A stretch of DNA of 64,000 bases from Candidatus Buchananbacteria bacterium CG10_big_fil_rev_8_21_14_0_10_33_19. GTDB lineage: Bacteria > Patescibacteriota > Patescibacteriia > 2-01-FULL-39-33. Below the pieces are notes generated by a model. The model did not search any database. It saw only the letters and a list, made by a program, of their open reading frames with translations, and had not been told where the DNA came from. Below are positions 1-64,000 of this stretch, piece after piece. Both the position numbers and the translations under genes were made by a program. Numbering within the stretch: the stretch's first letter is position 1; the number at the start of each line of letters is the position of its first letter. The stretch is taken from assembly GCA_002773855.1 (NCBI GenBank), contig PEZY01000004.1, forward strand, positions 6,090 to 70,089. The letters run 5' to 3'.

Positions 1-127
1 AAGAAAGCATTTACATTTTTCTCTCAGATTAGGCAATAATCTTAATCTAGCTGGTTACGTTAAAAATAAAATCGACTTAGACAACTGGGTTGACCCATTG
101 CTACTGTATCAAAATTAAAAACCTATC

Positions 128-162
128 CAACAAAAAACAGCTAATAGCTGTTTTTTGTTGGA
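128..162. terminator. Bidirectional rho-independent terminator downstream of the MerR gene. Perfect 16-bp hairpin CCAACAAAAAACAGCT-AAT-AGCTGTTTTTTGTTGG.
   Basis: Perfect inverted repeat with 3-nt loop and embedded A/T runs, read directly from the sequence. Confidence 0.55.
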
Positions 163-165
163 CAT

Positions 166-912
166 TTATTTATCACAATAAATATTCATAGCCTCACACA
201 TAAACTGAGCCAAGCCGTCAGCAATCTGATCATAATAAGACTTAAAACGTTTATCACCAACATACATCTGAGCTAAGCCACGATACATTGTTAAATTTGG
301 TTCATAAAAAGCTCGCAAATTATTATAATGCTGAGCGATTAAAGCCTGAACTTCTGGACTAGCTGGATTACGTTTTAATGTCATTTCATTAGCAATTTGT
401 TGGTTTAATTTATCACTATCAGCCAATACTTTTTTTAAACCATCTTTACCCATTTTCTTCACCCGAAACTGTGATTGACGATAGGCATTACTATCACCCC
501 AATGCTCTTGAGCTTCTTTCGCGTATGCTTCTAATTCAGCTTTGTTTAAGCCGGCATACAAATCTTCATCAGCCATATTTTTTTGATTACTATTTTTTTT
601 AATAGTCTTATCAATCGTCTCAATTAATAAATCCAAACGATCTCTTTTTATTTTCATCATTTTCTTTTGATCAGTTAAAGCTAATGTCCTATTAAAATTT
701 GGTGCAAAAATAATTTTCTTAATCTCAGCTAAAGAAAATTCTAATTCTCTAAAAAATAAAATCTGTTGCAAAATAAGTAAATCATTATCATTATAATGCC
801 GATAACCATTTTGACTACGACTAGGGTTTAACAAATCAATTTGATCATAATAATGTAGGGTTCTAATACTCACCCCAGCTAATTCTGACAATTGTTTAAT
901 ATTATAAGACAT
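166..912 (-). CDS. MerR-family transcriptional regulator, TipAL-like, with C-terminal TipAS-type effector domain.
   Basis: N-terminal HTH 'YNIKQLSELAGVSIRTLHYYDQIDLL' is typical of MerR. Length (248 aa) and C-terminal composition resemble TipAS. Confidence 0.75.
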   Translation of the reverse strand: MSYNIKQLSELAGVSIRTLHYYDQIDLLNPSRSQNGYRHYNDNDLLILQQILFFRELEFSLAEIKKIIFAPNFNRTLALTDQKKMMKIKRDRLDLLIETIDKTIKKNSNQKNMADEDLYAGLNKAELEAYAKEAQEHWGDSNAYRQSQFRVKKMGKDGLKKVLADSDKLNQQIANEMTLKRNPASPEVQALIAQHYNNLRAFYEPNLTMYRGLAQMYVGDKRFKSYYDQIADGLAQFMCEAMNIYCDK

Positions 913-1051
913 ATTAATAATTTATTTAAAACTTAGGTGTCGACCTCATTGATATTAATCTATATCCACCTTAACAAATTATAAACTATTACGCAACGTC
1001 ATAGTCAAATAATATTTAAAATTTAATTGTTATTTTTAAATAAGCAACTTT

Positions 1052-1585
1052 ATGCTATATTTAAAGCATAAAGCTAATTCCAAACATATGAAAATAATCA
1101 CTCTAAGTGCTATCATCCTCACTTCACTAGTTTTATCTGGTTGCAATATAATTGGCATTCAATATGACCAGTCCAACGTCTCAACTCAACAAAACCAAGA
1201 AGTAACAGCTAATAAACTAGATATTAGTAATAAAGCCCTAACCCGATTACCAGACTATATTATTCGATTAGATAATTTAGAAGAGCTAAATATATCCAAT
1301 AATAAATTAACCGGCTCACTACCAGCAGAAATTAAAAACTTAAGTAAATTAAAAATTTTAGATTTGAGTAATAATTTAATGACTGGAATACCGGCCGAGA
1401 TTGGTCAATTACCAAATCTAGAAATCTTAAACTTAGCCAACAACCAATTGACTGGCTTACCGTATGAACTAGGTAATCTAAAAAATTTAAAAACCTTAAA
1501 TTTATCTGGTAACAATTATGCTCAACCAGATTTGGATGTTATTTTAAAAACATTGCCCAGTGATGTAAAAATTATTACCAACTAA
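1052..1585 (+). CDS. Leucine-rich-repeat lipoprotein (signal peptide with LSGC lipobox).
   Basis: N-terminal signal/lipobox 'LVLSGC'. Tandem ~24-aa repeats 'LxxLxLSNNxLTGxLPxEIxxL' (LRR). Confidence 0.7.
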   Translation: MLYLKHKANSKHMKIITLSAIILTSLVLSGCNIIGIQYDQSNVSTQQNQEVTANKLDISNKALTRLPDYIIRLDNLEELNISNNKLTGSLPAEIKNLSKLKILDLSNNLMTGIPAEIGQLPNLEILNLANNQLTGLPYELGNLKNLKTLNLSGNNYAQPDLDVILKTLPSDVKIITN

Positions 1586-1638
1586 ACAAATCAATATTAA
1601 AAATCCATCAGTTTGGTGGTTTTTTTAATACAAAAAAA

Positions 1639-1661
1639 CCCGTAGTACTCAGTACTACGGG
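1639..1661. terminator. Palindromic hairpin between convergent genes.
   Basis: CCCGTAGTACT-C-AGTACTACGGG lies between the + LRR gene and the - lipoprotein gene. Confidence 0.4.
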
Positions 1662-1670
1662 CAACCTTCA

Positions 1671-2084
1671 TTAATTATTCAACTCCAGAGAAAACTTATA
1701 CGGCAAGCCAAAGTGACAGTTAGAACCAAAACGAACAATGCCCTCAGCTTCGGTGGTTGATATAAAATGACCCATCAAAATATAAGCGTCAGATGGGCAA
1801 TGCGTACCACCAGATTCACCCCACTGATAATAAAAAGCCCCATTGAAAATAAAAATTTCATCATAACGATAACCATCAGATGAATAAAGAATATATTTGT
1901 CACCAGATTCTTCATCGGTAAAAACTTCAAAAATAATATCACCACTATAATCACCAATCTCTGGATCAATATTTGTCGGCGGAAAAAATGGTGAAAACAG
2001 ACAACCATTCAAAAAAATTACTGCTACCGCTGACATCAATAGTACTGCTATTTTATTCATTGACTTACTCCTCTTTAGTTGCAA
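1671..2084 (-). CDS. Hypothetical lipoprotein.
   Basis: Signal peptide with 'FLNGC' lipobox. No recognisable domain. Confidence 0.45.
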   Translation of the reverse strand: MQLKRSKSMNKIAVLLMSAVAVIFLNGCLFSPFFPPTNIDPEIGDYSGDIIFEVFTDEESGDKYILYSSDGYRYDEIFIFNGAFYYQWGESGGTHCPSDAYILMGHFISTTEAEGIVRFGSNCHFGLPYKFSLELNN

Positions 2085-2193
2085 TGTACTAGCTACTTAT
2101 GGTTTATAATAAAACGACTAAAATGTCAATACTGGGGCTTATAAATTACTTTATTAAGCTAATTGACATTTATAATAATTTATGATAATATAA

Positions 2194-2406
2194 CAATATA
2201 TTAGGAGGCTTAAATATCTAAAAAAAGCTATCAAAAAAGACAAAAAAAACAAGTTCATAACTGGCGAGCCCAGATACTGCCAAAGCTGTGGGAAAGAATC
2301 CCATAATTTGTTTGAAGTTACCAATAAAACTCAAAAAATAAACCAGCTCCAGTACTGTGAAGAATGTTCAGAAAAATACAAAGCCAAAATGGAAGCTGCC
2401 GCCTAA
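2194..2406 (+). CDS. Candidate small Cys4 zinc-ribbon protein with no canonical in-frame start codon.
   Basis: Stop-to-stop frame encodes '...YCQSCGKESHNLFEVTNKTQKINQLQYCEECSEKYKAKMEAAA'. AGGAGG lies at 2203-2208 and a + strand terminator follows at 2422-2461. No ATG/GTG/TTG is in frame near the SD. A-homopolymers nearby could carry an indel. Confidence 0.3.
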   Translation, partial: QYIRRLKYLKKAIKKDKKNKFITGEPRYCQSCGKESHNLFEVTNKTQKINQLQYCEECSEKYKAKMEAAA

Positions 2407-2421
2407 AACTTAAACAAAATA

Positions 2422-2461
2422 AAAATCGCTTTTCTGTATTTACAGATTGGCGATTTTTTTA
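2422..2461 (+). terminator. Rho-independent terminator on the + strand.
   Basis: AAAATCGC...GCGATTTT stem with inner CTGTA-TT-TACAG palindrome, followed by T7. Confidence 0.5.
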
Positions 2462-2487
2462 ATTACATTTTTTTAATTCTAATATTT

Positions 2488-3297
2488 TTATATTTCATAT
2501 TTGAAAATATTTGATTGAAACATTTTAACTGCTAATATCAAATATTCTTTGGCCATCTCCCAATTAATTGGTTCTAAGTAGCTACCACTTGGCCTTAATT
2601 TGCCTTGAGCATCAATACCAATCTTGGGCACAAAACACTTTATAAGTGGCTCAACTAAGTGCAAAGACTGCGGACCCAAACCACCAGCTACGATTAATTG
2701 TATATCAGGACATGAGTTATTTATAGCAGCCAAGTATGGTAATAATTTCAACCAAGACATTGGTAGGCCACGGCCCATGCTCATATCCAGTAGTACACCA
2801 TCAATTGTATCATCACCATAATCTTGAAGTTTGGTCACTAATTTAAGCGGATCGCAATCAACTAAGTTTAAGGCATGAGAATTAATTTGAATAATAACAT
2901 TAATATGCGGATAGAGTTTTTTAAATTCTCTAATATCATCTGAATTTGGCCAAATCATATCCAACTGAATGGCTCGTAAATTAGGACCAGAAAAATTAAC
3001 TACTTGAATTAGACTGTCTAGAATATCAATGCCTTGATAGTCAGCATAATGAAGAACGTTATAAGCCAAAGGATGTGTTGTAAAAATTTCAGCCACACTT
3101 TCTTTGGGTGGAAATACGCCATCAAAACGAGAGGCAAGGCCATGTAAAGTTTTATATGACATCATAACTCCCACACCCAATTGGTAAACTGGTCTATTAA
3201 CATCAATTATGTCTAAGGCTACTAACATATCATCAACCTGAGATCGATCAGTAAAATCAGTAATACCGATATAATTGGGAACTTTTAGCTTGGACAT
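2488..3297 (-). CDS. TIM-barrel protein of the phosphoribosylanthranilate-isomerase (TrpF) family. Function uncertain.
   Basis: 'NYIGITDFT' resembles the TrpF N-terminus 'KICGIT'. 'LRAIQLDM' and 'LIVAGGLGPQSL...IGIDAQGKL' resemble the TrpF 'LNAVQLHG' and 'LSGGLNPENV...VDVSSGVE' blocks. Confidence 0.4.
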   Translation of the reverse strand: MSKLKVPNYIGITDFTDRSQVDDMLVALDIIDVNRPVYQLGVGVMMSYKTLHGLASRFDGVFPPKESVAEIFTTHPLAYNVLHYADYQGIDILDSLIQVVNFSGPNLRAIQLDMIWPNSDDIREFKKLYPHINVIIQINSHALNLVDCDPLKLVTKLQDYGDDTIDGVLLDMSMGRGLPMSWLKLLPYLAAINNSCPDIQLIVAGGLGPQSLHLVEPLIKCFVPKIGIDAQGKLRPSGSYLEPINWEMAKEYLILAVKMFQSNIFKYEI

Positions 3298-3395
3298 CTT
3301 AATCCTTTCCGGTTGGTGGTAAAAAATATATTTATAAAATGAACAAGTTTAAACTATTTTTTATCACATTATAGACACTATGTCAATCGTCAACA

Positions 3396-3427
3396 AATAA
3401 AAAAGGCTACCGTTTTAAGGGTAGCCT
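3396..3427 (-). terminator. Rho-independent terminator closing the GC-rich island operon.
   Basis: GGCTACC-GTTTTAAG-GGTAGCC hairpin followed on the minus strand by a T-run. Confidence 0.55.
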
Positions 3428-3451
3428 TTGAGACCGTTGTGGTCTAAGGTA

Positions 3452-3883
3452 CTATTTTGGAGCTGTGGTTGACTCCGATTTTTCTGCACCACCTTGTCGC
3501 CGAAGTTTAGCGGCGGCAAGAGCGTCGTTGGTAGTACTTCGCCAGCTAAAACCGTTTGGCCCAACCGTCGAGATGTTACCATCTTTTCTGGTGGAGGCTT
3601 CTAACTGGAAGAACACCGATCCGTCACCACCGTGCTCCAGAATTTTCTGTAGTTGCCAGCCAGGTTGATCAGTCAAACCCTGACTAGCCGCTACATCCAA
3701 ACTGCTGGCCGGTGCACTGTAAACAGTAGCTGCCGCCTTAAGCTGATCAATTGTCGAGGTTTGATCGGCGATGGTTTTTTTCATCGCTTTGTGATTAGCC
3801 ACATAACCATGCAAAAACCAGCAAACACCAATCAGAGCTGCCACCGTGATCACTCCGCCAATAGCGCAAGCAATACATTTCAT
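3452..3883 (-). CDS. Island gene 4: small single-TM anchored protein (hypothetical).
   Basis: N-terminal TM helix 'IGGVITVAALIGVCWFL'. Ala/Gly/Ser-rich ectodomain. Sits in the GC-rich (~47-50%) block. Confidence 0.5.
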   Translation of the reverse strand: MKCIACAIGGVITVAALIGVCWFLHGYVANHKAMKKTIADQTSTIDQLKAAATVYSAPASSLDVAASQGLTDQPGWQLQKILEHGGDGSVFFQLEASTRKDGNISTVGPNGFSWRSTTNDALAAAKLRRQGGAEKSESTTAPK

Positions 3884-3895
3884 ACCAATCTCTCC

Positions 3896-5128
3896 TTAAA
3901 GTTTTTGAACTACCACAGTCAGTGGCAATCCATATTTTAGTTTCAATTCGATTTGGTGGCGTTCTATATTTTTACCACCAGTGTCAAAGTTGAGTATTGC
4001 ACACCAGCGACCATCATCGGTCTGACAAGGAATAAAACTAGGTATAGAACCACCGTTAATCCTCGCCTCTAACCTTTTGACATCATCTGGAGTCTGAAAT
4101 CGACCAAATTCGATTCGATCACCTAAATCAGAAGCAATACCTGTAGCCACCCAATCACCAGTTGTTACGGTAACTGAGTTGCTCCTTTTTTCCACTGGCT
4201 TTTTTTCAACCACCGCAGGTACTACTACTTCATTTGACGGTGCAGTCGTAATCGGCTGTTGAACCACTGGTGTAATTACTGGTGTAATTACAGACGCCGG
4301 AGTTGTAACCGTTACTGCTTTTTGAGCTGTTGACGATTTACTCATCCTGTCGACCCGCAACCAACCAATTTTTGTTTCATCATCGTAACTAGCGACTGGT
4401 TCATAAAAAACACCAGTTGCTTTATCGGTGAGTACTTCACCATCTACTAGATGAAACCATTTCGAGCCAACTTCAACTTCTTCACCACGCTTCACATCAT
4501 CTCCATCCCTAGAATAAAGGTAGGCATCAGCAGTGGCATAATAAGCCGCCGGCATTTCGGCCGAGTGCTCATTGATGACTGTGTCACGGTTAAGCGACAA
4601 GCCAACGCCCTTGATACGACTATCAATATTAGCCAGAATTTCTTCTCGCAACAATGACAGACGCATTGTATGTCGAGCTTGTGACCCAACATTAACATTC
4701 CAACATTGGAAAGTGAGAGCGACTAGCGACAAGCCGATCGCCCATTTAAACACCCAACGTTGGGGTTCTGGTGCTGTTACCACTAGATAGGTAGTACAAA
4801 ACACAATTACCAAGGAAAATATTTCCTTGGTCACCCCGCTTTGAATAGCAGCGGGATTTTTCAAGGCTACAAATATTCCGCCGGCTTGATAAAGATCATC
4901 GAAGCTCGCTCCGAAGATAATCGTCAAAACCGCCTGAACACCAACCGAAACCGCGAAACCAAGAAACAAGACTTGCGAAAAGCTCACGCTTTTACCAGCC
5001 AAGTTCTTGATCTCTTCACGATTGTAAACAGCCAAGATAATCAGCCCCGCCACCAAAGTAATCATTGGGGCGTATCTAAAAACAATGGACAACACAAATG
5101 CGAAAATAACAACTTTTTGCCAGTTCAT
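3896..5128 (-). CDS. Island gene 3: polytopic membrane protein (~5 TM) with a Pro/Thr/Val-rich linker and a C-terminal soluble domain (hypothetical).
   Basis: Hydrophobic N-terminal third. 'VITPVITPVVQQPITTAP' linker. No recognisable motif. Confidence 0.5.
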   Translation of the reverse strand: MNWQKVVIFAFVLSIVFRYAPMITLVAGLIILAVYNREEIKNLAGKSVSFSQVLFLGFAVSVGVQAVLTIIFGASFDDLYQAGGIFVALKNPAAIQSGVTKEIFSLVIVFCTTYLVVTAPEPQRWVFKWAIGLSLVALTFQCWNVNVGSQARHTMRLSLLREEILANIDSRIKGVGLSLNRDTVINEHSAEMPAAYYATADAYLYSRDGDDVKRGEEVEVGSKWFHLVDGEVLTDKATGVFYEPVASYDDETKIGWLRVDRMSKSSTAQKAVTVTTPASVITPVITPVVQQPITTAPSNEVVVPAVVEKKPVEKRSNSVTVTTGDWVATGIASDLGDRIEFGRFQTPDDVKRLEARINGGSIPSFIPCQTDDGRWCAILNFDTGGKNIERHQIELKLKYGLPLTVVVQKL

Positions 5129-5152
5129 ATCAACTCTCCTTAAAGGTTGTTG

Positions 5153-5956
5153 TCAGAATTTCTTCATTAAATTGGCAAACCACCGCAAGATATTTTCAAA
5201 TATCTCAAAGATTGATTCACCAATAAAATGGTCAGCAATTTGCTTGCCACGACTAAAGGCGCCATCTAAAGTGCCACTACTTGAATCAGTGCTAGCCGAG
5301 CCACTGGATTCTTTTCTTGGTTTTAACCAATCGGCAAATCCGAAAACCTTCTCGTGTATCTCGTCCCTCCGACCCCATAGCCAAACTGGTAGGGCGATTA
5401 CAGTTACCACTAGGGCAACCAAGATACGCCACCAACCTCGCTCATAGCGAGGTAGGAGTTTATCTTCTTTGATTCGAGAATCATTTTGCTGGATTGGCTC
5501 AACACCGATAATCCCCTTAGACAAATAATTAATCACCTGACCAACTGAAGAAACAGAATCATGTGTACTATCTGTCACTAAGGCTTTGATACCTTGCTCA
5601 ACCTGCTCCCAGTCAACTTGAGGAGTTGGCGGCCCGTAAGTAATGGCAGAGATAATCAGTACCAGTGCTAGCACCACCCAAGTATTACCCGGGATGTTGC
5701 TTTTACTAAGCACCCTCCAAAAGCCACCACCACGAATCCAATTGCCAATAGACACTCCTGTCCAATCTGAAACTGCTGGTACAAGAATGGCTGCCCAAAT
5801 AAGCAGTGCCACTCCCCACAACAATATCATTTCAAAGCCAAAGTTTACCCAGGGTGCTTCTCGCATACCCATGAGTGGATATTCCAAACACAAAGTAAAT
5901 GCAAAGGCAACCACTCCAACCAGGAAACAAATCACAGATTTAAGTAGAATATTCAT
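5153..5956 (-). CDS. Island gene 2: 4-TM membrane protein with a Ser-rich cytoplasmic tail (hypothetical).
   Basis: Four hydrophobic segments. ATGA start/stop overlap with the upstream gene suggests translational coupling. Confidence 0.5.
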   Translation of the reverse strand: MNILLKSVICFLVGVVAFAFTLCLEYPLMGMREAPWVNFGFEMILLWGVALLIWAAILVPAVSDWTGVSIGNWIRGGGFWRVLSKSNIPGNTWVVLALVLIISAITYGPPTPQVDWEQVEQGIKALVTDSTHDSVSSVGQVINYLSKGIIGVEPIQQNDSRIKEDKLLPRYERGWWRILVALVVTVIALPVWLWGRRDEIHEKVFGFADWLKPRKESSGSASTDSSSGTLDGAFSRGKQIADHFIGESIFEIFENILRWFANLMKKF

Positions 5957-6438
5957 CCTCCCAATCCTTCCAATCCTTTCAGTAAATTTTTCCAGAAGCC
6001 TTGGCCGGTGTCGGGTTTGACCGATTTAAAACCAGCTGGCTTTTCGGCGGGAATTTCCCGTTGACGAATATCTGCCGGACCACCAATTATGTGGAAGCTG
6101 GCTGTCCGCTTCTTGTCGGAAAATTCTAGCGGGATAACAGCCACGCCAGAAGATTTCCAATACTTATTACTGGTAGCCTCAACGATGGCTACTTTCTTAC
6201 TTAAGACATCAACAACAAAAGAAACGTTGGCTTGCACACCATTTTTATAGGTCTGCACCAGCATTTCCCAGCCACTAACGCCTCTGGTTAAATCATCGGT
6301 AATAGCATATTCTGGTCGACAGACCAGACATACTTCCCGATCTTTAGGCAGTGGCCGTGTGCCACATACTGGGCATTTGGGAAAATTTTGTTGTTTTCCC
6401 TTCTGTGGACCAGTTTGATTACCTTGGTTTTTACCCAT
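5953..6438 (-). CDS. Island gene 1: Zn-ribbon protein (CPVCG...CLVCRP) with a C-terminal beta-rich domain (hypothetical).
   Basis: CxxC-x13-CxxC near the N-terminus. First gene of a four-gene co-directional operon. Confidence 0.5.
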   Translation of the reverse strand: MGKNQGNQTGPQKGKQQNFPKCPVCGTRPLPKDREVCLVCRPEYAITDDLTRGVSGWEMLVQTYKNGVQANVSFVVDVLSKKVAIVEATSNKYWKSSGVAVIPLEFSDKKRTASFHIIGGPADIRQREIPAEKPAGFKSVKPDTGQGFWKNLLKGLEGLGG

Positions 6439-6574
6439 TTTAAAACTCCTTTACGTCTTTTCGACGGTTATTTTGGGCCATTCAACACTATCTATATAAA
6501 ACTGCTATTTAGCAGTAAAAACAAGTTAAATTGTAAAGTTCTCAGTTCAAAATCTACTGAACTTTAACACCCTT

Positions 6575-6603
6575 ATTTTACCATATTTAATGATTTTTGT
6601 CAA
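6575..6603 (-). promoter_or_regulatory. Candidate sigma70 promoter (TTGACA-N17-TAAAAT) upstream of the island operon.
   Basis: Read on the minus strand ~140 nt upstream of the 6438 start codon. Confidence 0.3.
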
Positions 6604-6662
6604 TAGATAAAACAATCAATTTATAACATTTTAAAAATATCAAAAAAATAGCTAATTTAAAA

Positions 6663-6686
6663 CAAAAAAGTGCCAATTTAGGCACC
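6663..6686 (-). terminator. Terminator after the TrbC-like/lgt transcription unit.
   Basis: GTGCC-AATTTA-GGCAC hairpin with a T-run on the minus strand. Confidence 0.45.
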
Positions 6687-6711
6687 TCTTGATAATTAAA
6701 TTTTATAATTT

Positions 6712-7110
6712 TTATGGATTAGTAGCCGATTGACCACCAGCACCAATATTACTACCACTACCCCCGCCCACTAAGGCTTCAAAAATATAACTTAAAATAA
6801 CATAAGAACTGAAGATTATTAGAATACCCAAAACGGCCCAAATCATCATATTTTTACCCTTTTGAATCTTACTACTATCACCACCAGAAATCATCCAAGT
6901 AATACCGCCGAATATAAAGGCCACTAGTGCCAAAACCCCAGAAACACCCAAGGCTCCATTAACGACATTTTTCACCGCATCCTCTAAATTACCACCTGTG
7001 GTACCAGTTAAGGGATTTTTTAATTCCTGAGCCTGAATTAAAAATGGCAATGACATTATAGACAAAGCAAAAACAAAAGAAATAATATATTTGACTTTTT
7101 GTGACTTCAT
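6712..7110 (-). CDS. TrbC/VirB2-like pilin-type small membrane protein (signal peptide plus two TM helices, Gly-rich C-terminus).
   Basis: Architecture (cleavable signal, two hydrophobic helices, 130 aa) is typical of the VirB2/TrbC family. Assignment is by topology only. Confidence 0.35.
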   Translation of the reverse strand: MKSQKVKYIISFVFALSIMSLPFLIQAQELKNPLTGTTGGNLEDAVKNVVNGALGVSGVLALVAFIFGGITWMISGGDSSKIQKGKNMMIWAVLGILIIFSSYVILSYIFEALVGGGSGSNIGAGGQSATNP

Positions 7111-7154
7111 AGTTAAAAACTATTATGAATTGAAATTATACATTGATTATAACA

Positions 7155-7955
7155 CTAACCAAATAAAAAGTTAATGGCTTTCTTTCTGACCAAAAAACTC
7201 ACTCCAAAAACAAAAATTACTATACTTACTAGCTGAGGCAATCTTAACCACCAAAAAACCGGTGTCTGATCTAGTCTAATAAATTCCATAAAAAAACGAA
7301 TCACCGAATAACCCAGTAGATATAAAATTGATACCGTGCCAGCTGGTAATTTTATTTTTTTATAAACTAAAATTAAAAATACAAACAATAATAAATTTAA
7401 TAATGACTCATACAAAAAAGTAGGTTGAAAATATAAATAATTTTCAAAACCTATTGGTCGATTAGACTTGGCAATTGGTATACCAATTGACCAATTAGTT
7501 GGCAAGCCAAATAACTCTTGATTAAAATAATTACCCCAGCGTCCAATCGCCTGCCCCAGTGGCAAAGCCACAGCAATCAAATCTACTAATTGCCAAAAAT
7601 TAAATTTGTTTTTTTTAGACCAAACAAAAACTGCCAGAGCACCGCCAATAATTGCTCCGTGAATAGCCAATCCACCCTGCCAAATTTTAAAAATCGCCGA
7701 CAAATTATTAACATAATAATCCCAATTAATAATAAATACTTCATATAATCTGGCTCCTAAAATACCACTGATTATCGACCAAGAGGCTAAATCATAAACT
7801 TGATCTACTGATATATTCTTTTGCTTGGCTAAACGTAAAATTAAAACCAAGCCAGATAAAATAGCTAAGGACATTAAAATGCCATACCAACGGATTTCGA
7901 TATAGCCTAATCTTAAAAAAACCGGATTGGGATTGTAATAATGTAGTAAATTCAT
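7155..7955 (-). CDS. lgt: Prolipoprotein diacylglyceryl transferase.
   Basis: Lgt signature 'GRWGNYFNQELFG' and conserved 'Y...H..GG' N-terminal region. Confidence 0.85.
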   Translation of the reverse strand: MNLLHYYNPNPVFLRLGYIEIRWYGILMSLAILSGLVLILRLAKQKNISVDQVYDLASWSIISGILGARLYEVFIINWDYYVNNLSAIFKIWQGGLAIHGAIIGGALAVFVWSKKNKFNFWQLVDLIAVALPLGQAIGRWGNYFNQELFGLPTNWSIGIPIAKSNRPIGFENYLYFQPTFLYESLLNLLLFVFLILVYKKIKLPAGTVSILYLLGYSVIRFFMEFIRLDQTPVFWWLRLPQLVSIVIFVFGVSFLVRKKAINFLFG

Positions 7956-8030
7956 AACTATATTTTAAGCTTTATTTGATAAAAAATAAAGGACTTCCAT
8001 TGTGGAAGTCCAGAATATGCCCTTTTTATT

Positions 8031-8243
8031 TTATTTACATTTTTGCAGTCTGCCAAAGCTTTCGCTGACCGCTTTTTTGCCAATCAACTCATGACCTTGG
8101 CGCTTAATCCAGGTAATACATTCCCTAACACCTTTGGCGTTACCGCAATGCTTAACGCGATTAACACCATCACCATCTTTGTATTCTACTGCTGTCTTGG
8201 CCATAAATACTTTCTCCTGTTTTATGGTTTTTTGTGAAGTCAA
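8031..8243 (-). CDS. Small basic hypothetical protein (70 aa) in a locally GC-elevated stretch.
   Basis: ORF with clearly higher GC than neighbours. No known motif. Confidence 0.3.
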   Translation of the reverse strand: MTSQKTIKQEKVFMAKTAVEYKDGDGVNRVKHCGNAKGVRECITWIKRQGHELIGKKAVSESFGRLQKCK

Positions 8244-8388
8244 ATTGAGACTTACCAGAGAAAATATTTATAAAGCTAGTTTCCCTTCATTGCCAACCTC
8301 CTTTTCTATTCCAAAGAACGACAATAACTATATTACCACTAATTAAATTTAAAGTCAACTATATCTTTTAACCTAAAAAATAATCACA

Positions 8389-8417
8389 AAAAAAATCGCC
8401 ACTTTGACGATTTTATT
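8389..8417 (-). terminator. Terminator downstream of pyk.
   Basis: AATCG...CGATT hairpin followed by T8 on the minus strand. Confidence 0.35.
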
Positions 8418-8428
8418 TTTGAATTTTT

Positions 8429-9964
8429 TTAAATTACCTCTACTTTTATCAAATTAGTCTGACCCTTAAAACCAAAGGGGTGACCGCCAACCAAAATAAT
8501 TGTGTCTCCTAATTTTACTAACTTATTTTTTAATAATGTAACTTTAATCTTTTTTGACAAAACATCAAAAGAAGATGAAAAAGGAATATAATAAGCACTT
8601 ACGCCCCAACTTAAACTCATCTGGTTAACTGTCATAGGCGATGGGGCTACAGCAATAATAGGTACCTTAGATCTAAAGCGAGAAATATTTCTAGCCGTAA
8701 ATCCAGAAGTAGTAGCACACACAATTAATTTAGCGCCAGTTACATCTTCAGCTAAATCTTGGGCCATAAAACTCATTACCTGAGTAATAGAATTCAAATT
8801 TTTAAATTCACCTTCTTTGGCTTCTTGTTCATCGATTAGTCTAGTCTCTACTTCTTTGGCAATTTTAGTCATAGCTTGTACCGCTTTTAGTGGGTAGGCG
8901 CCACTGGCTGTCTCGCCAGACAACATAATAGCATCAGTACCATCTAAAATAGCGTTAGCCACGTCAGAGACCTCAGCTCTAGTTGGTAGGGGATTCCTGA
9001 TCATTGAATCCAACATTTGAGTAGCCACAATTACCTGCTTACCAGCCTTACGACATTTGTCGATAATTGTTTTTTGAATCAATGGCAAATCTTCAAATGG
9101 TAATTCGATACCTAAATCGCCACGCGCTATCATAATAGCATCAGCCACCTCTAAAATAGAATCAATATTATCTACTGCCTCTCGTCTTTCAATTTTAGCG
9201 ATAATTCTCATGTGAACGCCACCGATTTTACCCTTAGCCTTAGGTTTTTCTAATTTATATTTACTGACTACTTTATTGTTATGATATTTTGCTTCTAAGG
9301 TAAATATTCTTTTGCGTAACCGCATCACATCACTAGCATCCTTAACAAACGACAAAGCTACAAAATCCAAGCCATTTTTAACGCCAAATTCTAAATCTTG
9401 CCAATCTTTACTAGTAATTGGTGGACACTTAATATCAGTCTGAGGAAAATTCATCCCCTTATGAGTTTTAATAATCCCAGGGGTTACTACTCGACAGTAA
9501 ACAGCCTTATTTTTAATTTTAATAACTTCCAATTCAATATTAGCATCATCAATTAAAACAGAGTGACCTGCCTTAATCTCCTGGTATAATGTTGGATACT
9601 GAATTGGAATATAAATATCCGTTGTTTTATTAGGAATAGTAAAATTTTCTGTTACTAAAATAACTATATTTTTCTTAACTACTTTCACCCCATCTTTAGA
9701 TACTTCACCAATTCTAATTCTTGGACCTTGTAAATCTTGCATAATAGCAACTGTAGTTTTAGCTATTTTAGATGCACTTCTTAAATTACGAATCAATATT
9801 TGATGGTTAGAATAAGTACCATGAGAAAAATTTAATCTAGCCACATTCATACCAGCTGAAATTAATTTTTCCATCATATTTCTAGATTCTGAAGCTGGTC
9901 CAATCGTAGCAACAATCTTTGTTCTTTTCATTGTTATTAAAGTTTTATTGTTTTTATAAACCAA
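8429..9964 (-). CDS. pyk: Pyruvate kinase. Likely start at the internal Met (9931) 'MKRTKIVATIGPAS'.
   Basis: 'KIVATIGPASE...ARLNFSHG' N-terminal signature. 'MIARGDLGIE' active-site block. Confidence 0.9.
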   Translation of the reverse strand: MVYKNNKTLITMKRTKIVATIGPASESRNMMEKLISAGMNVARLNFSHGTYSNHQILIRNLRSASKIAKTTVAIMQDLQGPRIRIGEVSKDGVKVVKKNIVILVTENFTIPNKTTDIYIPIQYPTLYQEIKAGHSVLIDDANIELEVIKIKNKAVYCRVVTPGIIKTHKGMNFPQTDIKCPPITSKDWQDLEFGVKNGLDFVALSFVKDASDVMRLRKRIFTLEAKYHNNKVVSKYKLEKPKAKGKIGGVHMRIIAKIERREAVDNIDSILEVADAIMIARGDLGIELPFEDLPLIQKTIIDKCRKAGKQVIVATQMLDSMIRNPLPTRAEVSDVANAILDGTDAIMLSGETASGAYPLKAVQAMTKIAKEVETRLIDEQEAKEGEFKNLNSITQVMSFMAQDLAEDVTGAKLIVCATTSGFTARNISRFRSKVPIIAVAPSPMTVNQMSLSWGVSAYYIPFSSSFDVLSKKIKVTLLKNKLVKLGDTIILVGGHPFGFKGQTNLIKVEVI

Positions 9965-10257
9965 TCACCCACCTGTTTAGCAAAAGACGCTAATAGCGGT
10001 AATTCCCATTTTTCACCCTTAAGTGATTTTAAAATACCTATTATAGCTACAATAGTAACTGTGATTGACAATAACCAACCAAAAATCGGAAACCAGAAAA
10101 ACAAAGATAAGCAAAACAACAAGAAGCCTTGATTAGCATGAAAACGAATATACTCGTTATTCTTTCTGGCTGCCAATGCTACTATAGAAAGAATCCACAC
10201 ATAACTAATTGCACTCCAGATTTTCTCTTCTTGAGAAATTTTTTTAGACTGAGTCAT
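9937..10257 (-). CDS. Small membrane protein (hypothetical).
   Basis: Three hydrophobic helices. Overlaps the annotated pyk start by 28 nt. Confidence 0.35.
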   Translation of the reverse strand: MTQSKKISQEEKIWSAISYVWILSIVALAARKNNEYIRFHANQGFLLFCLSLFFWFPIFGWLLSITVTIVAIIGILKSLKGEKWELPLLASFAKQVGDWFIKTIKL

Positions 10258-10270
10258 AATTTTTATTTAA

Positions 10271-10693
10271 TTATTTTTTAATATTAGAAGCATAAATTAT
10301 AAATATAGCCACTAGTGAACCAACTATCGCGACTGTAGTAGTTTCGGTAATGACATTAAAAAATTTCCAAATTCTAAAACCATCAGCAAAACGATAAAGA
10401 GAAATACCAAAACCGATTACAAAACCACCTAAAACTCCTGAAATTGTAGCAATGGCCGCACTACTGCCAAAATTCTTAGCTGATCTAATAGCAATATTTA
10501 TCAACACACTCAAACGAATAATCCATGACATAATTTCTACTTGTTCAAAAAATAAACCAGAGCCCAACTTAGTAGAAAAAAAACGAAAAACTATTTCTAA
10601 AACCAAAGCCAAAATAACTGGCCATTTAATAAACTTCAAATAGACAGCAAAATCTATGGGTTCCCAAATTTTAGATGATTTTTCGTATTCCAT
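10271..10693 (-). CDS. Small membrane protein (hypothetical).
   Basis: Four hydrophobic helices. Confidence 0.35.
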   Translation of the reverse strand: MEYEKSSKIWEPIDFAVYLKFIKWPVILALVLEIVFRFFSTKLGSGLFFEQVEIMSWIIRLSVLINIAIRSAKNFGSSAAIATISGVLGGFVIGFGISLYRFADGFRIWKFFNVITETTTVAIVGSLVAIFIIYASNIKK

Positions 10694-10727
10694 ATTACCT
10701 ATACATTATACCTTATTTTATCAATAA

Positions 10728-10759
10728 ATAAAAAATCCGACATACCACAATGTCGGATT
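10728..10759 (-). terminator. Terminator after the rubredoxin-peroxiredoxin pair.
   Basis: AATCCGACAT-ACCACA-ATGTCGGATT 10-bp hairpin with a T-run on the minus strand. Confidence 0.5.
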
Positions 10760-10773
10760 AGATATAAAGCTTT

Positions 10774-11364
10774 TTATATTTTACCCACTAAATCTAAGTC
10801 CGGCTTTAGGGTAGAGCCACCTGGCTGCCAACTAGCTGGACAAACCTGATCACCATGCTTACTAACAAAAATTGCTGCTTGTAACTTTCTTACCAATTCT
10901 TGAGCTGACCTACCGATACTATTATCATTCACCTCGATAACTTTAATAACACCCTGAGGATTTATTATAAATGTACCCCTTAAGGCCTCGCCTTTTTCTT
11001 CGATATAAACTCCAAGCGATTGAGACAGTCTAGCGGTTTGATCAGAGGCCATAGGAAAAGCAATATGCTTAATTGTTTCTGAGGTGTCGTGCCAAGCCTT
11101 GTGAGAATACACATTATCAGTACTAACACTAATAACCTCGGCGCCTAATTTTTTTAAGTTATCATAATTTTCTGCCATTTCTTTTAATTCTGTCGGACAG
11201 ACAAATGTAAAATCAGCTGGATAAAAAAATAGAATCAACCATTTACCCCTGTAATCTGACAATTTTATTTTTTTAATTTTTTCTTGATGATAAATCTCTA
11301 ATTCTAAATCTGGCAAATAACTATTAATTAGATTGGTGCCAGTTAATACTTCTTTATTTTCCAT
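10774..11364 (-). CDS. Typical 2-Cys peroxiredoxin (AhpC/Prx family).
   Basis: Peroxidatic motif 'FTFVCPTEL' and C-terminal resolving Cys region. Confidence 0.85.
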   Translation of the reverse strand: MENKEVLTGTNLINSYLPDLELEIYHQEKIKKIKLSDYRGKWLILFFYPADFTFVCPTELKEMAENYDNLKKLGAEVISVSTDNVYSHKAWHDTSETIKHIAFPMASDQTARLSQSLGVYIEEKGEALRGTFIINPQGVIKVIEVNDNSIGRSAQELVRKLQAAIFVSKHGDQVCPASWQPGGSTLKPDLDLVGKI

Positions 11365-11378
11365 TGTATATTTATTTA

Positions 11379-11540
11379 TTAATCATATAAATCAAATTCA
11401 CCTTTATTGGCCTTACAGGTAGGGCACTGCCAATCTATTGGCAATTCAACAAAGGCTGTATTACCGGCGATATTATGGTCTGGATCACCGCTTTCTGGAT
11501 CATAAATCTCTCCACAAATACGACAAATATATTTTTGCAT
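11379..11540 (-). CDS. Rubredoxin. The ORF was called from an upstream Met; the likely start is 'MQKYICRICG'.
   Basis: 'CRICGEIYDPESGDPD...WQCPTC' is the two CxxC rubredoxin knuckles. Confidence 0.8.
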   Translation of the reverse strand: MQKYICRICGEIYDPESGDPDHNIAGNTAFVELPIDWQCPTCKANKGEFDLYD

Positions 11541-11657
11541 ATTTTTTAAATTATTAATTAATAATGGAATCAATCTATGAAAGAACAATAATTTAAACAA
11601 ACAATTGACTACTTTAATTTTATCAAAAAATTAAATTTAAAGACAGTAAAGCGATAT

Positions 11658-13229
11658 CTATCTCAAAATAGTCATAATAGCTCGAACAATAAACCTAATA
11701 TTATACTGCCTTTGGTATAATAGTGGCACTTTATTGTTTAAATTTAATAATTTTTTAACAGCTATTTTGGCCGAACGCACAGACGACTCAACAGTAAAAA
11801 CAATTTCATTTTTAATTTCCACATATTGACCAATAAAAGCTAAATTTTTTGAACCTTTTGGCACTACTAATGGACGATCATTTTTATGTCGAGGCATAAA
11901 TTGACTAGTAATATAAGGTAGCATTACCGGCACACAATTAGCTTGGGCAATAATTGATCCTCGATACTCGGTAAATCCTAAATGAGCACATAATTCCTCT
12001 AGTATTTCTTGACCGGTGCAACCTGACATTTTTTTCTTAACATAATTACCAATTTTATTTGGCAATAAACCATAACCCCAACAAACAAAAACATTTTTAG
12101 GTTGATTAATAAAATATGGTTGATATGGCAAAGCTATCGACATTAACCAATTTGAACCTTTAAAAGTAATCAAGCCACCGGTACCAGCCAGATTGCCAGT
12201 TAATTTTTCTACTAATTCAAAAAATAATTCGTTATCAAAAGTAATAGTAAAAGACTCAAAACTAGATTTATTAATAGACTGAAAAAAAACATTAGGCTGG
12301 CCAAAGTCTGCTGATTTTTTAGCTATTTTTTGCCATAATGATTTATGATTTAAAAAATTATTATTTGGCATTTTTGTCATTGAGCCAGCACTTGAACTAG
12401 CTGTGATTGATCCATTAGTTACAAAAACCAAATCACCTGACTGCACCTTAATAGACTTTTTATTGTTCACAAAAGATATACTAGTCACTATTTTAGTGTG
12501 ATGATCTTGATCTAATTCAATATCATCAACATTATAGTTTTGTCGAAAATTAACCTGGTTTTGTTTCAGCCAATCAATTACTGGTCTAACCATGAAATCG
12601 TATTCACAATAAGGAGCACTAACAACAACCTCCATAGTATCAATGGATGAGGTAGTATGAATAAATCTCACCATATAACGTTTCATTTCCAAAAGACTAT
12701 GCCATGGTTCAAAGGCAAAAGTAGTGGCCCACTCCAACCAAAAATTAGTCTTAAAAAAATCAACTGTAAAATAGCTATTAATAGATTTACTAGCAAAAAA
12801 GTTTTCCGGCCACAATAACAATTTCACCAACTTATAACGATCCTGCCAATTCAAGCCAAGCTTATGAGCATTAACAATCTGACCTTTTTCAATTAATCTA
12901 GCTTTGGCCTGAATTTTTACTTTTTTATTAAAATCAAATATATCATCCTTTAAAGTTTTACTGCGATTATTTGGTGATGGTATTTTTGACAGTAAATCAT
13001 AAGTACATAAATAAACTTCTCGCTCAAACATTCTATAGCCACGAACCAAATAGCCAGACTTGGCCAAATCATGCCCATCCAAGCTACCACCTGATGTTTT
13101 ATTCTTATCAAAAATAAAAATATTTTTACCATCAAAGCCAGCGTCTTTTATTAAAAAAACTGCAGTCGATAAACCAGCTATGCCTGAACCGATTATATAA
13201 GCTTTACGATTATTAATTGATTTGATCAT
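11658..13229 (-). CDS. ohyA: Oleate hydratase (myosin-cross-reactive antigen family, FAD-dependent).
   Basis: Matches the MCRA family in three blocks: N-terminal 'KAYIIGSGIAGLS...GGSLDG...GYLVRGYRMFE', then 'LEWATTFAFEPWHSLLEMKRYMVRF', then the C-terminal 'PYITSQFMPRHKNDRPLVVPKGSKNLAFIGQYVE'. Confidence 0.85.
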   Translation of the reverse strand: MIKSINNRKAYIIGSGIAGLSTAVFLIKDAGFDGKNIFIFDKNKTSGGSLDGHDLAKSGYLVRGYRMFEREVYLCTYDLLSKIPSPNNRSKTLKDDIFDFNKKVKIQAKARLIEKGQIVNAHKLGLNWQDRYKLVKLLLWPENFFASKSINSYFTVDFFKTNFWLEWATTFAFEPWHSLLEMKRYMVRFIHTTSSIDTMEVVVSAPYCEYDFMVRPVIDWLKQNQVNFRQNYNVDDIELDQDHHTKIVTSISFVNNKKSIKVQSGDLVFVTNGSITASSSAGSMTKMPNNNFLNHKSLWQKIAKKSADFGQPNVFFQSINKSSFESFTITFDNELFFELVEKLTGNLAGTGGLITFKGSNWLMSIALPYQPYFINQPKNVFVCWGYGLLPNKIGNYVKKKMSGCTGQEILEELCAHLGFTEYRGSIIAQANCVPVMLPYITSQFMPRHKNDRPLVVPKGSKNLAFIGQYVEIKNEIVFTVESSVRSAKIAVKKLLNLNNKVPLLYQRQYNIRFIVRAIMTILR

Positions 13230-13322
13230 TTAAAAAATAAAAACTTCAAAAACAACTTAAACTTTATTAAGCCTTGTATTTAATTTACCAAAATTTATGA
13301 CTATTTAACAGTAACAAATAAA

Positions 13323-15485
13323 TTACAATTTTTTTCTTTTTAATAAAATCGAATTTAAAACTACTGACACACTAGAAAAAGCCATAGCCAGCCCAGCAAA
13401 TTCAGCTCGTAACAGCCCAGAAGCGGCAATAGGAATACCAATACTGTTATAGAAAAGTGCCCAGAACATATTTTGTTTAATTTTGTTCATAGTTTGCTTA
13501 CTAAGTCTAATAGATTTAGCTACATCTCTTAAATCATTTTTAATTAAAACTACCCCGCCAGTCTCAATAGCAATATCAGTACCACCACCCATAGCAATAC
13601 CTAAATCAGATTGAGCTAAAGCCGGGGCATCGTTTATACCATCACCAGCCATAGCTACACTTAAACCATTAGACTGAAGTTCTTTAATTTTTTTAGCTTT
13701 ATCCTCTGGTAATACTTCAGCCATTACTTCATCAACACCAACTTTTTGAGCAATAGCTTCTGCAGTTTTTTTATTATCACCAGTAATCATGATAGTTCTA
13801 ATGCCTAAATCTTTCAATTTTTTAATAGCTTCAATAGAGGTGTCCTTAATAGTGTCGGCTACAGCTACCAAACCAGTTAATTTATTCTCTACCGCAATTA
13901 ACATAACGGTCTTACCTTCACCTTCTAATTGATATTTTTTACTTTTAACTTCTGAGCCAATATCAATATTATTTTGAGACATTAATTTATCGGTGCCAAC
14001 AAAAATTAATCTATTATTTATTTTTCCTTCTACACCGTGACCAGATAATGATTTAAAATTAGTTGGTTCAATTATTTTTATTTTTTTATTTTTAGCATAT
14101 TTAACGATTGATTCAGCCAGTGGGTGCTCAGAAACATTTTCTAGTGAAGCCACTAAAGACAAAAGATCATTATCAGATACACCATAGCTCATAAAATCAG
14201 TTACTTCTGGCTCACCTTTAGTAATAGTACCAGTCTTATCAAAAACCACCACTTTTATTTTGTTAGCAATTTCTAGTGCTTCACCACCCTTAATTAAAAT
14301 ACCATGTTCGGCTCCCTTGCCAGTGCCAACAATAATAGCGGTTGGCGTGGCTAGTCCTAGAGCACAAGGACACGCTATTACTAAAACAGCTGTAAAAACC
14401 ATTAGAGCAGCCACAAAAGTTGCACCAATTATAAAATACCAAACTATAAAAGTTATAATCGCTATAACAATAACTACTGGCACAAAAATACTAGAAACTC
14501 GATCAGCAAATTTTTGAATTGGCGCTTTTTGACCCTGAGCCTCTTCGACAATTTTAATAATTTGCGAAAGCATTGTATCTTTACCAACTTTGGTAGTTTT
14601 AAACTTAAAACTACCAGTTTTATTGATAGTAGCTCCAATTACCAAGTCGCCAATATTTTTTTCTTTAGGAATGCTTTCACCAGAAACCATAGATTCATCT
14701 ACACTAGAATGACCACTAACAACTTCTCCGTCAACTGGCACTTTTTCACCTGGGCGCACGATAATCACGTCATTAACTACCACTTCATCAATTGGCACAT
14801 TAACTTCTTGACCATCTTTTAAAACACAGGCAGTTTTAGCTCTTAAACCCATTAATTTCTGAATGGCCTGACCAGCCCTACCCTTAGCTCTGGCTTCTAA
14901 CCATTTACCTAATATAACAAAAGTAATTAAAAGTGAAGAAGTTTCAAAAAATACATCTCCTTCAATTATAAAAGTCGTAGCCAAACTATAAAAAAAAGCC
15001 GCACTAGTGCCAATAGTAATCAAAGAATCCATATTAGCAGTCCTGTCCTTAAGAGCATAATAAGCACCGCGATAAAATCTAAAGCCAATATAAAATTGAA
15101 CTATGGTTGCCAAGAAGGCTTGAACCATCCGACTTTCCAGTGACATGTTTTTCAACACCATCGACAAAACCAAAATTGGCAAAGACAAAACCAAACTCAA
15201 AACAAATAAATTTCTTTCTTTTTTTATTTCTATTTCTTTGGAAATACTATTATGATCATGGGTTTTTTCACTAATAAGAGTTGCACCATAACCACCATCT
15301 TTAACAGCCTCAATAATTTTATTGTCATCTACTTTAGTTTTATCATATTCTACTGACGCTTTTTCAATAGCAAAATTAACATTAGCTTTGCTAACGCCTG
15401 GTATTTTTTGTAATTTTTTTTCTATGATCAAAGCACAACTAGCACAATGCATGCCAGAAATTTCATATTCTTTTTTATTAGACAT
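13323..15485 (-). CDS. copA: Copper-translocating P1B-type ATPase.
   Basis: N-terminal HMA 'GMHCASCA', TM 'CPC', and 'DKTGTIT', 'GDGIND' P-type motifs. Confidence 0.9.
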
Positions 15486-15523
15486 ATATATTTAATTATT
15501 AATTTAATAATAATTGAGATTAA

Positions 15524-16855
15524 TTATTTAACAATAAATTTTCCAGTGTACATACCCATAGTACAAGAAAATTTGATTTCACCGGTTTTAGTTGGGGTAA
15601 ATTCAATAATGTTTTCGCCTTTTTTTAGCCCTACATTAATACCATAGTCACGCATCATTAAACTGGAAGCACAAGTAAATGGATTAGTAGAATTAATAAT
15701 CCATTTCACTGGTTGACCAACTTTTACAGTTAATACATTTGGTGTATAACCACCACCATCTTGAGTCATCCTAATAATTTGTGCTTCACCTTTATACTCT
15801 ATTTGTTTATTTCCAGTTGATTTAAAAGATATTAAATGGCTAGCATTAGTTATATTGTAAACACCTAAAATAATGACTAACAAACCTGAAGTCATAAAAA
15901 ATATTCTAGCTGTCCTACCTTTAAATACTGAAGCTAAACCACCAACACTTAACAACCCAGGAGAAGTGCCTAATGCAAAAAGCATCATAACCATAGCTCC
16001 CGCCATAAAATTACCAGTACTAACTGCATAAAGTTGCATGGCTTGAGTAAAGCCACAAGGCAAGAAAAAAGTTAAAGCACCCAAAGTAATAGAATTTCTA
16101 ATGCTATATTTTTTGTCATGACTATTGATACCCAAAAATTTAGCTACCGAAGCCGGCAAACTAATATTTTTGTTTCGCAAGGCAGGAAATATCTCAATCA
16201 ATTTTAAACCTAAAAAAATCATCACCCCACCAACCAAAGCAGTTAAGACACCTAAAGTATTACCAGACATCCGAAAAGCCGTACCCATTAACCCAACTAA
16301 GCCACCCAATAAACCAAAGCCGACAATCCGACCTAAATTAAAGTAAAAATGAGGAACAAATTTTTGTGAAATAGTAGCTTCTGGATGAGATTCTGAGTAT
16401 CTAGCTGATAATCCCAAAACTAAACCACCTACTAAAGCCATGCAGGTAGACACACCTGCTACTAAACCAACCAAAAGAGCGGTAAATAACCCAGTGTTAC
16501 CATTCCCAAAGTCTAATTTATCAATTCCTAATTGACTAACAATTAAAATAAGTACGGCCAATATCGTTACGGCAATCAAAAGATCACGATAGTCGCGGTA
16601 ATCAATAGATAATAATGGCAATTTACTATCCTTACCCATTTGATAACCAGCATTGATTATCTCATTGGAGATTTGTTCATTAGAAGGCTCTTTACCATGA
16701 TAGGATAATGCCACTTCACCAGTCCGTTGATTAGCTTTAACGCTAGTAACATTATGAATATTTTTAAGCTGATCCTCGATTAAAATTTCACAGGATTTAC
16801 AGTGCATCCCGCTAACAAAAACTTTTTTAGTCTTTTGACTCATATTAATAAACAA
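15524..16855 (-). CDS. HMA-domain / TauE-SafE-like permease fusion with C-terminal cupredoxin-like domain (putative copper handling).
   Basis: N-terminal 'SGMHCKSCE' HMA motif. ~8 TM helices. C-terminal beta-sandwich-like tail with C...C...M residues. Confidence 0.5.
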   Translation of the reverse strand: MFINMSQKTKKVFVSGMHCKSCEILIEDQLKNIHNVTSVKANQRTGEVALSYHGKEPSNEQISNEIINAGYQMGKDSKLPLLSIDYRDYRDLLIAVTILAVLILIVSQLGIDKLDFGNGNTGLFTALLVGLVAGVSTCMALVGGLVLGLSARYSESHPEATISQKFVPHFYFNLGRIVGFGLLGGLVGLMGTAFRMSGNTLGVLTALVGGVMIFLGLKLIEIFPALRNKNISLPASVAKFLGINSHDKKYSIRNSITLGALTFFLPCGFTQAMQLYAVSTGNFMAGAMVMMLFALGTSPGLLSVGGLASVFKGRTARIFFMTSGLLVIILGVYNITNASHLISFKSTGNKQIEYKGEAQIIRMTQDGGGYTPNVLTVKVGQPVKWIINSTNPFTCASSLMMRDYGINVGLKKGENIIEFTPTKTGEIKFSCTMGMYTGKFIVK

Positions 16856-16894
16856 AAATTAATTAAACAACTAAACTAATTAATAATGAGTTGC

Positions 16895-17317
16895 TTAATA
16901 AATTTTGGGATGTAAAATACCGGCACTAAAAATATAAGGAAGATAATAAAATAATTTAAAACCACCGTATTTTATTCTGGTTAACCTAAAATAAAAACTA
17001 ACGGCGGTTTGAATAATAGTTGATATTAAATTAAACAAAATAAATGACACAACAGTGAGCAATAAAGCCAGTAATAATTTATTAGTTGGTAAGGCAAAGT
17101 CTCCGACATCAAAACTATAACTAGTAACTCCGGCTGACTGATGGCTGTTACTACAACAATCAAGTGTTGTGTTCATAACATGATGATTGACACTAGAATT
17201 TGAAAAAATAGCATTCCAAATACCAAAATGACAAGAAAAAATTACCACCAACAAAACAACTAATGAAACTAGAGAAATTATTTTTTTTTGTAATTTTAAC
17301 GTCATCATTTTAATCAC
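16895..17317 (-). CDS. Hypothetical membrane protein with a Cys/His-rich N-terminal segment.
   Basis: ORF only. 'LDCCSNSHQ' and a C-terminal TM helix. Confidence 0.3.
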   Translation of the reverse strand: MIKMMTLKLQKKIISLVSLVVLLVVIFSCHFGIWNAIFSNSSVNHHVMNTTLDCCSNSHQSAGVTSYSFDVGDFALPTNKLLLALLLTVVSFILFNLISTIIQTAVSFYFRLTRIKYGGFKLFYYLPYIFSAGILHPKIY

Positions 17318-17323
17318 TAATAA

Positions 17324-18073
17324 CTATTTCAACAAAGAATCAATTTGAGCTTTTAAACTAGAATACGGCACTGCCCCACCTAGAGCTTGGCCATTTAAGA
17401 AACTACCGGGAGTACCAGTAACGCCAGCCGCAATACCGGCTTGCAAATGTTGTTCTACAAAATCATTATATTTACCAGAGTCTAAACAATCATTAAACTT
17501 ATTAACATCTAAGCCTAAATTTGTAGCCGCGTTTTTTAAGAAGTTAATACCACCTGATTGAATAGAGCTTTGATTAGCGTACAAGAAATCATGAAATTCC
17601 CAAAACTTGTTTTGTTCACCAGCACACTCTGAAGCCTGAGCTGATTTTCTGGCATAAGGATGAATACTATCAAGTGGGAAATGTCTGTACACTACTCTAA
17701 TCTTATCACTATAATCTTTTAGTAAGGTGTCGATAGAGGTATTAAAACTTTGGCAGTAAGGACACTGAAAATCAGACCATTCTAAAATAGTAATAGCCGC
17801 CTGAGGATTACCCTTAATGTGTTCACCGTCTACAATTTGCATTAAATTAGCAGTATCAGGAATTACACCAGCACTGTTGCCAGCTACTTTCCCGCCCTGT
17901 GACCTAACAAATAAAATCGATAAAACGATTAAGGCAATAATACTAACACCAGATAGACCAGCCAAAAACCCCACCAAAACTTGTTTATTATCTTTAATAT
18001 CTTCCATATAGTTTAATTTATTTTTTAAATACAATAATAATATTATAATACAATAATTAGACTTTACAAGCAA
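17324..18073 (-). CDS. Membrane-anchored DsbA-family thiol:disulfide oxidoreductase.
   Basis: Thioredoxin-fold CxxC 'FQCPYC'. N-terminal TM anchor. Confidence 0.7.
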   Translation of the reverse strand: MLVKSNYCIIILLLYLKNKLNYMEDIKDNKQVLVGFLAGLSGVSIIALIVLSILFVRSQGGKVAGNSAGVIPDTANLMQIVDGEHIKGNPQAAITILEWSDFQCPYCQSFNTSIDTLLKDYSDKIRVVYRHFPLDSIHPYARKSAQASECAGEQNKFWEFHDFLYANQSSIQSGGINFLKNAATNLGLDVNKFNDCLDSGKYNDFVEQHLQAGIAAGVTGTPGSFLNGQALGGAVPYSSLKAQIDSLLK

Positions 18074-18611
18074 AATTATTATTAATCTTCTTAGCCAATA
18101 GGTATATAGAAATTAATAACGATATTATGCCAATTACTCCGAATTCATAACCATGAAATGGTAAAAAGCCCAAAAAAGCCGCTGTTGCTGAAAAGCCAAA
18201 TATAGAAGAAATGATCACTGATCCACAAGAAAAACAACCAACGCCCAATAAGCTAACAAGCGATGCCCAAACACTAGCCTTAATACCTTTGGAAATAGAA
18301 ATCTGTTTTTTAATATAAAAAATTAAAGCCGCAATATTAATACCAAACAAAATCGAAATGATCGAAATTGTAATTAGAGTTGAGATAACTACACTAGTTT
18401 TAATTAATTCTACGAAATTAAAAACTATTTTAATTTTATAATCTAGACTCAAAAGATCTGAGACAAAAGTATGATACAAAAAGTTATAATTAGCCAACCA
18501 AATGCTAGAAACCACAAACAAAAGAGCTGTTATCACGGCTATAGTAATATAATTTATATTACCAAAAACTGTTTTAAAAAACATTTTTAAATTATTAATT
18601 TTATCAATCAT
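18057..18611 (-). CDS. Polytopic membrane protein with CxxC in a TM helix. Possible DsbB/VKOR-type redox partner for the DsbA-like protein.
   Basis: 'GVGCFSCGSV' within a hydrophobic helix. 17-nt overlap with the downstream dsbA-like gene. Confidence 0.35.
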   Translation of the reverse strand: MIDKINNLKMFFKTVFGNINYITIAVITALLFVVSSIWLANYNFLYHTFVSDLLSLDYKIKIVFNFVELIKTSVVISTLITISIISILFGINIAALIFYIKKQISISKGIKASVWASLVSLLGVGCFSCGSVIISSIFGFSATAAFLGFLPFHGYEFGVIGIISLLISIYLLAKKINNNFACKV

Positions 18612-18679
18612 AAACTAGATATTTATTAAATAAACTATACCCTATTTTCTCATTATATTAGACTAAAGTCAATCAATTA

Positions 18680-18713
18680 AAAAATTCTTGATAGATATCT
18701 ATCAAGAATTTTT
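18680..18713 (-). terminator. Perfect 24-bp palindrome terminator after groEL.
   Basis: TTCTTGATAGAT/ATCTATCAAGAA flanked by A5 and T5. Confidence 0.55.
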
Positions 18714-18724
18714 AATAAAATCAA

Positions 18725-20359
<1,635 letters not shown>

Positions 20360-20386
20360 TTAAATTAGTAAATTAGTAAATTGAAT

Positions 20387-20662
20387 TTAATCAATTACTG
20401 CTAAAATATCTTCGTGATTAATAATTTTAAATTCTTTATTATCAACTTTTACATCATCACCAGCATATTGACCAAAAATAATTTTTTGACCAACGCTTAA
20501 TCCTAATTTAGTAACTTTTTCACCATTACCAATAAATAAAATTTTACCTTCGGCTTTTTTTTCTTTATCAATCGTATCCGGTAACACAATACCAGATTTG
20601 GTAACTTCTTCTGCAGTTACTGGCTCGACTAAAACGCGATCACCAATTGGCTTAATACCCAT
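20387..20662 (-). CDS. groES: Co-chaperonin GroES.
   Basis: 'IKPIGDRVLVEP...EKKAEGKI' GroES pattern. Confidence 0.9.
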   Translation of the reverse strand: MGIKPIGDRVLVEPVTAEEVTKSGIVLPDTIDKEKKAEGKILFIGNGEKVTKLGLSVGQKIIFGQYAGDDVKVDNKEFKIINHEDILAVID

Positions 20663-20697
20663 AAATTTATATAATTATTAATAATATTTTTACTATT

Positions 20698-20724
20698 TTA
20701 GCACTCTTAGATTATGAGTGCTAA
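20698..20724 (-). promoter_or_regulatory. CIRCE operator (HrcA binding site) upstream of groES.
   Basis: Exact consensus TTAGCACTC-N9-GAGTGCTAA. Confidence 0.9.
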
Positions 20725-20793
20725 TAGCTTTTATAGAGACATCTTAATAAGATTCACAAAAAAAGTCAACTCCGTAGCTATTTACCTTTAAAA

Positions 20794-20819
20794 TAAAAAC
20801 CCAGTCATTTTACTGGGTT
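20794..20819 (-). terminator. Terminator after the clpP-like gene.
   Basis: AAACCCAGT-CATTTT-ACTGGGTTT with a T-run on the minus strand. Confidence 0.5.
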
Positions 20820-20827
20820 TAGAATAT

Positions 20828-21403
20828 TTAAACAATTTCATCAATTAAACCATAAGCCAGCGCCTCTTCTGCTGACAAATCTTGACCGGCTTTTGATATT
20901 TGTGAAATGGACTTTTTAGATTGACCAGAACATTTTACATAAATATTATTAATACGTTGTGAATCTTTTTTTACACCTTGTACTAATTGTTCCATAAACT
21001 TGGCGAAAGCTCTGGGGTTCAACACGTTTGATGCTTCTAATTTATTAACATCAACCAAAACATCATGAATCTTAAGATGAGCATGAAAATAAGCTAAGCG
21101 ATAATCGCAAGCCTGAAGGATAGCCATAGCCACCGATCGACAAAAAGTAGTAACCGTTCCTGTAACATGCCCGGGATAATTTTTGATTAAATCATAAATA
21201 CACAAGCCGACATCAACATTACCACCATTACTTGTAATCATAATTCTAATGTCTGGATTACCCTCGGTTTGTAAAATTATCATAGCTTCATGAACATATT
21301 TTGCCATTTCTTCATCTACAGGACCAGACAAATCTAAAATATGTCTAAAAAGAAGACTTTCTCTAATCGGATCGATACTATCGTATTTCCACATCAGATT
21401 CAC
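20828..21403 (-). CDS. ClpP-family (crotonase-fold) protease-like protein, divergent.
   Basis: 'ITSNGGNVDVGLCIYD' matches ClpP 'ITSPGGSVTAGLAIYD'. His ('LKIHDV') and Asp ('QDLSAEEALAYGLIDEIV') blocks are present. The catalytic Ser position is ambiguous. Confidence 0.55.
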   Translation of the reverse strand: MNLMWKYDSIDPIRESLLFRHILDLSGPVDEEMAKYVHEAMIILQTEGNPDIRIMITSNGGNVDVGLCIYDLIKNYPGHVTGTVTTFCRSVAMAILQACDYRLAYFHAHLKIHDVLVDVNKLEASNVLNPRAFAKFMEQLVQGVKKDSQRINNIYVKCSGQSKKSISQISKAGQDLSAEEALAYGLIDEIV

Positions 21404-21476
21404 CTCCTAGGTTAAATACAAAGAACTTAAAAGTAGCCTATCAAAAAAACTATAAAATATCAACGATTCTTAGTAA

Positions 21477-23771
21477 TTATCTTTTAATCACTTCCAATAC
21501 TCCTCGAGAAAAATTACAGCCAACTATTCGACAATACTTACCACAGCCTCGGATACCCTTACGCTCTAATAGCGCGTTAACTTTCATAATTTTTTTTAGT
21601 TTTTCTTTTCTTAAATTGCCAATAAACCTTCGCTTAAAACACAGGGCTATATCACCAGTGGGATAGATTACCATATTCCGTTGACCAGCAAAACAACGAT
21701 ATCTTAATACTCTCTTAGGATCTAGATAATAATCTTCTATAGCTATTATATTAGCTAAAGAATTTTTTAATTTATTAGAATTATTTTTTAACCAATCAAA
21801 TAATTCTTTAGACTTTTCTATTCCTGGCCATAAATTTACCACCATTTCGTTATTAATCATATTTTTAGATTGATTAGATTCAATAATTTCATCTAATGGT
21901 TGAATAATTACGTCAACATTACCAAGATCATATAGATAATCAACCAAAGCTGGTATTTGTTTAACATTATATGAAGTAATTAAAACTCCCACCTCTAATT
22001 TAATACTACTTTTAACTACCAAATCTACGGTGCGCATCGCATTTTTAAAAGCAATCTCTGTGCCTCTGACAAAATTATGACTATCAGCCTCCAAACTATA
22101 TAAAGACACCTTTAATCTATCTAATTTTTGATTTTCTAATTCCTGAATAGTTTTTTCATTAATTAATGAACCATTGGTATTTAAAACAACCGTCTGAAAA
22201 TATTTTTTTAAATCACCAATCAATGAAAATACCAAATCTTTTTTAATTAAGGCCTCACCGCCACTTATTTCAACAAAACTTTTAGCTGGTAGGTAAGATT
22301 TTAATTGTTTGGCTACTCCTAACCACTCATCAATATTCATTTCACCATCAAAATTTGTTTTCTTCCAGATATCACAAGTCTTACATTTAAAATTACAACG
22401 AAAAGTAGTGACCAGACTAATATAATCTGGCTTATATAAATCACGCCCACTAAAATAACTAACCTCCAATAAAACTTTAGAAATTATTTTTTCTAAAAAA
22501 CCAACTTTAGAAAAATCTTTTAAACTGAGGCCAATAATTAACCAAAACAACATAACCCCAAAATAACTCGTCCACAAATAGTGATCAAAAAAACCAACAA
22601 TTAGCAGTGCCAACAAAGCCGAGACCGTAAACATATTACTAGCCTTATAGCCCGCCAACAATATCAATAGTATAAACAAGCCAAAACCAATAATTCCTAA
22701 TTCTGCTAAAATCATTAGATAAATATTATGAGCTGGTTGATAATGCCAACCAGGTGAACCCGGTCTAAAAGTCACTAAATAATTAGTGTAATTGCCCAAA
22801 CCCACACCTAATATTGGCTGAGTCAAAAAAACATCTTTAGCTTCAAACAAAGAATCTACTCTTTGTTCTATGGATTTTTCCTCTAGTCTTTCAGTATTTG
22901 ATAATCGTGTTAAAATTAACGGCTTATAAATAACAAGTAGTGGCACTAAAATTAATAACAAATAAGTAGAAATTTTAATTAAATCTAAAAATCTTTTTTT
23001 ATAAATTAATATCATCAAACAGGTGAAATAAGCAATTACTGCTGCTAGCCAAGCTGAGCGAGAAAAAGAAAAAAATAAACCCACAGTTATAAACACCAAA
23101 CTGATAGAAACCAATAACTTACGTTTATTTGTTGATTCATTTATATATAAATAAACCCCAGCCAAAAAACATATAACCAAGAAGCCACCAAAAATATTAG
23201 GGTGAGGTAAAGTACCATAGGCCCTTAGCCAACGCTGATCCAACGCCCCAACAACTGAAGAATTAATATCCAGCGGCAAATGACTAGCCACACCTAGCCA
23301 CTTGCTAGCCACTACCTGTTGAGATAAAAATTGCCACAACCCTAAAATTGATTGTAATAAACCAGCAAGTAAAAGTGACCGGAGAATAAATTTGATTTTA
23401 ATTTGAGAATTTAAAACTATAAACATTAAAACAATGCCTTCAATTAATTTTAACCACCAATAAATAGACAAATAATTATTAGTACTCCAAGCTACTGACA
23501 AAATCGAATAAAACATCACCAGGCCAATCACTATAAATACAAGTAATTTAAAGCGATCAAAAATTAATTCTTTTTTTTGTTTTAAAATATAATACATATA
23601 ATTAATAATAATCAACCAAAAAATAATTTCTATACTATAAATCAAGAAAGATCCTTCTTGCCATTTAAAGCCAAAAATAAATTGCTCTTTTAAAATCCAA
23701 ACTGTGGAAATTGGCAATAAAAATATAAACAAATAAATCAAAAATTCAATTATTTTATTTAATCTATTCAT
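21477..23771 (-). CDS. Fusion protein: N-terminal O-antigen-ligase/Wzy_C-like polytopic membrane domain plus C-terminal radical SAM domain with a SPASM-like Cys cluster.
   Basis: ~12 TM helices with the WaaL-family hallmark 'PAHNIYLMILAELG'. Then 'CNFKCKTCD' (CX3CX2C) and 'GGEAL'. C-terminal 'CFAG...C...CGKYC...GC'. Confidence 0.6.
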   Translation of the reverse strand: MNRLNKIIEFLIYLFIFLLPISTVWILKEQFIFGFKWQEGSFLIYSIEIIFWLIIINYMYYILKQKKELIFDRFKLLVFIVIGLVMFYSILSVAWSTNNYLSIYWWLKLIEGIVLMFIVLNSQIKIKFILRSLLLAGLLQSILGLWQFLSQQVVASKWLGVASHLPLDINSSVVGALDQRWLRAYGTLPHPNIFGGFLVICFLAGVYLYINESTNKRKLLVSISLVFITVGLFFSFSRSAWLAAVIAYFTCLMILIYKKRFLDLIKISTYLLLILVPLLVIYKPLILTRLSNTERLEEKSIEQRVDSLFEAKDVFLTQPILGVGLGNYTNYLVTFRPGSPGWHYQPAHNIYLMILAELGIIGFGLFILLILLAGYKASNMFTVSALLALLIVGFFDHYLWTSYFGVMLFWLIIGLSLKDFSKVGFLEKIISKVLLEVSYFSGRDLYKPDYISLVTTFRCNFKCKTCDIWKKTNFDGEMNIDEWLGVAKQLKSYLPAKSFVEISGGEALIKKDLVFSLIGDLKKYFQTVVLNTNGSLINEKTIQELENQKLDRLKVSLYSLEADSHNFVRGTEIAFKNAMRTVDLVVKSSIKLEVGVLITSYNVKQIPALVDYLYDLGNVDVIIQPLDEIIESNQSKNMINNEMVVNLWPGIEKSKELFDWLKNNSNKLKNSLANIIAIEDYYLDPKRVLRYRCFAGQRNMVIYPTGDIALCFKRRFIGNLRKEKLKKIMKVNALLERKGIRGCGKYCRIVGCNFSRGVLEVIKR

Positions 23772-24724
23772 TTTACTATCTCCTTTAATTTATTAATAAA
23801 CATATTTTGATACATTAATCTTCGATCATTCTCATGAAATTTTAACATAGTATCACTAATAATGACTCGACTATCATTTTCCTTGGCCAGACTCTTATTA
23901 TTTTTGGACATTTTTATAAACTGAATTGCTTTTAAAGTTTTTTCTAATTTATTACCAAACCAACCATCTAAAATATACTCTAAAAGTCTGACAGTAGTCT
24001 TAGATGATCTGGTTCCATCAACCCGGCGCCAATGACTACCATATTTTGATAAATAATTTGGCACATATTTTTTAATCCAACTATTTTTTTTCAAAAAAAT
24101 ATCATAACTACCACGATCATATATCGGGAATAAATTAACAATCCAATAAATTAAATATACGTCATTATCTATTATTTTTATTTTGGAAAAATCTAAATCA
24201 TCTTCTGAGGCGTAAAAACTAAGGCACAAGCGATTAGCTATTTTTTGATCATGACGCCTTAAACGCATCAAACTAATTAACACTGTGACCAAAAAACGAG
24301 CTATAAACAAACGATTTTTAGATGTGACAATAAATAAATCTATATCGCTATCATCTCTAATATTATTATTACCAGAATTATTACACAACCCCACCAATTT
24401 TATAAATGGTAAAAATTTTATCGCCTCAATACCTCTTTTGGCGATTTTGTTTTTATTACTAGCCAAGGCATATCGCCTAAGCCTAGTTAAAATAATATCA
24501 TCTCTACTGTTTAAAAAATAAAAACCTTTACTACATTTTAATCTATCATTCAAATAACGGCTGGTAATCAATATATCTTTAATATCTTTTAACTCAATTT
24601 GCTTCTCTGTATTTGTGTCAAGCCAAAGCCATTGCCAAATTTCCAACAACGTCAGCGGATAATCAAAGATATCAAAATAACAAATTGTCGATAAAATAGC
24701 GATTTCTAATTTTTTACTATCCAT
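23768..24724 (-). CDS. Hypothetical protein with a nucleotidyltransferase-fold-like motif, translationally coupled (ATGA) to the rSAM fusion gene.
   Basis: 'SGNNNIRDDSDIDLFIV' resembles the NTase [GS]-x9-DxD motif. 4-nt overlap with the downstream gene. Confidence 0.35.
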   Translation of the reverse strand: MDSKKLEIAILSTICYFDIFDYPLTLLEIWQWLWLDTNTEKQIELKDIKDILITSRYLNDRLKCSKGFYFLNSRDDIILTRLRRYALASNKNKIAKRGIEAIKFLPFIKLVGLCNNSGNNNIRDDSDIDLFIVTSKNRLFIARFLVTVLISLMRLRRHDQKIANRLCLSFYASEDDLDFSKIKIIDNDVYLIYWIVNLFPIYDRGSYDIFLKKNSWIKKYVPNYLSKYGSHWRRVDGTRSSKTTVRLLEYILDGWFGNKLEKTLKAIQFIKMSKNNKSLAKENDSRVIISDTMLKFHENDRRLMYQNMFINKLKEIVK

Positions 24725-24887
24725 ATTATAAAATTATTACCCTATAAACTTACCATAAAAACCATTTTTTATTAACTATATTTTTGGATTGACATTTAAG
24801 TCAATAGATCCTATAATCAAAACTGTTATTTAAATAAAAAATAACTCTAAATACATCAAATTTAAAACCAACAAAATAATTATTAAA

Positions 24888-26201
24888 TTGTGGACATTGG
24901 CCTTAAAAATGACCACGCTTACTCTAATGTCCTTGGAAAAATTATTAAAATTATCCAGGGGTCCTTTTTTATTAGTTTCAAATTTAATTTTTAGGGCCAT
25001 TATTTTACCAAATTTTGGCAGATATTTATTAGTTAAAAATCGCATCACTAAAAAAACATCAAACTTCAGAGAAAAATTACTACTAACTTTTACTAATCAA
25101 TATGTTATTCATTTGATTATAATCCTAATATCAATTTTAGTAACTACGTCTAATATTTTAGCATATGAGAGACGTGAAAACTACGGTCAAAATTCTCTCA
25201 TTTATCAAGTTATCGGTCTAGAAGGCATAGAAATATTACAAGATACCACCACCACCTTAGAAGAGCCTAAAGTTTATAGCTATTTAGGAGAAACTTTTCA
25301 AGTTGGAACTGACGTGTATTCTGAAGCCCAAAGAAGAGAATCAGAACTATCAAAAGAACAAGCTGACAATAGTATATTAGTAACCGAAGGTGGAGTAACA
25401 CTATCCAAACCAGATCTAGTTAGCACCGAAGGTGCTAAGGTTACTAGAACTACCATCAAGAAATATGAAGTAGCTACAGGAGATGTAATTGGTAATATTG
25501 CTTCTAAATTTGGTGTGTCTGTCGAAACCATACTTTGGGCTAATAACTTAACTAGCAGATCTTACATTAAGCCTGGCCAAGAATTAATTATTCCACCAAC
25601 CACTGGTGTATTACACACTATCAAAAAGGGTGACACTCTAAAAAGTATTGCCAACAAATATGACGCTTCCAGCACCAAAATTATTGAATTTAATAATATT
25701 AAAGATGATTCACTATTAGTTATTGGTGATACCTTGATGATTCCTGGCGGTAGAATAATTTATACCTCTGCTCCAAGAGCCTATGTCGCCCCAACTACTC
25801 CAGCACCTACATATACCGCTCCAGTAGTTTCCTCTAATGGTGGCATGGTCTGGCCAAATGGTTGCAGTCGAATAACACAATACTTCAAGGGTTGGCTTCA
25901 TACCGGTATTGATATTGCTTGTCCTTATGGTACGCCAATTGTGGCAGCTGCTGACGGTGTGGTATCAAGGGTGCAATACCTAAATACGGGCTATGGCTAT
26001 AATATTATTATTGATCATGGTAGTGGTAAACAAACACTTTATGGTCACGCTAGTTGGATTGGTGTAGTTGTTGGTCAACACGTCAACCAAGGTGAGGTCA
26101 TCGCCAAAGAAGGTTCAACTGGTAGATCAACTGGTCCTCATCTTCACTTTGAAGTCAGAATTAATGGATCGCAATTAAACCCACTTAGCTATATTAGATA
26201 A
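24888..26201 (+). CDS. LysM-domain (x2) M23-family metallopeptidase. True start may be downstream of the first Met.
   Basis: Two LysM repeats ('GDVIGNIASKFGVSVETI', 'GDTLKSIANKYDAS'). M23 motifs 'HTGIDIA' and 'GPHLHFEV'. Confidence 0.8.
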   Translation: MWTLALKMTTLTLMSLEKLLKLSRGPFLLVSNLIFRAIILPNFGRYLLVKNRITKKTSNFREKLLLTFTNQYVIHLIIILISILVTTSNILAYERRENYGQNSLIYQVIGLEGIEILQDTTTTLEEPKVYSYLGETFQVGTDVYSEAQRRESELSKEQADNSILVTEGGVTLSKPDLVSTEGAKVTRTTIKKYEVATGDVIGNIASKFGVSVETILWANNLTSRSYIKPGQELIIPPTTGVLHTIKKGDTLKSIANKYDASSTKIIEFNNIKDDSLLVIGDTLMIPGGRIIYTSAPRAYVAPTTPAPTYTAPVVSSNGGMVWPNGCSRITQYFKGWLHTGIDIACPYGTPIVAAADGVVSRVQYLNTGYGYNIIIDHGSGKQTLYGHASWIGVVVGQHVNQGEVIAKEGSTGRSTGPHLHFEVRINGSQLNPLSYIR

Positions 26202-26244
26202 AAATCATCAGACTAAAAAACTCCCTAAATCAATAGGGAGTTTT

Positions 26245-27765
26245 TTAGTCTATTTTAGGCCGATACTGCAGAGCTTCGGCAATATGCTCCACTGTAATAT
26301 TTTCTGAATTAGCGAGATCAGCTATAGTTCTAGCCACCTTAATTATTCGATAATAAGCTCTGGCTGACAAGTGTAATTTATCTGTCGCTTGTCTTAAAAT
26401 ATCTTTACTACTGCTATCTAATAAACAATATTTTTTTAATTGTTCTGGACCTATTTCCGAATTATCAAATATATTTTCACTTTCAAATCTAGCTAGTTGA
26501 ATATTGCGAGCCAATTGAACTCTGTTTCTAATAACCTCTGAACTCTCGCCAATATTTTCGCTTTCCAATTTAGAAAAACTTATTCGTGGTACTTCCACAT
26601 GTAAATCTATTCTATCCAAAAGTGGTCCAGATGCTCGTTTTTGATATTTAATAACTTGTGACAAGTTACAAATACATTCACCATTTGGATCCGAATAGAA
26701 ACCACAAGGACAAGGATTCATAGCCGCCACTAGTACAAACCTGGCTGGAAAACTTAAAGTACCAGATACTCTAGACACAGCAATTACGCCATCCTCCAGT
26801 GGTTGTCTTAAATTTTCCAAGACATTTTTAGGAAATTCTAAAAATTCATCCAAAAACAAAACCCCTCTATGCGATAATGATATTTCACCAGGTTTGGGCC
26901 AAGCCCCACCGCCAACCAAGGCTACTCCGGAAGCAGTATGATGAGGGCTTCTAAAAGGCCGCGTTGTCATTAATGGTTTATCAGCCGACAAAAGGCCAGC
27001 GGTACTATAAATCTTGGTTACCTCCAAGCTCTCATCAGCTGACATTTTAGGCAAGATAGAGACCACAGCTTTGGCTAACATAGTCTTACCAGAACCTGGT
27101 GGCCCTGACATCAAAATATTATGACTCCCAGCAGCCGCAATTTCCAAAGCTCGCTTAGCCTGTTCTTGTCCCTTAATATAGGCCATATCTACTGCAAATT
27201 GAGTAGTCGTTGTAGGAGCATTAGCGCTAGAAACATAACGGTGTATTGACTCTTCGCCTTTTAAGTGTTTAGCTAATTGTTGTAAATTTTCCACTGCAAA
27301 AACATTTAAACCATCTACTAAACTAGCCTCACCAGCATTAGCGGCTGGCAAAAAAATATTTTTAATACTACGACGCTTGCACATATCCGCAATAGAGAGT
27401 ACCCCACTAACCGGCCTCAGATAACCATCTAGTGATAATTCGCCAACAAATAAACTATTTTTAAAATCATCTAATTTGATCTGATCGGTTTTTAAGAGAC
27501 AAGCTACAGCAATTGGTAAATCATAATAAGCGCCCATTTTTTTTAAATCAGCTGGCGCTAAATTAATAGTTACGTTGCCACGAGGAAATTCTAAATCAGA
27601 ATTTTTAACCGCACTCCGAACTCGACTTTTGCTTTCGTCTACTGCCTTATCTGGTAAACCCACAATGTACATTCCAGGTGTGCCATGAGGTGAATTATCA
27701 GCTTCGACTTCTACTGGAATAGCATCAAGCCCAATAATAGCGGCTGAAAGAATTCTAACTGACAT
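26245..27765 (-). CDS. comM: Mg-chelatase-like AAA+ ATPase YifB/ComM.
   Basis: N-terminal Lon-like domain. Walker A 'GPPGSGKT'. Typical ComM C-terminal block. Confidence 0.85.
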   Translation of the reverse strand: MSVRILSAAIIGLDAIPVEVEADNSPHGTPGMYIVGLPDKAVDESKSRVRSAVKNSDLEFPRGNVTINLAPADLKKMGAYYDLPIAVACLLKTDQIKLDDFKNSLFVGELSLDGYLRPVSGVLSIADMCKRRSIKNIFLPAANAGEASLVDGLNVFAVENLQQLAKHLKGEESIHRYVSSANAPTTTTQFAVDMAYIKGQEQAKRALEIAAAGSHNILMSGPPGSGKTMLAKAVVSILPKMSADESLEVTKIYSTAGLLSADKPLMTTRPFRSPHHTASGVALVGGGAWPKPGEISLSHRGVLFLDEFLEFPKNVLENLRQPLEDGVIAVSRVSGTLSFPARFVLVAAMNPCPCGFYSDPNGECICNLSQVIKYQKRASGPLLDRIDLHVEVPRISFSKLESENIGESSEVIRNRVQLARNIQLARFESENIFDNSEIGPEQLKKYCLLDSSSKDILRQATDKLHLSARAYYRIIKVARTIADLANSENITVEHIAEALQYRPKID

Positions 27766-27850
27766 AAAATTAGATTAATTTATATTAGTTTTATTATAAC
27801 ACAGTAAAATAAAAATACGCTGGAAATATTTCTAGCGTATTTTTATATTA

Positions 27851-28294
27851 TTATTTTTTTCTAAAACTATTAACCATAATTAATATAACTCCCAGAACTA
27901 TCATCACATCAGCTAAATTAAAAACGGTATAATATTTTAAATCTATATAATCAATTACCTCTCTCCAAATAATTCGATCAATTAAATTGGATATTGCCCC
28001 CAATATAATAAGAGTGAAGCCCAAAATATTAAAATTATTTTTTTGCTGATAAGCTTTTAATAAAGCAAAAAATAAAACGGGAATAATTAAAAAATAAATT
28101 AAAATTAAAGCATAGTAGTTAAAACCTAGTCCAAAAGCAATGCCCGAATTAGTGGCTAATTTTAATTTTAAAATATCACCAAAAATAAAATATTCCTCAC
28201 TAGCATTAGTGAAGAATATTTTTTTAAGTAATATATCCAAAAATAATACATTTAAAACTATGATATTGATAGCCCAATATCTAATATTTAACAT
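27851..28294 (-). CDS. lspA: Lipoprotein signal peptidase II.
   Basis: 'NSGIAFG', 'NLIDR' and 'FNLAD' LspA motifs. Confidence 0.8.
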   Translation of the reverse strand: MLNIRYWAINIIVLNVLFLDILLKKIFFTNASEEYFIFGDILKLKLATNSGIAFGLGFNYYALILIYFLIIPVLFFALLKAYQQKNNFNILGFTLIILGAISNLIDRIIWREVIDYIDLKYYTVFNLADVMIVLGVILIMVNSFRKK

Positions 28295-28296
28295 GA

Positions 28297-28692
28297 TTAT
28301 TTTCTAGTAATGGCATTTTTACAAGAAACACAAGAACCTGATTCTGGACGTATTTTTAATCTTTCAATTTCAATTGGCTCTCCACAATGGCTACAAGTAC
28401 CATAGGTACCATCTGCTATTTTCTTTAAAGATTTTTCAACATCCCTTAAATCCTTTTCTAACTCTCTTTCTACTGATAGATTTTTAGCATAATCAGCTAC
28501 CTCTACGGCATTGTCTTCAGCGCTATCGCCATAATCTGGAAAGTCAGCATTAAAATTTATTTCTGCACCAACCTCACCAGTCTCTTGATGACCAATACTA
28601 CCAAGCTGTTCAATAACAGAAATCTTTCTGTCTTCGAGTTTCTTTTTAAGACTTTCTAGTAACTGTTTATCCATAGATTTATTATTAATCAT
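28297..28692 (-). CDS. DksA/TraR-family C4 zinc-finger protein. The ORF table extends it upstream through a non-coding GC-rich element; the likely start is 'MINNKSMDKQ'.
   Basis: C-terminal 'CSHCGEPI...CVSCKN' with the coiled-coil N-terminus typical of DksA/TraR. The upstream 145 aa of the ORF are not protein-like. Confidence 0.6.
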   Translation of the reverse strand: MINNKSMDKQLLESLKKKLEDRKISVIEQLGSIGHQETGEVGAEINFNADFPDYGDSAEDNAVEVADYAKNLSVERELEKDLRDVEKSLKKIADGTYGTCSHCGEPIEIERLKIRPESGSCVSCKNAITRK

Positions 28693-28734
28693 AAACTTAA
28701 AATTCCCTACAGGAATTGATAGTAGTATAGCAGA

Positions 28735-29109
28735 AAAAAAAGAGAAAAAAAAGGAGCGCAAGTTTTTCTCCACATGCACGGGTATGTATTGGAGTGACTT
28801 ACGCTCACGGACTCTAGAGTCTGTCTTGACTATCGCCAATAGTTGGCTGGCAGCAGACAAGAATGCAGGACCTAAGAGGGTTTGTTTATTCGAACAATAA
28901 ACTATGTTTTCTACCGGATACTGGCCGAAAACCCTCTTTGTGGGGGTCGACCTTACGAGGTCGTCAGCATGGAGGTAGTTCGATTGTCCCTCCAAAAAAT
29001 CAGTTGTATCTAGTAAAAAACAGAGAGTTAACATCAAAGCTTGGTTTTCATGGTAATTCCCTACAAAAATTGTTAAAAAGAGCATTTCACAGTGATTATC
29101 ATAATCACT
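28735..29109 (-). ncRNA. Candidate structured non-coding RNA or long structured leader (unclassified) upstream of the dksA-like gene.
   Basis: Evidence that it is non-coding: abrupt GC rise in an AT-rich genome, no protein-like ORF on either strand, and multiple long-range complementary segments such as AAGAGGGTTT/AAACCCTCTT. Evidence that it is transcribed: a perfect sigma70 promoter 5' of it on the minus strand, and a 3' GGAG...CTCC hairpin followed by U8. Confidence 0.35.
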
Positions 29110-29115
29110 GTAATC

Positions 29116-29144
29116 ATTATAGCACACTTTTTAGTCAATGTCAA
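29116..29144 (-). promoter_or_regulatory. Perfect consensus sigma70 promoter (TTGACA-N17-TGcTATAAT) reading into the GC-rich element.
   Basis: Minus-strand sequence TTGACATTGACTAAAAAGTGTGCTATAAT with exact -35 and -10 hexamers, 17-nt spacer and a TGn extended -10. Confidence 0.55.
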
Positions 29145-29192
29145 TGCTAAATATTGACTAAAATTAGAGAAAAAGACTCCACTAGCTATTTT

Positions 29193-29236
29193 ATATCCAC
29201 AGGCTTCCTTTAGAAGTTATCAACTCTTTATCCACA
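29193..29236. promoter_or_regulatory. Two DnaA-box-like 9-mers (aTATCCACA and exact TTATCCACA), same orientation, ~35 bp apart.
   Basis: Match to the DnaA box consensus TTATCCACA, read directly. Confidence 0.3.
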
Positions 29237-29277
29237 ACAGATAAAAATTGTGCAAAACTACACATAGTAGCTAATTT

Positions 29278-30612
29278 TTATCTTAAAATAAGGCCTTTTT
29301 CGGTAATTTCCAAAGAATTAAATATCTTAACATAATCAGTAAAACTGTTATCGGCCACTAAACTAGTATTAAATTTAAGGTAATTGCCATTTTCTAAGCG
29401 ATCTAGCCAATTTTGATTCATTAAATATTCATTATTGCTAATGATTATCTTATTATCAACACTTTTATACATTAATTTAAACTGGTTATCTGGTGAATCC
29501 AAATACATCACACCATTTCTATCCAAAAACGAAAACTGACTAATGTCTGGCAATAATTCCAAGACCCTAGTTCCATCGGACAAGTAAACACTTTTAGCAA
29601 CTGGATACCTATTAGCCATAATAGTTTTTAATATTTCCTCTATTTTACCACTATAAATATTCTCGACCACCACATAAAAATCATAATCTCCAAACAACCA
29701 GCCAGAATTATCAGCCTTCTTATTAGCTAGTACAAAAACATTGTGGCTATCAATTGGTAAATAGGTATTTAAAATAACAGCTAACTTACTATCTATAAAT
29801 GATTGATAGTCACTACTAGACGTTGTTTGTAAATTATTTTTCCAGTTATTTAGTAGGTCGCTAAAATTAGTGGTCAAAAAAACAATATCGCCATCAATTT
29901 TATCTTTTAAATTTTTAACTTCGAAAGCAGAATAACTACCAACTACTGATGATATTCCACCATAATACAGTCTTAAACCATCACCTTTAGCTTTAAAGCT
30001 AAGAATTATATCACTATTTTCATTTCTTAGCAGTAACTGAGTAATACCTAAATTAAGATCATCGCCAGATCCTAAAAATAATTTAGAAGCATAAATATTT
30101 ATCGAACTAAACGGATGAAATCTTTTGACAATACTAGATTTGATTATATTTTTTTGATCAGGCGTGTAAACATTTAACCAATTAGAATCCGCTACTAAAA
30201 ATCTATTGTAAGATAATGTTTTATACTCTATATTATTACTCTTAAGTATTTTTTTTACTCTACTAGGACGATCAGTTTTAAAAATAACACCATATTTCAT
30301 AACGTTATTATCTAAACGACCAACAATCGAAACTTCCCGATCAATATCTAAAGATTCATAGCCTGGTAAGCCAAAATTGAAAAGTATTTTATCTAATAAC
30401 CCGTCAATCTTATTAGAGCTATTTATCTTTGGTCGACTAAAATGAACATAAAAATTAACATCACTAGCCACATAATTTATTAGAGTATCAGCAAAATTAC
30501 GTTGCCAAATAGCTAATAATGACACCAAAATAAAAACACCTCCAACTACAGATAAAGCGATAACTTTACTGCGTCTAGAGATGTTTTTAGATTTAAAGTA
30601 ATTAACAAGCAT
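29278..30612 (-). CDS. Hypothetical membrane-anchored protein (444 aa).
   Basis: N-terminal TM helix then a large Asn/Ser-rich soluble region. No motif recognised. Confidence 0.4.
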   Translation of the reverse strand: MLVNYFKSKNISRRSKVIALSVVGGVFILVSLLAIWQRNFADTLINYVASDVNFYVHFSRPKINSSNKIDGLLDKILFNFGLPGYESLDIDREVSIVGRLDNNVMKYGVIFKTDRPSRVKKILKSNNIEYKTLSYNRFLVADSNWLNVYTPDQKNIIKSSIVKRFHPFSSINIYASKLFLGSGDDLNLGITQLLLRNENSDIILSFKAKGDGLRLYYGGISSVVGSYSAFEVKNLKDKIDGDIVFLTTNFSDLLNNWKNNLQTTSSSDYQSFIDSKLAVILNTYLPIDSHNVFVLANKKADNSGWLFGDYDFYVVVENIYSGKIEEILKTIMANRYPVAKSVYLSDGTRVLELLPDISQFSFLDRNGVMYLDSPDNQFKLMYKSVDNKIIISNNEYLMNQNWLDRLENGNYLKFNTSLVADNSFTDYVKIFNSLEITEKGLILR

Positions 30613-30627
30613 GATTACGAGAGAATT

Positions 30628-32889
30628 TTATCTTTTTCTAAAACCAGATCCGCCACGATCACTTCTCTGACGATCAAATCTGGCTCGATCACTGGTATGA
30701 TGTGCACCACCACTTGTAGCTGGATTATCATTTCGTGGCTGAGGTTTGTAATTAGGATCAGCTTGCTTAACTGATAAATTAATTCTGCCTTGATTATCAA
30801 TTTCCATAACTTTAACCTTTAAAATCTGTCCAACTTTAGCCACATCAGCAATACTATTAACTCGCTCATTAGAAAATTCAGAAATATGAACTAGACCATC
30901 TTTACCAGGTAAAATTTCGACAAAAGCACCAAAGTCCATTAGTCTCACGACTTTACCTTCATAAATTTCTCCGGCTTTAACATCTTTAGTTAATCTTTCT
31001 ACCCATTCTTTAGCCTTGTTTAAACCTTCTGAGCCCACACCAGTAATACTAACAGTGCCATCATCATCAATATCAATTTGTACACCACAAACCTCGATAA
31101 TCTCATTAATTATTTTACCACCAGTACCAATTACCGCACCAATTTTTTCTGGATCAATCTTAATCGCAATAATTTGTGGCGCATACTGTGATAATTCTGT
31201 TCGAGGTTCTGCTATGACCTGGTTAATCATATCCAAAATTTCTACTCTAGCTTTTTTAGCCTGAGACAAAGTAGCCTGACAAATTTCCATAGATAAGCCA
31301 GCAGTTTTAGTATCCATTTGAATAGCGGTAATACCATCTCTAGTGCCGGTCACTTTAAAATCCATGCCACCCTCACCATCCTCTAAATCTTGCAAATCAG
31401 TTAAAATTTTATATTTGTCACCCTTTGAGGCTAAACCCATAGCAATACCGGCTACCGGTTTTTTAATTGGCACACCTGCATCCATTAAGGCTAAAGTTGA
31501 ACCACAGGTCGAAGCCATAGACGAAGAACCATTAGAGCCCATGACTTCTGAAACAGTTAAAATAGTGTAAGGAAACTCCTCCTTACTTGGTAAAACTGGA
31601 ATCAAAGCTTTTTCAGCTAAAGCACCATGGCCAACTTCTCTGCGGCCAGCGCCTCTAAAAAATCCCACTTCACCAAAAGAATATGCTGGTGAATTATAAA
31701 AATGCATATAGCGTTTTTTAGAATCATCTTGAGTCATCTCATCTTGAATCATGACATCACTTGGTGCACCTAAAGTAACAATAGACAAAACCTGAGTTTC
31801 ACCCCGAGAGAATAAACCAGTGCCATGAGTTCTTGGCAAAATCCCCACTTCGGCTTCTAACGGTCTAATTTGATCTAATTTTCGACCATCAACTCTTAAT
31901 TCTTTTTCTAAAATAGCTTCAGACACCACCTCTTCCAAATAACCTTCAAAACTATCTTTAACATAACTAATTATTTCTTCATGAGTGTCTGAATCTTTTA
32001 AGGTAGCCACAAATTCATCCAAGACCACTTTAGCCTTAGCTTTTCTTTCACGCTTAGTACCCACTGGTTGATTAAACAAATATTGATCTAATCTGGTGGC
32101 AAAGAATTTTTTAGCTTCTTCAAATATTGCTTCTTTTTCGCCTATCTCTACTTGCATACCAGCATAAGAATCAGCAATTAATTTAGCTTCATCTTGTTTT
32201 TCTAAACCAATATCTTTTCTGATTAATTCGATAAAATCCAAAAGTGGCTTAACACTTTTAACAGCAAAATCTAGAGCACTAGCCATATCATTTTCTAATA
32301 CTTCTTGACCATCAGCATCAATCATCATAACTTTATCGCCAGCCACAGAAATTACTAAATTTAAATTTGAATTTTCTTTTTGATCGGCTGTTGGATTAAT
32401 AATAAAATTACCATCAACTCGACCAATATTAATACCAGCTAGTGGACCATGCCAAGGAATATCAGAAATATGCAGAGCCATAGCCGCTGCTGTAATAGAC
32501 AAAATATCAAAAGAATTTTCCTTGTCATAAGACAATGAAGTTAAAACTACTTGTACTTCATTTCTCATTTTTTGATTAAATAATGGTCTAATGCCGCGAT
32601 CAATCATTCGAGCAGCTAGAACCGCATTATCTGTTGGACGACCTTCGCCTTTGATAAATTTAGAGCCCTTAATTTTTCCAGAGGCGTACATTTTTTCTCG
32701 CACTTCAATTTGTAACGGAAAAAAATCAATACCACTGCGAGCTTCTTTACTCATAACTACTGTCGCTAGAGCTACGGTGTCACCATATCTAACAACACAA
32801 GAAGCATTTGTTTGCTTGGCTAATTTGCCAAATTCTACTGACAATTTTCGGCCAGCGAATTCCATTTCAAAACTTTTTTGTTTTAACAT
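30628..32889 (-). CDS. pnp: Polynucleotide phosphorylase.
   Basis: Two RNase PH domains, KH and S1 domains, and a Gly/Arg-rich C-terminal tail. Conserved rpsO-pnp synteny. Confidence 0.9.
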   Translation of the reverse strand: MLKQKSFEMEFAGRKLSVEFGKLAKQTNASCVVRYGDTVALATVVMSKEARSGIDFFPLQIEVREKMYASGKIKGSKFIKGEGRPTDNAVLAARMIDRGIRPLFNQKMRNEVQVVLTSLSYDKENSFDILSITAAAMALHISDIPWHGPLAGINIGRVDGNFIINPTADQKENSNLNLVISVAGDKVMMIDADGQEVLENDMASALDFAVKSVKPLLDFIELIRKDIGLEKQDEAKLIADSYAGMQVEIGEKEAIFEEAKKFFATRLDQYLFNQPVGTKRERKAKAKVVLDEFVATLKDSDTHEEIISYVKDSFEGYLEEVVSEAILEKELRVDGRKLDQIRPLEAEVGILPRTHGTGLFSRGETQVLSIVTLGAPSDVMIQDEMTQDDSKKRYMHFYNSPAYSFGEVGFFRGAGRREVGHGALAEKALIPVLPSKEEFPYTILTVSEVMGSNGSSSMASTCGSTLALMDAGVPIKKPVAGIAMGLASKGDKYKILTDLQDLEDGEGGMDFKVTGTRDGITAIQMDTKTAGLSMEICQATLSQAKKARVEILDMINQVIAEPRTELSQYAPQIIAIKIDPEKIGAVIGTGGKIINEIIEVCGVQIDIDDDGTVSITGVGSEGLNKAKEWVERLTKDVKAGEIYEGKVVRLMDFGAFVEILPGKDGLVHISEFSNERVNSIADVAKVGQILKVKVMEIDNQGRINLSVKQADPNYKPQPRNDNPATSGGAHHTSDRARFDRQRSDRGGSGFRKR

Positions 32890-33071
32890 ATGTTTCCTTT
32901 CTGATTAAGAGGAGCAGCACACGGATTTTATTTGAAGGTAAATAAGTTCTTCATCAAAAGCTCATTTATTTTCAAATAATAAATCCTAAATACTAAACCT
33001 CATTTTAAATTATTAATATACAAATAAACAATCAAACAAAAAGAGGAGACAAGGCTCCCCTTTTTGTAAAA

Positions 33072-33419
33072 TTATGATTCTGATTCTTCTGTTTCTTCTA
33101 ATTCTTTTTCCATGTCTTCGGTTGGAATTTCTTTTACATCTTCAGCCTTTTTAAAAGTTTTTAACTTTAACTTTTTAGCTAACTCTTCAAAACTTTCAAG
33201 ATTTTCTCGTTGCAAATATTTAAGTAATTTTCTTCTTTCAGAAACCTTACGTAATAGACCTCGGCGTGATGAAAAATCTTTTTTGTGAGTTTTTAAATGC
33301 TCAGTTAGATTTTTGATTTCTTCGGTTAGAAGAGCAATTTGCACTTCAGAAGAACCGGTGTCATTTTCATGGGTGGCAAATTTTTTAATAATCTGCGCCT
33401 TTTTTTTCTTATCAATCAT
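33072..33419 (-). CDS. rpsO: Ribosomal protein S15 with an acidic C-terminal extension.
   Basis: '[29 protein letters not shown]' S15 core. ~25 extra acidic residues at the C-terminus. Confidence 0.85.
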
Positions 33420-33503
33420 TTTTAATGATATCCTGTCACGAAATTCCCAGTAATTACTTTAAAAACCAAGAAAATCGCCTTAATAATTAACCTCCTTATC
33501 TTA

Positions 33504-33758
33504 TTATAAAAGACCAGTTTTGTCAATAGCCCGTGTAGATATCTTGCCACTTACAAAATCATCAATGCCAATTGTTTCTTGATAAGCGTTTAAAACCCAA
33601 ATCCAACAAAAAGCCGAAACTACCACCAAAAAACCAATGGCTGCCCAATCTTTTGGTTTCATAACTTGCTGTAAGATTGTTTTCTTTTTTACCGCTGATA
33701 CTTTACTTGGCATTTTGCCAGGCATAGTATTAGGAGTAGAGTTTTTTTGAACTCCCAT
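33504..33758 (-). CDS. Small single-TM protein (hypothetical).
   Basis: ORF with one hydrophobic helix. Confidence 0.3.
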   Translation of the reverse strand: MGVQKNSTPNTMPGKMPSKVSAVKKKTILQQVMKPKDWAAIGFLVVVSAFCWIWVLNAYQETIGIDDFVSGKISTRAIDKTGLL

Positions 33759-33827
33759 AAATATTTTTTATTTATAAATAATATTTATATTATAGCAAAA
33801 ATATTATTTTTGGACAAAAAAACAGGC

Positions 33828-34157
33828 TCACGAGGAGCCTGTGTGTTCACAGTTGGGGCACTGTGTGGCTTGATCCTTTTGTGGATCAACATAACCACAC
33901 CGTGGGCAAGCACCAGATATTTCTACTAGTCGCTTTATTTTTCCCTTTCTTTTTTTCTTGGCCACTTCCTTTTCTTTACTACTGCACTCAGTGGCATAGT
34001 ATTTGTGTTTGTCCCAAGGCTTTTGCAGTTGAATTTTGACATAAAATCCAACCACCTGATCAGCTGTATAAGCATGAAAAGGGCCAGCCACTTTGACCCC
34101 ATCAGACCTACGCCTAATGTCAAAAAGAATGGGCGTCTTCTGCTTTTTTGCTTTCAA
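33828..34157 (-). CDS. Small basic protein with C-terminal Zn ribbon (CPRCG...CPNCEH), hypothetical.
   Basis: Sits in a GC-elevated patch (33830-34680). Cys4 motif. Confidence 0.35.
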   Translation of the reverse strand: MKAKKQKTPILFDIRRRSDGVKVAGPFHAYTADQVVGFYVKIQLQKPWDKHKYYATECSSKEKEVAKKKRKGKIKRLVEISGACPRCGYVDPQKDQATQCPNCEHTGSS

Positions 34158-34160
34158 TAG

Positions 34161-34671
34161 TCATCTCCTACTGTTGAGAATTGTGCCAGCCCATCTGGCC
34201 ATAGCCGAATAAACACTGCGAGAGACATGGGTAGTAGTCGGCTGCTCTTCATTTATCACTTGGCGACCATTGTCTATTAAGGCAATTTTGCCAGTGACAT
34301 TTGAAAAAGTAAACCGAGCGTTGTACTCGACAACATCAATTGTGACCTGTTGCTTCTGTCGATCAACTGACTGAAGTAACAAAGTCACCTCTTGACCACC
34401 ACTTCTTCTAACAATTTTTTGAGCCAACTTGTGTTCTCCTCTGGCTGATTTCCGATTGAACTGCTTCTGCCCAATCATCCATAGCGATACCAGAACGTTC
34501 GTCGTAGAAGTCACCAGAACACCACGACTGCGACAATAAGGCTTCCCAAATTATCTGCAATTCTGACAATGTCATAGTCTTCAACTTTTCAAAAATACTA
34601 GACATGATTTTTTTCCTTTCTTGTAAGGTACGTTTCACCTCGATTATATCATATTTTAGTATTTTTGTCAA
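34161..34671 (-). pseudogene. Two out-of-frame overlapping ORFs (34161..34514 and 34408..34671). Possibly one frameshifted gene or a genuinely overlapping pair.
   Basis: 107-nt overlap in different frames within the same GC-shifted patch. Neither ORF has a recognisable domain. Confidence 0.25.
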
Positions 34672-34694
34672 TAGTTATATCCAAAATAAGCCAT

Positions 34695-34719
34695 AAAACA
34701 CGGCTTTTAACCGTGTTTT
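34695..34719. terminator. Bidirectional terminator between the nitroreductase gene and the GC-shifted patch.
   Basis: AAAACACGG-CTTTTAA-CCGTGTTTT 9-bp hairpin. Confidence 0.5.
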
Positions 34720-34737
34720 GTAATATATAATTATTTA

Positions 34738-35238
34738 CTAATAACTTTCTTGCTTTATTCTAGTTCTATCAAAATCATCTTCACTATGCTCTTCTTCTGC
34801 TTTACCAATCACACCAATTGGTATTAAACATAAAACTCTGTGTTCATCTGGTACTGACAACAACTCTTTTACCTCTTTTTGCGCATTCTCATTCCCTCTG
34901 ATTTGCACCCAACAAGCACCCAAGCCTTGATCAGTAGCTTCTAGCCAGATATGTTCGGCCGCAATCGAACAATCTTCCACCCAGTCTGGACTTTCTGTTT
35001 CGTGACCCACAACTGCAATGACGACCTGAGCATCTTTAACATGTCCTGACCATGGTGTTACCTTGGATAGTTTTTCTTTAGTTTCGTTATTTTTAATAAT
35101 TATTAAATCCCAAGGATAAATAGCATTAGCTGATGGGGCGTACATGGCCGCTGATATAATTTCATTTAATTTTTCATCACTAACCTTCTCGTCTAGATAT
35201 TGACGAATGGCTCGTCTTTTTTTAATAGCTTCAATCAT
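34738..35238 (-). CDS. Nitroreductase-family flavoprotein.
   Basis: 'KKRRAIRQY...ISAAMYAPSANAIYPW' nitroreductase N-terminal signature. Confidence 0.75.
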   Translation of the reverse strand: MIEAIKKRRAIRQYLDEKVSDEKLNEIISAAMYAPSANAIYPWDLIIIKNNETKEKLSKVTPWSGHVKDAQVVIAVVGHETESPDWVEDCSIAAEHIWLEATDQGLGACWVQIRGNENAQKEVKELLSVPDEHRVLCLIPIGVIGKAEEEHSEDDFDRTRIKQESY

Positions 35239-35258
35239 ATATATATTTTAATTTATAT

Positions 35259-36191
35259 TTAAATTTTAATTTCCATAATAGTTTTAGCTAACTTTTTTGA
35301 ATCATGTCTAAATAAATTTGTATTACTAATCAAATCAATTTTAGTAACATGATTGGGATTACCACTAACATCTGGAGACACAAAAAAAGAATTCTCGTTA
35401 GCATAAACTTTGGATAATTCTTCTGACGGTCTTTTGGTATTTAATATAACATGATCAATGGCATTATTACTATACCTTTGAACTTCAGCTATAAAATCAC
35501 GAGCGGTAAAATTATTAGTTTCACCATATTTGGTCATTACATTACATACATAAATTACTTTGGCTTTAGTAATTTTTAAAGCTGGAACAATGCCTTCGAC
35601 TAATAAATTAGGAATAATGCTAGTATACAAATCACCTGGCCCAATAATTACTAAATCGGAATTCATAATTGCGGCAATGGCTTTTTTATAAGCAAAGGCT
35701 TTGGGCTCTAAAAATACCCGCTTAATTTTTAATTCGGGATTGTGCTTAGGAATATCAATATTCGTTTCACCATGAATAACTTGACCATTTTCTAATTCAG
35801 CGCCAAGCTGCACATTATCTAAAGTCGCTGGCACGGCCTGACCTTTTACTTCCAATAACTCTGAAGCCACCTCAATAGCCGTAGGAAAATCACCGGTAAT
35901 TTTTGTCAGAGCAGTAATAATTAAATTACCCATATTATTTCTTTCTTGTTCACCATCAAAACGATATTCAAAAATTTGACGCCAAATATCCGCTCTATTT
36001 TCTGAGAGAGCTACTAAACAACGGCGTAAATCACCAGGTGGCAAAACTCCAAATTCATCTCGTAGCTGTCCAGAGCTACCACCACTATCAGCTGCGGTCA
36101 CGACAGCTGATAAACTAACATCATATTGTTTTAAGCCTAAAAGCAGGTTATAAGTGCCAGTACCCCCGCCGATGACTGTTATTTTTTTCAT
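35259..36191 (-). CDS. YvcK/CofD-family (UPF0052) gluconeogenesis-factor-like protein. Start set at 'MKKITVIGGGTG'.
   Basis: 'ITVIGGGTGTYNLLLGL...AVVTAADSGGSSGQLR...PPGDLRRCLVAL' closely follows the YvcK N-terminus. Confidence 0.8.
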   Translation of the reverse strand: MKKITVIGGGTGTYNLLLGLKQYDVSLSAVVTAADSGGSSGQLRDEFGVLPPGDLRRCLVALSENRADIWRQIFEYRFDGEQERNNMGNLIITALTKITGDFPTAIEVASELLEVKGQAVPATLDNVQLGAELENGQVIHGETNIDIPKHNPELKIKRVFLEPKAFAYKKAIAAIMNSDLVIIGPGDLYTSIIPNLLVEGIVPALKITKAKVIYVCNVMTKYGETNNFTARDFIAEVQRYSNNAIDHVILNTKRPSEELSKVYANENSFFVSPDVSGNPNHVTKIDLISNTNLFRHDSKKLAKTIMEIKI

Positions 36192-36279
36192 ATATTTAAA
36201 GATAACTGAAATATTAACAAAAATAAGGCTAAAAAGCAATTGACTTTTACTAACAAAAATGCTATATTTGTTAGTACTT

Positions 36280-36352
36280 GTCCGAGTAGCTCAGTGGATA
36301 GAGCGACAGCCTTCTAAGCTGTGGGTCGCAGGTTCGATCCCTGCCTCGGACA
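36280..36352 (+). tRNA. tRNA-Arg (anticodon UCU).
   Basis: Cloverleaf folded by hand: acceptor GTCCGAG/CTCGGAC, D-arm GCTC..GAGC, anticodon stem ACAGC/GCTGT, loop CTTCTAA, T-arm GCAGG-TTCGATC-CCTGC. Confidence 0.85.
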
Positions 36353-36386
36353 CAAGTTTTAGATTATTGTTTAAAATTTAGAATAT

Positions 36387-36460
36387 GGTGGCTATGGTGT
36401 AGAGGTAACACAGCAGCTTGTGGCGCTGTTATCGAGGGTTCAATTCCCTCTAGCCACCCA
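36387..36460 (+). tRNA. tRNA-His (anticodon GUG) with a genomically encoded G-1.
   Basis: Extra 5' G opposite discriminator C. Acceptor GTGGCTA/TAGCCAC. Anticodon loop TTGTGGC. T-arm GAGGG-TTCAATT-CCCTC. Confidence 0.85.
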
Positions 36461-36592
36461 TGTATAAACACCGCTAATTTTAACGGTGTTTATTAATACC
36501 CTCTATCGAGAATTGAACCAATCATCCCATTGAATTGAAATTATTCTTCTAATATAGTATTATAAAAAAATAATTTAATACAAATATAAAAT

Positions 36593-37069
36593 ATGTCTAC
36601 AAAAGCTAAATTGGGGGTTTTCATCGTAAATAATCAAGATCAATTACTTTTAATCAAGGAAAAAATAAAGAAAAATCCCGAACCAAGGTGGAATATAATA
36701 AAGGGAAGTTATGGTGATAATGGAATTGAAACCATATTTGATACAGCCAGAAGAGAGTGTCAAGAAGAGGTATCTGTAAAGGTAGAACTAAAAAAATCCC
36801 TGGGATGTTATATAGCCCAAAAAGAAGACGATATTAGAATACAATTCAATTTGTTAGCAGAAATTATTGAAGGCGAACCAAAAATATCAGACACAGAAGA
36901 GCAAAAAAATTATGACGAAAATATTACCGAGTTAAAGTGGTTTACAAAAGAAGAATTAAAATCGTTAAATAAAGACGAATTTATATCAAATAGAATATTT
37001 GTAATGATTAATGATTGGATAGAGGGAGGAGAGTATCCTTTAGAAATATTCAAAACTGTAGAAATGTAA
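36593..37069 (+). CDS. NUDIX-family hydrolase.
   Basis: Nudix-box-like 'GIETIFDTARRECQEEVSV' (E-x7-REUxEE). Confidence 0.6.
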   Translation: MSTKAKLGVFIVNNQDQLLLIKEKIKKNPEPRWNIIKGSYGDNGIETIFDTARRECQEEVSVKVELKKSLGCYIAQKEDDIRIQFNLLAEIIEGEPKISDTEEQKNYDENITELKWFTKEELKSLNKDEFISNRIFVMINDWIEGGEYPLEIFKTVEM

Positions 37070-37096
37070 TAAAAATAGGGTAGCACTTCTAAAGTA

Positions 37097-37849
37097 CTAC
37101 CATTTTGTAAGCTCCAAAATAATAATCTCGTGACTGAAATTATTTTCTGGAGTTTTTTTGAACTCATATCTTGGATAAATTTTTCTTATCCAATCCAAAT
37201 TCTCCTCAGTCTTTCCACCACGTCTTATTACATGTGGAAACCTGCCTAATACCAATGCCTTAAATCCAAAATCCCTGGCTATTTCCATTATACTCTTTTG
37301 ACTGTTAAATCTACTCTCTACACCCAAAAAATCAAAACACAAAATAATCAAGTGACCACCAAAAACCATATAATTGGATGAATTCGAGATTATGCGTAAA
37401 ATAATATTACGTCCATCATCACCACCAAAATCATGATCATTGTAACCACCACTCTCGCATGGCATTTGTGGGGGATTACTTATTATTAAATCAAGATCTA
37501 ACTCCGTTATGCCACTAAAAACATCACTAATTATCCATTTAATGTTGGAGGAATTATCAGATGACTGACTTGCGTGTTCTATTGTGTACTCATCTATATC
37601 ACTAGCAAAAACAACACTTGCTCCTGCAGACAATAGATAGTGAGCTAAAAAACCAATCTCTCCAGTTCCAATATCCAAGACTCTTCCTTGAATAGGACAA
37701 TAATCTAAAACATTTGCTAATAGGAGACCGCTTTTGGGAATATAGCCACCCTCTTTAATTCTCAATGCAACGCCTAAATTACGAGAAACAAATATTCCAT
37801 TTTTCATACGAAAGTCAGAAGAATTACGATATCTGTTTGAGTTTTTCAT
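37097..37849 (-). CDS. Class I SAM-dependent methyltransferase ('NPPQ' small-MTase type).
   Basis: Motif I 'VLDIGTGEIGFLAHYL'. Motif IV 'IISNPPQMP'. Confidence 0.6.
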   Translation of the reverse strand: MKNSNRYRNSSDFRMKNGIFVSRNLGVALRIKEGGYIPKSGLLLANVLDYCPIQGRVLDIGTGEIGFLAHYLLSAGASVVFASDIDEYTIEHASQSSDNSSNIKWIISDVFSGITELDLDLIISNPPQMPCESGGYNDHDFGGDDGRNIILRIISNSSNYMVFGGHLIILCFDFLGVESRFNSQKSIMEIARDFGFKALVLGRFPHVIRRGGKTEENLDWIRKIYPRYEFKKTPENNFSHEIIILELTKW

Positions 37850-37968
37850 ATCTCTGCCTCCTATTAAGATTTTTTATACTCAAAATAAGTTCAGCATAAG
37901 CATCCGCTCCATATTGACTACTGTAACTGTCAATTACTTCCATCGGATAAAAAACATTACTATCGATA

Positions 37969-38664
37969 TCATAGGGGGGTGGCCACAAAAGCCATTAAAT
38001 CTTCAACTTCGCATAATTGACCAAGATTATAAAAATCATTATTTCCAAACAAACGTCGTAGGATTTCCTTTTTTCTTTTTGAAGATATATTTTCAATAGC
38101 CACCTTTCCAAATTCCTCAGTGAAAAGACCATCAAACAAAATATTCTGATCTTCAATCAATAATAAACTAGAAAATTCTTCAAAAGAATAGTTTCTGATA
38201 TATCTGGTGAACCCTACATCACTAACAGGACACTCCCTTAAAACAATTTTTCTTTCAAAATCGCATAACCACATTATCGAATTAAACCAATCAATAATTA
38301 TATTTCTTGGAGCAAAGTCACCCCATAAAAATCCAGTCCCCTTCATGGCCAATAATAAATGTTTTAAGGTGGACAACAATCTCACCCTATCGATAGAAGA
38401 ACATCCTCTAAGATATTCTTCCAAATTAGAGCCACCGCAATATATGGTGGTCAATAATTCTCTCTTATTATCCCAATTAGTAACTGGGACGACTCTAAGA
38501 GTTAATCCATCAATAACTATGGGATTCAAACACAAATGTCTCTGAGCTTCAATCATCTGTGTATATTCTCTTTGTAATGATTTCTTAACAATAACACATT
38601 GTCCATTTTTCTCTACTAGAGATACTCTAGATGAATCAAATGATAAAACCCTTGGCAATTTCAT
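37969..38664 (-). CDS. Small protein-kinase-like fold protein (APH/Kdo-kinase/RIO-like).
   Basis: VAIK-like 'CVIVKK', alphaC Glu 'MIEAQ', catalytic-loop-like 'GDFAPRNIIID', and a DFG-like 'LCDFE'. Confidence 0.45.
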   Translation of the reverse strand: MKLPRVLSFDSSRVSLVEKNGQCVIVKKSLQREYTQMIEAQRHLCLNPIVIDGLTLRVVPVTNWDNKRELLTTIYCGGSNLEEYLRGCSSIDRVRLLSTLKHLLLAMKGTGFLWGDFAPRNIIIDWFNSIMWLCDFERKIVLRECPVSDVGFTRYIRNYSFEEFSSLLLIEDQNILFDGLFTEEFGKVAIENISSKRKKEILRRLFGNNDFYNLGQLCEVEDLMAFVATPL

Positions 38665-39568
38665 TGTTCCATTCCTTTCGTTTCATGTAATAGCCTAAGC
38701 TAGCATAAAAATTGACTAAATCATTGCAACCAGTTATTGCATATATTTCTTCTGGAGTTAAATCAGTTTTCCAGCTCTCATCAATGGAGATTAAAGTATT
38801 GTCATCATATCTCATTCTGTTACCCATTAGAGTATGACCCTTATCATCCTTGAAAGAAATCATTGAAGAAGAAAATATAATACCCAAAAAATCACAAATT
38901 CTAGACAATTCTAATTCGGGGTTTAAACATAAATCTTCATATCTGACATGCAAAACACGTTCAGAATCAATAATACCCAGTGCTTTTTGAGCAAAATTCA
39001 GTAAGACGGGAATTTTCATTGATACTGGTCTTGAAACTCCCTTTCTAATACCAGCGTTCTTACTGGAAACATAAACACCTCTTGGATCTCTGGTTAATAG
39101 AATAACTTTCCATCCACCAACCCCCAACAACTTCTCTGCGATTATAATATTTTTAGTATTATCAACAATTATGTCCCTCTCTAAAACAGATCGAAAAACA
39201 CTTGTAATCAGTCCCAATCCTTCACAGCTCAAACCGAGTAAGCGATCGAGATTTTCTTCACTTAAATCAAGCTGCTTATTACTAGGCAAACTAAGTTTAT
39301 GATAGACCTTGTCTGGCTCCTCAATCTTATCAATACAACAACAAAATTCATAAATAGCATCAACACTTTCTTTATTAGTAAGTCGTTCATTTATTGAGTG
39401 AAGAAAACTACAGCCAATTTGACCACATGAACACATTACATCATCGGGTGATATTTTTCCCCAATAGGATGACTCGCCAATATGGAAAATATCTGGATGA
39501 TTGTTTAACATCATACCCAATAAAGTTGACCCTGAACGAGGTAATGTAGCAATATAAACATTATTCAT
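38636..39568 (-). CDS. Sulfotransferase-family protein.
   Basis: 5'-PSB-like 'TLPRSGSTLL' and 3'-PB-like 'LLTRDPRGVYVS' motifs. 29-nt overlap with the downstream kinase-like gene. Confidence 0.6.
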   Translation of the reverse strand: MNNVYIATLPRSGSTLLGMMLNNHPDIFHIGESSYWGKISPDDVMCSCGQIGCSFLHSINERLTNKESVDAIYEFCCCIDKIEEPDKVYHKLSLPSNKQLDLSEENLDRLLGLSCEGLGLITSVFRSVLERDIIVDNTKNIIIAEKLLGVGGWKVILLTRDPRGVYVSSKNAGIRKGVSRPVSMKIPVLLNFAQKALGIIDSERVLHVRYEDLCLNPELELSRICDFLGIIFSSSMISFKDDKGHTLMGNRMRYDDNTLISIDESWKTDLTPEEIYAITGCNDLVNFYASLGYYMKRKEWNNEIAKGFII

Positions 39569-39778
39569 TTTTTTACCCTCCCTTCGGTAATATTTTCAAT
39601 GTACATTTAACTGTTTAAAATACCACGTAATAACACAATTGTCAAACAGTTAATCCCATTTTTTTTATAACAGAAAATGAAACAATTCAAACACTAATTA
39701 AGTAATTTTGATGATTTATCCTAAACTCCTCCCAATCAAAAGTTCTGAATGCGTCACAAAGCCCACCCCAATTAAAAC

Positions 39779-39836
39779 GACGGGCTTTATGCCCGTTTTT
39801 TTAATTAAATAAAAAAGAACTAACTTACGTTAGTTC
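39779..39836 (-). terminator. Tandem hairpin terminators after the amidase gene. The first stem-loop contains the stop codon in its loop.
   Basis: AGAACTAAC-GTAA-GTTAGTTCT followed by a T-run, then CGGGC-TTTAT-GCCCG. Confidence 0.45.
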
Positions 39837-40292
39837 TTTAGCTTTTAATAAATATTCTCTGATTATTCTCATATCAATATTTTCACCAGGACAAGTTTTT
39901 ACTACACCGAATAATTCTCGATGACCCAAAACATTCTCCACTGGAATATTATACTGCGACATTTTTAAAAGCAATAAACGAAAAAGGGCATGGAGTTGTT
40001 TATTACTTGGAACAATTTTATCAAAATCACCAATCAAACAAACACCTAAAGAGTTATCATTATAGCCCAAGGCATGAGCTCCTTGAAACTGCTCTAATCT
40101 ACCTGGATAAACTTTACCATTAACAGTAAACGGCCTAGTGTTGCCAATCAACCAATGATAGCCAATATCTTTCCAACCTCGTAAATATAAATGTCGAAAC
40201 CTTACAAAAGCTGGCCAATCATTATTTCTTTGACTGTGGTGAATAATAAGATATTCAACTTTTTCCAACTCCAGCAAAGTTTTATCCTCCAC
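39825..40292 (-). CDS. N-acetylmuramoyl-L-alanine amidase (amidase_2 / PGRP family).
   Basis: 'IIHHSQ', 'GYHWLIG' and 'HALGYNDNSLGVCLIGDF' zinc-amidase blocks. Confidence 0.75.
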   Translation of the reverse strand: MEDKTLLELEKVEYLIIHHSQRNNDWPAFVRFRHLYLRGWKDIGYHWLIGNTRPFTVNGKVYPGRLEQFQGAHALGYNDNSLGVCLIGDFDKIVPSNKQLHALFRLLLLKMSQYNIPVENVLGHRELFGVVKTCPGENIDMRIIREYLLKAKELT

Positions 40293-40309
40293 AGTTACTA
40301 TAACTGAGT

Positions 40310-40900
40310 TTAAATGGATTTAATTTCTATTTCCTTGGCTTGAAAAATAATTAAATCACTATCACTATGTCGACTACTAATTGCTTGATAGATATCTGCC
40401 ATCGATATTTCGAGACTACTAAAAACCCCTGAGAAAGAAACAGCCGCACATAGTCCAATATGATGACTTTTATATTCAGTTGGTGATTTTAAATTAAAAT
40501 TACAGGTCACACGCCAATCTGAAATAAACTCTTCAAAACCAGCACTAAAAGGACAAGCTGAACACAATAATTTTTGATATTCAACTAGACTAATTTCTCG
40601 AGCTAATTTATGATACCAACCCCAATAATAAATCCTACCCTCTGGGGCCGACGGTAATTTTTCACCCTCGGCGACTTTAGGATAATCACTGGGCAAAATT
40701 ACACCAAATTTTTCTGACAACTCGCTAGCATATTTTTGTTGAACGCTCATGTTCTGTTTAACACTTTCAGATACTTCACCATTTGGATCATCAATTCGAC
40801 CTTTATTTAAATCATGGCTCATACGAAAAATTAAGTCACCTAATAATTCAATATTACACCAATATTCTATTTCGGTTTCTGGCTGATTATCTGGTGTCAT
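40310..40900 (-). CDS. Hypothetical protein (196 aa).
   Basis: ORF only. Cys-containing 'CSACPFSAG'. Confidence 0.3.
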   Translation of the reverse strand: MTPDNQPETEIEYWCNIELLGDLIFRMSHDLNKGRIDDPNGEVSESVKQNMSVQQKYASELSEKFGVILPSDYPKVAEGEKLPSAPEGRIYYWGWYHKLAREISLVEYQKLLCSACPFSAGFEEFISDWRVTCNFNLKSPTEYKSHHIGLCAAVSFSGVFSSLEISMADIYQAISSRHSDSDLIIFQAKEIEIKSI

Positions 40901-41041
40901 TACATATTTTCCTTTGGTTTGTAAAAGTGCTATTAACCTACAAATTATCGCATATTAGATTAGAAGTCAAGAAAACATTACTCTCGATTTTTTTATAAAA
41001 ATATACTATAATATGTTGATGTTAAAATAAAAAAACAAACA

Positions 41042-42250
41042 ATGAAATTATCCAAAGAAAAAATAATTATAATTCTAACTATCTTAATCGATGTCATTGG
41101 GATTGGCATTGTTATTCCGGTTATGCCGTTTTTTGTTCAAAGCCTAGGTGCTTCGGCAATAACTATCACTTCATTATTTGCTGTTTTTGCTCTATGTTCA
41201 TTTATTAGTTCACCACTTTTAGGTAGTTTGTCGGATAAGTTTGGTCGACGACCAGCCTTAATCACCAGTTTAGCTAGCACAGCTATTGGTTGGTTTTTCT
41301 TTGCTAGTGCGCATAATATTATTATTTTATTTATTGGACGAATTATTGATGGACTGGCGGCTGGCAACTTTACTATTGCTCAAAGTTATATGGCTGATAT
41401 GTCTAAAAATGATAAAGAAAGAACGGCTAACATGGGTATGATTGGAGCCATATTTGGCCTAGGTTTTATTATCGGCCCCATAATCGGTGCTGTCCTCTCT
41501 AACATTTCAATGGCCTTTCCTTTTTGGTTTGTGGGCGCACTGGCAACTTTAAACACCATTGCTGCCATGATATTTTTACCAGAAACCAACAAAGATCTTC
41601 ATCGAGATAAGAAAATATCTATTCATCCTTTTACTCCAATTAAGGCTGCTATCGAAGATAAATTTTTAAGACCTCGATATTTAATTTTATTTTTATTTAG
41701 CTTGGCCTTTACTGTTCAGCAATCTGTCTTTGCTCTTTACACTCAAGAAGCTTTTAATTTTACGGTGGCCTCCACCAGCTATTTGATGACAGCTATGGGA
41801 TTAATCATGGTTATCAATCAAGGTTTTCTACTGAAGAATTTTTGGTTGAAAAAATTTACAGAAGCTAAATTAGAAGTTTGGTTGGTACTAGTTATAGCTA
41901 TGAGTTTTATATTTATGAGCTTTGCCTCTATTTATATATTTATGTCTGGTATTTTTGTAATGATGTTGTGCCAATCGGTTTTACGAGCTGTCATGTCTAG
42001 TCGTATAACTGGTTTTTCTGATCCTCGTAAAAAGGGTGAAGTAGCTGGTATTATGTCATCAATGATGACTCTTGGTATGATTATTGGACCACTAGTTATC
42101 GGCTATATTTATATTATTAATCATCGTCTACCATTTATAATTAGTGGTATTGTTTTATTTATAGCCTTTATAGTGGCCTATGCCTCACGACATAAAATAC
42201 CAGAAAAAAAATTCCACCATGAAGAAGTGACTCCAATAGAAACCATTTAA
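41042..42250 (+). CDS. MFS transporter (drug/H+ antiporter type).
   Basis: 12 TM helices. MFS motif A 'GSLSDKFGRRPALI'. Confidence 0.8.
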   Translation: MKLSKEKIIIILTILIDVIGIGIVIPVMPFFVQSLGASAITITSLFAVFALCSFISSPLLGSLSDKFGRRPALITSLASTAIGWFFFASAHNIIILFIGRIIDGLAAGNFTIAQSYMADMSKNDKERTANMGMIGAIFGLGFIIGPIIGAVLSNISMAFPFWFVGALATLNTIAAMIFLPETNKDLHRDKKISIHPFTPIKAAIEDKFLRPRYLILFLFSLAFTVQQSVFALYTQEAFNFTVASTSYLMTAMGLIMVINQGFLLKNFWLKKFTEAKLEVWLVLVIAMSFIFMSFASIYIFMSGIFVMMLCQSVLRAVMSSRITGFSDPRKKGEVAGIMSSMMTLGMIIGPLVIGYIYIINHRLPFIISGIVLFIAFIVAYASRHKIPEKKFHHEEVTPIETI

Positions 42251-42286
42251 ACAAAAAATAGTCCCAGTGTTTGGGACTATTTTTTA

Positions 42287-42696
42287 TTATTTAGTCATTT
42301 GATCTAATTGCTTTTTTAAAGCGAAGTGTTCTTTCTTTAAAAATATAATCTGATATTCACTTAACGATTCATGATTGGCTAGTTTTTGATTAATCATAGC
42401 TAAATAATCTTGAATGGAAGTTAACGACACATCACTTGCTTCATCAGCTGACATACACAAAACTTCTACAGAATTATGATGGCGATCAACATTTAAAACA
42501 CCATTTTTAATATAATATTTAGCAACAGTGTCACCAAATTTTATTACTACCTTAGAAAATACGATAGAACCAATTAAGTCTGTATGACCTGGTAAGACTA
42601 CCATTCGACCAGTTTCTGTATCAATCTGAAATTCATTAACTTCTTGATTAAAAGCAGTAGCTAGTGGAGTTCTAATTGTCAGATTAAATGTTTTCA

Positions 42697-42697
<1 letters not shown>
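42287..42697 (-). CDS. atpC: F1 ATP synthase epsilon subunit.
   Basis: Operon position after atpD. N-terminal beta-sandwich 'RMVVLPGHTDLIGSI'. Confidence 0.8.
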
Positions 42698-44106
<1,409 letters not shown>

Positions 44107-44277
44107 TTAATTATTTAGGGTTTATTGCCGAATAATCTTTTAATCATAAATTTTTATAATTTTGAGATAAATTCTACAAATAATTTTTGAAATTTAGTTA
44201 TACTAAGTTGAATAAATTTTTGGATAATTTATCCGAAATTTAGAAATTTTAGTAAAAGCTTTATTTGGTAATAGACC

Positions 44278-45171
44278 CTAGATAAAACTTGCACCGACAA
44301 TTTCTGAAATTTCTTGAGTAATCGCAGCTTGTCTTATTTTATTCATTAATAATGATTTTCCTTTTATCAATTTATCAGCATTGTCAGTCGCACTTTGCAT
44401 AGCAATCATTCGACTAGAATATTCACTCGCTTTTAAATCATAAAAGGCTTGTAAAAATAATACATTAATAATATCTTCAATTAATCTTTCGGCTACTAAG
44501 TCTTCTGATGGCTCATAAAGAGTCACCCGTGAACGATTATTTCTAATCTTTTTAGTAAAAACTTCTGGATGAACACCAATATGTGATTGTAAAATATTAT
44601 CTGATAACGGTAAAAATTGTTTAATAATTGGATAAAAAGTAAACGAATTTCTATAGTGTGGTGCTACCATATAAATTTTTTTGGCATAACTGTTGTTCCA
44701 ATAATCAACAATTTTAGATATGTGATTTAAAGCCTCATACTGATTCATTTTTTCATCCAAATTTTCAAAAGACTGCAATGGTTCAATACCCTGAAATTTA
44801 ATAAAATTAGTGGCTTTTCGACCAATGGTAATTACCTGTCTTTGATCAGATTTAAGTTCTTGCCAGACTTTAGACTGAATAAACGCCCTAAATAATTGCT
44901 GGTTTAAGGCACCGCACAAACCTTTATCTGAAGAATATAGAATAAAAATAGTTTGCCCTTGATCTCGATTTTTTAAAAAACTACTATCACTTAAATCTTC
45001 TGGATTATTAGCCAAAATATACAAAAGATCAAAAGCAAAATTTCTAATACTGATGGCCTTAGTTTGAAACTGCCTTGATTTAGCAGCTGCTACTAATTGC
45101 ATCGCCTTAGTAATTTTTTTGGTATTCTTAATACCGTTTATTTGATTTTTAATTTCCAACAGTGAAGCCAT
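44278..45171 (-). CDS. atpG: F1 ATP synthase gamma subunit.
   Basis: 'IKNTKKITKAMQLVAAAK' N-terminus and 'ITQEISEIVGA' C-terminus. Confidence 0.9.
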   Translation of the reverse strand: MASLLEIKNQINGIKNTKKITKAMQLVAAAKSRQFQTKAISIRNFAFDLLYILANNPEDLSDSSFLKNRDQGQTIFILYSSDKGLCGALNQQLFRAFIQSKVWQELKSDQRQVITIGRKATNFIKFQGIEPLQSFENLDEKMNQYEALNHISKIVDYWNNSYAKKIYMVAPHYRNSFTFYPIIKQFLPLSDNILQSHIGVHPEVFTKKIRNNRSRVTLYEPSEDLVAERLIEDIINVLFLQAFYDLKASEYSSRMIAMQSATDNADKLIKGKSLLMNKIRQAAITQEISEIVGASFI

Positions 45172-45176
45172 AATAA

Positions 45177-46682
45177 TTAACTAAATATTTTATCGATACT
45201 TTCTTTCAAACCGGCTTTAATATCATCAGTTAGATCTTTTTTATCTGAAATATCATTAATTAATTTTGAATATTTTTTAGATAATTGATCAAATAAATAT
45301 TCTATTTTTTCCGCTACTTCTTTGCTATTTAATCTATCAAAATAACCACCGGTCGACGCAAACAAAATAGCCACTTGTTGCCAAACAGCATAAGCAGTTC
45401 TTTCTTTTTGTTTTAAAGCTTCTACAACAGCTGAACCTCTGGCCAAGCTTTTCTTAGTTTGAGCATCTAGATCTGAAGCAAATTGTGAAAAGGCTTCTAA
45501 CTCATAGAACTGGGCTAAATCCAATTTAACCGTACCAGAAACTTTTTTCATAATTTTAGTTTGGGCAGCACCACCAACTCGAGATACTGACAAACCAACA
45601 TTAATCGCTGGCCTAATACCTTTATTAAATAAATTAGTTTCTAAAAATATCTGACCATCAGTAATAGAAATAACATTGGTTGGAATATAAGCTGACACAT
45701 CACCAGCTTGAGTTTCAATAATTGGTAAGGCAGTAATACTACCACCACCATACTTTTCATTTAATTTTACAGAACGCTCTAATAATCTAGAATGAATATA
45801 AAAAACGTCGCCGGGATAAGCTTCTCGTCCTGGTGGTCGTCGAAGTAATAATGACATTTCTCGATAAGCGACGGCGTGTTTAGATAAATCATCAAAAACA
45901 ATCAAAACATCCTTACCTTTTTCACAAAAATATTCAGCTAAAGCTATACCAGCATAAGGTGCTAAAAATTGCATCGCCGCTGAAGATGAAGCTGGGGCCG
46001 AAACAATAGTAGTGTAATCCATCGCGCTATTAGCCTTAAGTGTCTCATACACCTGTCTTAATTTTCCTTCTCTTTGAGCGACTGAAACATAAATACAAAT
46101 AACATCTTCCTGTTTTTGATTAATAATAGAATCAATTGCCAAGCTGGTTTTACCGGTTTGTCTATCACCAATAATTAATTCTCTTTGACCACGACCAATT
46201 GGCACCAAAGCATCAATAGCAATAATACCAGTCTGCAGTGGCTGAGATACTGACTGACGAGTCATAACTCCTGGCGCAATTCTTTCGTGATTTCTTATTT
46301 CAGTAGATTTTATTTTACCTAAATCATCAAGTGGTTCACCTAAAGCATCAATTACCCGGCCTATCATACTATCGCCAACTGGCATAGACAATGTAATTCC
46401 CTTAGACTCTACAAACATACCTTCTTTAACTTTTATAGTTGGTTGAAGCACCAAGCCATAAGCCCGATCTTTTTCTAAATTCAAAATAAGAACTTGGATA
46501 TTTAAACCAGAAACCGACACCACTTCACCCATTTTAAGTGATGGTAAACCGGTAATTTCAATAACACCGTCCTTATATGATTCAATTTTACCCAGAGCCA
46601 TGCCGCTGTTTGATGTAGTAGCTGGTTGTGATAACATCGCCTCAATTGAATCTAGAAAATTTGATAATTGTTTTTTACTCAT
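45177..46682 (-). CDS. atpA: F1 ATP synthase alpha subunit.
   Basis: P-loop 'GDRQTGKT' and 'REAYPGDVFYIHSRLLER'. Confidence 0.95.
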   Translation of the reverse strand: MSKKQLSNFLDSIEAMLSQPATTSNSGMALGKIESYKDGVIEITGLPSLKMGEVVSVSGLNIQVLILNLEKDRAYGLVLQPTIKVKEGMFVESKGITLSMPVGDSMIGRVIDALGEPLDDLGKIKSTEIRNHERIAPGVMTRQSVSQPLQTGIIAIDALVPIGRGQRELIIGDRQTGKTSLAIDSIINQKQEDVICIYVSVAQREGKLRQVYETLKANSAMDYTTIVSAPASSSAAMQFLAPYAGIALAEYFCEKGKDVLIVFDDLSKHAVAYREMSLLLRRPPGREAYPGDVFYIHSRLLERSVKLNEKYGGGSITALPIIETQAGDVSAYIPTNVISITDGQIFLETNLFNKGIRPAINVGLSVSRVGGAAQTKIMKKVSGTVKLDLAQFYELEAFSQFASDLDAQTKKSLARGSAVVEALKQKERTAYAVWQQVAILFASTGGYFDRLNSKEVAEKIEYLFDQLSKKYSKLINDISDKKDLTDDIKAGLKESIDKIFS

Positions 46683-46690
46683 TGCTTAAT

Positions 46691-47278
46691 TTAAATACTT
46701 TTTAATAAAGATATTCGGCCTAACCAACTAGCGTCTTGTAACACACTATTGGCATAAACACGCATACCGCCTAATAAACTCTTTTGAATCTGAAATGAAA
46801 CATAAAATTTATCCTTGTTATACGATCTGATTTCCAATTTTAATTTAGGTTCACATTCCCTAGCCGACTGGATTAATAAACTAAAACGATTAGGGTAAAC
46901 TCGCAAAACTAAATTACTTAATTCTGATTGTAATTCTTCAAATGAACAAGTAGTTAATAAATTACATAAAACATTCCACATCAAACCTGAGTGACTAATA
47001 TTTTTTTGCAAAAAATCTCTTTTATTTTTAACACTGTCAACAAAAAAAGTAGCTGGTATTTTATCAATTTCTGGTACGACTTTTTCCTCTAAAAAATTAA
47101 CAAATACTTTAAGAACTTCGGTGGATTCTAATTCTAAATTATTAGTCTCGGCTAAAAAATTAATTGATTCCTTGATTAGCCCAAAAATATCAGCCTCTTC
47201 TGATGGTAATTTAAATTTGATTGGATAGGTTTTGTTAATTAAATCATAAATAAAACCTAAAAAAACTTTTTCAATCAT
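46691..47278 (-). CDS. atpH: ATP synthase delta (OSCP) subunit, divergent.
   Basis: Operon position. C-terminal 'LGGMRVYANSVLQDASWLGRISLL' is delta-like. Confidence 0.6.
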   Translation of the reverse strand: MIEKVFLGFIYDLINKTYPIKFKLPSEEADIFGLIKESINFLAETNNLELESTEVLKVFVNFLEEKVVPEIDKIPATFFVDSVKNKRDFLQKNISHSGLMWNVLCNLLTTCSFEELQSELSNLVLRVYPNRFSLLIQSARECEPKLKLEIRSYNKDKFYVSFQIQKSLLGGMRVYANSVLQDASWLGRISLLKSI

Positions 47279-47288
47279 AAAATATCAA

Positions 47289-47792
47289 CTATAATTTACT
47301 CTTATTACTTTGCCAGGACTTCTTAATGCTTTTTTCAATAACCTCTTCTGGCACACCATCAGATAAGATATCCAACATCACCGATTTAATTAGAGATATA
47401 ACATCTTTTTCGGCTTCTGCTACTATTAATTTTTTCTGTTCACCAATAATAGCTCTGGCCTCTGTTAACATTTTACCTCTTTTTTCTTCCATTTCTACCA
47501 ATAATTCTTGCTTGGCTTCTTTTAATTCGGCTTTAGCTAATGCTCTTTGTTCATTAACTTCATGAATTAATTTATCTTTTTCTAATTCACTCTTCTTAGT
47601 ATAATCTTCTAATTTTTTTCGAAGTATTTCAGCATCTTCTAAATTTTTCTTAATTGTAGCTTTTCGCTCAGAAATAAACGAACGCAATTTTGGATACAAA
47701 AAATAACTAAGGACTATTAATATTAATCCATAATTAATCATGTAGAGGACAATGCCCCAAAAATCAATGCCAATTTTAGCTAAATTCTCCAT
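47289..47792 (-). CDS. atpF: Fo ATP synthase b subunit.
   Basis: Single N-terminal TM then a long charged coiled coil. Operon position. Confidence 0.8.
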   Translation of the reverse strand: MENLAKIGIDFWGIVLYMINYGLILIVLSYFLYPKLRSFISERKATIKKNLEDAEILRKKLEDYTKKSELEKDKLIHEVNEQRALAKAELKEAKQELLVEMEEKRGKMLTEARAIIGEQKKLIVAEAEKDVISLIKSVMLDILSDGVPEEVIEKSIKKSWQSNKSKL

Positions 47793-47798
47793 AGAGTC

Positions 47799-48038
<240 letters not shown>

Positions 48039-48126
48039 TTAAAAAATTAATTAATATTTTTGTATTAAACAAAGTAACACAGATTAAGTAATATTTTTAT
48101 ATATAACCTAATCCACACTACCTTAT

Positions 48127-48909
48127 TTATTCCTCAACTGAAGCCATAGCCAAACTAATATAATTTAAAGATAATAAACTAAAGACAATAGCCTGAATAA
48201 TACCAGAAACAATCCCTAATATAATAAAAGGCATAGGAAATATAAATTGAGTGGCCACTGTTAAGCTCATAATTACCACTACCATTAATTCACCGGCTAA
48301 GACATTACCAAACAAACGACAAGATAAAGAAATTAATTTAGCAATTTCACCAACAATATCTAATAATCCAAGTAAGAATTCTAAAATTGCTTTGGCAAAA
48401 CCTCCAAATGACCTAGCTTTTAAAATTCCACCAATCTTAAAAAAATTACCAATATACTTCAAAGGTTTAATCATTAAAGCCGTAACATGGGTAATGGTTA
48501 AGGTAATTAAAGTAAAGGCTAAAGTCATGCTTAAATGAGATGTTGGTGTATGAAACAAACTAACAGCTTGACCACTAGACAAATGAACAACAATAGAATT
48601 AATAATCGGTAACAATCCAAATAAATTAGCAAAAATTATAACTAGGAAAAAAGTCATAATCAAAGCTAGTGCTCTTTCTGCTCTTTTCTGATCAGGAAAA
48701 GCCGCTGAAGCCTTTTCCATAAACCATTCATAAACACCTTCTAAAACCACTTGCAAGCCAGTCGGCACCAAAGAGGCTGTTAGATAAAAATAGACACTAA
48801 TCAATGTAAGTGCCATCGTAATAAAAAATAAAGCGATGTGAGATGAGGTAATTGGTATAAAACCAAGAATAAAAAAAACCACATCAGGTGAAATGGATAT
48901 ATTTTCCAT
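48127..48909 (-). CDS. atpB: Fo ATP synthase a subunit.
   Basis: Polytopic. Conserved 'LSLSCRLFGN' Arg region. Confidence 0.85.
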   Translation of the reverse strand: MENISISPDVVFFILGFIPITSSHIALFFITMALTLISVYFYLTASLVPTGLQVVLEGVYEWFMEKASAAFPDQKRAERALALIMTFFLVIIFANLFGLLPIINSIVVHLSSGQAVSLFHTPTSHLSMTLAFTLITLTITHVTALMIKPLKYIGNFFKIGGILKARSFGGFAKAILEFLLGLLDIVGEIAKLISLSCRLFGNVLAGELMVVVIMSLTVATQFIFPMPFIILGIVSGIIQAIVFSLLSLNYISLAMASVEE

Positions 48910-48919
48910 AAATAAGTTA

Positions 48920-49180
48920 CTACTTATTATCTAATAATTTCTTAGTGTACTGACTTAATTTTTTGTAAACAAAATACTGAGAAGCTATAAAAGACACAAT
49001 AAATCCTACAATAATTCCTATGGGCTTAGAGCCGACAAAGTAATCTACTAGCCAACCTAAGCCACCAAAAATAATCAAAGCGGAGATAATAGAACTAATA
49101 ATAATTTTATAACGATAACCACTGGATTTAAATAAATTTTCGGCCGCTATTTTAGACTCTGATTGATTATTCATTTTCAA
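48920..49180 (-). CDS. Small two-TM protein at the head of the atp operon (AtpI/AtpZ-like position).
   Basis: Position and topology only. Confidence 0.3.
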   Translation of the reverse strand: MKMNNQSESKIAAENLFKSSGYRYKIIISSIISALIIFGGLGWLVDYFVGSKPIGIIVGFIVSFIASQYFVYKKLSQYTKKLLDNK

Positions 49181-49247
49181 AAAATAATATAAATCTCTAC
49201 CATGTAAATATTACTCATTTTTGGCTTTTTGTCAATATTTTAAAATT

Positions 49248-50195
49248 TTACAATCCCTGATAGGCCTTCTTTAACTGGCTGGCTGATGATTTTAACTTCT
49301 TTTTTTCTAAGGCTGATATGTTTAAAGGCATTTTACTGATTATGCCCTTGGCGCCAACTACTACTGGTAAACTCAGACAAATATCATTTATACCATATTC
49401 ACCTTCCAATAAATGAGATACTGGCAAAACCGTCTTTTTATCGAATAAAATTGTTTGTACCAACTGAGTAACTCCAGCTCCAATCGCATAATAAGTCGAC
49501 TGCTTGCCTTCGATAATGGCATAAGCGGCATTTTTAGCAGACAAAAATATTTTTTCTTTTTCTGGATTAGACATTTTTTTAAATCTATCAATGGGCGCAT
49601 TACCAATAGTAGCTGTACTCCAAAGTGGCACCTCACTATCACCATGCTCTCCCACAATATAAGCATGAACACTCTTAGGATCAACATCCAAATGACGACC
49701 CAACAAAAACCTAAAGCGAGCCGAGTCCAACATAGTTCCAGAACCAATAATTTGTTTTTTCTTACTAGGAAACATTTTAATCGCCATATATGTTAAGACA
49801 TCTACTGGATTAGTTACCATAATTACGATCACATTGGAATTTTGTTTAAAAACTTCTGGTATAATTCCTTTCATTATTGAGGAATTCTTTTTTATTAAAT
49901 CTAGTCTAGTTTCACCATTTTTTTGAGCAGCCCCACAAGTAATAATCACAATTCGACTATCAGCAATATCTTGATAGGTTCCAGTGTGAACTTTAGTATA
50001 ACCCCAAAATGGCACGCTATGTTGCAAATCCATAACCTGTGAATCAACTAATTTTTTATTAATATCAATAATAGCTATGTCTTCAACGGCATTAGCCGAT
50101 AATAAACTAAAAGCGGTGGTACTACCAACCATACCCGCACCTATAATAGTAACTTTGTTTTTAATAGACATATTTTTTATTACTTTATTAACCAC
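49248..50195 (-). CDS. ldh: L-lactate dehydrogenase.
   Basis: 'KVTIIGAGMVG' and 'GEHGDSEVPLWS'. Gln in 'GAAQKNGETRLDL' is the lactate-specificity position (Arg in MDH). Confidence 0.8.
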   Translation of the reverse strand: MVNKVIKNMSIKNKVTIIGAGMVGSTTAFSLLSANAVEDIAIIDINKKLVDSQVMDLQHSVPFWGYTKVHTGTYQDIADSRIVIITCGAAQKNGETRLDLIKKNSSIMKGIIPEVFKQNSNVIVIMVTNPVDVLTYMAIKMFPSKKKQIIGSGTMLDSARFRFLLGRHLDVDPKSVHAYIVGEHGDSEVPLWSTATIGNAPIDRFKKMSNPEKEKIFLSAKNAAYAIIEGKQSTYYAIGAGVTQLVQTILFDKKTVLPVSHLLEGEYGINDICLSLPVVVGAKGIISKMPLNISALEKKKLKSSASQLKKAYQGL

Positions 50196-50284
50196 TTTAA
50201 TTATAACTGATTATTCAATAACAATAAAATAGCCATAAAAAATAGCCTAATTTTTATTAGACTATTTAATTTACTATTTTATGA

Positions 50285-50710
50285 TTATTCAATCTCCCAA
50301 GGATAGACTATCCATTTATTTTCTACGCTAGCAAAATAATCAGGAATTAACTTAGTTTCTGGTTTATAGTGCAAAGTGGCAATTACTACCTGATTATTTA
50401 ATTCTTCCAGATCAACTTTAACCATTATTAAAGTATTACCTTTATCAGACAAATCATCCACTAATAATATTTTTTTATTTTTTAAATCTGAATGAATATC
50501 ACTTAAACGCTTTATTTTATCGCCTACACCACCACCATTATATGAGACTAAATAAACATTAGGATTATTTAGTAGCTGCGCCATTATACCGGCCAAAAAA
50601 ATACCACCCTTAGTAATACCAACAATGCAGTCAAAATCTTCTGTTATCTGATCTTTAATTTTTTGACTGTCATCTATAAATTCCTGCCAAGTATAATATT
50701 TTTTATCCAT
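50285..50710 (-). CDS. Purine phosphoribosyltransferase, Gpt (XGPRT)-like.
   Basis: 'ILLVDDLSDKGNTL' PRPP-binding motif. Overall colinear with E. coli Gpt, including the C-terminal 'WIVYPWE'. Confidence 0.6.
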   Translation of the reverse strand: MDKKYYTWQEFIDDSQKIKDQITEDFDCIVGITKGGIFLAGIMAQLLNNPNVYLVSYNGGGVGDKIKRLSDIHSDLKNKKILLVDDLSDKGNTLIMVKVDLEELNNQVVIATLHYKPETKLIPDYFASVENKWIVYPWEIE

Positions 50711-50712
50711 AG

Positions 50713-52137
50713 CTATAATACCTCGTTATCATGAGAATCAGATTCTCGCATTCCAGAATTAGTGATTCTAATAAATTGACACTCTTTTAGCTCAGAAATT
50801 GTTTTAGCGTTACCATAACTCATGCCAGATTTTAAACCACCTAAATATCTAGCAATAATATTTTTAACCGGTCCTTTGTAAGGTACTCTAGCCTCGATGC
50901 CCTCTGGAGTTATTTGATGATGTTTTTCTTTAGAGTCTGGACGAGACAAGGCTGCGGTGAGTGAAGCCATGCCTCGTGATATTTTGTATTGTCGGCCTTT
51001 ATAATTAATAGCTGGTCCTGGTGATTCCTCGGTACCAGATAGCTGGCCACCCATCATCACTGTGTCAGCACCAGCGGCTAAAGCTTTTACTAGATCAGCT
51101 GATTGTTTAATACCACCGTCAGCCACTAGTGGTACCCCATATTTTTTACATACCGGAGCAATATTTAAAATTGCTGATAATTGTGGTACACCAAAACCAG
51201 TGGTAATGCGAGTGGTGCAAATTGACCCTGGACCAATGCCCACTTTTACTCCATCAACCCCCGCTTCAATTAAATCCAAAGCACCTTGAGCGGTCGCAAT
51301 ATTACCACCAATTACTTCCATATTCGGTAGAGCCCGCTTGATAACTTTAATCGCTTCAATGGCATTATCTGAATGACCGTGGGCAATATCTAAAACCAAA
51401 ACATCTACTCCCGCCTCAGTTAAAGCCACAGCTCGCTCCAAATAATCACCTCTCACGCCCACCGCTGCTCCGACTAATAATCTACCCAATTTATCTTTAC
51501 TAGCCTGAACATTATTGGAATTCCTCATAATGTCTTTTTCAGTAATCAAACCTTTGATTTGAAAATCTTCATCAACTAGTGGTAATTTTTCAATCTTGTT
51601 TTCTCGCAACATTTTTTTAGCATCATCAGTAGAAATATTTATTGATCCCACAATTAATTTATCCTTTGGTGTCATAATATTTTTAACCAAAGTAGAATCA
51701 TCCCCACAAAAAACTACATCCCGACGAGTAATAATACCGAGTAATTCTCGACCATCATCACTTACCAAAAAACTTGAACACCCCAGCTCAGTAGATCTTT
51801 CTTTAAATTCAGCCAAAGTTGCTTTGGTGTTAATAGTAAATGGATTGCCAATAACAATATTTTGCTTGCGCTTAACTTTTTTTACCTCATGAACCTGACT
51901 ACTAATATCACAAAACCGATGAATAATACCAATGCCACCTTCTAAAGCCATAGCAATGGCCATGGTACTTTCGGTCACCGTATCCATATTAGCGCTAACG
52001 ATCGGGATCTTTAAAGAAATATTTTTGGTTAACTGGGTATTCATCTTAACATCATGTCGAGATTTAATAGCTGATTTTTTGGGCACCAGCAAAACATCAT
52101 CATAAGATAGAGCTGTTGGGATATACATAGTTGTCAT
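50713..52137 (-). CDS. guaB: IMP dehydrogenase with CBS pair.
   Basis: Catalytic 'GIGPGSICTTR' and 'GGIKQSADLVKALAAGA' blocks. Confidence 0.9.
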   Translation of the reverse strand: MTTMYIPTALSYDDVLLVPKKSAIKSRHDVKMNTQLTKNISLKIPIVSANMDTVTESTMAIAMALEGGIGIIHRFCDISSQVHEVKKVKRKQNIVIGNPFTINTKATLAEFKERSTELGCSSFLVSDDGRELLGIITRRDVVFCGDDSTLVKNIMTPKDKLIVGSINISTDDAKKMLRENKIEKLPLVDEDFQIKGLITEKDIMRNSNNVQASKDKLGRLLVGAAVGVRGDYLERAVALTEAGVDVLVLDIAHGHSDNAIEAIKVIKRALPNMEVIGGNIATAQGALDLIEAGVDGVKVGIGPGSICTTRITTGFGVPQLSAILNIAPVCKKYGVPLVADGGIKQSADLVKALAAGADTVMMGGQLSGTEESPGPAINYKGRQYKISRGMASLTAALSRPDSKEKHHQITPEGIEARVPYKGPVKNIIARYLGGLKSGMSYGNAKTISELKECQFIRITNSGMRESDSHDNEVL

Positions 52138-52251
52138 AAATTATTATTTACCCCTCCTTTTGAACTATTTAATCTTACAGTAAAAAACCGCTTTTCTCAA
52201 ATAAAACGTCTCAACACCAATACACTCTAGGCTTTTATTTTATCTAGAAAA

Positions 52252-53868
52252 GTGTTATCATATATTCATATAAATATGGCAAAACCTACTAACGAAATGG
52301 AGTGGCTGATAGATATCTATGGTCACGACTACTCAATTAAGGCGCCAAAAGACGTCGAAAAAATTAAACTTAGCCAAATGGTTTCCAAGTTGGGTTTTTT
52401 TTATGAAAAATTTCGAAATGCTATTGATTATAACGAGGAACACTTAGTCCGCAGAAACTCTATAGAAAGATTTCTTAGACGACAATTACTATTATTATTA
52501 GAAAAAGATTCTTTAAAAATCAGTGAATCATTAATTCATGAGTTTATTCGTGCTAGATACTTACCAAATGAAACATTGCCAGAAACCTTTATTGCTGAAG
52601 TGGCTAGGCCGATTAAAAAATATATAGAAATAATTGACTATATTAATATTAATCGTTTACCCAATGGCACAAAATTAACTGATTGGATAATTGGTGTAGC
52701 TAGCTCAGAAATAAATGAAAAATTAACTCCTGACACTAAAGAAGTGGCAACTGTTAATTTAATGTACTCTCATCTAGTAGACAATATTACTTTTCGTAAA
52801 ACGAATATCGACGAAAAGGAGAAAAATTTACAAATATACATTGCCACCTTACGCACCCTACTAAAATCAGACCCTTCAACATCTAGATATTTCCTACTAA
52901 AGCTATACTTGCCTAATTGGAATCTAATGAATACCGAGGAAACACAAATTTTCTGTCATAATCTTTACAGTATTAAAGATAAGATTGATAAAAATCTGGC
53001 TCATCCAATTAGCTTTCAATTAGCTAGAATTATTAAATCACAGTCAGTTTTCTTCAACATCTTAAGGGAAGTAATGGAAAATAATAAAGATAATTTGAAA
53101 GAATTATTTGCTGAGCCAGAACTACTAGAATCTGCTATCGAAGAAGTAGTAGTCACTAATTACAAAAAAATAAAAGGCAAATTAATTGGTACAATTTTAA
53201 GAGTTATTTTATATATCTTCTTTACCAAAACAATTTTAGCCTTAGCCATAGAACTACCTTATGACTATTTTATAGTTCATGAAATTAATTGGTATGCACT
53301 GGGCACTAACATTATTTTTCATCCACTGTTGATGTTTTTCATTGCGATGACTATCAAAATTCCAGGTGTTAAAAATACCCAAATCATTATTTCAGAAATT
53401 AAAAAGATAGTTTATGGCGAAGAAAGAAAATTAGTTTTCAAGGCCAAAGGTTTAATGCGTCGAGGATCTTTTAGCTACTTAATATTCAATTTTATTTATA
53501 TCATTATGTTTGCTTTTTCCTTTGGTATAATTATCAGTATTTTAAGATATTTTCATTTTAACGCCCTAAGTGGCTTACTATTTATTTTCTTCTTAACCAT
53601 TGTTAGCTTCTTCGGCTTTAGACTTCGTAATTTAGCCAAGCAACTATCGGTTATACCTCGAAAAGATAATTTATTTAGCTTTATAGTTGATTTTATCTCC
53701 CTACCAATCATCCGCGTTGGTCGGTTCTTCTCTACAAATTTTGCCAAAATTAATATTTTCTTATTCTTATTAGATTTCTTAATTGAAACGCCCTTTAAAA
53801 TGCTAGTGGAGTTTTTAGAAAAAACGGTTTCCTTTATTAATGATAAACGAGAAGAAATTATTGAATAA
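52252..53868 (+). CDS. Large hypothetical protein: soluble N-terminal ~300 aa plus a C-terminal polytopic membrane region.
   Basis: ORF with hydrophobicity pattern only. Confidence 0.4.
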   Translation: MLSYIHINMAKPTNEMEWLIDIYGHDYSIKAPKDVEKIKLSQMVSKLGFFYEKFRNAIDYNEEHLVRRNSIERFLRRQLLLLLEKDSLKISESLIHEFIRARYLPNETLPETFIAEVARPIKKYIEIIDYININRLPNGTKLTDWIIGVASSEINEKLTPDTKEVATVNLMYSHLVDNITFRKTNIDEKEKNLQIYIATLRTLLKSDPSTSRYFLLKLYLPNWNLMNTEETQIFCHNLYSIKDKIDKNLAHPISFQLARIIKSQSVFFNILREVMENNKDNLKELFAEPELLESAIEEVVVTNYKKIKGKLIGTILRVILYIFFTKTILALAIELPYDYFIVHEINWYALGTNIIFHPLLMFFIAMTIKIPGVKNTQIIISEIKKIVYGEERKLVFKAKGLMRRGSFSYLIFNFIYIIMFAFSFGIIISILRYFHFNALSGLLFIFFLTIVSFFGFRLRNLAKQLSVIPRKDNLFSFIVDFISLPIIRVGRFFSTNFAKINIFLFLLDFLIETPFKMLVEFLEKTVSFINDKREEIIE

Positions 53869-53943
53869 CTAATCCCCTAGTTGACAGGGGATTTTTAATA
53901 TGTTATTATTTAGATATATATCTAAATATCTAATTATAGATTA

Positions 53944-54216
53944 ATGCTTAATAAAACTTTCTCAGCCTTAGCTGATAATAACCGCCAAAAAATAATTGAC
54001 CTCCTTAAAAAACGAGAGATGTCTGTATCTGATATTGTCAGTCACCTAAACATCACTATGGCCACTCTATCGCACCATTTAGATATTTTAAAAAGAGCCG
54101 ATTTAATCAGTGGTCGTCGTGATGGTCAGAAAATTATCTACTCTCTTAATTTTAGTGTTATTCAAGAAGTCGAGGAAAAAATAGTTAAATTCCTTAAAAT
54201 AAAAAATAAAAAATAA
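53944..54216 (+). CDS. ArsR/SmtB-family (SdpR-like) HTH repressor.
   Basis: 'NRQKIIDLL...MSVSDIVSHLNITMATLSHHLDILKRADLI' winged HTH. Confidence 0.75.
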   Translation: MLNKTFSALADNNRQKIIDLLKKREMSVSDIVSHLNITMATLSHHLDILKRADLISGRRDGQKIIYSLNFSVIQEVEEKIVKFLKIKNKK

Positions 54217-54221
54217 AAACC

Positions 54222-54878
54222 ATGTCACCAATAAAACCCAGTATTAAAACTGAAATAATTCCTACCATCGTAGTCATATTATCTATACTAGCTAGTTTCT
54301 ACTTTTATGCCAATTTTCCAGCACAGGTAGCTACCCACTGGAACATAGATGGTCAGATAGATGATTATTCTTCTAAGCTAGTTGGCGCCTTTTTAATACC
54401 AATACTAATTTTCGGACTTTATATTATGTTTTTAGCTTTGCCATATTTAGACCCAAAAAAGGATCGCTATCAAGAATTTGCTAAAGTCTATCATATTTTC
54501 AAAGACTTAATTATCATTTTTATGTTCTTGATTTATCTAGCTTCTGGCTTAGCTAATCTTGGCTATAACGTTGAAATCGGACTTGTCGTGCCTACTTTAG
54601 TTGGTCTTTTGTTTATTATTATGGGTAATTATATGGGTAAGATAAAATACAACTGGTTTATGGGTATTAGAACTCCATGGACATTATCATCAGAAAATGT
54701 CTGGAATAAAACCCATCGAGTCGGTGGCTGGCTATTTATTGGTTTGGGGCTAACCATGCTAACAACTCCAATTCTACCAAAAACTATTATTACTCCTATC
54801 TTTTTTTCTGCTATAATGATTACGGTTGTAGGCAGCTTTGTTTACTCCTACATACTCTACAGAAACGAAAAAAAATAA
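54222..54878 (+). CDS. SdpI/YhfL-family membrane protein (DUF1648 plus SdpI).
   Basis: 'ATHWNIDGQIDDYSSK' DUF1648 signature. 6 TM helices. Immediately downstream of the ArsR gene. Confidence 0.65.
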   Translation: MSPIKPSIKTEIIPTIVVILSILASFYFYANFPAQVATHWNIDGQIDDYSSKLVGAFLIPILIFGLYIMFLALPYLDPKKDRYQEFAKVYHIFKDLIIIFMFLIYLASGLANLGYNVEIGLVVPTLVGLLFIIMGNYMGKIKYNWFMGIRTPWTLSSENVWNKTHRVGGWLFIGLGLTMLTTPILPKTIITPIFFSAIMITVVGSFVYSYILYRNEKK

Positions 54879-55337
54879 ATGCTTTTTGAAAATAATTATC
54901 AAAAAAGTAATCGTATCAAAAAAATAAAAATAACCGTCTCAACAGAAGCGGTTATTTTAGCTAATCGAATATTAAACAGTAGTGGTCATCAGTCACGACA
55001 ACAACTTGGCGAACAATTATTAGATGAGCTTTGTGATGGCGCTAAAATAGATATTATTAAATTAGAAATATCCAATACTAAACAGTACCACAGAAAATCA
55101 GCTGGTAAAGTAGCTATGAAGCGCTATGGCTATTATCGCCCAGCTACTAAGTATATTTATATTCAAAACCTCACAGCTGTTCGCGGCCAAATTCTAGCGC
55201 CAAAAACATTTTTAGATACTCTACTCCACGAATGGGTCCATCACTATGATACCTATAAACTTAGACTTAAATCCATACACAGCAAAGGTTTTTATGAGCG
55301 AATTAATCATCTAAAAGAAAAATTAAAGGTAAAATAA
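54879..55337 (+). CDS. SprT-like HExxH zinc-metalloprotease-fold protein (hypothetical).
   Basis: 'LLHEWVHHYD' HExxH. Start abuts the stop of the sdpI-like gene. Confidence 0.4.
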   Translation: MLFENNYQKSNRIKKIKITVSTEAVILANRILNSSGHQSRQQLGEQLLDELCDGAKIDIIKLEISNTKQYHRKSAGKVAMKRYGYYRPATKYIYIQNLTAVRGQILAPKTFLDTLLHEWVHHYDTYKLRLKSIHSKGFYERINHLKEKLKVK

Positions 55338-55377
55338 AAAACCATCACAAATGTGATAGTTTAAACATTTTCAACTA

Positions 55378-55638
55378 TTAAAAATAGAAAGTGCGACCAA
55401 ACCAAGTTACTGGGGTTCTATGCAATATACCAGATTCCTTGGCCTCAGCTCGTATAGCTTTCAATTCCGATCCAATAGCTTGTAATTTTTCTTTTAAGTG
55501 ATAAATACTGGCCATAAAAACTACTCTATCACTAACATTAACAGAATAACCACAGTTAGTGCAATTATCTTTATTATCATCCAAAAGATTAACACCACAA
55601 CTACAACATTTAACTCCAGACAAAGCCATGATGACCAC
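55378..55638 (-). CDS. Small Zn-ribbon protein (CCSCG...CTNCG), hypothetical.
   Basis: N-terminal Cys4 and C-terminal helical region. Confidence 0.3.
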   Translation of the reverse strand: MVIMALSGVKCCSCGVNLLDDNKDNCTNCGYSVNVSDRVVFMASIYHLKEKLQAIGSELKAIRAEAKESGILHRTPVTWFGRTFYF

Positions 55639-55755
55639 TTCTCCCTTTGTTGTTAATTAAAAAGAACGATTATAGATTAACATAAACAATCAAAATTATC
55701 AAGCCCTAAAACAAAAAAACAACTATACAATGTATAGTTGTTTTTATATCTAAAA

Positions 55756-56970
55756 TTATTTACCGAAGACCTTAGCAAACTGTTTCTTACCACGTTGTAA
55801 TAATAAACCCTCTTCTGGTATATGAATTTCCAATTCCTCAGACACTATTTTATCATCATCAATTTTTATCGCTCCCTCTTTTATCAAACGTCTAACTTCG
55901 CTATTGCTTTTAGCTAAGCCTGATTTTACAAACAAATCTAAAACGCCAATTTTATCATCATGATCAGTAATATTAATTTCTGGAATTTCTTGGGGCTTTT
56001 GACCTTCTTGAAACACTCTTTTAAACTCATCTTCAGCTTCATGGGCCAACTGATCATTTTTATAAATCTTGACCACCTCTCTGGCTAATTGCATTTTTAA
56101 ATCACGAGGATTAATTTTGTTTACCTGTAAAGCTAATTTTATTTCTGCCAAAGTTTCATCTGAAATATCAGTTAAAATTTCAAAAGCTGGCAAAATCATC
56201 TCATCAGACCAACTCATAATCTTGCCATACATGTCTATTGCACTATCTAGTAAGGTAATCATATTGCCTTCAGACTTACCCATTTTTTTACCAGTTGGGT
56301 CTTCTAATAATTTAGTGGTTAATACTAATTTTTCCTGATTCTTCATAGCTCGCATCAAAGTACGACCAGCTAACATATTAAAAGTTTGATCATTGCCACC
56401 AATTTCTAAATCAACATTCATAGCTACACTATCATAAGCTTGCATTAAGGGATAAAAAAATTCATGCAAATAAACTGGGCGCTCGGATTTTATTCTTTCC
56501 TGAAACATTGCTCGATCCAGCATTTGTTGAGCGGTAAAATGTTGAGCAATATTAATTAGATCTTGAAAATCTAATTTAGCCAACCATTTAGAGTTAAATC
56601 TAAAATCAACTTTCTTAATATCAATTAAATTTTTAATTTGATCTTTCCAACCATTTAGATTATTTAACACGGTTTTATGATCTATTTGTGTTCTAACGCT
56701 CAATTTATCAGGATCACCAATTTGACCAGTAAAATCACCAAATAGAAAAATAACTTTATGACCCAATTTTTGAAACTCGGCTAATTTACGAATGGTAATA
56801 CCATGACCGATATGAAGAGTGGGTGAATTTGGATCATAACCACAGTAAAGAGTTATTTCTTTACCAGACATTAATAGTTTTTTTAAATCATCTTTTTTGG
56901 GATAAATATTTTCTACCCCCCGAGATAAAACTGCTTCTATTTTATTTTCATCGGTTATAATCTTAGACAT
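55756..56970 (-). CDS. tyrS: Tyrosyl-tRNA synthetase.
   Basis: 'PTLHIGHG', 'KMGKS' and a C-terminal S4 domain 'SEVRRLIKEGAIKID'. Confidence 0.85.
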   Translation of the reverse strand: MSKIITDENKIEAVLSRGVENIYPKKDDLKKLLMSGKEITLYCGYDPNSPTLHIGHGITIRKLAEFQKLGHKVIFLFGDFTGQIGDPDKLSVRTQIDHKTVLNNLNGWKDQIKNLIDIKKVDFRFNSKWLAKLDFQDLINIAQHFTAQQMLDRAMFQERIKSERPVYLHEFFYPLMQAYDSVAMNVDLEIGGNDQTFNMLAGRTLMRAMKNQEKLVLTTKLLEDPTGKKMGKSEGNMITLLDSAIDMYGKIMSWSDEMILPAFEILTDISDETLAEIKLALQVNKINPRDLKMQLAREVVKIYKNDQLAHEAEDEFKRVFQEGQKPQEIPEINITDHDDKIGVLDLFVKSGLAKSNSEVRRLIKEGAIKIDDDKIVSEELEIHIPEEGLLLQRGKKQFAKVFGK

Positions 56971-56971
56971 T

Positions 56972-59605
56972 TTATTTTAGATTATTTAATTGATTCTGTA
57001 ATTTAGCTAATTTTTCTTCAGCGGTTTTTAATTTTTCTTTTTCGCCATTAACTACTACTTCTGGGGCATTAGCTGCAAATTCCTCATTGGCTAGTTTAGC
57101 CTTTAAACTAGCAATGTATTTTTCGGTTTCGATAATATCTTTATTAATTCTTTCTGTTTCAGCCACTGTATCAATTATACCAGTTAAATCCAGATAAATC
57201 TCTAAACCATCAGTAGTCACTGTACCAACATTATTGACTGGCTTTTCACCACTAGCCATGACTGTTAACGACTCGCAACGAGCTAAATTTTTGATTACTG
57301 CTGATTCATTATTAACTAATATTTCATTCTCACCAACTATAACTGTTACCGCTACTTTTTTAGCTGGCTCTACTTTATTTTCTGATCGTAAATTTCTAAT
57401 ATTAACAATTAAGTCTTGAATTCTTTTAATATCAGTAATTGATTTTTCATCAATCTTAAATTCGGCTTCTGGCCACTTTTCAATCATTAATAATTTATCA
57501 CTAGTAAAATTCTGCCAAAGCTCTTCGGTAATAAATGGTATAAACGGATGCCAGAGTTTTAAAATATTTTGTAAAATATATAATAATATTTCATCTTTAT
57601 TTTTTTCTACTTTAGCAATCTCCAAATACCAATCCGCAAACTCATCACGAGTAAATTGTTGTAAACTTTCACCGGCCAAAGAAAAATTGTAACTCGCCAT
57701 ATTTTTATTAACCCCTTCAATAGTCTGACTCAAGCGCGATAATATCCACTTATCTGCTAAAGTTTTTGCCCCTGGCAATTGATCAACTAATTTAACCTCT
57801 TCTACACTAGTTAAAACATAGCGAGAAATATTCCAAAGTTTATTTACAAAATTTCGATAACTTTCTACTTTATCATCATACAATTTAAAATCATTACCGG
57901 GTGTAACACCAATCAACATGGAAAGTCTTAGAGCATCAGTGCCATACTTTTCAATCATATCTAATGGATCAATAGCATTGTCTAAAGACTTACTCATTTT
58001 GACACCGTTTTCATCACGTACTAAACCATGTAAATAAACAGTTTCAAAAGGAATATCATTCAAACAATAAACACTCATAATAATCATCCTGGCGACCCAG
58101 AAAAATAAAATATCATAACCAGTTTCCATGACACTAGTTGGATGAAAATTATGTAGATCATCGGTTTCTTCTGGCCAACCCAAAGTCGAGAAAGTCCACA
58201 AAGCTGATGAAAACCAAGTATCTAAAGTATCCTCATCCTGAGTCCAACTATCACTGGCTGGTTGACTTTGACCAACACTAATTTCTTGATCACGATACCA
58301 GACTGGAATTTGATGACCATACCAAATTTGGCGCGAGATACACCAATCATGTAAATTTTCCATCCAGTGAAAATAAGTTTTTTCAAACCTCTCTGGAACA
58401 ATTTTAATTAAATTATTTTTAATAACATGAATAGATAATTCTTTTAAAGTGGCTTCGTCTTTGTCCCACTTTAATTTTGATTTGTCTTTTAATTTAAATG
58501 GTTTATCAACGGCTACAAACCACTGCAAAGATGGCAATGGCTCAATAGCTGTACCACAACGATAACAAATTGATAAATTATTTTTAATATCTTCTTCTTT
58601 TTCTAATAAGCCTTGGTTCTTTAACTTCTCAACTACCGCTTCTCTAGCTGCTATTACTGATTGTCCAGAAAATTCACCGAAGCCCACTTCAATATTACCG
58701 TCTTTATCAATCACTTTTACAATTGGTAATTTATTTTCTATCGCCATTTGATAGTCCACATGAGAATGAGCTGGCGTTACTCCCAAAGCACCAGTCCCAA
58801 ATTCCATATCCACATTGCGATCAGCAATAATTTTTAACTTTAGTGATACACCTACAAAATCCACATCAAATTCTTGACCAATATATTTTTTATAACGCTC
58901 ATCTTTAGGATTAACCGCCACCGCCGTATCACCTAGTTTAGTTTCTGGGCGAGTTGTCGCAATAGTAAATGGAAAATCTTTATGGTATTTAAAAGTGTAC
59001 ATCTTGGCTTGTTGCTCTTTGTATTCCACCTCATCATCAGCTAGAGTCGAGTGGCATCTAGGACACCAATTAACTACTCGATCACCTCGATAGATTAAAC
59101 CATCTGTATACATTTTTTCAAAGGCAGTGACCACGGCTTTATTTAAACCCTCATCAAGGGTAAATCTTTCCCTAGACCAATCACAGGAAGAGCCCATTTT
59201 ACGAACTTGATTTTTAATCGTATTTCTAGAATCTTCGACAAACTCATCAACCCGTTCTAAAAATTTATCTCGGCCCAATTGATGTCGAGTTAAATTTTCT
59301 TTGGCCATTATTTTTTCCACTTTGGTTTGAGTGGCAATTGAAGCATGGTCAGTCCCTGGCAACCATAAAGTTTTTTTGCCAGACATTCGATTGTAACGAG
59401 TCATTAAATCTTGGATAGCTAACATAGTCGCATGACCAGTATGCAAAACGCCAGTAGCATTGGGTGGTGGCATAGCGATAGAAAAATAATCTTTAGTATT
59501 CTTTAAACTATCAGGATTAAAAAATCCAGACTCCTCCCAAGACTTATAAATACTATCTTCGGTTTTACTAGCATCGTAGGCTTTTGGTAATTCTATTCTG
59601 GACAT
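56972..59605 (-). CDS. valS: Valyl-tRNA synthetase.
   Basis: 'PPPNATGVLHTGHA', 'KMSKSLDN', editing domain, and a C-terminal coiled coil. Confidence 0.9.
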   Translation of the reverse strand: MSRIELPKAYDASKTEDSIYKSWEESGFFNPDSLKNTKDYFSIAMPPPNATGVLHTGHATMLAIQDLMTRYNRMSGKKTLWLPGTDHASIATQTKVEKIMAKENLTRHQLGRDKFLERVDEFVEDSRNTIKNQVRKMGSSCDWSRERFTLDEGLNKAVVTAFEKMYTDGLIYRGDRVVNWCPRCHSTLADDEVEYKEQQAKMYTFKYHKDFPFTIATTRPETKLGDTAVAVNPKDERYKKYIGQEFDVDFVGVSLKLKIIADRNVDMEFGTGALGVTPAHSHVDYQMAIENKLPIVKVIDKDGNIEVGFGEFSGQSVIAAREAVVEKLKNQGLLEKEEDIKNNLSICYRCGTAIEPLPSLQWFVAVDKPFKLKDKSKLKWDKDEATLKELSIHVIKNNLIKIVPERFEKTYFHWMENLHDWCISRQIWYGHQIPVWYRDQEISVGQSQPASDSWTQDEDTLDTWFSSALWTFSTLGWPEETDDLHNFHPTSVMETGYDILFFWVARMIIMSVYCLNDIPFETVYLHGLVRDENGVKMSKSLDNAIDPLDMIEKYGTDALRLSMLIGVTPGNDFKLYDDKVESYRNFVNKLWNISRYVLTSVEEVKLVDQLPGAKTLADKWILSRLSQTIEGVNKNMASYNFSLAGESLQQFTRDEFADWYLEIAKVEKNKDEILLYILQNILKLWHPFIPFITEELWQNFTSDKLLMIEKWPEAEFKIDEKSITDIKRIQDLIVNIRNLRSENKVEPAKKVAVTVIVGENEILVNNESAVIKNLARCESLTVMASGEKPVNNVGTVTTDGLEIYLDLTGIIDTVAETERINKDIIETEKYIASLKAKLANEEFAANAPEVVVNGEKEKLKTAEEKLAKLQNQLNNLK

Positions 59606-60084
59606 AAAAATAAAAATTATTAGAATAGCTTAATTTTACTTAATTTTACGGCTTTTTTCAAGTTAAGATACCTATAAATTAACTAGTAAAAACCAGCACT
59701 TAAAAATATAAAATATTAACATCTAAAACATGTTTAACATAAAATGTAAATTTATGCAATAAATTAGCTAAATTTAGACATATTTTGATACATTTCAATC
59801 AAAAAACAAAATTTCAATATTACCTAATAACAACAATGAAATTTAATAATTTAACTAGTAATAAACTAACATGAGAATCTATTATTTGTTCGGTTATTTA
59901 GCTTAAACATTAAAGCCATTAACCAGAAAGAGACCTTAACAACTAACATTCTTTTTTATTACAACAACTTAAAATCTATATTGATAAAGGTTTTTATTTT
60001 ACAAAAATTAAGATAAATTAATTATTGACAAAGCTCTAAAAATTGACTAAGATAAACCATTGAGTAAATGTAAATATTTTAAAA

Positions 60085-61218
60085 ATGGCGCTAACCGAAA
60101 CCCAACAAACTTTTGAATTAATAAAAAAAAGTCGATCAATATTAATCGTTTTTAAAACTGATTGGACTGGCGATGCTCTAACTAGTGCTATAGCCTTAAC
60201 TAAAATTCTAAAAAAAATAGATAAACAAGTTGCTATTGTTTGTCACGATTTTAAGCCAACTAATAATTTATCATTTTTAGATACCAGCGCTATTAAAAAA
60301 ACTATCACCAACTTACAGAAGTTTGTTATTAGTATTAATACTTTACAAACTAAAGTTGGAGAATTTTATTATGATAATGATAGTAGTAATTTAAATATTT
60401 ATATTTCACCTCAAAATGGTCAATTTCAACCAAATGATGTTTCTACTAGAATTGCTAATTACGAATATGATTTAATTTTTATAATTAATTCTCCGGATTT
60501 AGAATCATTAGGAGAAATTTATGCCAAACAAAGTAATTTCTTTTACGCTACACCTAAAATAAATATTGATAATTCTAATAAAAACGAATACTTTGGTGAT
60601 ATAAATATTGTCGATATTACCAAATCATCAACCGCCGAAATAATATATTCTCTAATCAAAAACTTTGATAAAAATTTAATTGATGATAATATTGCTACTG
60701 ATTTATTAGCTGGAATTATTATGAGCACCAAAAACTTTAAAACTCTCAATGTATCACCCGAGACCTTAAATACGGCTAGCTCCTTAATCACTGGTGGGGG
60801 AAGACGAGAACAAATCATTCAAAATTTATACCAAACTAGATATTTATCAACTCTCAAACTGTGGGGTCGAGTACTATCTAGATTAAATAATGATTTAGAT
60901 GACAAATTAGTTTGGTCGACCATTTCTAGTCAAGATTTTTTAGATACCGCCACCTCTGATAATGAGATAATTGATGTGATAGATGAATTAATAGTATCCA
61001 TGCCGAAAACTGAAATTATAGTTTTGATTTATGAAAAAAGAGATTTAAATAGTGTTGAATGCATAATTTATTCCACCAAAAATATTAACTCCTTACTAAT
61101 TGCCAAGCGATTTAATCCGACTGGTAATTCTGAAATAGCCAAATTTAATTTAACTAATTTGACGATATCAGCAGTGGAGAGACTGGTCATTGAAGAAATT
61201 AAAAATAAATTAAAATAG
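60085..61218 (+). CDS. DHH/DHHA1-family (NrnA-like) protein with degenerate catalytic motifs.
   Basis: Colinear with NrnA. 'DHH' is replaced by 'NSP', motif I 'DGD' by 'TGD', and 'GGGH' by 'GGGR'. Confidence 0.5.
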   Translation: MALTETQQTFELIKKSRSILIVFKTDWTGDALTSAIALTKILKKIDKQVAIVCHDFKPTNNLSFLDTSAIKKTITNLQKFVISINTLQTKVGEFYYDNDSSNLNIYISPQNGQFQPNDVSTRIANYEYDLIFIINSPDLESLGEIYAKQSNFFYATPKINIDNSNKNEYFGDINIVDITKSSTAEIIYSLIKNFDKNLIDDNIATDLLAGIIMSTKNFKTLNVSPETLNTASSLITGGGRREQIIQNLYQTRYLSTLKLWGRVLSRLNNDLDDKLVWSTISSQDFLDTATSDNEIIDVIDELIVSMPKTEIIVLIYEKRDLNSVECIIYSTKNINSLLIAKRFNPTGNSEIAKFNLTNLTISAVERLVIEEIKNKLK

Positions 61219-61246
61219 ACCGTTACCGTACCCAAGGAGACAGAAC

Positions 61247-61903
61247 ATGAACATCGCACCTTACATTGATCACACTTTGTTGAAACCCAACGCCACTATT
61301 TCCGAAATAGAGAAATTATGTCAAGAAGCTATGGAATACGGCTTTGCCACAGTCTGTGTTAATCCAATCTGGGTGGCAGACTGCCAATCCATACTCCAAT
61401 TATCATTAGTTGATATATGTACTGTAATTGGATTCCCGCTAGGCTCTAATACTTCAGCGGTTAAATCTTATGAGGCTATCAAAGCTATCGAAGCTGGTGC
61501 CTCTGAAATTGATATGGTAATAAATATTGGAGCCTTAAAATCTAGTTTACCAGCTAGAGTGGAGGATGATATTAATTTAGTAAGACAATCAACAATGAAT
61601 TCAACATTAAAAGTTATTATCGAAACTTGCTTGTTAACTGATGCTGAAAAAGAATTAGCCTGCACTTTTGCCAAAAATTGTGGGGCAGATTTTGTCAAAA
61701 CTTCTACCGGCTTTTCCACTGGTGGGGCCACTGTCGAAGATATTAAATTAATTAGAAAAGTCATTGGGCCAAATATGGGTATTAAAGCCTCTGGTGGTAT
61801 TAGAGATTTAAAAACCGCTCAAGCTATGATGTATGCTGGAGCTAATCGACTAGGCTGTAGTGCTAGTGTCGCTATCGTCAGTGAGGATAATCCAGTAGTA
61901 TAA
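61247..61903 (+). CDS. deoC: Deoxyribose-phosphate aldolase.
   Basis: 'YIDHTLLKP...TVCVNP' and Schiff-base 'VKTSTGF'. Confidence 0.85.
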   Translation: MNIAPYIDHTLLKPNATISEIEKLCQEAMEYGFATVCVNPIWVADCQSILQLSLVDICTVIGFPLGSNTSAVKSYEAIKAIEAGASEIDMVINIGALKSSLPARVEDDINLVRQSTMNSTLKVIIETCLLTDAEKELACTFAKNCGADFVKTSTGFSTGGATVEDIKLIRKVIGPNMGIKASGGIRDLKTAQAMMYAGANRLGCSASVAIVSEDNPVV

Positions 61904-61921
61904 AATGATCAATAAAAAAAC

Positions 61922-61946
61922 AACCGCAGTCATTGCGGTTTTTTTA
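61922..61946 (+). terminator. Terminator after deoC.
   Basis: AACCGCA-GTCAT-TGCGGTT followed by T7. Confidence 0.55.
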
Positions 61947-61960
61947 TTTAAAATTTTAAT

Positions 61961-62038
61961 TGGTGGACGATAGTGGATTCGAACCACTGACCTTCTCAAC
62001 GTCAATGAGACGCTCTAACCAGGCTGAGCTAATCGTCC
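61961..62038 (-). tRNA. tRNA-Val (anticodon GAC) with encoded CCA.
   Basis: Minus-strand cloverleaf: GGACGAT acceptor, anticodon stem TCTCA/TGAGA, loop TTGACGT, T-arm GGTTCGAATCC, 3' CCA. Confidence 0.8.
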
Positions 62039-62057
62039 ATAATAATTACTACAATAG

Positions 62058-62130
62058 TAGGCCTGGGTGGAATTGAACCGCCGACATCTACGTTATAAGC
62101 GTAGCGCTCTAACCACTGAGCTACAGGCCC
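62058..62130 (-). tRNA. tRNA-Ile (anticodon UAU). Anticodon assignment from a hand fold.
   Basis: Acceptor GGGCCTG/CAGGCCT. D-arm GCTC-AGTGGTTA-GAGC. Anticodon stem CTACG/CGTAG, loop CTTATAA. T-arm GGCGG-TTCAATT-CCACC with one C-A mismatch. Confidence 0.6.
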
Positions 62131-62198
62131 TCATAAATATAACAACCAAAGAAATATTAGCACACTTTTGGCATTTTTTCAAGGTATTTAAATAGACA

Positions 62199-62846
62199 CT
62201 ATTTAGTTTTTTTTCGAGACGCAAGCACAGTAGAAATAACACCTTTTATAATTGGTATAATTGATATCAAAATAATAATAATTATAAACAAACCAAAGTT
62301 TTCTTTGATCCAATTAATGTTACCAAAGAAATAACCACCAAAAATAAATATGGCACTCCACAAAAAAGCACCGATAACATTATAAGTTAAAAATGTTAAA
62401 TAAGACATGGTGCCAATACCAGCTACAAACGGTGCAAAAGTTCTAATAATCGGAATAAAGCGAGCTAGAATAATAGTTTTTTTACCATTCTTCTCATAAA
62501 ATTCTTGAGCTTTAACTAGATAGTCTCGACGAAAAAACCAAGACGTCTCTTTAGTAAATATTTTTACGCCAATCGCCTGACCAATGTGATAATTAACCGT
62601 ATCGCCTAATACCGAAGCCACAAAAATCACCAACCATAAAAACCAAATATCAAATAAACCAGTAGCGGCTAGAGCCCCAGCCGCAAACAACAAACTATCC
62701 CCTGGCAAAAATGGTGCTAAAACCACCCCGGTTTCTAAAAATATAATAAAAAATAAGATAACATAGGTAATCACCGAATATTCACTTACCAAAACCAGCA
62801 AATATTTATCAATATGCATTAACATCTCTAGTAATTGAATTATCAT
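62199..62846 (-). CDS. DedA-family (VTT domain) membrane protein.
   Basis: 'FLETGVVLAPFLPGDSLLFAAGALAA' and 'ARFIPIIRTFAPFVAG' DedA blocks. Confidence 0.8.
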   Translation of the reverse strand: MIIQLLEMLMHIDKYLLVLVSEYSVITYVILFFIIFLETGVVLAPFLPGDSLLFAAGALAATGLFDIWFLWLVIFVASVLGDTVNYHIGQAIGVKIFTKETSWFFRRDYLVKAQEFYEKNGKKTIILARFIPIIRTFAPFVAGIGTMSYLTFLTYNVIGAFLWSAIFIFGGYFFGNINWIKENFGLFIIIIILISIIPIIKGVISTVLASRKKTK

Positions 62847-62960
62847 AAATAAATTTAGTTTTAAACTCTAAATTGAGTAATCTAATTTAATTAAATATAA
62901 CAAAAAACAGCTAAACTTTCAAACCAAAAATAAAAAGGGATTTTCATCCCTTATATTTAT

Positions 62961-63140
62961 TTAATAATGCCTTAAAGAATCATCATCAAATGGACCGCCA
63001 TGTTTAATGGGGCCGCCACTAACCTTTAAACTCCCGCATTTTGGACATTTTATAGGTCCTGATAATACATCTGGTTTAAAAGTACAAAATTTGTGATTAC
63101 AATCATGGCATTCATAACGGTGATCTGGCACTAAAAACAT
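62961..63140 (-). CDS. Unlisted 59-aa FmdB-like Zn-ribbon protein.
   Basis: Translated by hand: 'MFLVPDHRYECHDCNHKFCTFKPDVLSGPIKCPKCGSLKV...'. GGAG lies 9 nt upstream of the ATG. Confidence 0.4.
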   Translation of the reverse strand: MFLVPDHRYECHDCNHKFCTFKPDVLSGPIKCPKCGSLKVSGGPIKHGGPFDDDSLRHY

Positions 63141-63258
63141 GGCATGTATCTCCTTTGTGATTAAAAAGAACTAAAGTCGATATTAAGAGCACGTGAAGTG
63201 TACCTAAAATAAATCGAAATGTAAATTCTGAGATTAATTGCTTAATTGCGAGTGTAAA

Positions 63259-63723
63259 TTACTTCAAATTTTCTTTTATTATTTCTATTTTTATTTGATC
63301 CTTATTATCATTTTTTATTTTTCTATAACCATCAATTAGTGATTTCTCATAAACCTTTAAATAATCATCAATTCTAAGTGTTTTATAATTGCCCATATCC
63401 TGAATCACTTCCAATTTTGTATAATCAATATCAGCAAATGGTAATAAATCTTCTTCACTAGCAAATGCTATTGTTATGCCATTTTTATTAAACTCATGTT
63501 CATGTAAATCAATTAAATCATATCCTAATTTTTCTATAAATATTTTCAATTGATCCCATTCTTTCTTTAAAAAATTTTCTGGGATCAATACATCAATATC
63601 TTGGGAGTTTAAATCTTGGTTTATAAGTTTTGATAATCCTAAAGACCCATACAAAACTGGTATTATACCAATTGAGTTTAGATTTTTTGCAAGATTAGTA
63701 AATTCTTTATATAATTTTTCCAT
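63259..63723 (-). CDS. Minimal nucleotidyltransferase-fold protein.
   Basis: 'YGSLGLSKLINQDLNSQDIDVLI' is a GS...DxD NTase motif. Confidence 0.4.
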   Translation of the reverse strand: MEKLYKEFTNLAKNLNSIGIIPVLYGSLGLSKLINQDLNSQDIDVLIPENFLKKEWDQLKIFIEKLGYDLIDLHEHEFNKNGITIAFASEEDLLPFADIDYTKLEVIQDMGNYKTLRIDDYLKVYEKSLIDGYRKIKNDNKDQIKIEIIKENLK

Positions 63724-63773
63724 TATTTTTTACAGCTATTTAAACAATATTTCGCTAACATAACTTCTCCCAC

Positions 63774-63989
63774 TTATTTAAACCATTTTTTAGCGCTATC
63801 TCTACGATGAGGACATCCGGGCCAACAACATGGTCTTTTCTTGCCTTTTTGTAAATCTTCACACAACCGTACTAAATGTTCTTTTCTGGTTTCATTCTTT
63901 TTTACAATCGTCACCCAACAAATCCATTCATTACGCGCCAGTGGTGTTAAATTATTCCACTTTTCAAGTACGCCTGACTTGGCCAGCAA
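63774..63989 (-). CDS. YdeI/OmpD-associated-family-like small protein. May extend past the window edge.
   Basis: 'LARNEWICWVTIVKKNETRKEHLVRLCEDLQKGKK' resembles the YdeI/OmdA C-terminal domain. Confidence 0.35.
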   Translation of the reverse strand: MLAKSGVLEKWNNLTPLARNEWICWVTIVKKNETRKEHLVRLCEDLQKGKKRPCCWPGCPHRRDSAKKWFK

Positions 63990-64000
63990 AACTTTTTTCA

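Follow-up and report, generated by a model that had tools for sequence, protein, structure and literature searches.

The locus described here raises the question of whether a sharply bounded, GC-rich block of four orphan genes in an AT-rich genome of the ultra-small Patescibacteria (CPR) marks a foreign module, or whether a resident operon has been driven to this composition by other means. The window, by which we mean the whole stretch of 64,000 nt that was analysed, had previously been interpreted from its letters only, and this sequence-only reading described the block as a foreign or mobile accessory module of the defence, abortive-infection or toxin/immunity type. Herein, W denotes the locus in the window, labels from L010 to L025 denote related loci, and PK and MamF are neighbour genes; the coordinates of all features are collected in Table 1.

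Operon layout and base composition

The four co-directional ORFs (A, B, C and D) lie on the minus strand, with a 4-nt ATGA overlap at the A/B junction and gaps of 24 nt and 12 nt at the remaining ones, which bears out the tight coupling described earlier. They are preceded by a promoter-like site, whose −35 and extended −10 core is unchanged in W, L013, L016, L019, L020, L023 and L024, and by an AT-rich leader in which the 5′-proximal hairpin has two pairs altered on both sides among five loci. Neither the leader nor the operon matched a family in Rfam 15, where the best match (Phe_leader, E 0.66) sits on the terminator hairpin. With an intrinsic terminator predicted behind D, the earlier claim that the genes have a promoter region and a terminator of their own also held. 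The near-consensus sigma-70 promoter, leader, coupled genes, strong Shine-Dalgarno sites and terminator, all of them predicted from sequence, together show A–D as a single transcription unit.

Table 1 Features of the four-gene operon and its upstream neighbours in the window.
Feature	Position	Strand	Details
Operon promoter-like site	6575..6603	-	TTGACA-17-TAAAAT, TG upstream; 11/12 consensus positions
AT-rich 5′ leader, ~130 nt	6439..6572	-	Two hairpins and Shine-Dalgarno AAAGGAG
5′-proximal leader hairpin	about 6572-6535	-	Kept in 5 loci
Terminator-like leader hairpin with U-run	6516-6501	-	Listed by terminator scan
Gene A, 161 aa	5953..6438	-	Putative Cys4 Zn-ribbon, beta-rich domain, C-terminal amphipathic helix
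Gene B, 267 aa	5153..5956	-	4-TM membrane protein; start overlaps A stop (ATGA)
Gene C, 410 aa	3896..5128	-	TM helices, SH3b-like domain, linker, beta-sandwich
Gene D, 143 aa	3452..3883	-	Single-pass membrane protein, small conserved C-terminal domain
Intrinsic terminator of operon	3402..3429	-	10-bp stem (5 GC pairs), 8-nt loop, T-run
Pilin gene's own terminator	6690-6665	-	Terminator scan
VirB2/TrbC-type (T4SS_pilin) gene	6712..7110	-	PF18895 E 2.8e-10, PF04956 E 1.1e-8
lgt (prolipoprotein diacylglyceryl transferase)	7155..7955	-	PF01790

Across positions 3452–6438 the GC content was 45.0%, compared with a mean of 32.7% (sd 1.6, maximum 36.7) for all 3-kb windows lying clear of the block (z = 7.8), and the GC jump over the flanks is therefore real. 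The sliding GC and tetranucleotide analysis that had been proposed as a check gave the same picture, with the block as the largest tetranucleotide outlier among the 64,000 nt and the GC step located at the coding borders; GC is only 18–31% in the leader and in intergenic DNA. Codon usage of the block is likewise atypical for the window, and the operon genes are raised in GC at all three codon positions. Their GC3 of 0.37–0.44 compares with 0.20–0.31 in the 40 other window ORFs of at least 200 aa; since GroEL, the ATP synthase alpha and beta subunits and PNPase have a GC3 of only 0.20–0.23, the bias of the operon is unlike that of typical highly expressed genes. An assembly artefact was ruled out, as contigs of the JGI, NCBI, ENA and Logan assemblies all carry the block and its junctions at 99.9–100% identity.

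Conservation of the locus and the question of transfer

The sequence-only reading had itself named the pattern that would point to a conserved core operon, namely the same four genes at the same locus with the same raised GC in close relatives, and this is the pattern seen in the relatives recovered. Gene order (MamF-PK-...)-lgt-pilin-A-B-C-D is found in L013, L016, L019, L020, L023, L024 and L025, and partially in L010, L012, L017 and L018. Every related Buchananbacteria-type contig recovered carries the operon at this locus, with C identity falling to ~25%, and in all related loci recovered it stands between the pilin gene and downstream genes, the latter varying from locus to locus (TrpF-like, LamG3, HU, TPR or a 426-aa protein). 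The GC of the operon exceeds its surroundings in all loci but L020, which about matches its few neighbours; across loci, operon GC ranges from 44 to 57% and GC3 from 0.37 to 0.64, over backgrounds of 31 to 50%. A–D have diverged in step with the housekeeping genes at their flanks, C, pilin, lgt and PK rank the loci by identity in broadly the same order, and dS between W and L013 is at least 1 for operon and flanks alike. As judged from these sequence comparisons, the operon appears to be vertically inherited and restricted to one Buchananbacteria-type lineage of the Patescibacteria, and no recent island.

A horizontally acquired accessory module (serving defence, abortive infection, toxin/immunity or envelope stress), with its GC brought along from a foreign donor, would fit the strongly atypical GC, GC3, codon usage and tetranucleotides of the block, its compact and self-contained build with promoter and terminator, and the orphan status of all four proteins. 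We nevertheless consider it highly improbable, because locus, order and GC excess are common to relatives as distant as those with the lowest C identity, dS is equally saturated in operon and flanks, and the GC step ends exactly at the coding borders. The suggested search for flanking direct repeats found only chance ones of 14–23 nt, the nearest tRNA lies 30 kb off, and the genes called within ±10 kb have no integrase or other mobility Pfam family on record. Viral contigs, INPHARED phages and PLSDB plasmids held no homologue (C searched as protein, the whole block as DNA). The suggested comparison with defence systems gave no significant HMM match for A–D in PADLOC-DB v2, where the best match was the A Zn-ribbon against Cas10 at E 0.014, which is not significant, and B, C and D had no match. 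The mobile or defence interpretation was consequently dropped. Islands in AT-rich genomes that are GC-richer than their host are unusual, and the W block is GC-richer than its host. It resembles genomic islands recognised by GC in its sharp step of GC, codon usage and tetranucleotides, but differs from them in being syntenic in the relatives found, in lacking mobility hallmarks and in confining the step to coding sequence.

Folding of the operon mRNA

Selection for local mRNA structure is known from bacterial coding regions, as are the 5′ stabiliser hairpins in the ompA and aprE leaders. Computed folding of 900-nt sense segments of the operon gave z scores of −4.3, −7.4 and −8.8, compared with −1.1 for the PK control, and under a null that permutes synonymous codons the scores were −6.6 for A, −2.0 for B, −5.6 for C and −1.8 for D, with ten host genes ranging from −1.2 to +1.8. 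When the whole window was scanned, the operon had the lowest 3-kb mean z (−2.34; Mann-Whitney p 1e-5), the other 3-kb stretches averaging −0.60±0.31 and none falling below −1.49, and the sense strand was more strongly folded than the antisense strand (−2.11 vs −1.30). Orthologous operons in L013, L023, L019 and L025 gave folding z scores from −1.7 to −7.6, and as a property the folding excess is found in W and five further lineages. Some genes outside the operon are also over-folded in relatives, namely the TrpF-like (−4.4) and LamG3 (−3.5) genes of L023 and lgt of L025 (−3.9).

The excess is not accompanied by a specific RNA structure conserved in the coding region: the RNAalifold covariation term was +3.6, folding z profiles were uncorrelated between orthologues, and the folded places are not conserved. 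The case for selection on folding thus comes from the statistics and not from covariation. We considered a dual-function transcript, that is, a 3-kb RNA with a role of its own besides coding (for instance a scaffold, an RNA that is packaged or exported, or a sensor). One could cite for it the 3-kb mean z of about −2.1 to −2.3, with the sense strand the more folded one and the property shared by six lineages, as well as the conserved leader hairpin. This is very unlikely given the lack of conserved structure or covariation within the coding region and of any Rfam match, and given that purifying selection clearly acts on the proteins, as estimated from sequence (dN/dS of C ~0.13, W vs L013).

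Folding also bears on an ancient transfer from a GC-richer donor into the ancestor of the clade, in which the operon would still be ameliorating and its folding would be a side effect of leftover GC. Such a history agrees with the GC excess in all loci but one, with the gap being widest in the most AT-rich genomes, and with an operon GC3 that is lower in W (0.37–0.44) than in L013 (0.50–0.64), as slow decay would predict. It is still distinctly improbable: since W and L013 separated, synonymous positions have undergone at least one round of turnover, yet the GC gap persists in both, and the far deeper splits to L019, L020 and L025 came when the operon was already in place here. Moreover, the folding excess was measured against nulls that preserve composition and codon usage, which means that leftover GC alone cannot yield it.

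In the reading that we prefer, vertical inheritance with folding-driven GC, the folding excess probably explains the retained GC. Synonymous sites would be arranged for mRNA folding far beyond chance, the correlation being observed and its cause presumed, and the raised GC and GC3 would be the means, or a side product, of selecting for a transcript that is heavily folded and presumably long-lived. The W operon is similar to coding regions selected for local structure and to leaders of the ompA/aprE type in its hairpin at the 5′ end, strong promoter, Shine-Dalgarno site, terminator and folding-biased codons. It departs from known cases of selection on mRNA structure in that the effect is limited to a single operon, is of a size that could move GC by 12 points and has persisted over deep divergence as the rest of the genome became AT-rich.

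Protein domains, the pilin gene and a possible envelope function

Searches of Pfam, NCBIfam, PADLOC, PHROGs and PDB sequences returned no match for A–D, which have no detectable relative of known function, and the earlier statement that they belong to no assignable family therefore stands. The product descriptions given with it were also reproduced, with a Cys4 motif and beta-rich part in A, four hydrophobic segments in B, about five helices, a linker and a soluble C-terminal part in C, and one TM segment in D. A has a disordered, Gly/Gln/Asn-rich N-terminus followed by the cysteines of a putative Zn-ribbon, C22, C25, C37 and C40 (CxxC-x11-CxxC); C22, C37 and C40 are invariant in eight A orthologues, and C25 is kept in the four closest only. 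It is this motif that resembles DZR modules (PF12773/PF18912), for which the L016 orthologue scores above threshold (32.6 bits, cut-off 27.3), whereas A of W stays below it (15.9 bits to Pfam DZR_2, cut-off 27), and the beta-domain, which occurs two or three times in distant orthologues, and the amphipathic helix are undescribed. The AF2 model of A is poor (pLDDT 52.8). No TM segment was found in A, which is thus probably cytoplasmic.

B carries the conserved motifs GGFW..S..N.P, YGPPTP and PRY.RGWW and ends in a basic and then amphipathic tail; a scan of nine B orthologues gave no family match. One relative (P0015/L016) encodes B and C as a single fused polypeptide (hhalign probability 85%, E 6e-6), so that the two proteins probably touch. 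C comprises about five TM helices (3–144), a long helix (150–191), an SH3b-like beta-domain (195–258), a disordered Pro/Thr/Val linker (about 270–312) and a C-terminal beta-sandwich (316–409) with weak cupin- or galectin-like matches. Because of the positive-inside rule and the Pro/Thr linker, C would project the beta-sandwich and the SH3b-type domain, of a kind that binds cell walls, outward. The SH3b-type domain has an SH3-like beta-barrel fold that is superposable on the SH3b domains of cell-wall enzymes, with NlpC/P60 endopeptidases, LytB and phage endolysins sharing the fold at 12–19% sequence identity; unlike these enzymes, C has no catalytic domain and no Pfam SH3 match, and its SH3-like fold is placed between a polytopic membrane anchor and the Pro/Thr linker. 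D, which went undetected in L012 and in L016 is either missing or replaced, has the C-terminal motif GGDGS.F.Q...ST....GP.G.SW and no PDB or Pfam match.

Weak matches of D to Rz-like spanin PHROGs (E 0.015 and 0.17), and the occurrence of SH3 domains like that of C in endolysins, could suggest a domesticated phage lysis-type cassette with a holin-like membrane protein and D as its spanin-like component. This is hardly credible, as the spanin E-values are not significant, Pfam scans detected no hydrolase domain in the operon proteins, no viral homologue was found, and the operon is core-like and syntenic. The operon is assignable to no known class, which in itself demonstrates no new mechanism.

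The gene beyond the promoter was confirmed as a VirB2/TrbC-like pilin gene by its Pfam matches, and A–D remain, as first proposed, an undescribed four-protein membrane module beside it. The pilin gene is directly upstream of A in all nine loci with sequence extending there, and lgt is upstream of the pilin gene in all seven. As regards a type IV secretion system (T4SS), the locus has a VirB2/TrbC-type pilin, as a neighbour outside the four genes. On the gene record of W, L013 and L025, neither VirB4 nor any other T4SS gene lies within 10 kb, and the large window ORFs scanned with Pfam included no VirB4-family ATPase. When T4SS components were searched with Pfam sequence profiles (31 C members and nine B members scanned), A–D and their distant orthologues gave no match to VirB3/B4/B6/B8, PrgH/I/L or TrsD. 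VirB2-like pilins are widespread and numerous in Patescibacteria, often scattered away from virB4, and essential in the one species tested (PMC12102498). The same study assigns the T4SS of Patescibacteria to the monoderm MPF-FATA type and does not describe the A–D families (PMC12102498). The W locus thus resembles the pilin loci reported there in its neighbour gene, a PF18895/PF04956 pilin, and differs from Patescibacteria T4SS in that A–D have no T4SS Pfam matches and the recorded genes within ±10 kb include neither VirB4 nor a coupling protein.

The best explanation overall, which we hold with moderate confidence, is an old, vertically inherited, pilin-linked envelope operon with folding-driven GC. 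A–D may form a membrane-embedded envelope complex, whose domains are seen in the sequences and whose assembly is conjectural, with A as a probably cytoplasmic Zn-ribbon protein that bears one or more beta-rich domains and an amphipathic helix at its C-terminus, B as a 4-TM protein and D as a bitopic protein whose small domain lies outside. Such a scaffold would span cytoplasm, membrane and wall, tie the membrane to peptidoglycan and display a surface module. It may act with the VirB2-like pilin, to anchor or assemble a pilin structure or to mediate cell-cell contact in an episymbiont. We base this functional proposal on domain types and gene neighbourhood and put it forward with low confidence.

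An envelope or morphogenesis complex (for wall anchoring, division or shape) that is unrelated to the pilin, with the lgt-pilin adjacency as frozen order, is unlikely, though it keeps an appreciable chance. It draws on the pilin gene having its own promoter and terminator and forming a transcription unit separate from A–D, on the absence of a T4SS ATPase from the record nearby in W, L013 and L025, and on the numerous and often scattered VirB2-like genes of Patescibacteria (PMC12102498). The MamF-PK-lgt order is also kept, which indicates that local synteny is generally stable. Against this, the downstream neighbours vary, yet the pilin-A junction and the promoter are kept in nine of nine loci. 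A bolder variant of the pilin-linked explanation, in which A–D would be a new envelope machine of Buchananbacteria-type CPR that assembles or anchors a structure of the VirB2-like pilin without a canonical T4SS and whose transcript is directly selected for exceptional folding and stability, we regard as quite doubtful; were it true, the GC "island" would have been made by RNA-level selection and not by gene transfer.

The locus illustrates that a sharp island of GC and codon usage can be old, vertical and core-like, and that composition alone would misfile it as a transfer or defence island. If the link between retained GC and folding is true, RNA-level selection overrides the mutational drift of the genome in one operon over long times. 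For the Patescibacteria, A–D, as a putative wall-binding membrane module tied to one pilin gene lineage-wide, would be a candidate partner for those VirB2-like pilins that are encoded far from virB4.

Composition and layout of the operon

The four minus-strand genes, referred to here as A, B, C and D (161, 267, 410 and 143 aa), form a block with a GC content of 45.0% (positions 3452–6438), compared to a mean of 32.7% (s.d. 1.6, maximum 36.7) in the other 3-kb windows of the 64-kb window (z = 7.8), and no other part of the window deviates as strongly in tetranucleotide composition. The GC jump that a sequence-only reading had pointed out is therefore real and far past chance. The step falls on the first and last codons of the operon, with the leader and the outside spacers at 18–31% GC, while all three codon positions are GC-raised within the genes. 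GC3 amounts to 0.37–0.44, as against 0.20–0.31 in the 40 other window ORFs of at least 200 aa, and the codon choice differs in kind from that of the other window genes (Leu TTA 0.12 vs 0.55, Arg AGA 0.10 vs 0.43, Ile ATC 0.33 vs 0.09). Since the operon DNA, including its junctions, was found at 99.9–100% identity in independent assemblies, the block is not chimeric. An apparent length difference of A and B at locus L005 was owed to two SNPs that change the gene calls. The tight packing of the four genes, as well as their own promoter region and clean terminator, had been described correctly (see the feature table). The near-consensus promoter is invariant across lineages and the Shine-Dalgarno sites are strong, with C and D sharing an identical 12-mer context. 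The second leader hairpin resembles a terminator and is accompanied by a U-run, and could be an attenuator; no Rfam family was matched by the leader or the operon.

Features of the operon and of the remaining window
Feature	Position	Strand	Remarks
Gene A	5953-6438	-	ORF
Gene B	5153-5956	-	ORF; 4-nt overlap with A
Gene C	3896-5128	-	ORF; 24-nt gap after B
β-sandwich of C	3896-4213
Gene D	3452-3883	-	ORF; 12-nt gap after C
Promoter-like site, extended -10	6603-6575	-	11/12 positions matched
5' leader of operon	6439-6572	-	conserved in related species
Leader hairpin	~6572-6535		at predicted 5' end; conserved, two base pairs changed on both sides
Second leader hairpin	6516-6501		terminator-like, plus U-run
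Ribosome-binding contexts of D and C	3890-3904; 5134-5148		identical 12-mer CTTTAAGGAGAG, coding strand
Intrinsic terminator, operon	3429-3402	-
Terminator of the pilin gene	6690-6665	-	pilin gene's own
TrpF-like gene	2488-3297	-	269 aa
Wzy_C/radical SAM/SPASM protein	21477-23771	-	764 aa
tRNA-Ile, anticodon TAT (UAU)	62057-62130	-	adjoins tRNA-Val(GAC)

The window, which is part of assembly GCA_009991525.1, otherwise carries core genes of the usual kind (GroEL, ATP synthase, PNPase, ValRS, IMPDH, S15, pyruvate kinase and lgt), and no paralogues of the operon genes were found elsewhere in it. Two further features of the window were observed, namely an unusual fusion that joins a Wzy_C O-antigen-ligase-type membrane domain, a radical SAM domain and a SPASM domain in one chain, and a tRNA-Ile(UAU), which is an uncommon bacterial means of reading AUA.

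The same locus in related genomes

Neighbourhoods were recovered for C homologues from 79% down to ~25% identity, and the gene assignments at these loci were confirmed by tblastn. As depicted in the locus table, the VirB2/TrbC-type pilin gene precedes A in 9/9 loci that extend that far and is itself preceded by lgt in 7/7. Identity declines in broadly parallel order for C, the pilin, lgt and pyruvate kinase (PK). Between the window's own locus and L013, dS is at least 1 in operon genes and flanks alike (for C, dN 0.145 and dS 1.15).

Gene order at related loci and folding z-scores of the operon genes (negative, more folded)
Locus	Gene order	A	B	C	D
L013	MamF-PK-small-lgt-pilin-A-B-C-D-TrpF-like	-3.6	-4.8	-7.6	-2.6
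L023	lgt-pilin-A-B-C-D-TrpF-like-LamG3	-2.5	-5.7	-6.4	-1.7
L024	pilin-A-B-C-D-TrpF-like
L016	lgt-pilin-A-(B fused to C)-LamG3
L019	MamF-PK-PPDK-...-lgt-pilin-A-B-C (contig ends)	-3.0	-4.0	-3.6
L020	lgt-pilin-A-B-C-D'-HU
L025/L026	GroEL-MamF-PK-PPDK-...-lgt-pilin-A-B-C-D	-3.3 (L025)	-4.0 (L025)	-2.9 (L025)	-2.5 (L025)
L017, L018	(pilin)-A-B-C-D
L010, L012	partial order, at contig ends

The block had been taken for a foreign, mobile module of defence type. In composition it does resemble a genomic island, but in every other respect by which islands are recognized the likeness fails: no meaningful repeats border the block, no tRNA lies nearby, the neighbouring genes on record include none for mobility, viral contigs, phage genomes and plasmids yielded no relative, and PADLOC gave no match for A–D. 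The sequence-only reading had itself named the presence of these four genes, with raised GC, at this locus in relatives as a finding that would overturn it. Because the relatives recovered through C carry the same genes in the same place with the same raised GC, and traits of mobility were not found, the foreign, mobile or defence-type reading is rejected, and what we see is very probably an old, vertically inherited operon.

The C family counts 44 clusters at 50% identity among 1.8 billion representatives, and is therefore small and lineage-restricted. A GTDB scan found close relatives in two species representatives, a single metagenome scan returned two loci, and a third word-indexed homologue search with a 31-sequence profile gained one further protein. 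Database labels place the relatives in Candidatus Buchananbacteria or the Parcubacteria group, and A itself is annotated by NCBI as a hypothetical protein of “Candidatus Falkowbacteria bacterium”.

Downstream of the operon, the TrpF-like gene, which matched nothing in Pfam or NCBIfam, is a conserved neighbour in the window, L013, L012, L023 and L024. In L012 (1370-1788), 418 nt in which no D could be detected separate C from the TrpF-like gene; either loss of D or divergence past recognition may account for this. Directly after the operon in L016 (6351-7364), and separated from it by one gene in L023 (5432-6472), lies a gene whose product combines collagen repeats with a Laminin_G_3 (concanavalin-like) domain. 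These genes are AT-rich (GC3 0.23–0.27), unlike the operon, and such a surface-type neighbour fits a cell-surface theme.

GC excess and folding of the mRNA

Across loci, the operon has 44–57% GC and a GC3 of 0.37–0.64, whilst the surrounding genes vary from ~31% (the window and L013) through 36–42% (L012, L016, L023 and L025) to 45–50% (L017–L020), with the gap between operon and surroundings being widest in the most AT-rich genomes. Something keeps the GC of the operon raised. Leftover donor composition is unlikely as the cause, due to the fact that synonymous sites are saturated between the window and L013 and that the operon is older than much deeper splits. Codon bias of the sort usual in highly expressed genes was ruled out, as GroEL, the ATP synthase alpha and beta subunits and PNPase have a GC3 of 0.20–0.23, and a hidden antisense gene was discarded because no open frame on the antisense strand keeps its position between orthologues.

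The mRNA itself is unusually folded. When assessed against dinucleotide shuffles, three 900-nt sense segments of the operon scored z-values of -4.3, -7.4 and -8.8, compared to -1.1 for a pyruvate-kinase segment. A second null model kept the protein and its codon usage and permuted synonymous codons, with mean local MFE as the statistic; here the window's genes scored -6.6 (A), -2.0 (B), -5.6 (C) and -1.8 (D), and ten host genes -1.2 to +1.8. Orthologous operons show the trait too, in L013, L023, L019 and L025 (see the locus table), where the flanking PK and lgt genes are mostly near zero. Over-folded genes outside the operon are the TrpF-like gene (-4.4) and the LamG3 gene (-3.5) of L023, as well as lgt of L025 (6216-7085; -3.9 by synonymous permutation), and the last shows that over-folding is not strictly confined to A–D everywhere. 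With per-window shuffles that keep the local composition, the mean for the block is -2.11, with half of its windows scoring under -2; when the whole window was scanned, no other 3-kb stretch scored as low (-2.34, others -0.60 ± 0.31, minimum -1.49; Mann-Whitney p = 1e-5, a nominal n inflated by window overlap). Folding is stronger on the sense strand (-2.11) than on the antisense strand (-1.30), a difference that suggests an effect at the level of RNA. All of these statistics use one energy model and 20–40 shuffles per test.

A single conserved RNA fold within C was rejected, since RNAalifold gave no net covariation (term +3.6) and the C genes of six orthologous operons showed no correlation between their z profiles. 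The conserved trait is being folded, and not one particular fold. On this basis the GC excess is reasonably likely to be tied to selection on mRNA folding, in which case the raised GC and GC3 would be its means or its by-product. A transcript built for being made efficiently and for lasting would fit the promoter, the 5' hairpin, the Shine-Dalgarno sites and the clean terminator.

The encoded proteins and a possible envelope role

As had been noted from the sequence, the four proteins belong to no known family: A–D and their distant orthologues gave nothing significant in Pfam, NCBIfam, PADLOC and PHROGs, a PDB sequence-profile search with the four family alignments gave no match, and our literature search returned no paper describing these families. 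Protein A has no TM segment and begins with a disordered Gly/Gln/Asn-rich stretch followed by a Cys4 knuckle pair, of which C22, C37 and C40 are invariant in eight aligned orthologues and C25 is kept in the four closest only; the L016 orthologue passes Pfam DZR. The window's copy has a single β-rich domain, distant orthologues have two or three, and hhalign found no relation of this domain to the C-terminal domain of C. A conserved amphipathic helix (...S.W.N....G) forms the C-terminus of the protein. For A, the AF2 model built from a four-sequence alignment is unreliable (pLDDT 52.8).

B has four TM segments, its loops contain conserved motifs, and its C-terminal tail is basic and then amphipathic, whilst D crosses the membrane once and has a small conserved domain. 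In the model of C (31 sequences, pLDDT 80.7), five helices at the N-terminus lead into a helix of 40 residues, followed by an SH3-like β-domain (residues 195–258), a disordered Pro/Thr/Val linker and a β-sandwich (316–409). Structural superposition matches the SH3-like domain to SH3b domains found in NlpC/P60 peptidases, LytB and phage endolysins, and the sandwich has only weak cupin- or galectin-like matches. No other module of the family is as well conserved as the sandwich, which, since it recurs stand-alone (128–192 aa) and tandem-duplicated in P0027, P0033, P0034 and P0035, behaves as an independent module. From the positive residues in the short loops, together with the Pro/Thr linker, the SH3-like domain and the sandwich are predicted to face outward. 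In L016, B and a variant C form one 622-aa protein (N-terminal part vs B profile, hhalign probability 85%, E = 6e-6), which argues that B and C act together.

The operon cannot be filed under any known kind. It contains generic modules (an SH3b-type fold and a putative Zn-ribbon), and it is no member of a T4SS, as no VirB4 is on record within 10 kb in the window, L013 or L025 and VirB3, VirB6 or VirB8 found no match; it only adjoins a VirB2-like gene. VirB2-like pilins are widespread in Patescibacteria, often away from virB4 (PMC12102498). The operon is self-contained, B, C and D are membrane-located, and the adjacency to the pilin gene and lgt is invariable. A pilin-linked envelope scaffold is the favoured proposal for its function, though held at low confidence. 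In such a structure, B and C would form the membrane core, A would dock on the cytoplasmic face via its own terminal helix or the tail of B, C would span the wall with SH3b bound to it and the sandwich exposed, and D would contribute an outer element. The complex may then serve the neighbouring pilin, by anchoring it, assembling it or mediating host-cell contact.

What the first reader, a model, noticed from the sequence alone, without database searches (positions are those of the whole stretch)
21477..24724. Fusion of an O-antigen-ligase-like polytopic membrane domain to a radical-SAM/SPASM domain, translationally coupled to a nucleotidyltransferase-fold gene
The 764-aa protein combines two normally separate enzymes. 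Its N-terminal half is a ~12-TM WaaL/Wzy_C-type glycan ligase/polymerase domain with the hallmark 'H-N-x-Y-L...E-x-G' loop. Its C-terminal half is a radical SAM core (CX3CX2C, GGEAL) with an extra C-terminal Cys cluster resembling SPASM/twitch auxiliary Fe-S sites.

The upstream 318-aa gene overlaps it by ATGA and carries an NTase-like 'S-x9-DxD' motif.

A membrane glycan-ligase fused to a radical SAM enzyme implies radical chemistry performed directly on a surface polymer, lipid-linked glycan or secreted peptide. I am not aware of a described activity for such a fusion.
Basis: partly seen in the sequence, partly recalled or inferred. Interest (0 to 1): 0.7.

Follow-up and report, generated by a model that had tools for sequence, protein, structure and literature searches.

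The report
Glycan ligase fused to radical-SAM enzyme
A real but rare gene of uncultured Patescibacteria joins a membrane enzyme of the kind that attaches sugar chains on the cell surface to a radical-SAM enzyme that sits inside the cell; with the neighbouring nucleotidyltransferase-like gene it forms a three-part module whose chemistry is still unknown.

Summary
ORF 21477-23771(-) encodes a 764-aa protein. Residues 1-417 are a 12-TM WaaL/Wzy_C domain; residues 418-764 are a radical-SAM domain with CX3CX2C, GGE and a truncated, 5-Cys SPASM/Twitch-like tail. The upstream 318-aa gene overlaps it by ATGA and has a winged-helix plus Pol-beta nucleotidyltransferase fold.

The fusion is not an assembly artefact: the identical protein is on at least 24 contigs, and 54-72 % identical orthologues keep the architecture.

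It is rare. Only two full-length fusion clusters at 50 % identity (plus one truncated sequence) appear among the best 150 hits from 1.84 billion representatives.

It is one form of a wider module:
- NT-like followed by Wzy_C was found in 70 of the 80 examined loci, drawn from 535 species genomes that carry the NT-like gene.
- The radical-SAM part also occurs as a separate adjacent gene, in both orders.
- In one locus it is fused to an NT-like domain instead.
- In syntenic loci the same C-terminal position holds a SAM methyltransferase, or nothing.

Topology puts the radical-SAM domain in the cytoplasm, opposite the ligase site. Radical chemistry on a finished surface polymer is therefore unlikely. 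I infer an optional cytoplasmic tailoring enzyme tethered to the ligase; the substrate is unknown. This is a new variant of known kinds, of moderate interest.

The parts
23768..24724 (-). 318-aa winged-helix + Pol-beta-fold nucleotidyltransferase-like protein (NCN07899.1), first gene of the unit
24500..24724 (-). N-terminal winged-helix domain of the NT-like protein (residues ~1-75)
24110..24427 (-). NTase core of the NT-like protein (residues ~100-205)
   Evidence: This is the region aligned to KNTase, MNT and related structures. It also matches the NT-like domain of the L139 fusion, which passes Pfam NTP_transf_2.
24338..24349 (-). S126-D127-I128-D129, the metal-binding DxD of the NTase fold
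   Evidence: D127 and D129 are invariant and S126 is present in 73 of 74 sequences.
23819..23845 (-). Conserved C-terminal motif L-K295-F-H297-E-N-D300-R-R302 of the NT-like family
   Evidence: K295, H297, D300 and R302 are invariant in 74 sequences. Its role is unknown.
23768..23771 (-). ATGA stop/start overlap between the NT-like gene and the fusion gene
   Evidence: Sequence. The same 4-bp overlap is seen in L001, L002, L004, L171 and L172.
23780..23785 (-). AAGGAG Shine-Dalgarno, 8 nt before the fusion gene's ATG, inside the upstream gene
   Evidence: Sequence read directly.
21477..23771 (-). 764-aa Wzy_C / radical-SAM fusion protein (NCN07900.1)
   Evidence: AF2 model with pLDDT 95.9 and pTM 0.91.
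22521..23771 (-). 12-TM WaaL/Wzy_C-type membrane domain (residues 1-417)
22713..22925 (-). Large extracytoplasmic loop (residues 283-353) carrying invariant R289, R304 and H348-N349
   Evidence: Topology. Invariance. R304 aligns with R265 and H348 with H313 of the solved WaaL 7TPG.
22428..22520 (-). Junction: end of TM12 plus helix 425-441, which is the conserved N-terminal helix of the stand-alone rSAM proteins
   Evidence: AF2 helix H425-441. Stand-alone homologues begin with the same K..E.SY.TG helix. No RRE-sized domain fits here.
21702..22427 (-). Radical-SAM core (residues 449-690)
22374..22397 (-). C459-x3-C463-x2-C466 radical-SAM cluster motif
   Evidence: Invariant in 7 fusions and in 48 family members.
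22254..22262 (-). G504-G505-E506 SAM-binding motif
   Evidence: Invariant in the 7 fusions. G and E are invariant across the family.
21480..21701 (-). C-terminal auxiliary Fe-S domain (truncated SPASM / Twitch-like): C693-x12-G-x4-C711 ... C743-x3-C747-x4-C752
   Evidence: Pfam SPASM 27 bits, model positions 1-50 of 67. The five Cys are invariant in 48 family members. Four of them are invariant even in the distant fusion P0023.
24775..24804 (-). Promoter-like site upstream of the NT-like gene (TTGACT-18-TATAGT)
   Evidence: Consensus scan, 10 of 12 matches. The overall number of such sites is not above shuffles, so this is weak evidence.
20797..20820 (-). Terminator-like hairpin after the ClpP-family gene; probable end of the transcription unit NT-like -> fusion -> ClpP-like
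   Evidence: Consensus scan. The ClpP-family gene 20828-21403 is not a constant neighbour.

Best explanation
The gene encodes a genuine bifunctional membrane protein of an ABY1-type Patescibacterium (Ca. Falkowbacteria / Buchananbacteria).

Shown:
- Residues 1-417 are a WaaL/Wzy_C-type 12-TM glycan transferase. Its conserved Arg/Arg/His site lies in the extracytoplasmic loops.
- TM12 leads straight into a cytoplasmic radical-SAM enzyme. It has a CX3CX2C cluster, a GGE SAM site and a truncated SPASM (Twitch-like) tail with five conserved Cys.
- The protein is the fused form of a three-part module: (1) a winged-helix/Pol-beta-fold nucleotidyltransferase-like protein, (2) the Wzy_C enzyme, (3) the radical-SAM enzyme.
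- Parts 1 and 2 form the widely conserved core.
- Part 3 is an optional accessory. It can be absent, be a separate adjacent gene, be fused to part 2 (here) or to a short form of part 1, or be replaced at the same position by a class-I SAM methyltransferase.

Inferred mechanism:
- The Wzy_C domain transfers or polymerises a polyprenyl-diphosphate-linked glycan onto an acceptor at the outer face.
- The tethered radical-SAM domain works at the inner face. It carries out a 5'-deoxyadenosyl-radical tailoring step (for example oxidation, decarboxylation, epimerisation or deoxygenation of a sugar) on the nucleotide- or lipid-linked precursor before it is flipped.
- The NT-like enzyme acts on the same cytoplasmic precursor, by nucleotidylation or activation.
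- The fusion simply keeps tailoring and ligation together at the membrane.

The identities of the glycan, the acceptor and the radical reaction are not known.
For: Domain identity and integrity:
- Pfam hits above cut-off.
- High-confidence AF2 model, pLDDT 95.9 and pTM 0.91.
- The clade profile aligns R238, R304 and H348 with R191, R265 and H313 of the solved WaaL 7TPG. These residues are invariant or at least 90 % conserved in 40 clade members.
- All rSAM and auxiliary Cys are invariant in 48 family members.

Topology:
- 12 TM segments. Cytoplasmic loops are rich in K/R (2, 5, 3 and 3 in the four scored; two further short inner loops, read from the sequence, add about 2 and 1). The 347-aa tail follows TM12.

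Real gene:
- At least 24 contigs carry the exact protein.
- Orthologues of 55-72 % identity are collinear.

Functional linkage of the three parts:
- The NT-like gene is immediately upstream in every fusion locus, including the 31 % identical P0023 locus.
- NT-like followed by Wzy_C on the same strand in 70 of 80 species loci, 48 of them directly adjacent.
- L020/L106: NT-like, then Wzy_C (443 aa), then rSAM (342 aa, 47 % identical), as overlapping separate genes.
- L017: NT-like, then rSAM, then Wzy_C.
- L120: rSAM, then Wzy_C.
- L108, L118 and L130: NT-like, then rSAM.
- L139: one 552-aa rSAM plus NT-like fusion, which passes Pfam NTP_transf_2.
- A rough NJ tree places the window clade and the P0023 fusion in different branches, each beside unfused relatives. 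This suggests two independent fusions.

Accessory and exchangeable character:
- In the same syntenic slot (LysM-M23 peptidase divergent | NT-like -> Wzy_C -> ... groES groEL), L172 has a bare 433-aa Wzy_C that is 56-57 % identical.
- L171 has Wzy_C fused to a SAM methyltransferase.

Sugar-tailoring hint, weak:
- The best structural match is BlsE, which acts on a nucleoside-linked hexuronic acid.
- Two stand-alone homologues sit inside glycan-assembly clusters with GT4, Wzz, Bac_transf, MurJ/Polysacc_synt and DedA genes.
Against: - No substrate is identified.
- Among 148 genes flanking stand-alone homologues no glycan-related family is enriched: Glycos_transf_1 occurs in only 4, and the contexts are mostly housekeeping genes.
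- The window neighbourhood has no glycosyltransferase, flippase or sugar-nucleotide genes.
- No NCBIfam model reaches its cut-off.
- Whether the Wzy_C domain is a ligase, a polymerase or a protein O-glycosyltransferase cannot be told from sequence.
- The NT-like protein lacks the canonical G[GS], so its catalytic competence is not certain.
- Adjacency of rSAM to NT-like or Wzy_C was seen in only about 7 of about 50 rSAM loci and about 5 of 80 NT-like loci.
Confidence: 0.5

Rival explanations
1. The radical-SAM domain modifies a protein or peptide rather than a sugar. One candidate is the cytoplasmic precursor of the protein (pilin, S-layer or other) that a PglL/PilO-like Wzy_C domain later O-glycosylates. 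Another is an anSME-like or sactisynthase-like reaction.
For: - The closest PDB sequences and many top fold matches are peptide or protein modifiers: SkfB (profile E 2e-21), PqqE, SuiB, ChlB and anSME.
- Wzy_C also covers protein O-oligosaccharyltransferases (established knowledge of the PglL/PilO family).
Against: - There is no RRE/PqqD-like recognition domain. Only about 30 residues lie between TM12 and the first rSAM strand, and stand-alone homologues start about 25 residues before CX3CX2C.
- There is no conserved small ORF in or beside the operon. The intergenic spaces are 74 and 163 bp, and none appears in the related loci.
- The position can be taken by a methyltransferase or left empty.
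Confidence: 0.15
2. The radical-SAM domain acts on a lipid at the inner leaflet, either the polyprenyl carrier or a membrane or acceptor lipid, as GDGT-MAS/Tes-type enzymes act on lipid tails. The Wzy_C domain then handles the modified lipid-linked species.
For: - The domain is tethered directly to the membrane.
Against: - Most homologues are soluble stand-alone proteins of about 340 aa with no membrane anchor.
- The GDGT-MAS match is no better than a dozen others.
- Nothing in the neighbourhood concerns lipids.
Confidence: 0.1
3. The NT-like and radical-SAM pair makes or alters a nucleotide (viperin-, MoaA- or BlsE-like chemistry on an NTP or a nucleoside-sugar). The Wzy_C link reflects use of that nucleotide-derived group as a surface decoration. 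Less likely, it reflects a defence or conflict role.
For: - pVip profile hits over the core: 51.8 bits for the window protein and 84 bits for L139.
- An rSAM fused to an NTase domain (L139).
- An AbiEii-type NTase directly upstream of another homologue (L103).
Against: - The pVip match covers only the generic core (model positions 5-152 of 257).
- Viperins have no auxiliary-cluster tail, whereas this family has five invariant extra Cys.
- The MoaA models score 57-63 bits against cut-offs of 231-325.
- The locus is a stable housekeeping neighbourhood next to groES and groEL, not a defence island.
Confidence: 0.12
4. The fusion is an evolutionary accident of compact genomes, a read-through of two neighbouring genes, with no functional coupling between the domains.
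For: - Only a few lineages have the fusion.
- A Wzy_C-deaminase fusion (P0064) may be such an accident.
- Neighbours of the stand-alone rSAM are mostly unrelated housekeeping genes.
Against: - There appear to be two separate fusion lineages.
- Adjacency recurs in several gene orders, and there is a second kind of fusion, rSAM with NT-like.
- The fusion is maintained with all motifs intact down to 31-34 % identity.
Confidence: 0.1
5. The ORF is an assembly or frameshift artefact joining two genes.
For: None found.
Against: - The identical protein is on at least 24 contigs from many samples.
- Orthologues from NCBI, JGI, ENA and Logan assemblies are collinear, without gaps at the junction.
Confidence: 0.01

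Closest known systems
WaaL O-antigen ligase (Cupriavidus metallidurans, PDB 7TPG/7TPJ) and the Wzy_C family (PF04932), which also includes Wzy polymerases and PglL/PilO protein O-oligosaccharyltransferases
   Same: - Pfam Wzy_C above cut-off.
- 12 TM helices, termini inside, and a large outer loop before TM10.
- The Arg, Arg and His that align with R191, R265 and H313 of 7TPG are conserved. That these are the catalytic and diphosphate-binding residues rests on my recollection of the WaaL literature; it was not checked with a tool.
   Different: - About 14-16 % sequence identity.
- The host is a Patescibacterium, which by general knowledge has no outer membrane or lipid A, so the acceptor cannot be lipid A-core.
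- It carries a 347-aa cytoplasmic enzyme domain that no characterised member has.
- It is always preceded by an NT-like gene.
Twitch/SPASM radical-SAM enzymes: BlsE (7VOB), SkfB (6EFN), anSME (4K36), BtrN (4M7S), MoaA (1TV7), PqqE (6C8V)
   Same: - CX3CX2C, GGE and a partial TIM barrel.
- A C-terminal Cys-rich extension beginning with the SPASM signature CX12GX4C.
- Profile E-values from 2e-21 to 1e-10.
   Different: - At most 20 % identity.
- Only 5 of the 7 SPASM Cys are present, and the second half is CX3CX4C instead of CX2CX5CX3C.
- No RRE domain.
- No NCBIfam equivalog reaches its cut-off.
- Here it is covalently anchored to a polytopic membrane protein.
Pol-beta-superfamily nucleotidyltransferases: kanamycin NTase ANT(4'), AAD(9), LinB, DrrA and GlnE AMP-transferases, and MNT (for the 318-aa neighbour)
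   Same: - Invariant S-D-x-D.
- A helical C-terminal domain, as in ANT enzymes.
   Different: - No significant sequence similarity: PDB profile E 0.2; Pfam below cut-off.
- G[GS] is replaced by C-N-[NST].
- It has an extra N-terminal winged helix.
- It has its own invariant K-F-H-E-N-D-R-R motif.
- It is constantly paired with a Wzy_C gene, or once with a PMT/GT-C gene.
Wzy_C fused to a class-I SAM methyltransferase in sister Patescibacteria (P0009, P0010, P0012, P0025; locus L171)
   Same: - Orthologous Wzy_C, 40-49 % identical by BLASTP.
- The same upstream NT-like gene with a 4-bp overlap.
- The same synteny with the LysM-M23 peptidase and groES/groEL.
- A SAM-using cytoplasmic domain at the same C-terminal position.
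   Different: The appended enzyme is a methyltransferase, not a radical-SAM enzyme. It is equally uncharacterised.
MprF-type bifunctional membrane proteins (mechanistic analogy only)
   Same: One polypeptide combines a cytoplasm-facing modifying enzyme with a membrane domain that handles the modified lipid-linked product at the other leaflet. The MprF description is taken from the abstract of PMC11980842, as listed.
   Different: There is no homology. The chemistry is different (aminoacylation of phosphatidylglycerol), and the MprF membrane domain is a flippase, not a transferase.

Membership tests
Wzy_C / WaaL-type membrane glycan transferases (PF04932) | Profile match above the curated threshold | tested here: met
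   73.9 bits against a cut-off of 31.7, residues 224-367.
Wzy_C / WaaL-type membrane glycan transferases (PF04932) | Polytopic (about 12 TM) topology with both termini cytoplasmic and a large extracytoplasmic loop carrying the conserved His | tested here: met
   Hydropathy and the positive-inside rule. AF2 helices. This is a prediction only; there is no experimental topology.
Wzy_C / WaaL-type membrane glycan transferases (PF04932) | Fold similarity to a solved WaaL | tested here: met
   [not shown]
Wzy_C / WaaL-type membrane glycan transferases (PF04932) | Conserved Arg/Arg/His of the active site | tested here: met
   R238, R304 and H348 align with R191, R265 and H313 of 7TPG. They are at least 90 % conserved or invariant in 40 clade members. 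The functional role of these residues in WaaL is recalled from the literature, not verified here.
Wzy_C / WaaL-type membrane glycan transferases (PF04932) | Specific activity (ligase, polymerase or protein O-OTase), donor and acceptor | not testable with these tools
   NCBIfam subfamily models are all far below cut-off: PEP_O_lig_1 50 bits against 188, IctB 45 against 366.
Radical SAM superfamily (PF04055) | CX3CX2C cluster motif, GGE SAM motif and a profile match above threshold | tested here: met
   C459, C463, C466 and G504-G-E506 are invariant. Pfam 60.2 bits against 29.5.
Radical SAM superfamily (PF04055) | Partial TIM-barrel fold | tested here: met
   [not shown]
Radical SAM superfamily (PF04055) | Reductive cleavage of SAM | not testable with these tools
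   Needs anaerobic biochemistry.
SPASM subfamily (PF13186; seven-Cys, two auxiliary clusters) | Full motif CX9-15GX4C ... CX2CX5CX3C ... C | tested here: not met
   The first half is present (C693-x12-G-x4-C711). The second half is C743-x3-C747-x4-C752. Only five Cys are conserved. The Pfam SPASM match is above cut-off but covers model positions 1-50 of 67.
Twitch-type radical-SAM enzymes (one auxiliary cluster; BtrN, MoaA, SkfB, BlsE-like) | Shortened C-terminal domain with enough Cys for one auxiliary [4Fe-4S] | tested here: inconclusive
   [not shown]
RiPP-maturase radical-SAM enzymes | RRE (PqqD-like) recognition domain and an adjacent precursor-peptide gene | tested here: not met
   No space for an RRE between TM12 (ends about residue 417) and strand 450-454. 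Stand-alone homologues also lack it. No conserved small ORF.
Prokaryotic viperins (pVip) | Full-length match including the C-terminal nucleotide-binding extension; no auxiliary cluster | tested here: not met
   The PADLOC pVip profile is matched only over positions 5-152 of 257. The family has a five-Cys tail.
Pol-beta superfamily nucleotidyltransferases (the 318-aa neighbour) | NTase fold | tested here: met
   [not shown]
Pol-beta superfamily nucleotidyltransferases (the 318-aa neighbour) | Signature hG[GS]x9-13Dh[DE]h plus a profile match above threshold | tested here: inconclusive
   D127 and D129 are invariant, but G[GS] is replaced by C-N-[NST]. Pfam Polbeta scores 14.4 bits against 26.9. 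A short paralogous domain fused to the rSAM in L139 has G-S and passes NTP_transf_2 with 23.2 bits against 21.

The most novel reading that the evidence does not exclude
NT-like, Wzy_C and radical-SAM together form a Patescibacteria-specific envelope pathway. In it, a nucleotidyltransferase and a membrane-tethered Twitch-type radical-SAM enzyme create a sugar or lipid-linked modification of a kind not yet described. A WaaL-like enzyme then installs this modification on the cell surface of these episymbionts. Swapping the C-terminal domain (radical SAM, methyltransferase or none) would then be a way to vary the surface between close lineages.
Probability: 0.3. Interest if true: 0.7.

Novelty: new variant of a known kind. 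Interest (0 to 1): 0.52.

Why it matters
Patescibacteria (CPR) are abundant, mostly uncultured episymbionts, and almost nothing is known about how they build their surface.

The work shows that a winged-helix/NTase-like protein and a WaaL-like membrane enzyme form a translationally coupled pair. The NT-like gene is present in at least 535 species genomes and is followed by a Wzy_C gene in 70 of the 80 loci examined, usually just upstream of groES-groEL. A radical-SAM enzyme has been recruited to this pair repeatedly, by adjacency and by two kinds of fusion.

If the inference is right, the fusion marks a radical tailoring step in surface-glycoconjugate assembly. It also offers a defined three-protein system for biochemistry. 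The soluble rSAM domain and the NT-like protein are small and have confident models.

If the inference is wrong, the finding is still a clean example of a 'Rosetta-stone' fusion that links three uncharacterised families.

Tried and rejected
- Sequence search of the NT-like protein against the PDB: no hit for the single sequence. The profile gave only MNT at E 0.2. The fold search was needed.
- The NCBIfam TenpIN hit for the NT-like protein (18 bits against 90) is spurious.
- NCBIfam for the rSAM domain: 63 families match the generic core, and none comes near its cut-off. No equivalog can be assigned.
- Neighbourhood enrichment for stand-alone rSAM homologues: 148 flanking genes gave no dominant family. 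The glycan-cluster context seen at first does not generalise, so I treat it as weak evidence.
- Genes downstream of Wzy_C in 60 loci are GroES, ClpP-like, M16 peptidase, RF-1, prephenate dehydratase and others. There is no further conserved partner.
- The sulfatase-family gene near L002 was considered as a possible anSME-type target. I dropped it because it is absent from the window and from the other loci.
- The defence-system reading was tested with PADLOC. Only a generic pVip core match was found.
- Literature: six full-text searches were run. Five targeted this architecture or its Patescibacteria context and found nothing relevant; the sixth looked for WaaL structure papers. The one paper that mentions both Patescibacteria and O-antigen ligase is unrelated.
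- The afdb50 fold library was not available. A structural survey for other Wzy_C-rSAM fusions could not be done.
- The Wzy_C-deaminase fusion (P0064) could be a chance fusion with a TadA-like gene.

Full report
**1. The observation**

The window has two overlapping minus-strand ORFs, 23768-24724 (318 aa) and 21477-23771 (764 aa). The junction reads AAGGAG, then 8 nt, then ATGA. The upstream stop therefore overlaps the downstream start, and a Shine-Dalgarno sequence lies inside the upstream gene.

Pfam finds three domains in the 764-aa protein, all above the curated cut-offs:
- Wzy_C, residues 224-367, 73.9 bits.
- Radical_SAM, residues 454-612, 60.2 bits.
- SPASM, residues 693-736, 27 bits, covering only model positions 1-50 of 67.

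- H348-N-x-Y-L ... E357-x-G.
- C459-x3-C-x2-C466.
- S-G-G-E-A-L, residues 503-508.
- A C-terminal Cys group.

A hydropathy and positive-inside analysis gives 12 TM segments with the N-terminus inside. The 347-residue tail that follows TM12 is also inside.

**2. The gene is real**

- The exact protein is called on at least 24 contigs; the index lists it in 35 blocks.
- It is deposited as NCN07900.1, PIS06417.1 and UniRef100_A0A2H0W564, under the name 'radical SAM protein' from Ca. Falkowbacteria / Buchananbacteria.
- Independent assemblies from Logan, NCBI and JGI hold orthologues of 72, 69, 65, 64 and 55 % identity. All have the same uninterrupted architecture and no gaps at the junction.
- A 779-aa protein of only 31-34 % identity (P0023) has the same architecture.

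**3. Structure and family membership**

*The fusion protein.* An AlphaFold model built on 96 sequences is confident throughout, with pLDDT 95.9 and pTM 0.91.

The N-terminal half:
- A profile of 40 clade members hits 7TPG at E 4.5e-4. It aligns R238, R304 and H348 with R191, R265 and H313 of that structure.
- These three residues are invariant or at least 90 % conserved in the clade.
- By the predicted topology they lie on the outer face.
- That they are the catalytic and diphosphate-binding residues of WaaL is my recollection of the literature.

The C-terminal half:
- In 48 family members the three radical-SAM Cys and five further Cys are invariant: C693-x12-G-x4-C711 ... C743-x3-C747-x4-C752.
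- This is the first half of the SPASM signature followed by a divergent, shorter second half. Five Cys are enough for one fully ligated auxiliary cluster, not two (inference).
- No NCBIfam equivalog comes near its cut-off.
- There is no room for an RRE domain between TM12 and the first strand of the barrel.

*The 318-aa protein.* It has no significant sequence match in Pfam or the PDB. Its model has pLDDT 94.3 and consists of three parts:
- An N-terminal winged helix.
- A helical C-terminal region.

In 74 homologues D127 and D129 are invariant and S126 nearly so. The canonical G[GS] is replaced by C-N-[N/S/T]. A separate motif, K295-F-H-E-N-D-R-R302, is invariant.

**4. Distribution and context**

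*Rarity of the fusion.*
- The word-indexed search of 5.8 billion clusters found about eight full-length or partial fusions.
- The exhaustive HMMER scan of 1.84 billion representatives listed only three fusion clusters in its best 150: P0004 (65 %), P0023 (34 %) and P0007 (55 %), a 506-aa truncated sequence.
- Two more loci turned up in the contig scans (L010 and L090).

*The Wzy_C part alone.* It is common in Patescibacteria as a protein of about 440 aa.

*The NT-like family.*
- It has more than 700 members.
- It is encoded in 535 of the GTDB species genomes. All the named ones are Patescibacteria of the Falkow-, Buchanan-, Magasanik-, Kerfeld- and Uhrbacteria type.
- In 70 of the 80 loci examined a Wzy_C homologue follows on the same strand. 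In 48 of these it is directly adjacent, often with a 4-bp overlap.
- In 54 of 80 loci groES follows within 5 kb.
- The conserved core is therefore NT-like followed by Wzy_C.

*The radical-SAM part.* It has about 90 stand-alone homologues of about 340 aa and 45-55 % identity. It is linked to the core in several ways:

| Locus | Arrangement |
|---|---|
| L020 / L106 | NT-like, then Wzy_C (443 aa), then rSAM (342 aa), as overlapping genes |
| L017 | NT-like, then rSAM, then Wzy_C |
| L120 | rSAM, then Wzy_C |
| L108, L118, L130 | short NT-like paralogue(s), then rSAM |
| L139 | one 552-aa protein with rSAM (residues 8-333) fused to an NT-like domain (362-530) that passes Pfam NTP_transf_2 |
| L103 | an AbiEii-type NTase directly upstream of the rSAM |

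A rough NJ tree puts the window clade among stand-alone sequences. It puts the P0023 fusion next to the unfused L017 gene, which suggests two independent fusions (no support values).

Most stand-alone copies, however, lie among unrelated housekeeping genes. No family is enriched among 148 flanking genes. Only two loci are glycan-assembly clusters.

*Exchange at one syntenic slot.* The slot is: LysM-M23 peptidase transcribed divergently, then NT-like, then Wzy_C, then (ClpP-like), then groES and groEL. Close relatives differ at the C-terminus of Wzy_C:
- Bare Wzy_C of 433 aa, 56-57 % identical (L172).
- Wzy_C with the rSAM domain (the window, L001-L004).
- Wzy_C with a class-I SAM methyltransferase (L171).

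The C-terminal domain is therefore dispensable and exchangeable.

**5. The most likely mechanism**

Shown:
- A WaaL-type site on the outer face.
- A complete radical-SAM enzyme on the inner face of the same polypeptide.
- Genetic linkage among NT-like, Wzy_C and rSAM.

Inferred:
- The Wzy_C domain transfers or polymerises a polyprenyl-PP-linked glycan outside the membrane.
- The tethered radical-SAM domain tailors the precursor, nucleotide- or lipid-linked, at the inner face before flipping.
- In sister lineages a methyltransferase does the tailoring instead, or nothing does.
- The NT-like enzyme acts on the same cytoplasmic precursor.
- Both SAM and a low-potential reductant are cytoplasmic (established knowledge of radical-SAM enzymes), which fits the topology.

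The substrate class is not fixed by the data. The best structural neighbour, BlsE, acts on a nucleoside-linked uronic acid, but peptide-modifying enzymes score almost as well.

**6. Rivals**

- Protein or peptide modification. Against it: no RRE and no precursor ORF.
- Lipid modification. The only support is membrane tethering and a generic GDGT-MAS match.
- Nucleotide chemistry together with the NTase. Support: viperin, MoaA and BlsE matches and the rSAM-NTase fusion. Against it: the pVip profile is matched over the generic core only, and the family has an auxiliary-cluster tail.
- Accidental fusion. Against it: recurrence in different arrangements.
- Assembly artefact. Refuted.

**7. Comparison with what is known, and novelty**

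- Both domains are clear members of their superfamilies (Wzy_C and radical SAM).
- The tail is not a full SPASM domain.
- The protein is not a RiPP maturase, a viperin or a MoaA by the tests above.
- The proteins are already in public databases with automatic names.
- Five full-text searches for this architecture or its Patescibacteria context found no paper that describes the fusion, the NT-like/Wzy_C pair or the rSAM clade.
- I rate it a new variant of known kinds: a rare domain fusion that exposes an uncharacterised, lineage-specific three-component module.
- Interest is moderate. The architecture is unusual and the core pair is very widespread in one CPR class. Against that, the function is inferred only, and the fusion itself is confined to a few lineages.

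Noticed in passing
L139:7980-9638 (+): A single 552-aa protein fuses the same radical-SAM/SPASM-like family (residues 8-333) to a short NT-like domain (362-530) that lacks the winged helix and passes Pfam NTP_transf_2. This is a second, different Rosetta-stone fusion within the module.
   Followed up: partly
L171:4081-7061 (+); also P0009, P0010, P0012: In the same syntenic slot (LysM-M23 peptidase | NT-like -> Wzy_C -> groES groEL) the Wzy_C protein carries a C-terminal class-I SAM methyltransferase instead of the radical-SAM domain. L172 has no C-terminal domain at all.
   Followed up: partly
L078:4961-7530 (+): Here the NT-like gene is followed, with a 4-bp overlap, by a 541-aa PMT/PMT_2-family (GT-C) membrane glycosyltransferase instead of a Wzy_C protein. 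This hints that the NT-like protein partners with membrane enzymes that use lipid-linked sugars more generally. It is a single case.
   Followed up: no
L026:6900-7571, L029:4253-4888, L030:6921-7559, L040:6953-7588, L043:6933-7568, L050:3011-3622, L083:4276-4914: An ORF of about 211 aa is inserted between the NT-like and Wzy_C genes in about seven species. Two of the three such ORFs scanned (L029 and L026; L030 gave no hit) show a weak, sub-threshold match to the predicted membrane protein family DUF2238.
   Followed up: no
L010-L089 (80 genome loci): The NT-like -> Wzy_C pair lies just upstream of groES-groEL in most genomes: a GroES homologue is on the same strand within 5 kb in 54 of 80 loci. 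In three loci (L038, L076, L086) groES follows the NT-like gene directly, with no Wzy_C between.
   Followed up: partly
window 2488-6438 (-): Five consecutive ORFs (269, 143, 410, 267 and 161 aa) have no Pfam match. The 410- and 267-aa products are hydrophobic membrane proteins. G+C at 4001-6000 is 0.44, against 0.29-0.37 in the rest of the window. There is no Rfam hit. This may be a foreign or lineage-specific island.
   Followed up: no
window 20828-21403 (-): A 191-aa ClpP-family gene with a GTG start sits between the fusion gene and groES, followed by the only good terminator-like hairpin (20797-20820). It is present in the closest relatives but replaced by an FAD-oxidoreductase gene in L004 and absent in L005 and L171. 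Whether its catalytic triad is intact was not checked.
   Followed up: no
L010, L014, L022, L027, L040 and others (genome contigs record titles): Many records titled 'MAG TPA_asm: uncultured Gammaproteobacteria bacterium' carry typical Patescibacteria NT-like/Wzy_C/groESL loci. The organism names in these records look wrong.
   Followed up: no
P0064 (ENA ERZ1426824 contig, gene 4281-6203): A 640-aa Wzy_C protein has a C-terminal cytidine/deoxycytidylate-deaminase (TadA-like) domain and is preceded by an overlapping 310-aa gene. It could be a third kind of appended enzyme or a chance fusion.
   Followed up: no
L006:1-338 (-): A 742-aa Wzy_C-family protein, running off the locus, lies about 7 kb from a stand-alone rSAM homologue on an 802-kb contig. 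Its extra approximately 300 residues were not examined.
   Followed up: no

What the first reader, a model, noticed from the sequence alone, without database searches (positions are those of the whole stretch)
28700..29150. Highly structured GC-rich non-coding element behind a perfect consensus promoter, flanked by an 11-bp direct repeat, between dksA-like and the next gene
A ~270-nt stretch (28740-29005) is far more GC-rich than its surroundings. Neither strand encodes a protein-like ORF: the two listed ORFs covering it (the N-terminal extension of 28297..29127 and 28863..29150) are low-complexity and spurious.

It is rich in local and long-range complementarity, for example AAGAGGGTTT...AAACCCTCTT, GACTCTAGAGTC, CGACC-TTACGA-GGTCG and a T-loop-like GGTAGTTCGATTG.

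On the minus strand it is preceded by a textbook sigma70 promoter (TTGACA-N17-TGcTATAAT, 29116-29144). It ends with a hairpin plus U8 about 45 nt before the dksA-like start. A possible 5-aa uORF (MKTKL) sits in the AT-rich 5' part.

The 11-mer AATTCCCTACA occurs once ~40 nt into the transcript (29059-29069) and again just before the dksA-like start codon (28703-28713).

By eye I could not find RNase P (no GGAAAGUCCGGGC or GGUAAGAG), tmRNA (no tRNA-Ala-like CCA end or tag ORF) or SRP (no GGAAGGAAGCAGC) signatures. It is therefore either a divergent member of one of those classes, a long riboswitch or attenuator leader for the DksA/TraR-like gene, or an uncharacterised abundant sRNA.
Basis: seen in the sequence. 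Interest (0 to 1): 0.6.

Follow-up and report, generated by a model that had tools for sequence, protein, structure and literature searches.

The report
New large structured RNA gene in CPR bacteria
Between two ordinary genes of an ultra-small (Patescibacteria/CPR) bacterium lies a separately transcribed, roughly 365-base RNA gene that folds into an elaborate, evolutionarily conserved shape, matches no known RNA family, and has an unknown job.

Summary
Window 28745-29111 (minus strand) is a stand-alone non-coding RNA gene. It has a perfect extended -10 sigma70 promoter, a 5' hairpin, a GC-rich structured body and an intrinsic terminator with U8.

Homologous RNAs sit at the same place (pnp - hypothetical - RNA - dksA-like - lspA) in at least 18 distinct Patescibacteria sequences. 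These are ABY1-type MAGs labelled Buchananbacteria or Falkowbacteria.

Compensatory base changes support about 10 helices. They include a 14-bp long-range helix that closes a three-way junction, and a loop-loop kissing contact that covaries (UCGAAC:GUUCGA versus UGGGC:GCCCA versus AGGGC:GCCCU).

Rfam 15 and ARAGORN find no RNase P, tmRNA, SRP, 6S, riboswitch or T-box, even at E<=10. The consensus fold has neither a P1/P4 core nor a 6S-like rod.

It is not a dksA leader. The dksA-like gene has its own -10 element after the terminator, and dksA orthologues exist without the RNA.

The 11-mer repeat, the uORF and the plus-strand "T-loop" are incidental.

Best reading: a new family of large, tertiary-structured, trans-acting RNA whose function is unknown. 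It is probably a protein-binding (RNP) RNA, and a link to RNA polymerase is speculative. A conserved cluster of DnaA boxes lies upstream of its promoter.

The parts
29193..29236 (-). Cluster of DnaA-box-like 9-mers in one orientation upstream of the RNA promoter: TGTGGATAA (perfect) at 29228-29236, GTTGATAAC at 29216-29224, TGTGGATAT at 29193-29201.
   Evidence: It contains the only perfect TTATCCACA in the 64-kb window. Clusters of 2-5 boxes occur at the same place in L004, L007, L026, L028, L031, L035, L060, L071 and L073. GC skew does not flip, so this is not oriC.
29153..29167 (-). Conserved motif CTAATTTTAGTCAAT just 5' of the -35 hexamer. It may be an UP element or an operator.
   Evidence: Seen as (G)CTAATnTTAGCCAAT-like sequence before the promoter in most loci, including distant ones (L016, L017, L023, L064). 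Its function was not tested.
29116..29144 (-). Sigma70-type promoter: TTGACA (29139-29144), a 17-nt spacer, then the extended -10 TGcTATAAT (29116-29124).
   Evidence: 12/12 consensus match. The same TTGAC-N17-TGnTATAAT is conserved in more than 25 loci.
29089..29111 (-). Inferred transcription start (about 29109-29111) and the 5'-terminal hairpin HP1, ACAGUGAUUAUGAUAAUCACUGU.
   Evidence: Position relative to the -10 element (inferred). The hairpin is kept with base changes in close relatives (ACAGUG/CACUGU versus AUAGUG/CAUUAU).
29022..29062 (-). HP2, a long irregular hairpin (AGGGAAUUACCAUGAAA...UUUGAUGUUAACUCUCU). Its tip is variable.
   Evidence: RNAalifold on 16 sequences predicts 15 pairs, 7 with compensatory changes. 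L003 and L005 carry 70-100-nt hairpin insertions at the tip.
28906..29021 (-). Central three-way-junction domain, closed by the long-range helix X (5' strand 29006-29021, 3' strand 28906-28921). Inside it are HP3 (28970-28994, conserved 13-nt loop), helix Y (28947-28952 with 28923-28928) and HP5 (28932-28945, loop CACAAAGA).
   Evidence: On a sequence-only alignment, helix X is 91.7% paired over 16 sequences and 9 of 14 pairs show compensatory change. The central domain is 86% paired against 38-51% when partners are slid. Y shows GGUCG/CGACC, GGUUG/CAACC and GGUCAA/UUGACC. Model R2 scores 126.6 bits on the minus strand and 20.1 on the plus strand.
28884..28902 (-). HP6 hairpin. Its loop GUUCGA (28890-28895) pairs with UCGAAC (28978-28983) in the HP3 loop, forming a kissing loop.
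   Evidence: The loops covary: UCGAAC:GUUCGA in 8 sequences, UGAAC:GUUCA in L004, UGGGC:GCCCA in 4, AGGGC:GCCCU in L035. Mean cognate duplex is 5.4 bp, against 3.5 bp for cross-group pairings.
28810..28861 (-). 3' domain: the long hairpin HP7 (28825-28861), the conserved junction ACAG, and the small hairpin HP8 (28810-28821).
   Evidence: In the R1 alignment of 17 sequences, 90.7% of cells pair (39-47% when slid) and 24 of 28 pairs change on both sides; 0 of 500 shuffles reach these values.
28745..28806 (-). HP9, a long terminator hairpin (28754-28806; the apical loop is AU-rich in most relatives), followed by CU8 (28745-28753). This is the 3' end of the RNA.
   Evidence: Sequence. The stem covaries (GAGCG/CGCUC, AGGCG/CGCCU, AGGAG/CUCCU, GGCAU/GUGCC).
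28701..28732 (-). Not part of the RNA. This is the dksA-like gene's own extended -10 element TGCTATACT (28724-28732) and a small 5'-UTR hairpin AAUUCC-UGU-AGGGAAUU (28701-28717) that holds the second copy of the 11-mer.
   Evidence: A TGnTAnAnT element lies 10-20 nt after the terminator in all RNA-bearing loci. The hairpin covaries (UCCCU/GGGGA, UCCCC/GGGG, UUUCCU/AGGAAA, UCCC/GGGA).

Best explanation
Window 28745-29111 (minus strand) is a stand-alone gene for a large (about 365 nt; 330-470 nt in relatives) non-coding RNA. The family is previously undescribed and is conserved in ABY1-type Patescibacteria.

Shown:
- It has its own consensus extended -10 sigma70 promoter and its own intrinsic terminator.
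- It folds into a 5' hairpin domain (HP1, HP2), a three-way junction closed by a 14-bp long-range helix (X, with HP3 and Y/HP5), and a 3' domain (HP6, HP7, HP8, terminator hairpin HP9).
- A covarying loop-loop kissing contact between HP3 and HP6 ties the domains together.
- It is single-copy in the window and is inherited with the pnp - hypothetical - RNA - dksA-like - lspA block.

Inferred:
- It is a stable, abundant, trans-acting RNA. It most likely works through its folded shape as the RNA part of a protein complex or as a protein-binding regulator, not by antisense pairing or as a cis leader.
- The invariant unpaired stretches are the likely functional surface: the HP5 loop CACAAAGAG, the junction CAAGACAG, and CGUAGG before the terminator stem.
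- Output from its promoter is probably modulated by DnaA through the conserved box cluster upstream.
- A link to RNA polymerase (like 6S or Ms1), suggested by the neighbouring DksA-like gene, is only a lead.
For: Promoter and terminator; the promoter is conserved in more than 25 loci.

Homologues at the same locus: blastn and nhmmer; CM searches R1 and R2.

Covariation:
- Whole body on a sequence-only MAFFT alignment: 84.1% of cells paired against 39-45% slid, 43 of 62 pairs with double-sided change, 0 of 500 shuffles as high.
- 3' domain: 90.7% paired, 24 of 28 pairs compensatory.
- Central domain. HP2. Kissing loop.

Strand: R2 scores 126.6 bits on the minus strand and 20.1 on the plus strand.

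Not coding.

Not a known family: Rfam at gathering score on the window and on 20 loci; E<=10 on the region; E<=10 on the L052 RNA alone; E<=5 on the whole window; ARAGORN.

Independence from dksA: a conserved -10 element follows the terminator. dksA orthologues with rsmE upstream lack the RNA. In L060 the RNA and dksA are about 490 nt apart.

Literature searches found no description.
Against: - No expression data were available. The transcript ends are inferred from sequence alone.
- Function is not shown. The 'protein-binding, trans-acting' reading rests on analogy with other stand-alone complex-folded RNAs.
- All loci were retrieved through the neighbouring DksA-like protein. The linkage, the copy number per genome and the true phyletic range are therefore biased or unknown.
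- Positional analogues in more distant Patescibacteria could not be shown to be homologous (R2 gave no hits; R1 only weak ones).
- The terminator lies directly upstream of dksA, so regulated read-through cannot be excluded.
Confidence: 0.72

Rival explanations
1. A functional analogue of 6S or Ms1 RNA: an abundant RNA that binds RNA polymerase and tunes global transcription, encoded next to the secondary-channel factor DksA.
For: It has a strong housekeeping-type promoter and a stable, terminator-ended, highly structured body. Its neighbour is conserved and is a DksA/YteA-like zinc-finger protein. No 6S RNA is recognisable in the window. The terminator hairpin carries a conserved, open, AU-rich loop of 16-20 nt in most relatives.
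Against: The consensus fold is branched (three-way junction plus kissing loop), not the rod with a two-sided central bubble that defines 6S. It is about twice the size of 6S. RF00013 gives no match even at E<=10. The adjacency to dksA may only reflect a conserved gene block running from pnp to comM.
Confidence: 0.12
2. A long cis-regulatory leader (riboswitch or attenuator) whose terminator sets read-through from the strong promoter into dksA-lspA.
For: It lies directly upstream of dksA on the same strand and ends in a terminator 52 nt before the annotated start. A kissing loop between a junction domain and a downstream hairpin recalls cobalamin riboswitch architecture (from established knowledge of that class). 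In L006, L029 and L013 the 5' strand of helix X can instead form a local hairpin.
Against: A conserved extended -10 element for dksA follows the terminator. dksA orthologues have their own consensus promoter without the RNA. About 490 nt of unrelated sequence separate the two in L060. No conserved antiterminator pairing was found (and inspection). The 3' domain is more conserved than an expression platform would be. The RNA is far larger than known aptamers, and no riboswitch or T-box match appeared.
Confidence: 0.08
3. A highly divergent RNase P RNA, as reported for some CPR genomes.
For: The size and promoter type fit. CPR RNase P RNAs can fall below Rfam thresholds (PMC8172020). An ACAAAGAG/ACAGAGG motif and GGUAGAG recall the CR-II region of the S-domain (the resemblance is by eye only).
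Against: RF00010 and RF00011 give no match at E<=10 on the RNA alone, in the window or in L052. There is no 5'-3' terminal helix (P1) and no P4 pseudoknot; the covariation scan found no such long-range pairs. No CR-I (GGAAAGUCC) or CR-V (ACAGAA..GGCUUA) is present in the right order. The GGUAGA motif is the 3' strand of helix X, and ACAAAGAG is a hairpin loop. The Lui et al. set includes six circular ABY1 genomes, and RNase P RNA was recovered with RF00010 in all the CPR genomes of that set.
Confidence: 0.03
4. A base-pairing small regulatory RNA (or dual-function RNA) that targets mRNAs, for example the dksA 5' hairpin through the shared AGGGAAUU element.
For: The 5' arm of HP2 (AGGGAAUU) is complementary to the 5' arm of the dksA 5'-UTR hairpin (AAUUCCC) in the window and in L003-L005 and L026. 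It has a terminator-ended 3' end, like Hfq-type sRNAs.
Against: The complementarity follows trivially from two hairpins that share a GGG-rich arm, and it decays in L028 and L031. The candidate seed is buried in a covarying helix. The size and tertiary structure are atypical of sRNAs. The MKTKL uORF is not conserved.
Confidence: 0.04
5. A decayed pseudogene, or a GC-rich insertion with fortuitous structure.
For: Its GC content differs from its surroundings.
Against: The substitutions are compensatory in helices rather than codon-like. The element is conserved, with its promoter and terminator, across 18 or more lineages whose neighbouring DksA-like protein is down to roughly 55-60% identical. 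No protein-family match exists.
Confidence: 0.01

Closest known systems
raiA motif RNA (Rfam RF03072), a large structured ncRNA of Firmicutes and Actinobacteria
   Same: A stand-alone, complex-folded RNA of a few hundred nucleotides. It habitually sits just upstream of one stress-related gene (raiA there, dksA-like here), yet appears to be its own transcription unit. Its function is unknown. (The description of raiA comes from established knowledge of that family.)
   Different: No sequence or structure match to the Rfam model. Different phylum, different architecture (three-way junction plus kissing loop), different neighbouring gene.
OLE, ROOL and GOLLD: large 'ornate' bacterial ncRNAs of unknown or partly known function
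   Same: Size class above 300 nt. Many covarying helices and tertiary contacts, including loop-loop pairing. A lineage-restricted but well-conserved gene. For OLE, the gene sits among housekeeping genes next to a membrane-protein gene; here the neighbours are a 444-aa protein with an N-terminal membrane helix and lspA.
   Different: No Rfam match. Smaller than these RNAs (about 580-800 nt). No evidence of multimerisation or of a dedicated partner protein. The host is a CPR bacterium.
6S RNA (RF00013) and mycobacterial Ms1
   Same: Predicted to be an abundant, stable RNA from a strong sigma70 promoter. Encoded beside a gene for an RNA-polymerase-binding factor family.
   Different: Branched fold instead of a rod with a central bubble. 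About twice the length of 6S. No model match. Binding to RNA polymerase is untested.
Bacterial RNase P RNA (RF00010, RF00011)
   Same: Similar length, a multi-helix junction with long-range helices, and a housekeeping-type promoter. Divergent forms are known in CPR (PMC8172020).
   Different: It lacks P1, the P4 pseudoknot and CR-I/CR-V. No match even at permissive thresholds. ABY1 genomes are reported to have a recognisable RNase P RNA elsewhere.
Cobalamin riboswitch (RF00174)
   Same: A junction domain whose loop forms a kissing contact with a hairpin located 3' of the domain.
   Different: No B12 box and no model match. The RNA ends in its own terminator, and that is followed by a separate promoter. 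The downstream gene is unrelated to cobalamin.

Membership tests
Bacterial RNase P RNA | A match to the covariance models RF00010 or RF00011. Divergent CPR forms are still found with RF00010 below the noise cut-off. | tested here: not met
   No match at E<=10 when only the RNA region was searched (window; L052). No match at E<=5 over the whole window or at gathering score in 20 loci. Scores below roughly 12-15 bits would not have been listed.
Bacterial RNase P RNA | The P4 pseudoknot formed by CR-I (GGAAAGUCC) and CR-V (ACAGAA..GGCUUA), and the terminal helix P1 joining the 5' and 3' ends. | tested here: not met
   A scan of all column pairs for covarying 5-bp stacks recovered HP2, X, HP7 and HP9 but no 5'-3' terminal helix and no P4-like pairing. 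The motifs are absent in the required order. The 3' end is a terminator hairpin.
tmRNA | A tRNA-like domain (acceptor stem, T-arm, CCA end) and a tag reading frame. | tested here: not met
   ARAGORN finds no tmRNA in the window or in 31 loci. No Rfam tmRNA match. The T-arm-like string lies on the non-transcribed strand, and its minus-strand complement forms the kissing loop.
SRP RNA (4.5S or large bacterial SRP) | Helix 8 with the conserved GGAA/AGCA loops; a match to the Rfam SRP models. | tested here: not met
   No match at E<=10. No such motif in any hairpin of the consensus structure.
6S RNA | A rod-like fold of about 180-200 nt: a closing stem, a large two-sided central bubble and a terminal stem; a match to RF00013. 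| tested here: not met
   The consensus fold is branched, with a three-way junction and separate 3' hairpins. Length is 330-470 nt. No model match.
6S RNA | Binds the sigma70 holoenzyme and templates pRNA synthesis. | not testable with these tools
   This needs biochemistry.
Riboswitch, T-box or attenuator leader | Lies in the 5' UTR of the regulated gene with no promoter in between, and has mutually exclusive terminator and antiterminator pairings. | tested here: not met
   A conserved extended -10 element sits between the terminator and dksA. dksA orthologues occur without the element. The two are separated in L060. No conserved alternative pairing with the terminator strand was found. No riboswitch or T-box model match.
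Known large ncRNAs (OLE, raiA, ROOL, GOLLD, HEARO/omega RNA, group I and II introns) | A match to the family covariance model in Rfam 15. | tested here: not met
   No match. There is no adjacent IscB, TnpB or reverse-transcriptase gene and no host gene interrupted.
Proposed new family (this RNA) | Long-range helix X (GUCUUUUAC/GUAGAAGAC type) closing a junction with HP3; an HP3-HP6 kissing loop; CAAGACAG followed by a small hairpin, then CGUAGGCG and a terminator. | tested here: met
   Present in the window and in 17 further distinct sequences, with covariation. HP3 and the kissing loop are missing in L006, L029 and L013.

The most novel reading that the evidence does not exclude
This is the founding member of a new class of large, tertiary-structured housekeeping RNA specific to a major branch of the Candidate Phyla Radiation. 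It would be either a new ribozyme or the RNA core of a new ribonucleoprotein, with expression coupled to the replication initiator DnaA. More distant Patescibacteria (Komeilibacteria, Andersenbacteria and others) would carry highly diverged versions at the same locus.
Probability: 0.4. Interest if true: 0.85.

Novelty: categorically new. Interest (0 to 1): 0.66.

Why it matters
Complex-folded bacterial RNAs longer than 300 nt are few: RNase P, tmRNA, group I and II introns, OLE, GOLLD, ROOL, raiA and HEARO. Each has pointed to unusual biochemistry.

CPR/Patescibacteria make up a large share of bacterial diversity. They have tiny genomes, so they can afford few non-essential genes. Almost nothing is known about their non-coding RNAs.

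A conserved RNA of about 365 nt, strongly promoted, with a three-way junction and a covarying kissing loop, kept in a streamlined genome of roughly 1 Mb, is likely to do something important. It gives a concrete, well-delimited target for metatranscriptomics, structure determination and pull-downs.

The conserved DnaA-box cluster in front of it also offers a rare handle on gene regulation in these uncultured organisms.

Tried and rejected
**Known families.** Rfam was run at gathering score and at permissive E-values on the window, on 20 loci and on isolated RNAs. Only the four tRNAs and chance-level matches appeared. ARAGORN found no tmRNA.

**RNase P.** I tried to map the RNA onto RNase P by eye (CR-I, CR-II, CR-V, P4). 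I rejected this once covariation showed that GGUAGA is a helix strand and ACAAAGAG a hairpin loop.

**The single-sequence MFE fold.** That helix is not conserved in L026, L028, L031 or L073, and it competes with helices HP5 and Y, which do covary.

**Hairpin CGACC-loop-GGUCG (HP4).** It is less well supported than the pairing of GGUCG with the downstream CGACC (helix Y). L031, L071 and L073 keep only the latter.

**Replication origin.** Rejected, because cumulative GC skew is monotonic over the 64 kb.

**Uniting more distant RNAs at the same locus.** These are L016-18 and L021; L023 and L062; L024, L061 and L064-67; L052, L056, L063 and L025. R1 gave only weak hits (L022/L060 at 5e-5, L017 at 1e-3, L016 at 0.19) and R2 gave none. 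Homology is therefore unproven.

**Reaching genomes whose dksA lacks the RNA.** A search with the upstream 444-aa protein returned only close relatives.

**A tmRNA-like tag frame** in the A/C-rich linkers of the distant groups: the frames are inconsistent.

**Literature.** Seven searches found no description of such an RNA.
Full report
**Source and setting.** The window comes from contig JAACWC010000003 of MAG GCA_009991525.1. NCBI labels this Patescibacteria/CPR genome Candidatus Falkowbacteria. Its closest relatives are labelled Buchananbacteria. Genes around the finding all lie on the minus strand:
- PNPase, 30628-32889
- a 444-aa protein with an N-terminal membrane helix and no known family, 29278-30612
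- the 586-nt interval that holds the finding
- a DksA/TraR (YteA-like) zinc-finger protein, 28297-28692
- lspA and comM

- G+C rises to 46-49% over 28750-29000, against 25-30% on either side.
- A 12/12 TTGACA-N17-TATAAT promoter with a TG extension lies at 29144-29116 on the minus strand.
- On that strand the GC-rich stretch ends in a long hairpin followed by CU8 at 28745-28753.
- The minus strand folds better than its shuffles (z = -3.7), and better than the plus strand does (z = -2.5).
- The two ORFs that cross the region match no Pfam family even at E<=1.
- Gene callers leave the interval empty here and in relatives, or call only short family-less ORFs there.

**It is conserved.**
- I retrieved 65 loci from GTDB genomes and JGI/ENA metagenomes through the DksA-like protein. 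Ten more came from exact-protein look-ups.
- blastn and nhmmer found the element directly upstream of the dksA-like gene, on the same strand, in many of them.
- An alignment of the closest four shows a conserved promoter, 5' hairpin, structured body and terminator. A 70-100-nt hairpin is inserted at one helix tip in L003 and L005.
- More than 25 loci carry the same TTGAC-N17-TGnTATAAT promoter 380-600 nt upstream of dksA.
- The block pnp - hypothetical (420-480 aa) - RNA - dksA-like - lspA recurs widely.

**Structure.** All coordinates are on the minus strand.
- *HP1* (29089-29111) starts at the inferred transcription start.
- *HP2* (29022-29062) is a long irregular hairpin. RNAalifold predicts 15 pairs, 7 with compensatory change.
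- *Helix X* is the key feature. GUUUUUUACU-AGAUAC (29006-29021) pairs with GUAUC-C-GGUAGAAAAC (28906-28921), about 85 nt downstream.
  - Relatives show GUCUUUUAC/GUAGAAGAC, GCCCUGUAC/GUAGAGGGC, GUCAUGUAC/GUAGAUGAC, GUCAUAUAC/GUAUAUGGC and others.
  - On a purely sequence-based MAFFT alignment of 16 RNAs, the helix is 91.7% paired and 9 of 14 pairs change on both sides.
- *Inside helix X* is a three-way junction.
  - HP3 (28970-28994) has a conserved 13-nt loop.
  - Helix Y (GGUCGA/UCGGCC) appears as GGUUG/CAACC in L031 and GGUCAA/UUGACC in L071.
  - Y is capped by HP5, whose loop is the conserved CACAAAGA.
- *After helix X* come HP6 (28884-28902), HP7 (28825-28861), the invariant junction ACAG, HP8 (28810-28821), and CGU followed by the terminator hairpin HP9 (28754-28806).
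- *The 3' domain*: a covariance model (R1) aligned 17 sequences. 90.7% of cells pair, against 39-47% when partners are slid by 1-3 columns. 24 of 28 pairs change on both sides, and 0 of 500 shuffles reach the observed values.
- *The whole body* on the MAFFT alignment: 84.1% paired against 39-45% slid, and 43 of 62 pairs compensatory.
- *The central domain alone*: 86.2% paired against 38-51% slid.
- *Strand*: model R2 scores the window at 126.6 bits on the minus strand and 20.1 on the plus strand.

**A tertiary contact.** The HP3 loop and the HP6 loop are complementary, and they change together:
- UCGAAC:GUUCGA in the window and seven relatives
- UGAAC:GUUCA in L004 (a deletion in one loop, G to A in the other)
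- UGGGC:GCCCA in L007, L015, L032 and L038
- AGGGC:GCCCU in L035

Cognate loops form 5.4 bp on average, cross-group combinations 3.5 bp. HP3 lies inside helix X and HP6 outside it, so this is a kissing loop or pseudoknot that docks the two domains.

**What it is not.**
- *Any Rfam family.* Rfam 15 reports nothing but four tRNAs at gathering score in the window and nothing in 20 loci. Permissive searches list only chance-level matches and no RNase P, tmRNA, SRP, 6S, riboswitch, T-box, OLE, raiA, ROOL, GOLLD or HEARO. These searches were E<=10 on 28600-29300, E<=1 on 11 loci, E<=10 on the L052 RNA alone, and E<=5 on the whole window.
- *tmRNA.* ARAGORN finds none.
- *RNase P.* This needed care, because Lui et al. 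(PMC8172020) showed that CPR RNase P RNAs can fall below Rfam cut-offs.
  - Those RNAs are still recovered by RF00010 and keep the conserved core. RNase P RNA was recovered in all the CPR genomes of their set, which includes six circular ABY1 genomes.
  - Here, a scan of all column pairs for covarying stacks found no terminal P1 and no P4-like pairing.
  - CR-I and CR-V are absent.
  - The motifs that looked CR-II-like by eye turn out to be a hairpin loop and a helix strand.
- *6S RNA.* The branched fold and the length exclude membership of the 6S family, though not a 6S-like function.

**Not a leader of dksA.**
- The RNA ends in a strong terminator.
- An extended -10 element (TGCTATACT, 28724-28732) lies 10-20 nt after that terminator. 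It is conserved in position in all RNA-bearing loci.
- DksA orthologues preceded by rsmE have their own consensus promoter and no copy of the RNA within the locus.
- In L060 the RNA, with its own DnaA box, promoter and terminator, lies about 490 nt from dksA.
- No conserved antiterminator pairing was found.
- Read-through regulation cannot be excluded without transcript data.

- The 11-mer occurs at 28701-28711 and 29055-29065. One copy is the 5' arm of HP2. The other is the 3' arm of a small covarying hairpin at the predicted 5' end of the dksA mRNA. Relatives share only a GGG(A/G) core, so the exact repeat is incidental.
- The MKTKL uORF has no start codon in relatives.
- AAGAGGGTTT/AAACCCTCTT is not kept in L026, L028, L031 or L073.

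**Upstream region.** The only perfect DnaA box (TTATCCACA) in the 64-kb window is at 29228-29236. Near-matches lie at 29216-29224 and 29193-29201, all in one orientation. Clusters of 2-5 boxes precede the RNA promoter in many relatives, including L060. GC skew does not change sign, so this is not the origin. It is more likely a DnaA-regulated promoter or a DnaA-titrating site. A further motif, CTAATTTTAGTCAAT (29153-29167), abuts the -35 hexamer in nearly all loci.

**Range.**
- Firm members: 18 distinct sequences, namely the window, L003-L008, L013, L015, L026, L028, L029, L031, L032, L035, L038, L071 and L073. L022/L060 is a weaker member.
- Subgroup L006, L029 and L013 lacks HP3 and the kissing loop.
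- More distant Patescibacteria carry other GC-rich, covarying RNAs of 330-520 nt at the equivalent place, each with a strong promoter and a terminator. These are Komeilibacteria L016-18 and L021, Andersenbacteria L025, and unnamed groups L023/62, L024/61/64-67 and L052/56/63.
- Several of these show a helix-X-like pairing by eye, but the models do not unite them, so homology is open.

**Interpretation.**
- Shown: a stand-alone, single-copy (in this window), vertically inherited gene for a large RNA with a defined multi-domain fold, belonging to no described family.
- Inferred: it acts in trans through its shape, most likely with a protein partner. The invariant unpaired segments (CACAAAGAG, CAAGACAG, CGUAGG) are the working surface.
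- The DksA-like neighbour makes RNA polymerase an attractive partner, but this rests on synteny alone.
- I rate the 'new structured RNA family' statement at about 0.7-0.8. I rate any specific function much lower.

**Limits.**
- No expression data were available.
- Loci were sampled through the neighbouring gene.
- The covariance-model E-values are rough, and alignments fitted to a model lean towards it. The main statistics are therefore also given on sequence-only alignments.

Noticed in passing
window 29193-29236 (minus strand); also L004, L007, L026, L028, L031, L035, L060, L071, L073 upstream of the RNA promoter: A cluster of same-orientation DnaA boxes, including the only perfect TTATCCACA in the 64 kb, sits just upstream of the RNA promoter and is conserved in relatives. 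There is no GC-skew switch, so this is probably a DnaA-regulated promoter or a DnaA-titrating site rather than oriC.
   Followed up: partly
window 29153-29167 (minus strand): The motif CTAATTTTAGTCAAT, consensus roughly (G)CTAATnTTAGCCAAT, abuts the -35 hexamer. It is more widely conserved than the RNA itself, even in distant loci such as L016, L017, L023 and L064. It may be an operator or an UP element.
   Followed up: no
window 28663-28732 (minus strand): The dksA-like gene has its own extended -10 element (28724-28732) and a covarying 5'-terminal hairpin (28701-28717). Its true start is probably the second ATG (28672-28674, M7 of the listed ORF). M7 is nearly invariant in 27 homologues, and L003 and L005 lack an ATG at the first position.
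   Followed up: partly
L016-L018, L021, L023/L062, L024, L061, L064-L067, L052/L053, L056-L058, L063, L025 (region upstream of the dksA-like gene): More distant Patescibacteria carry different-looking RNAs of 330-520 nt at the same locus. These are GC-rich and internally covarying. Each has a consensus promoter, an A/C-rich linker (for example AACAAAAACAAA) and a terminator hairpin with an AU-rich loop. The covariance models R1 and R2 do not unite them with the window's family. They may be diverged relatives or further new RNAs.
   Followed up: partly
L006, L029, L013 (central domain): In this subgroup HP3 and the kissing loop are missing. The 5' strand of helix X can alternatively form a local hairpin (CUGCC...GGCAG, UUACC...GGUAA), which hints at alternative conformations.
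   Followed up: no
L003 1520-1640 and L005 1990-2135: A hairpin of 70-100 nt (ACCCCGUUAAAU...AUUUAACUGGGGU) is inserted at the tip of HP2. This shows that the HP2 tip tolerates large expansions, as variable helices do in RNase P or rRNA.
   Followed up: no
window 62057-62130 (minus strand): A tRNA-Ile with anticodon UAU (ARAGORN). This is unusual for bacteria, which normally read AUA with a lysidine-modified CAU tRNA.
   Followed up: no
window 33800-34550: A stretch of about 750 nt at 42-49% G+C in a genome of about 31% G+C. It holds only three short minus-strand ORFs (109, 117 and 87 aa, with non-ATG starts). One has a CxxC...CxxC zinc-ribbon. It may be foreign DNA or small-protein genes. No Rfam match.
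   Followed up: no
window 29278-30612 (minus strand): The 444-aa neighbour upstream of the RNA has an N-terminal membrane helix and matches no Pfam or NCBIfam family. It evolves fast (only 14 homologues, down to 42% identity) yet keeps its position between pnp and the RNA in many loci.
   Followed up: partly
L060 1010-1290: Between the RNA terminator and dksA lie two copies of a GC-rich hairpin-containing repeat (...GGGAUCCCGCUAAGCGGGA...). They may be a small repeat element.
   Followed up: no
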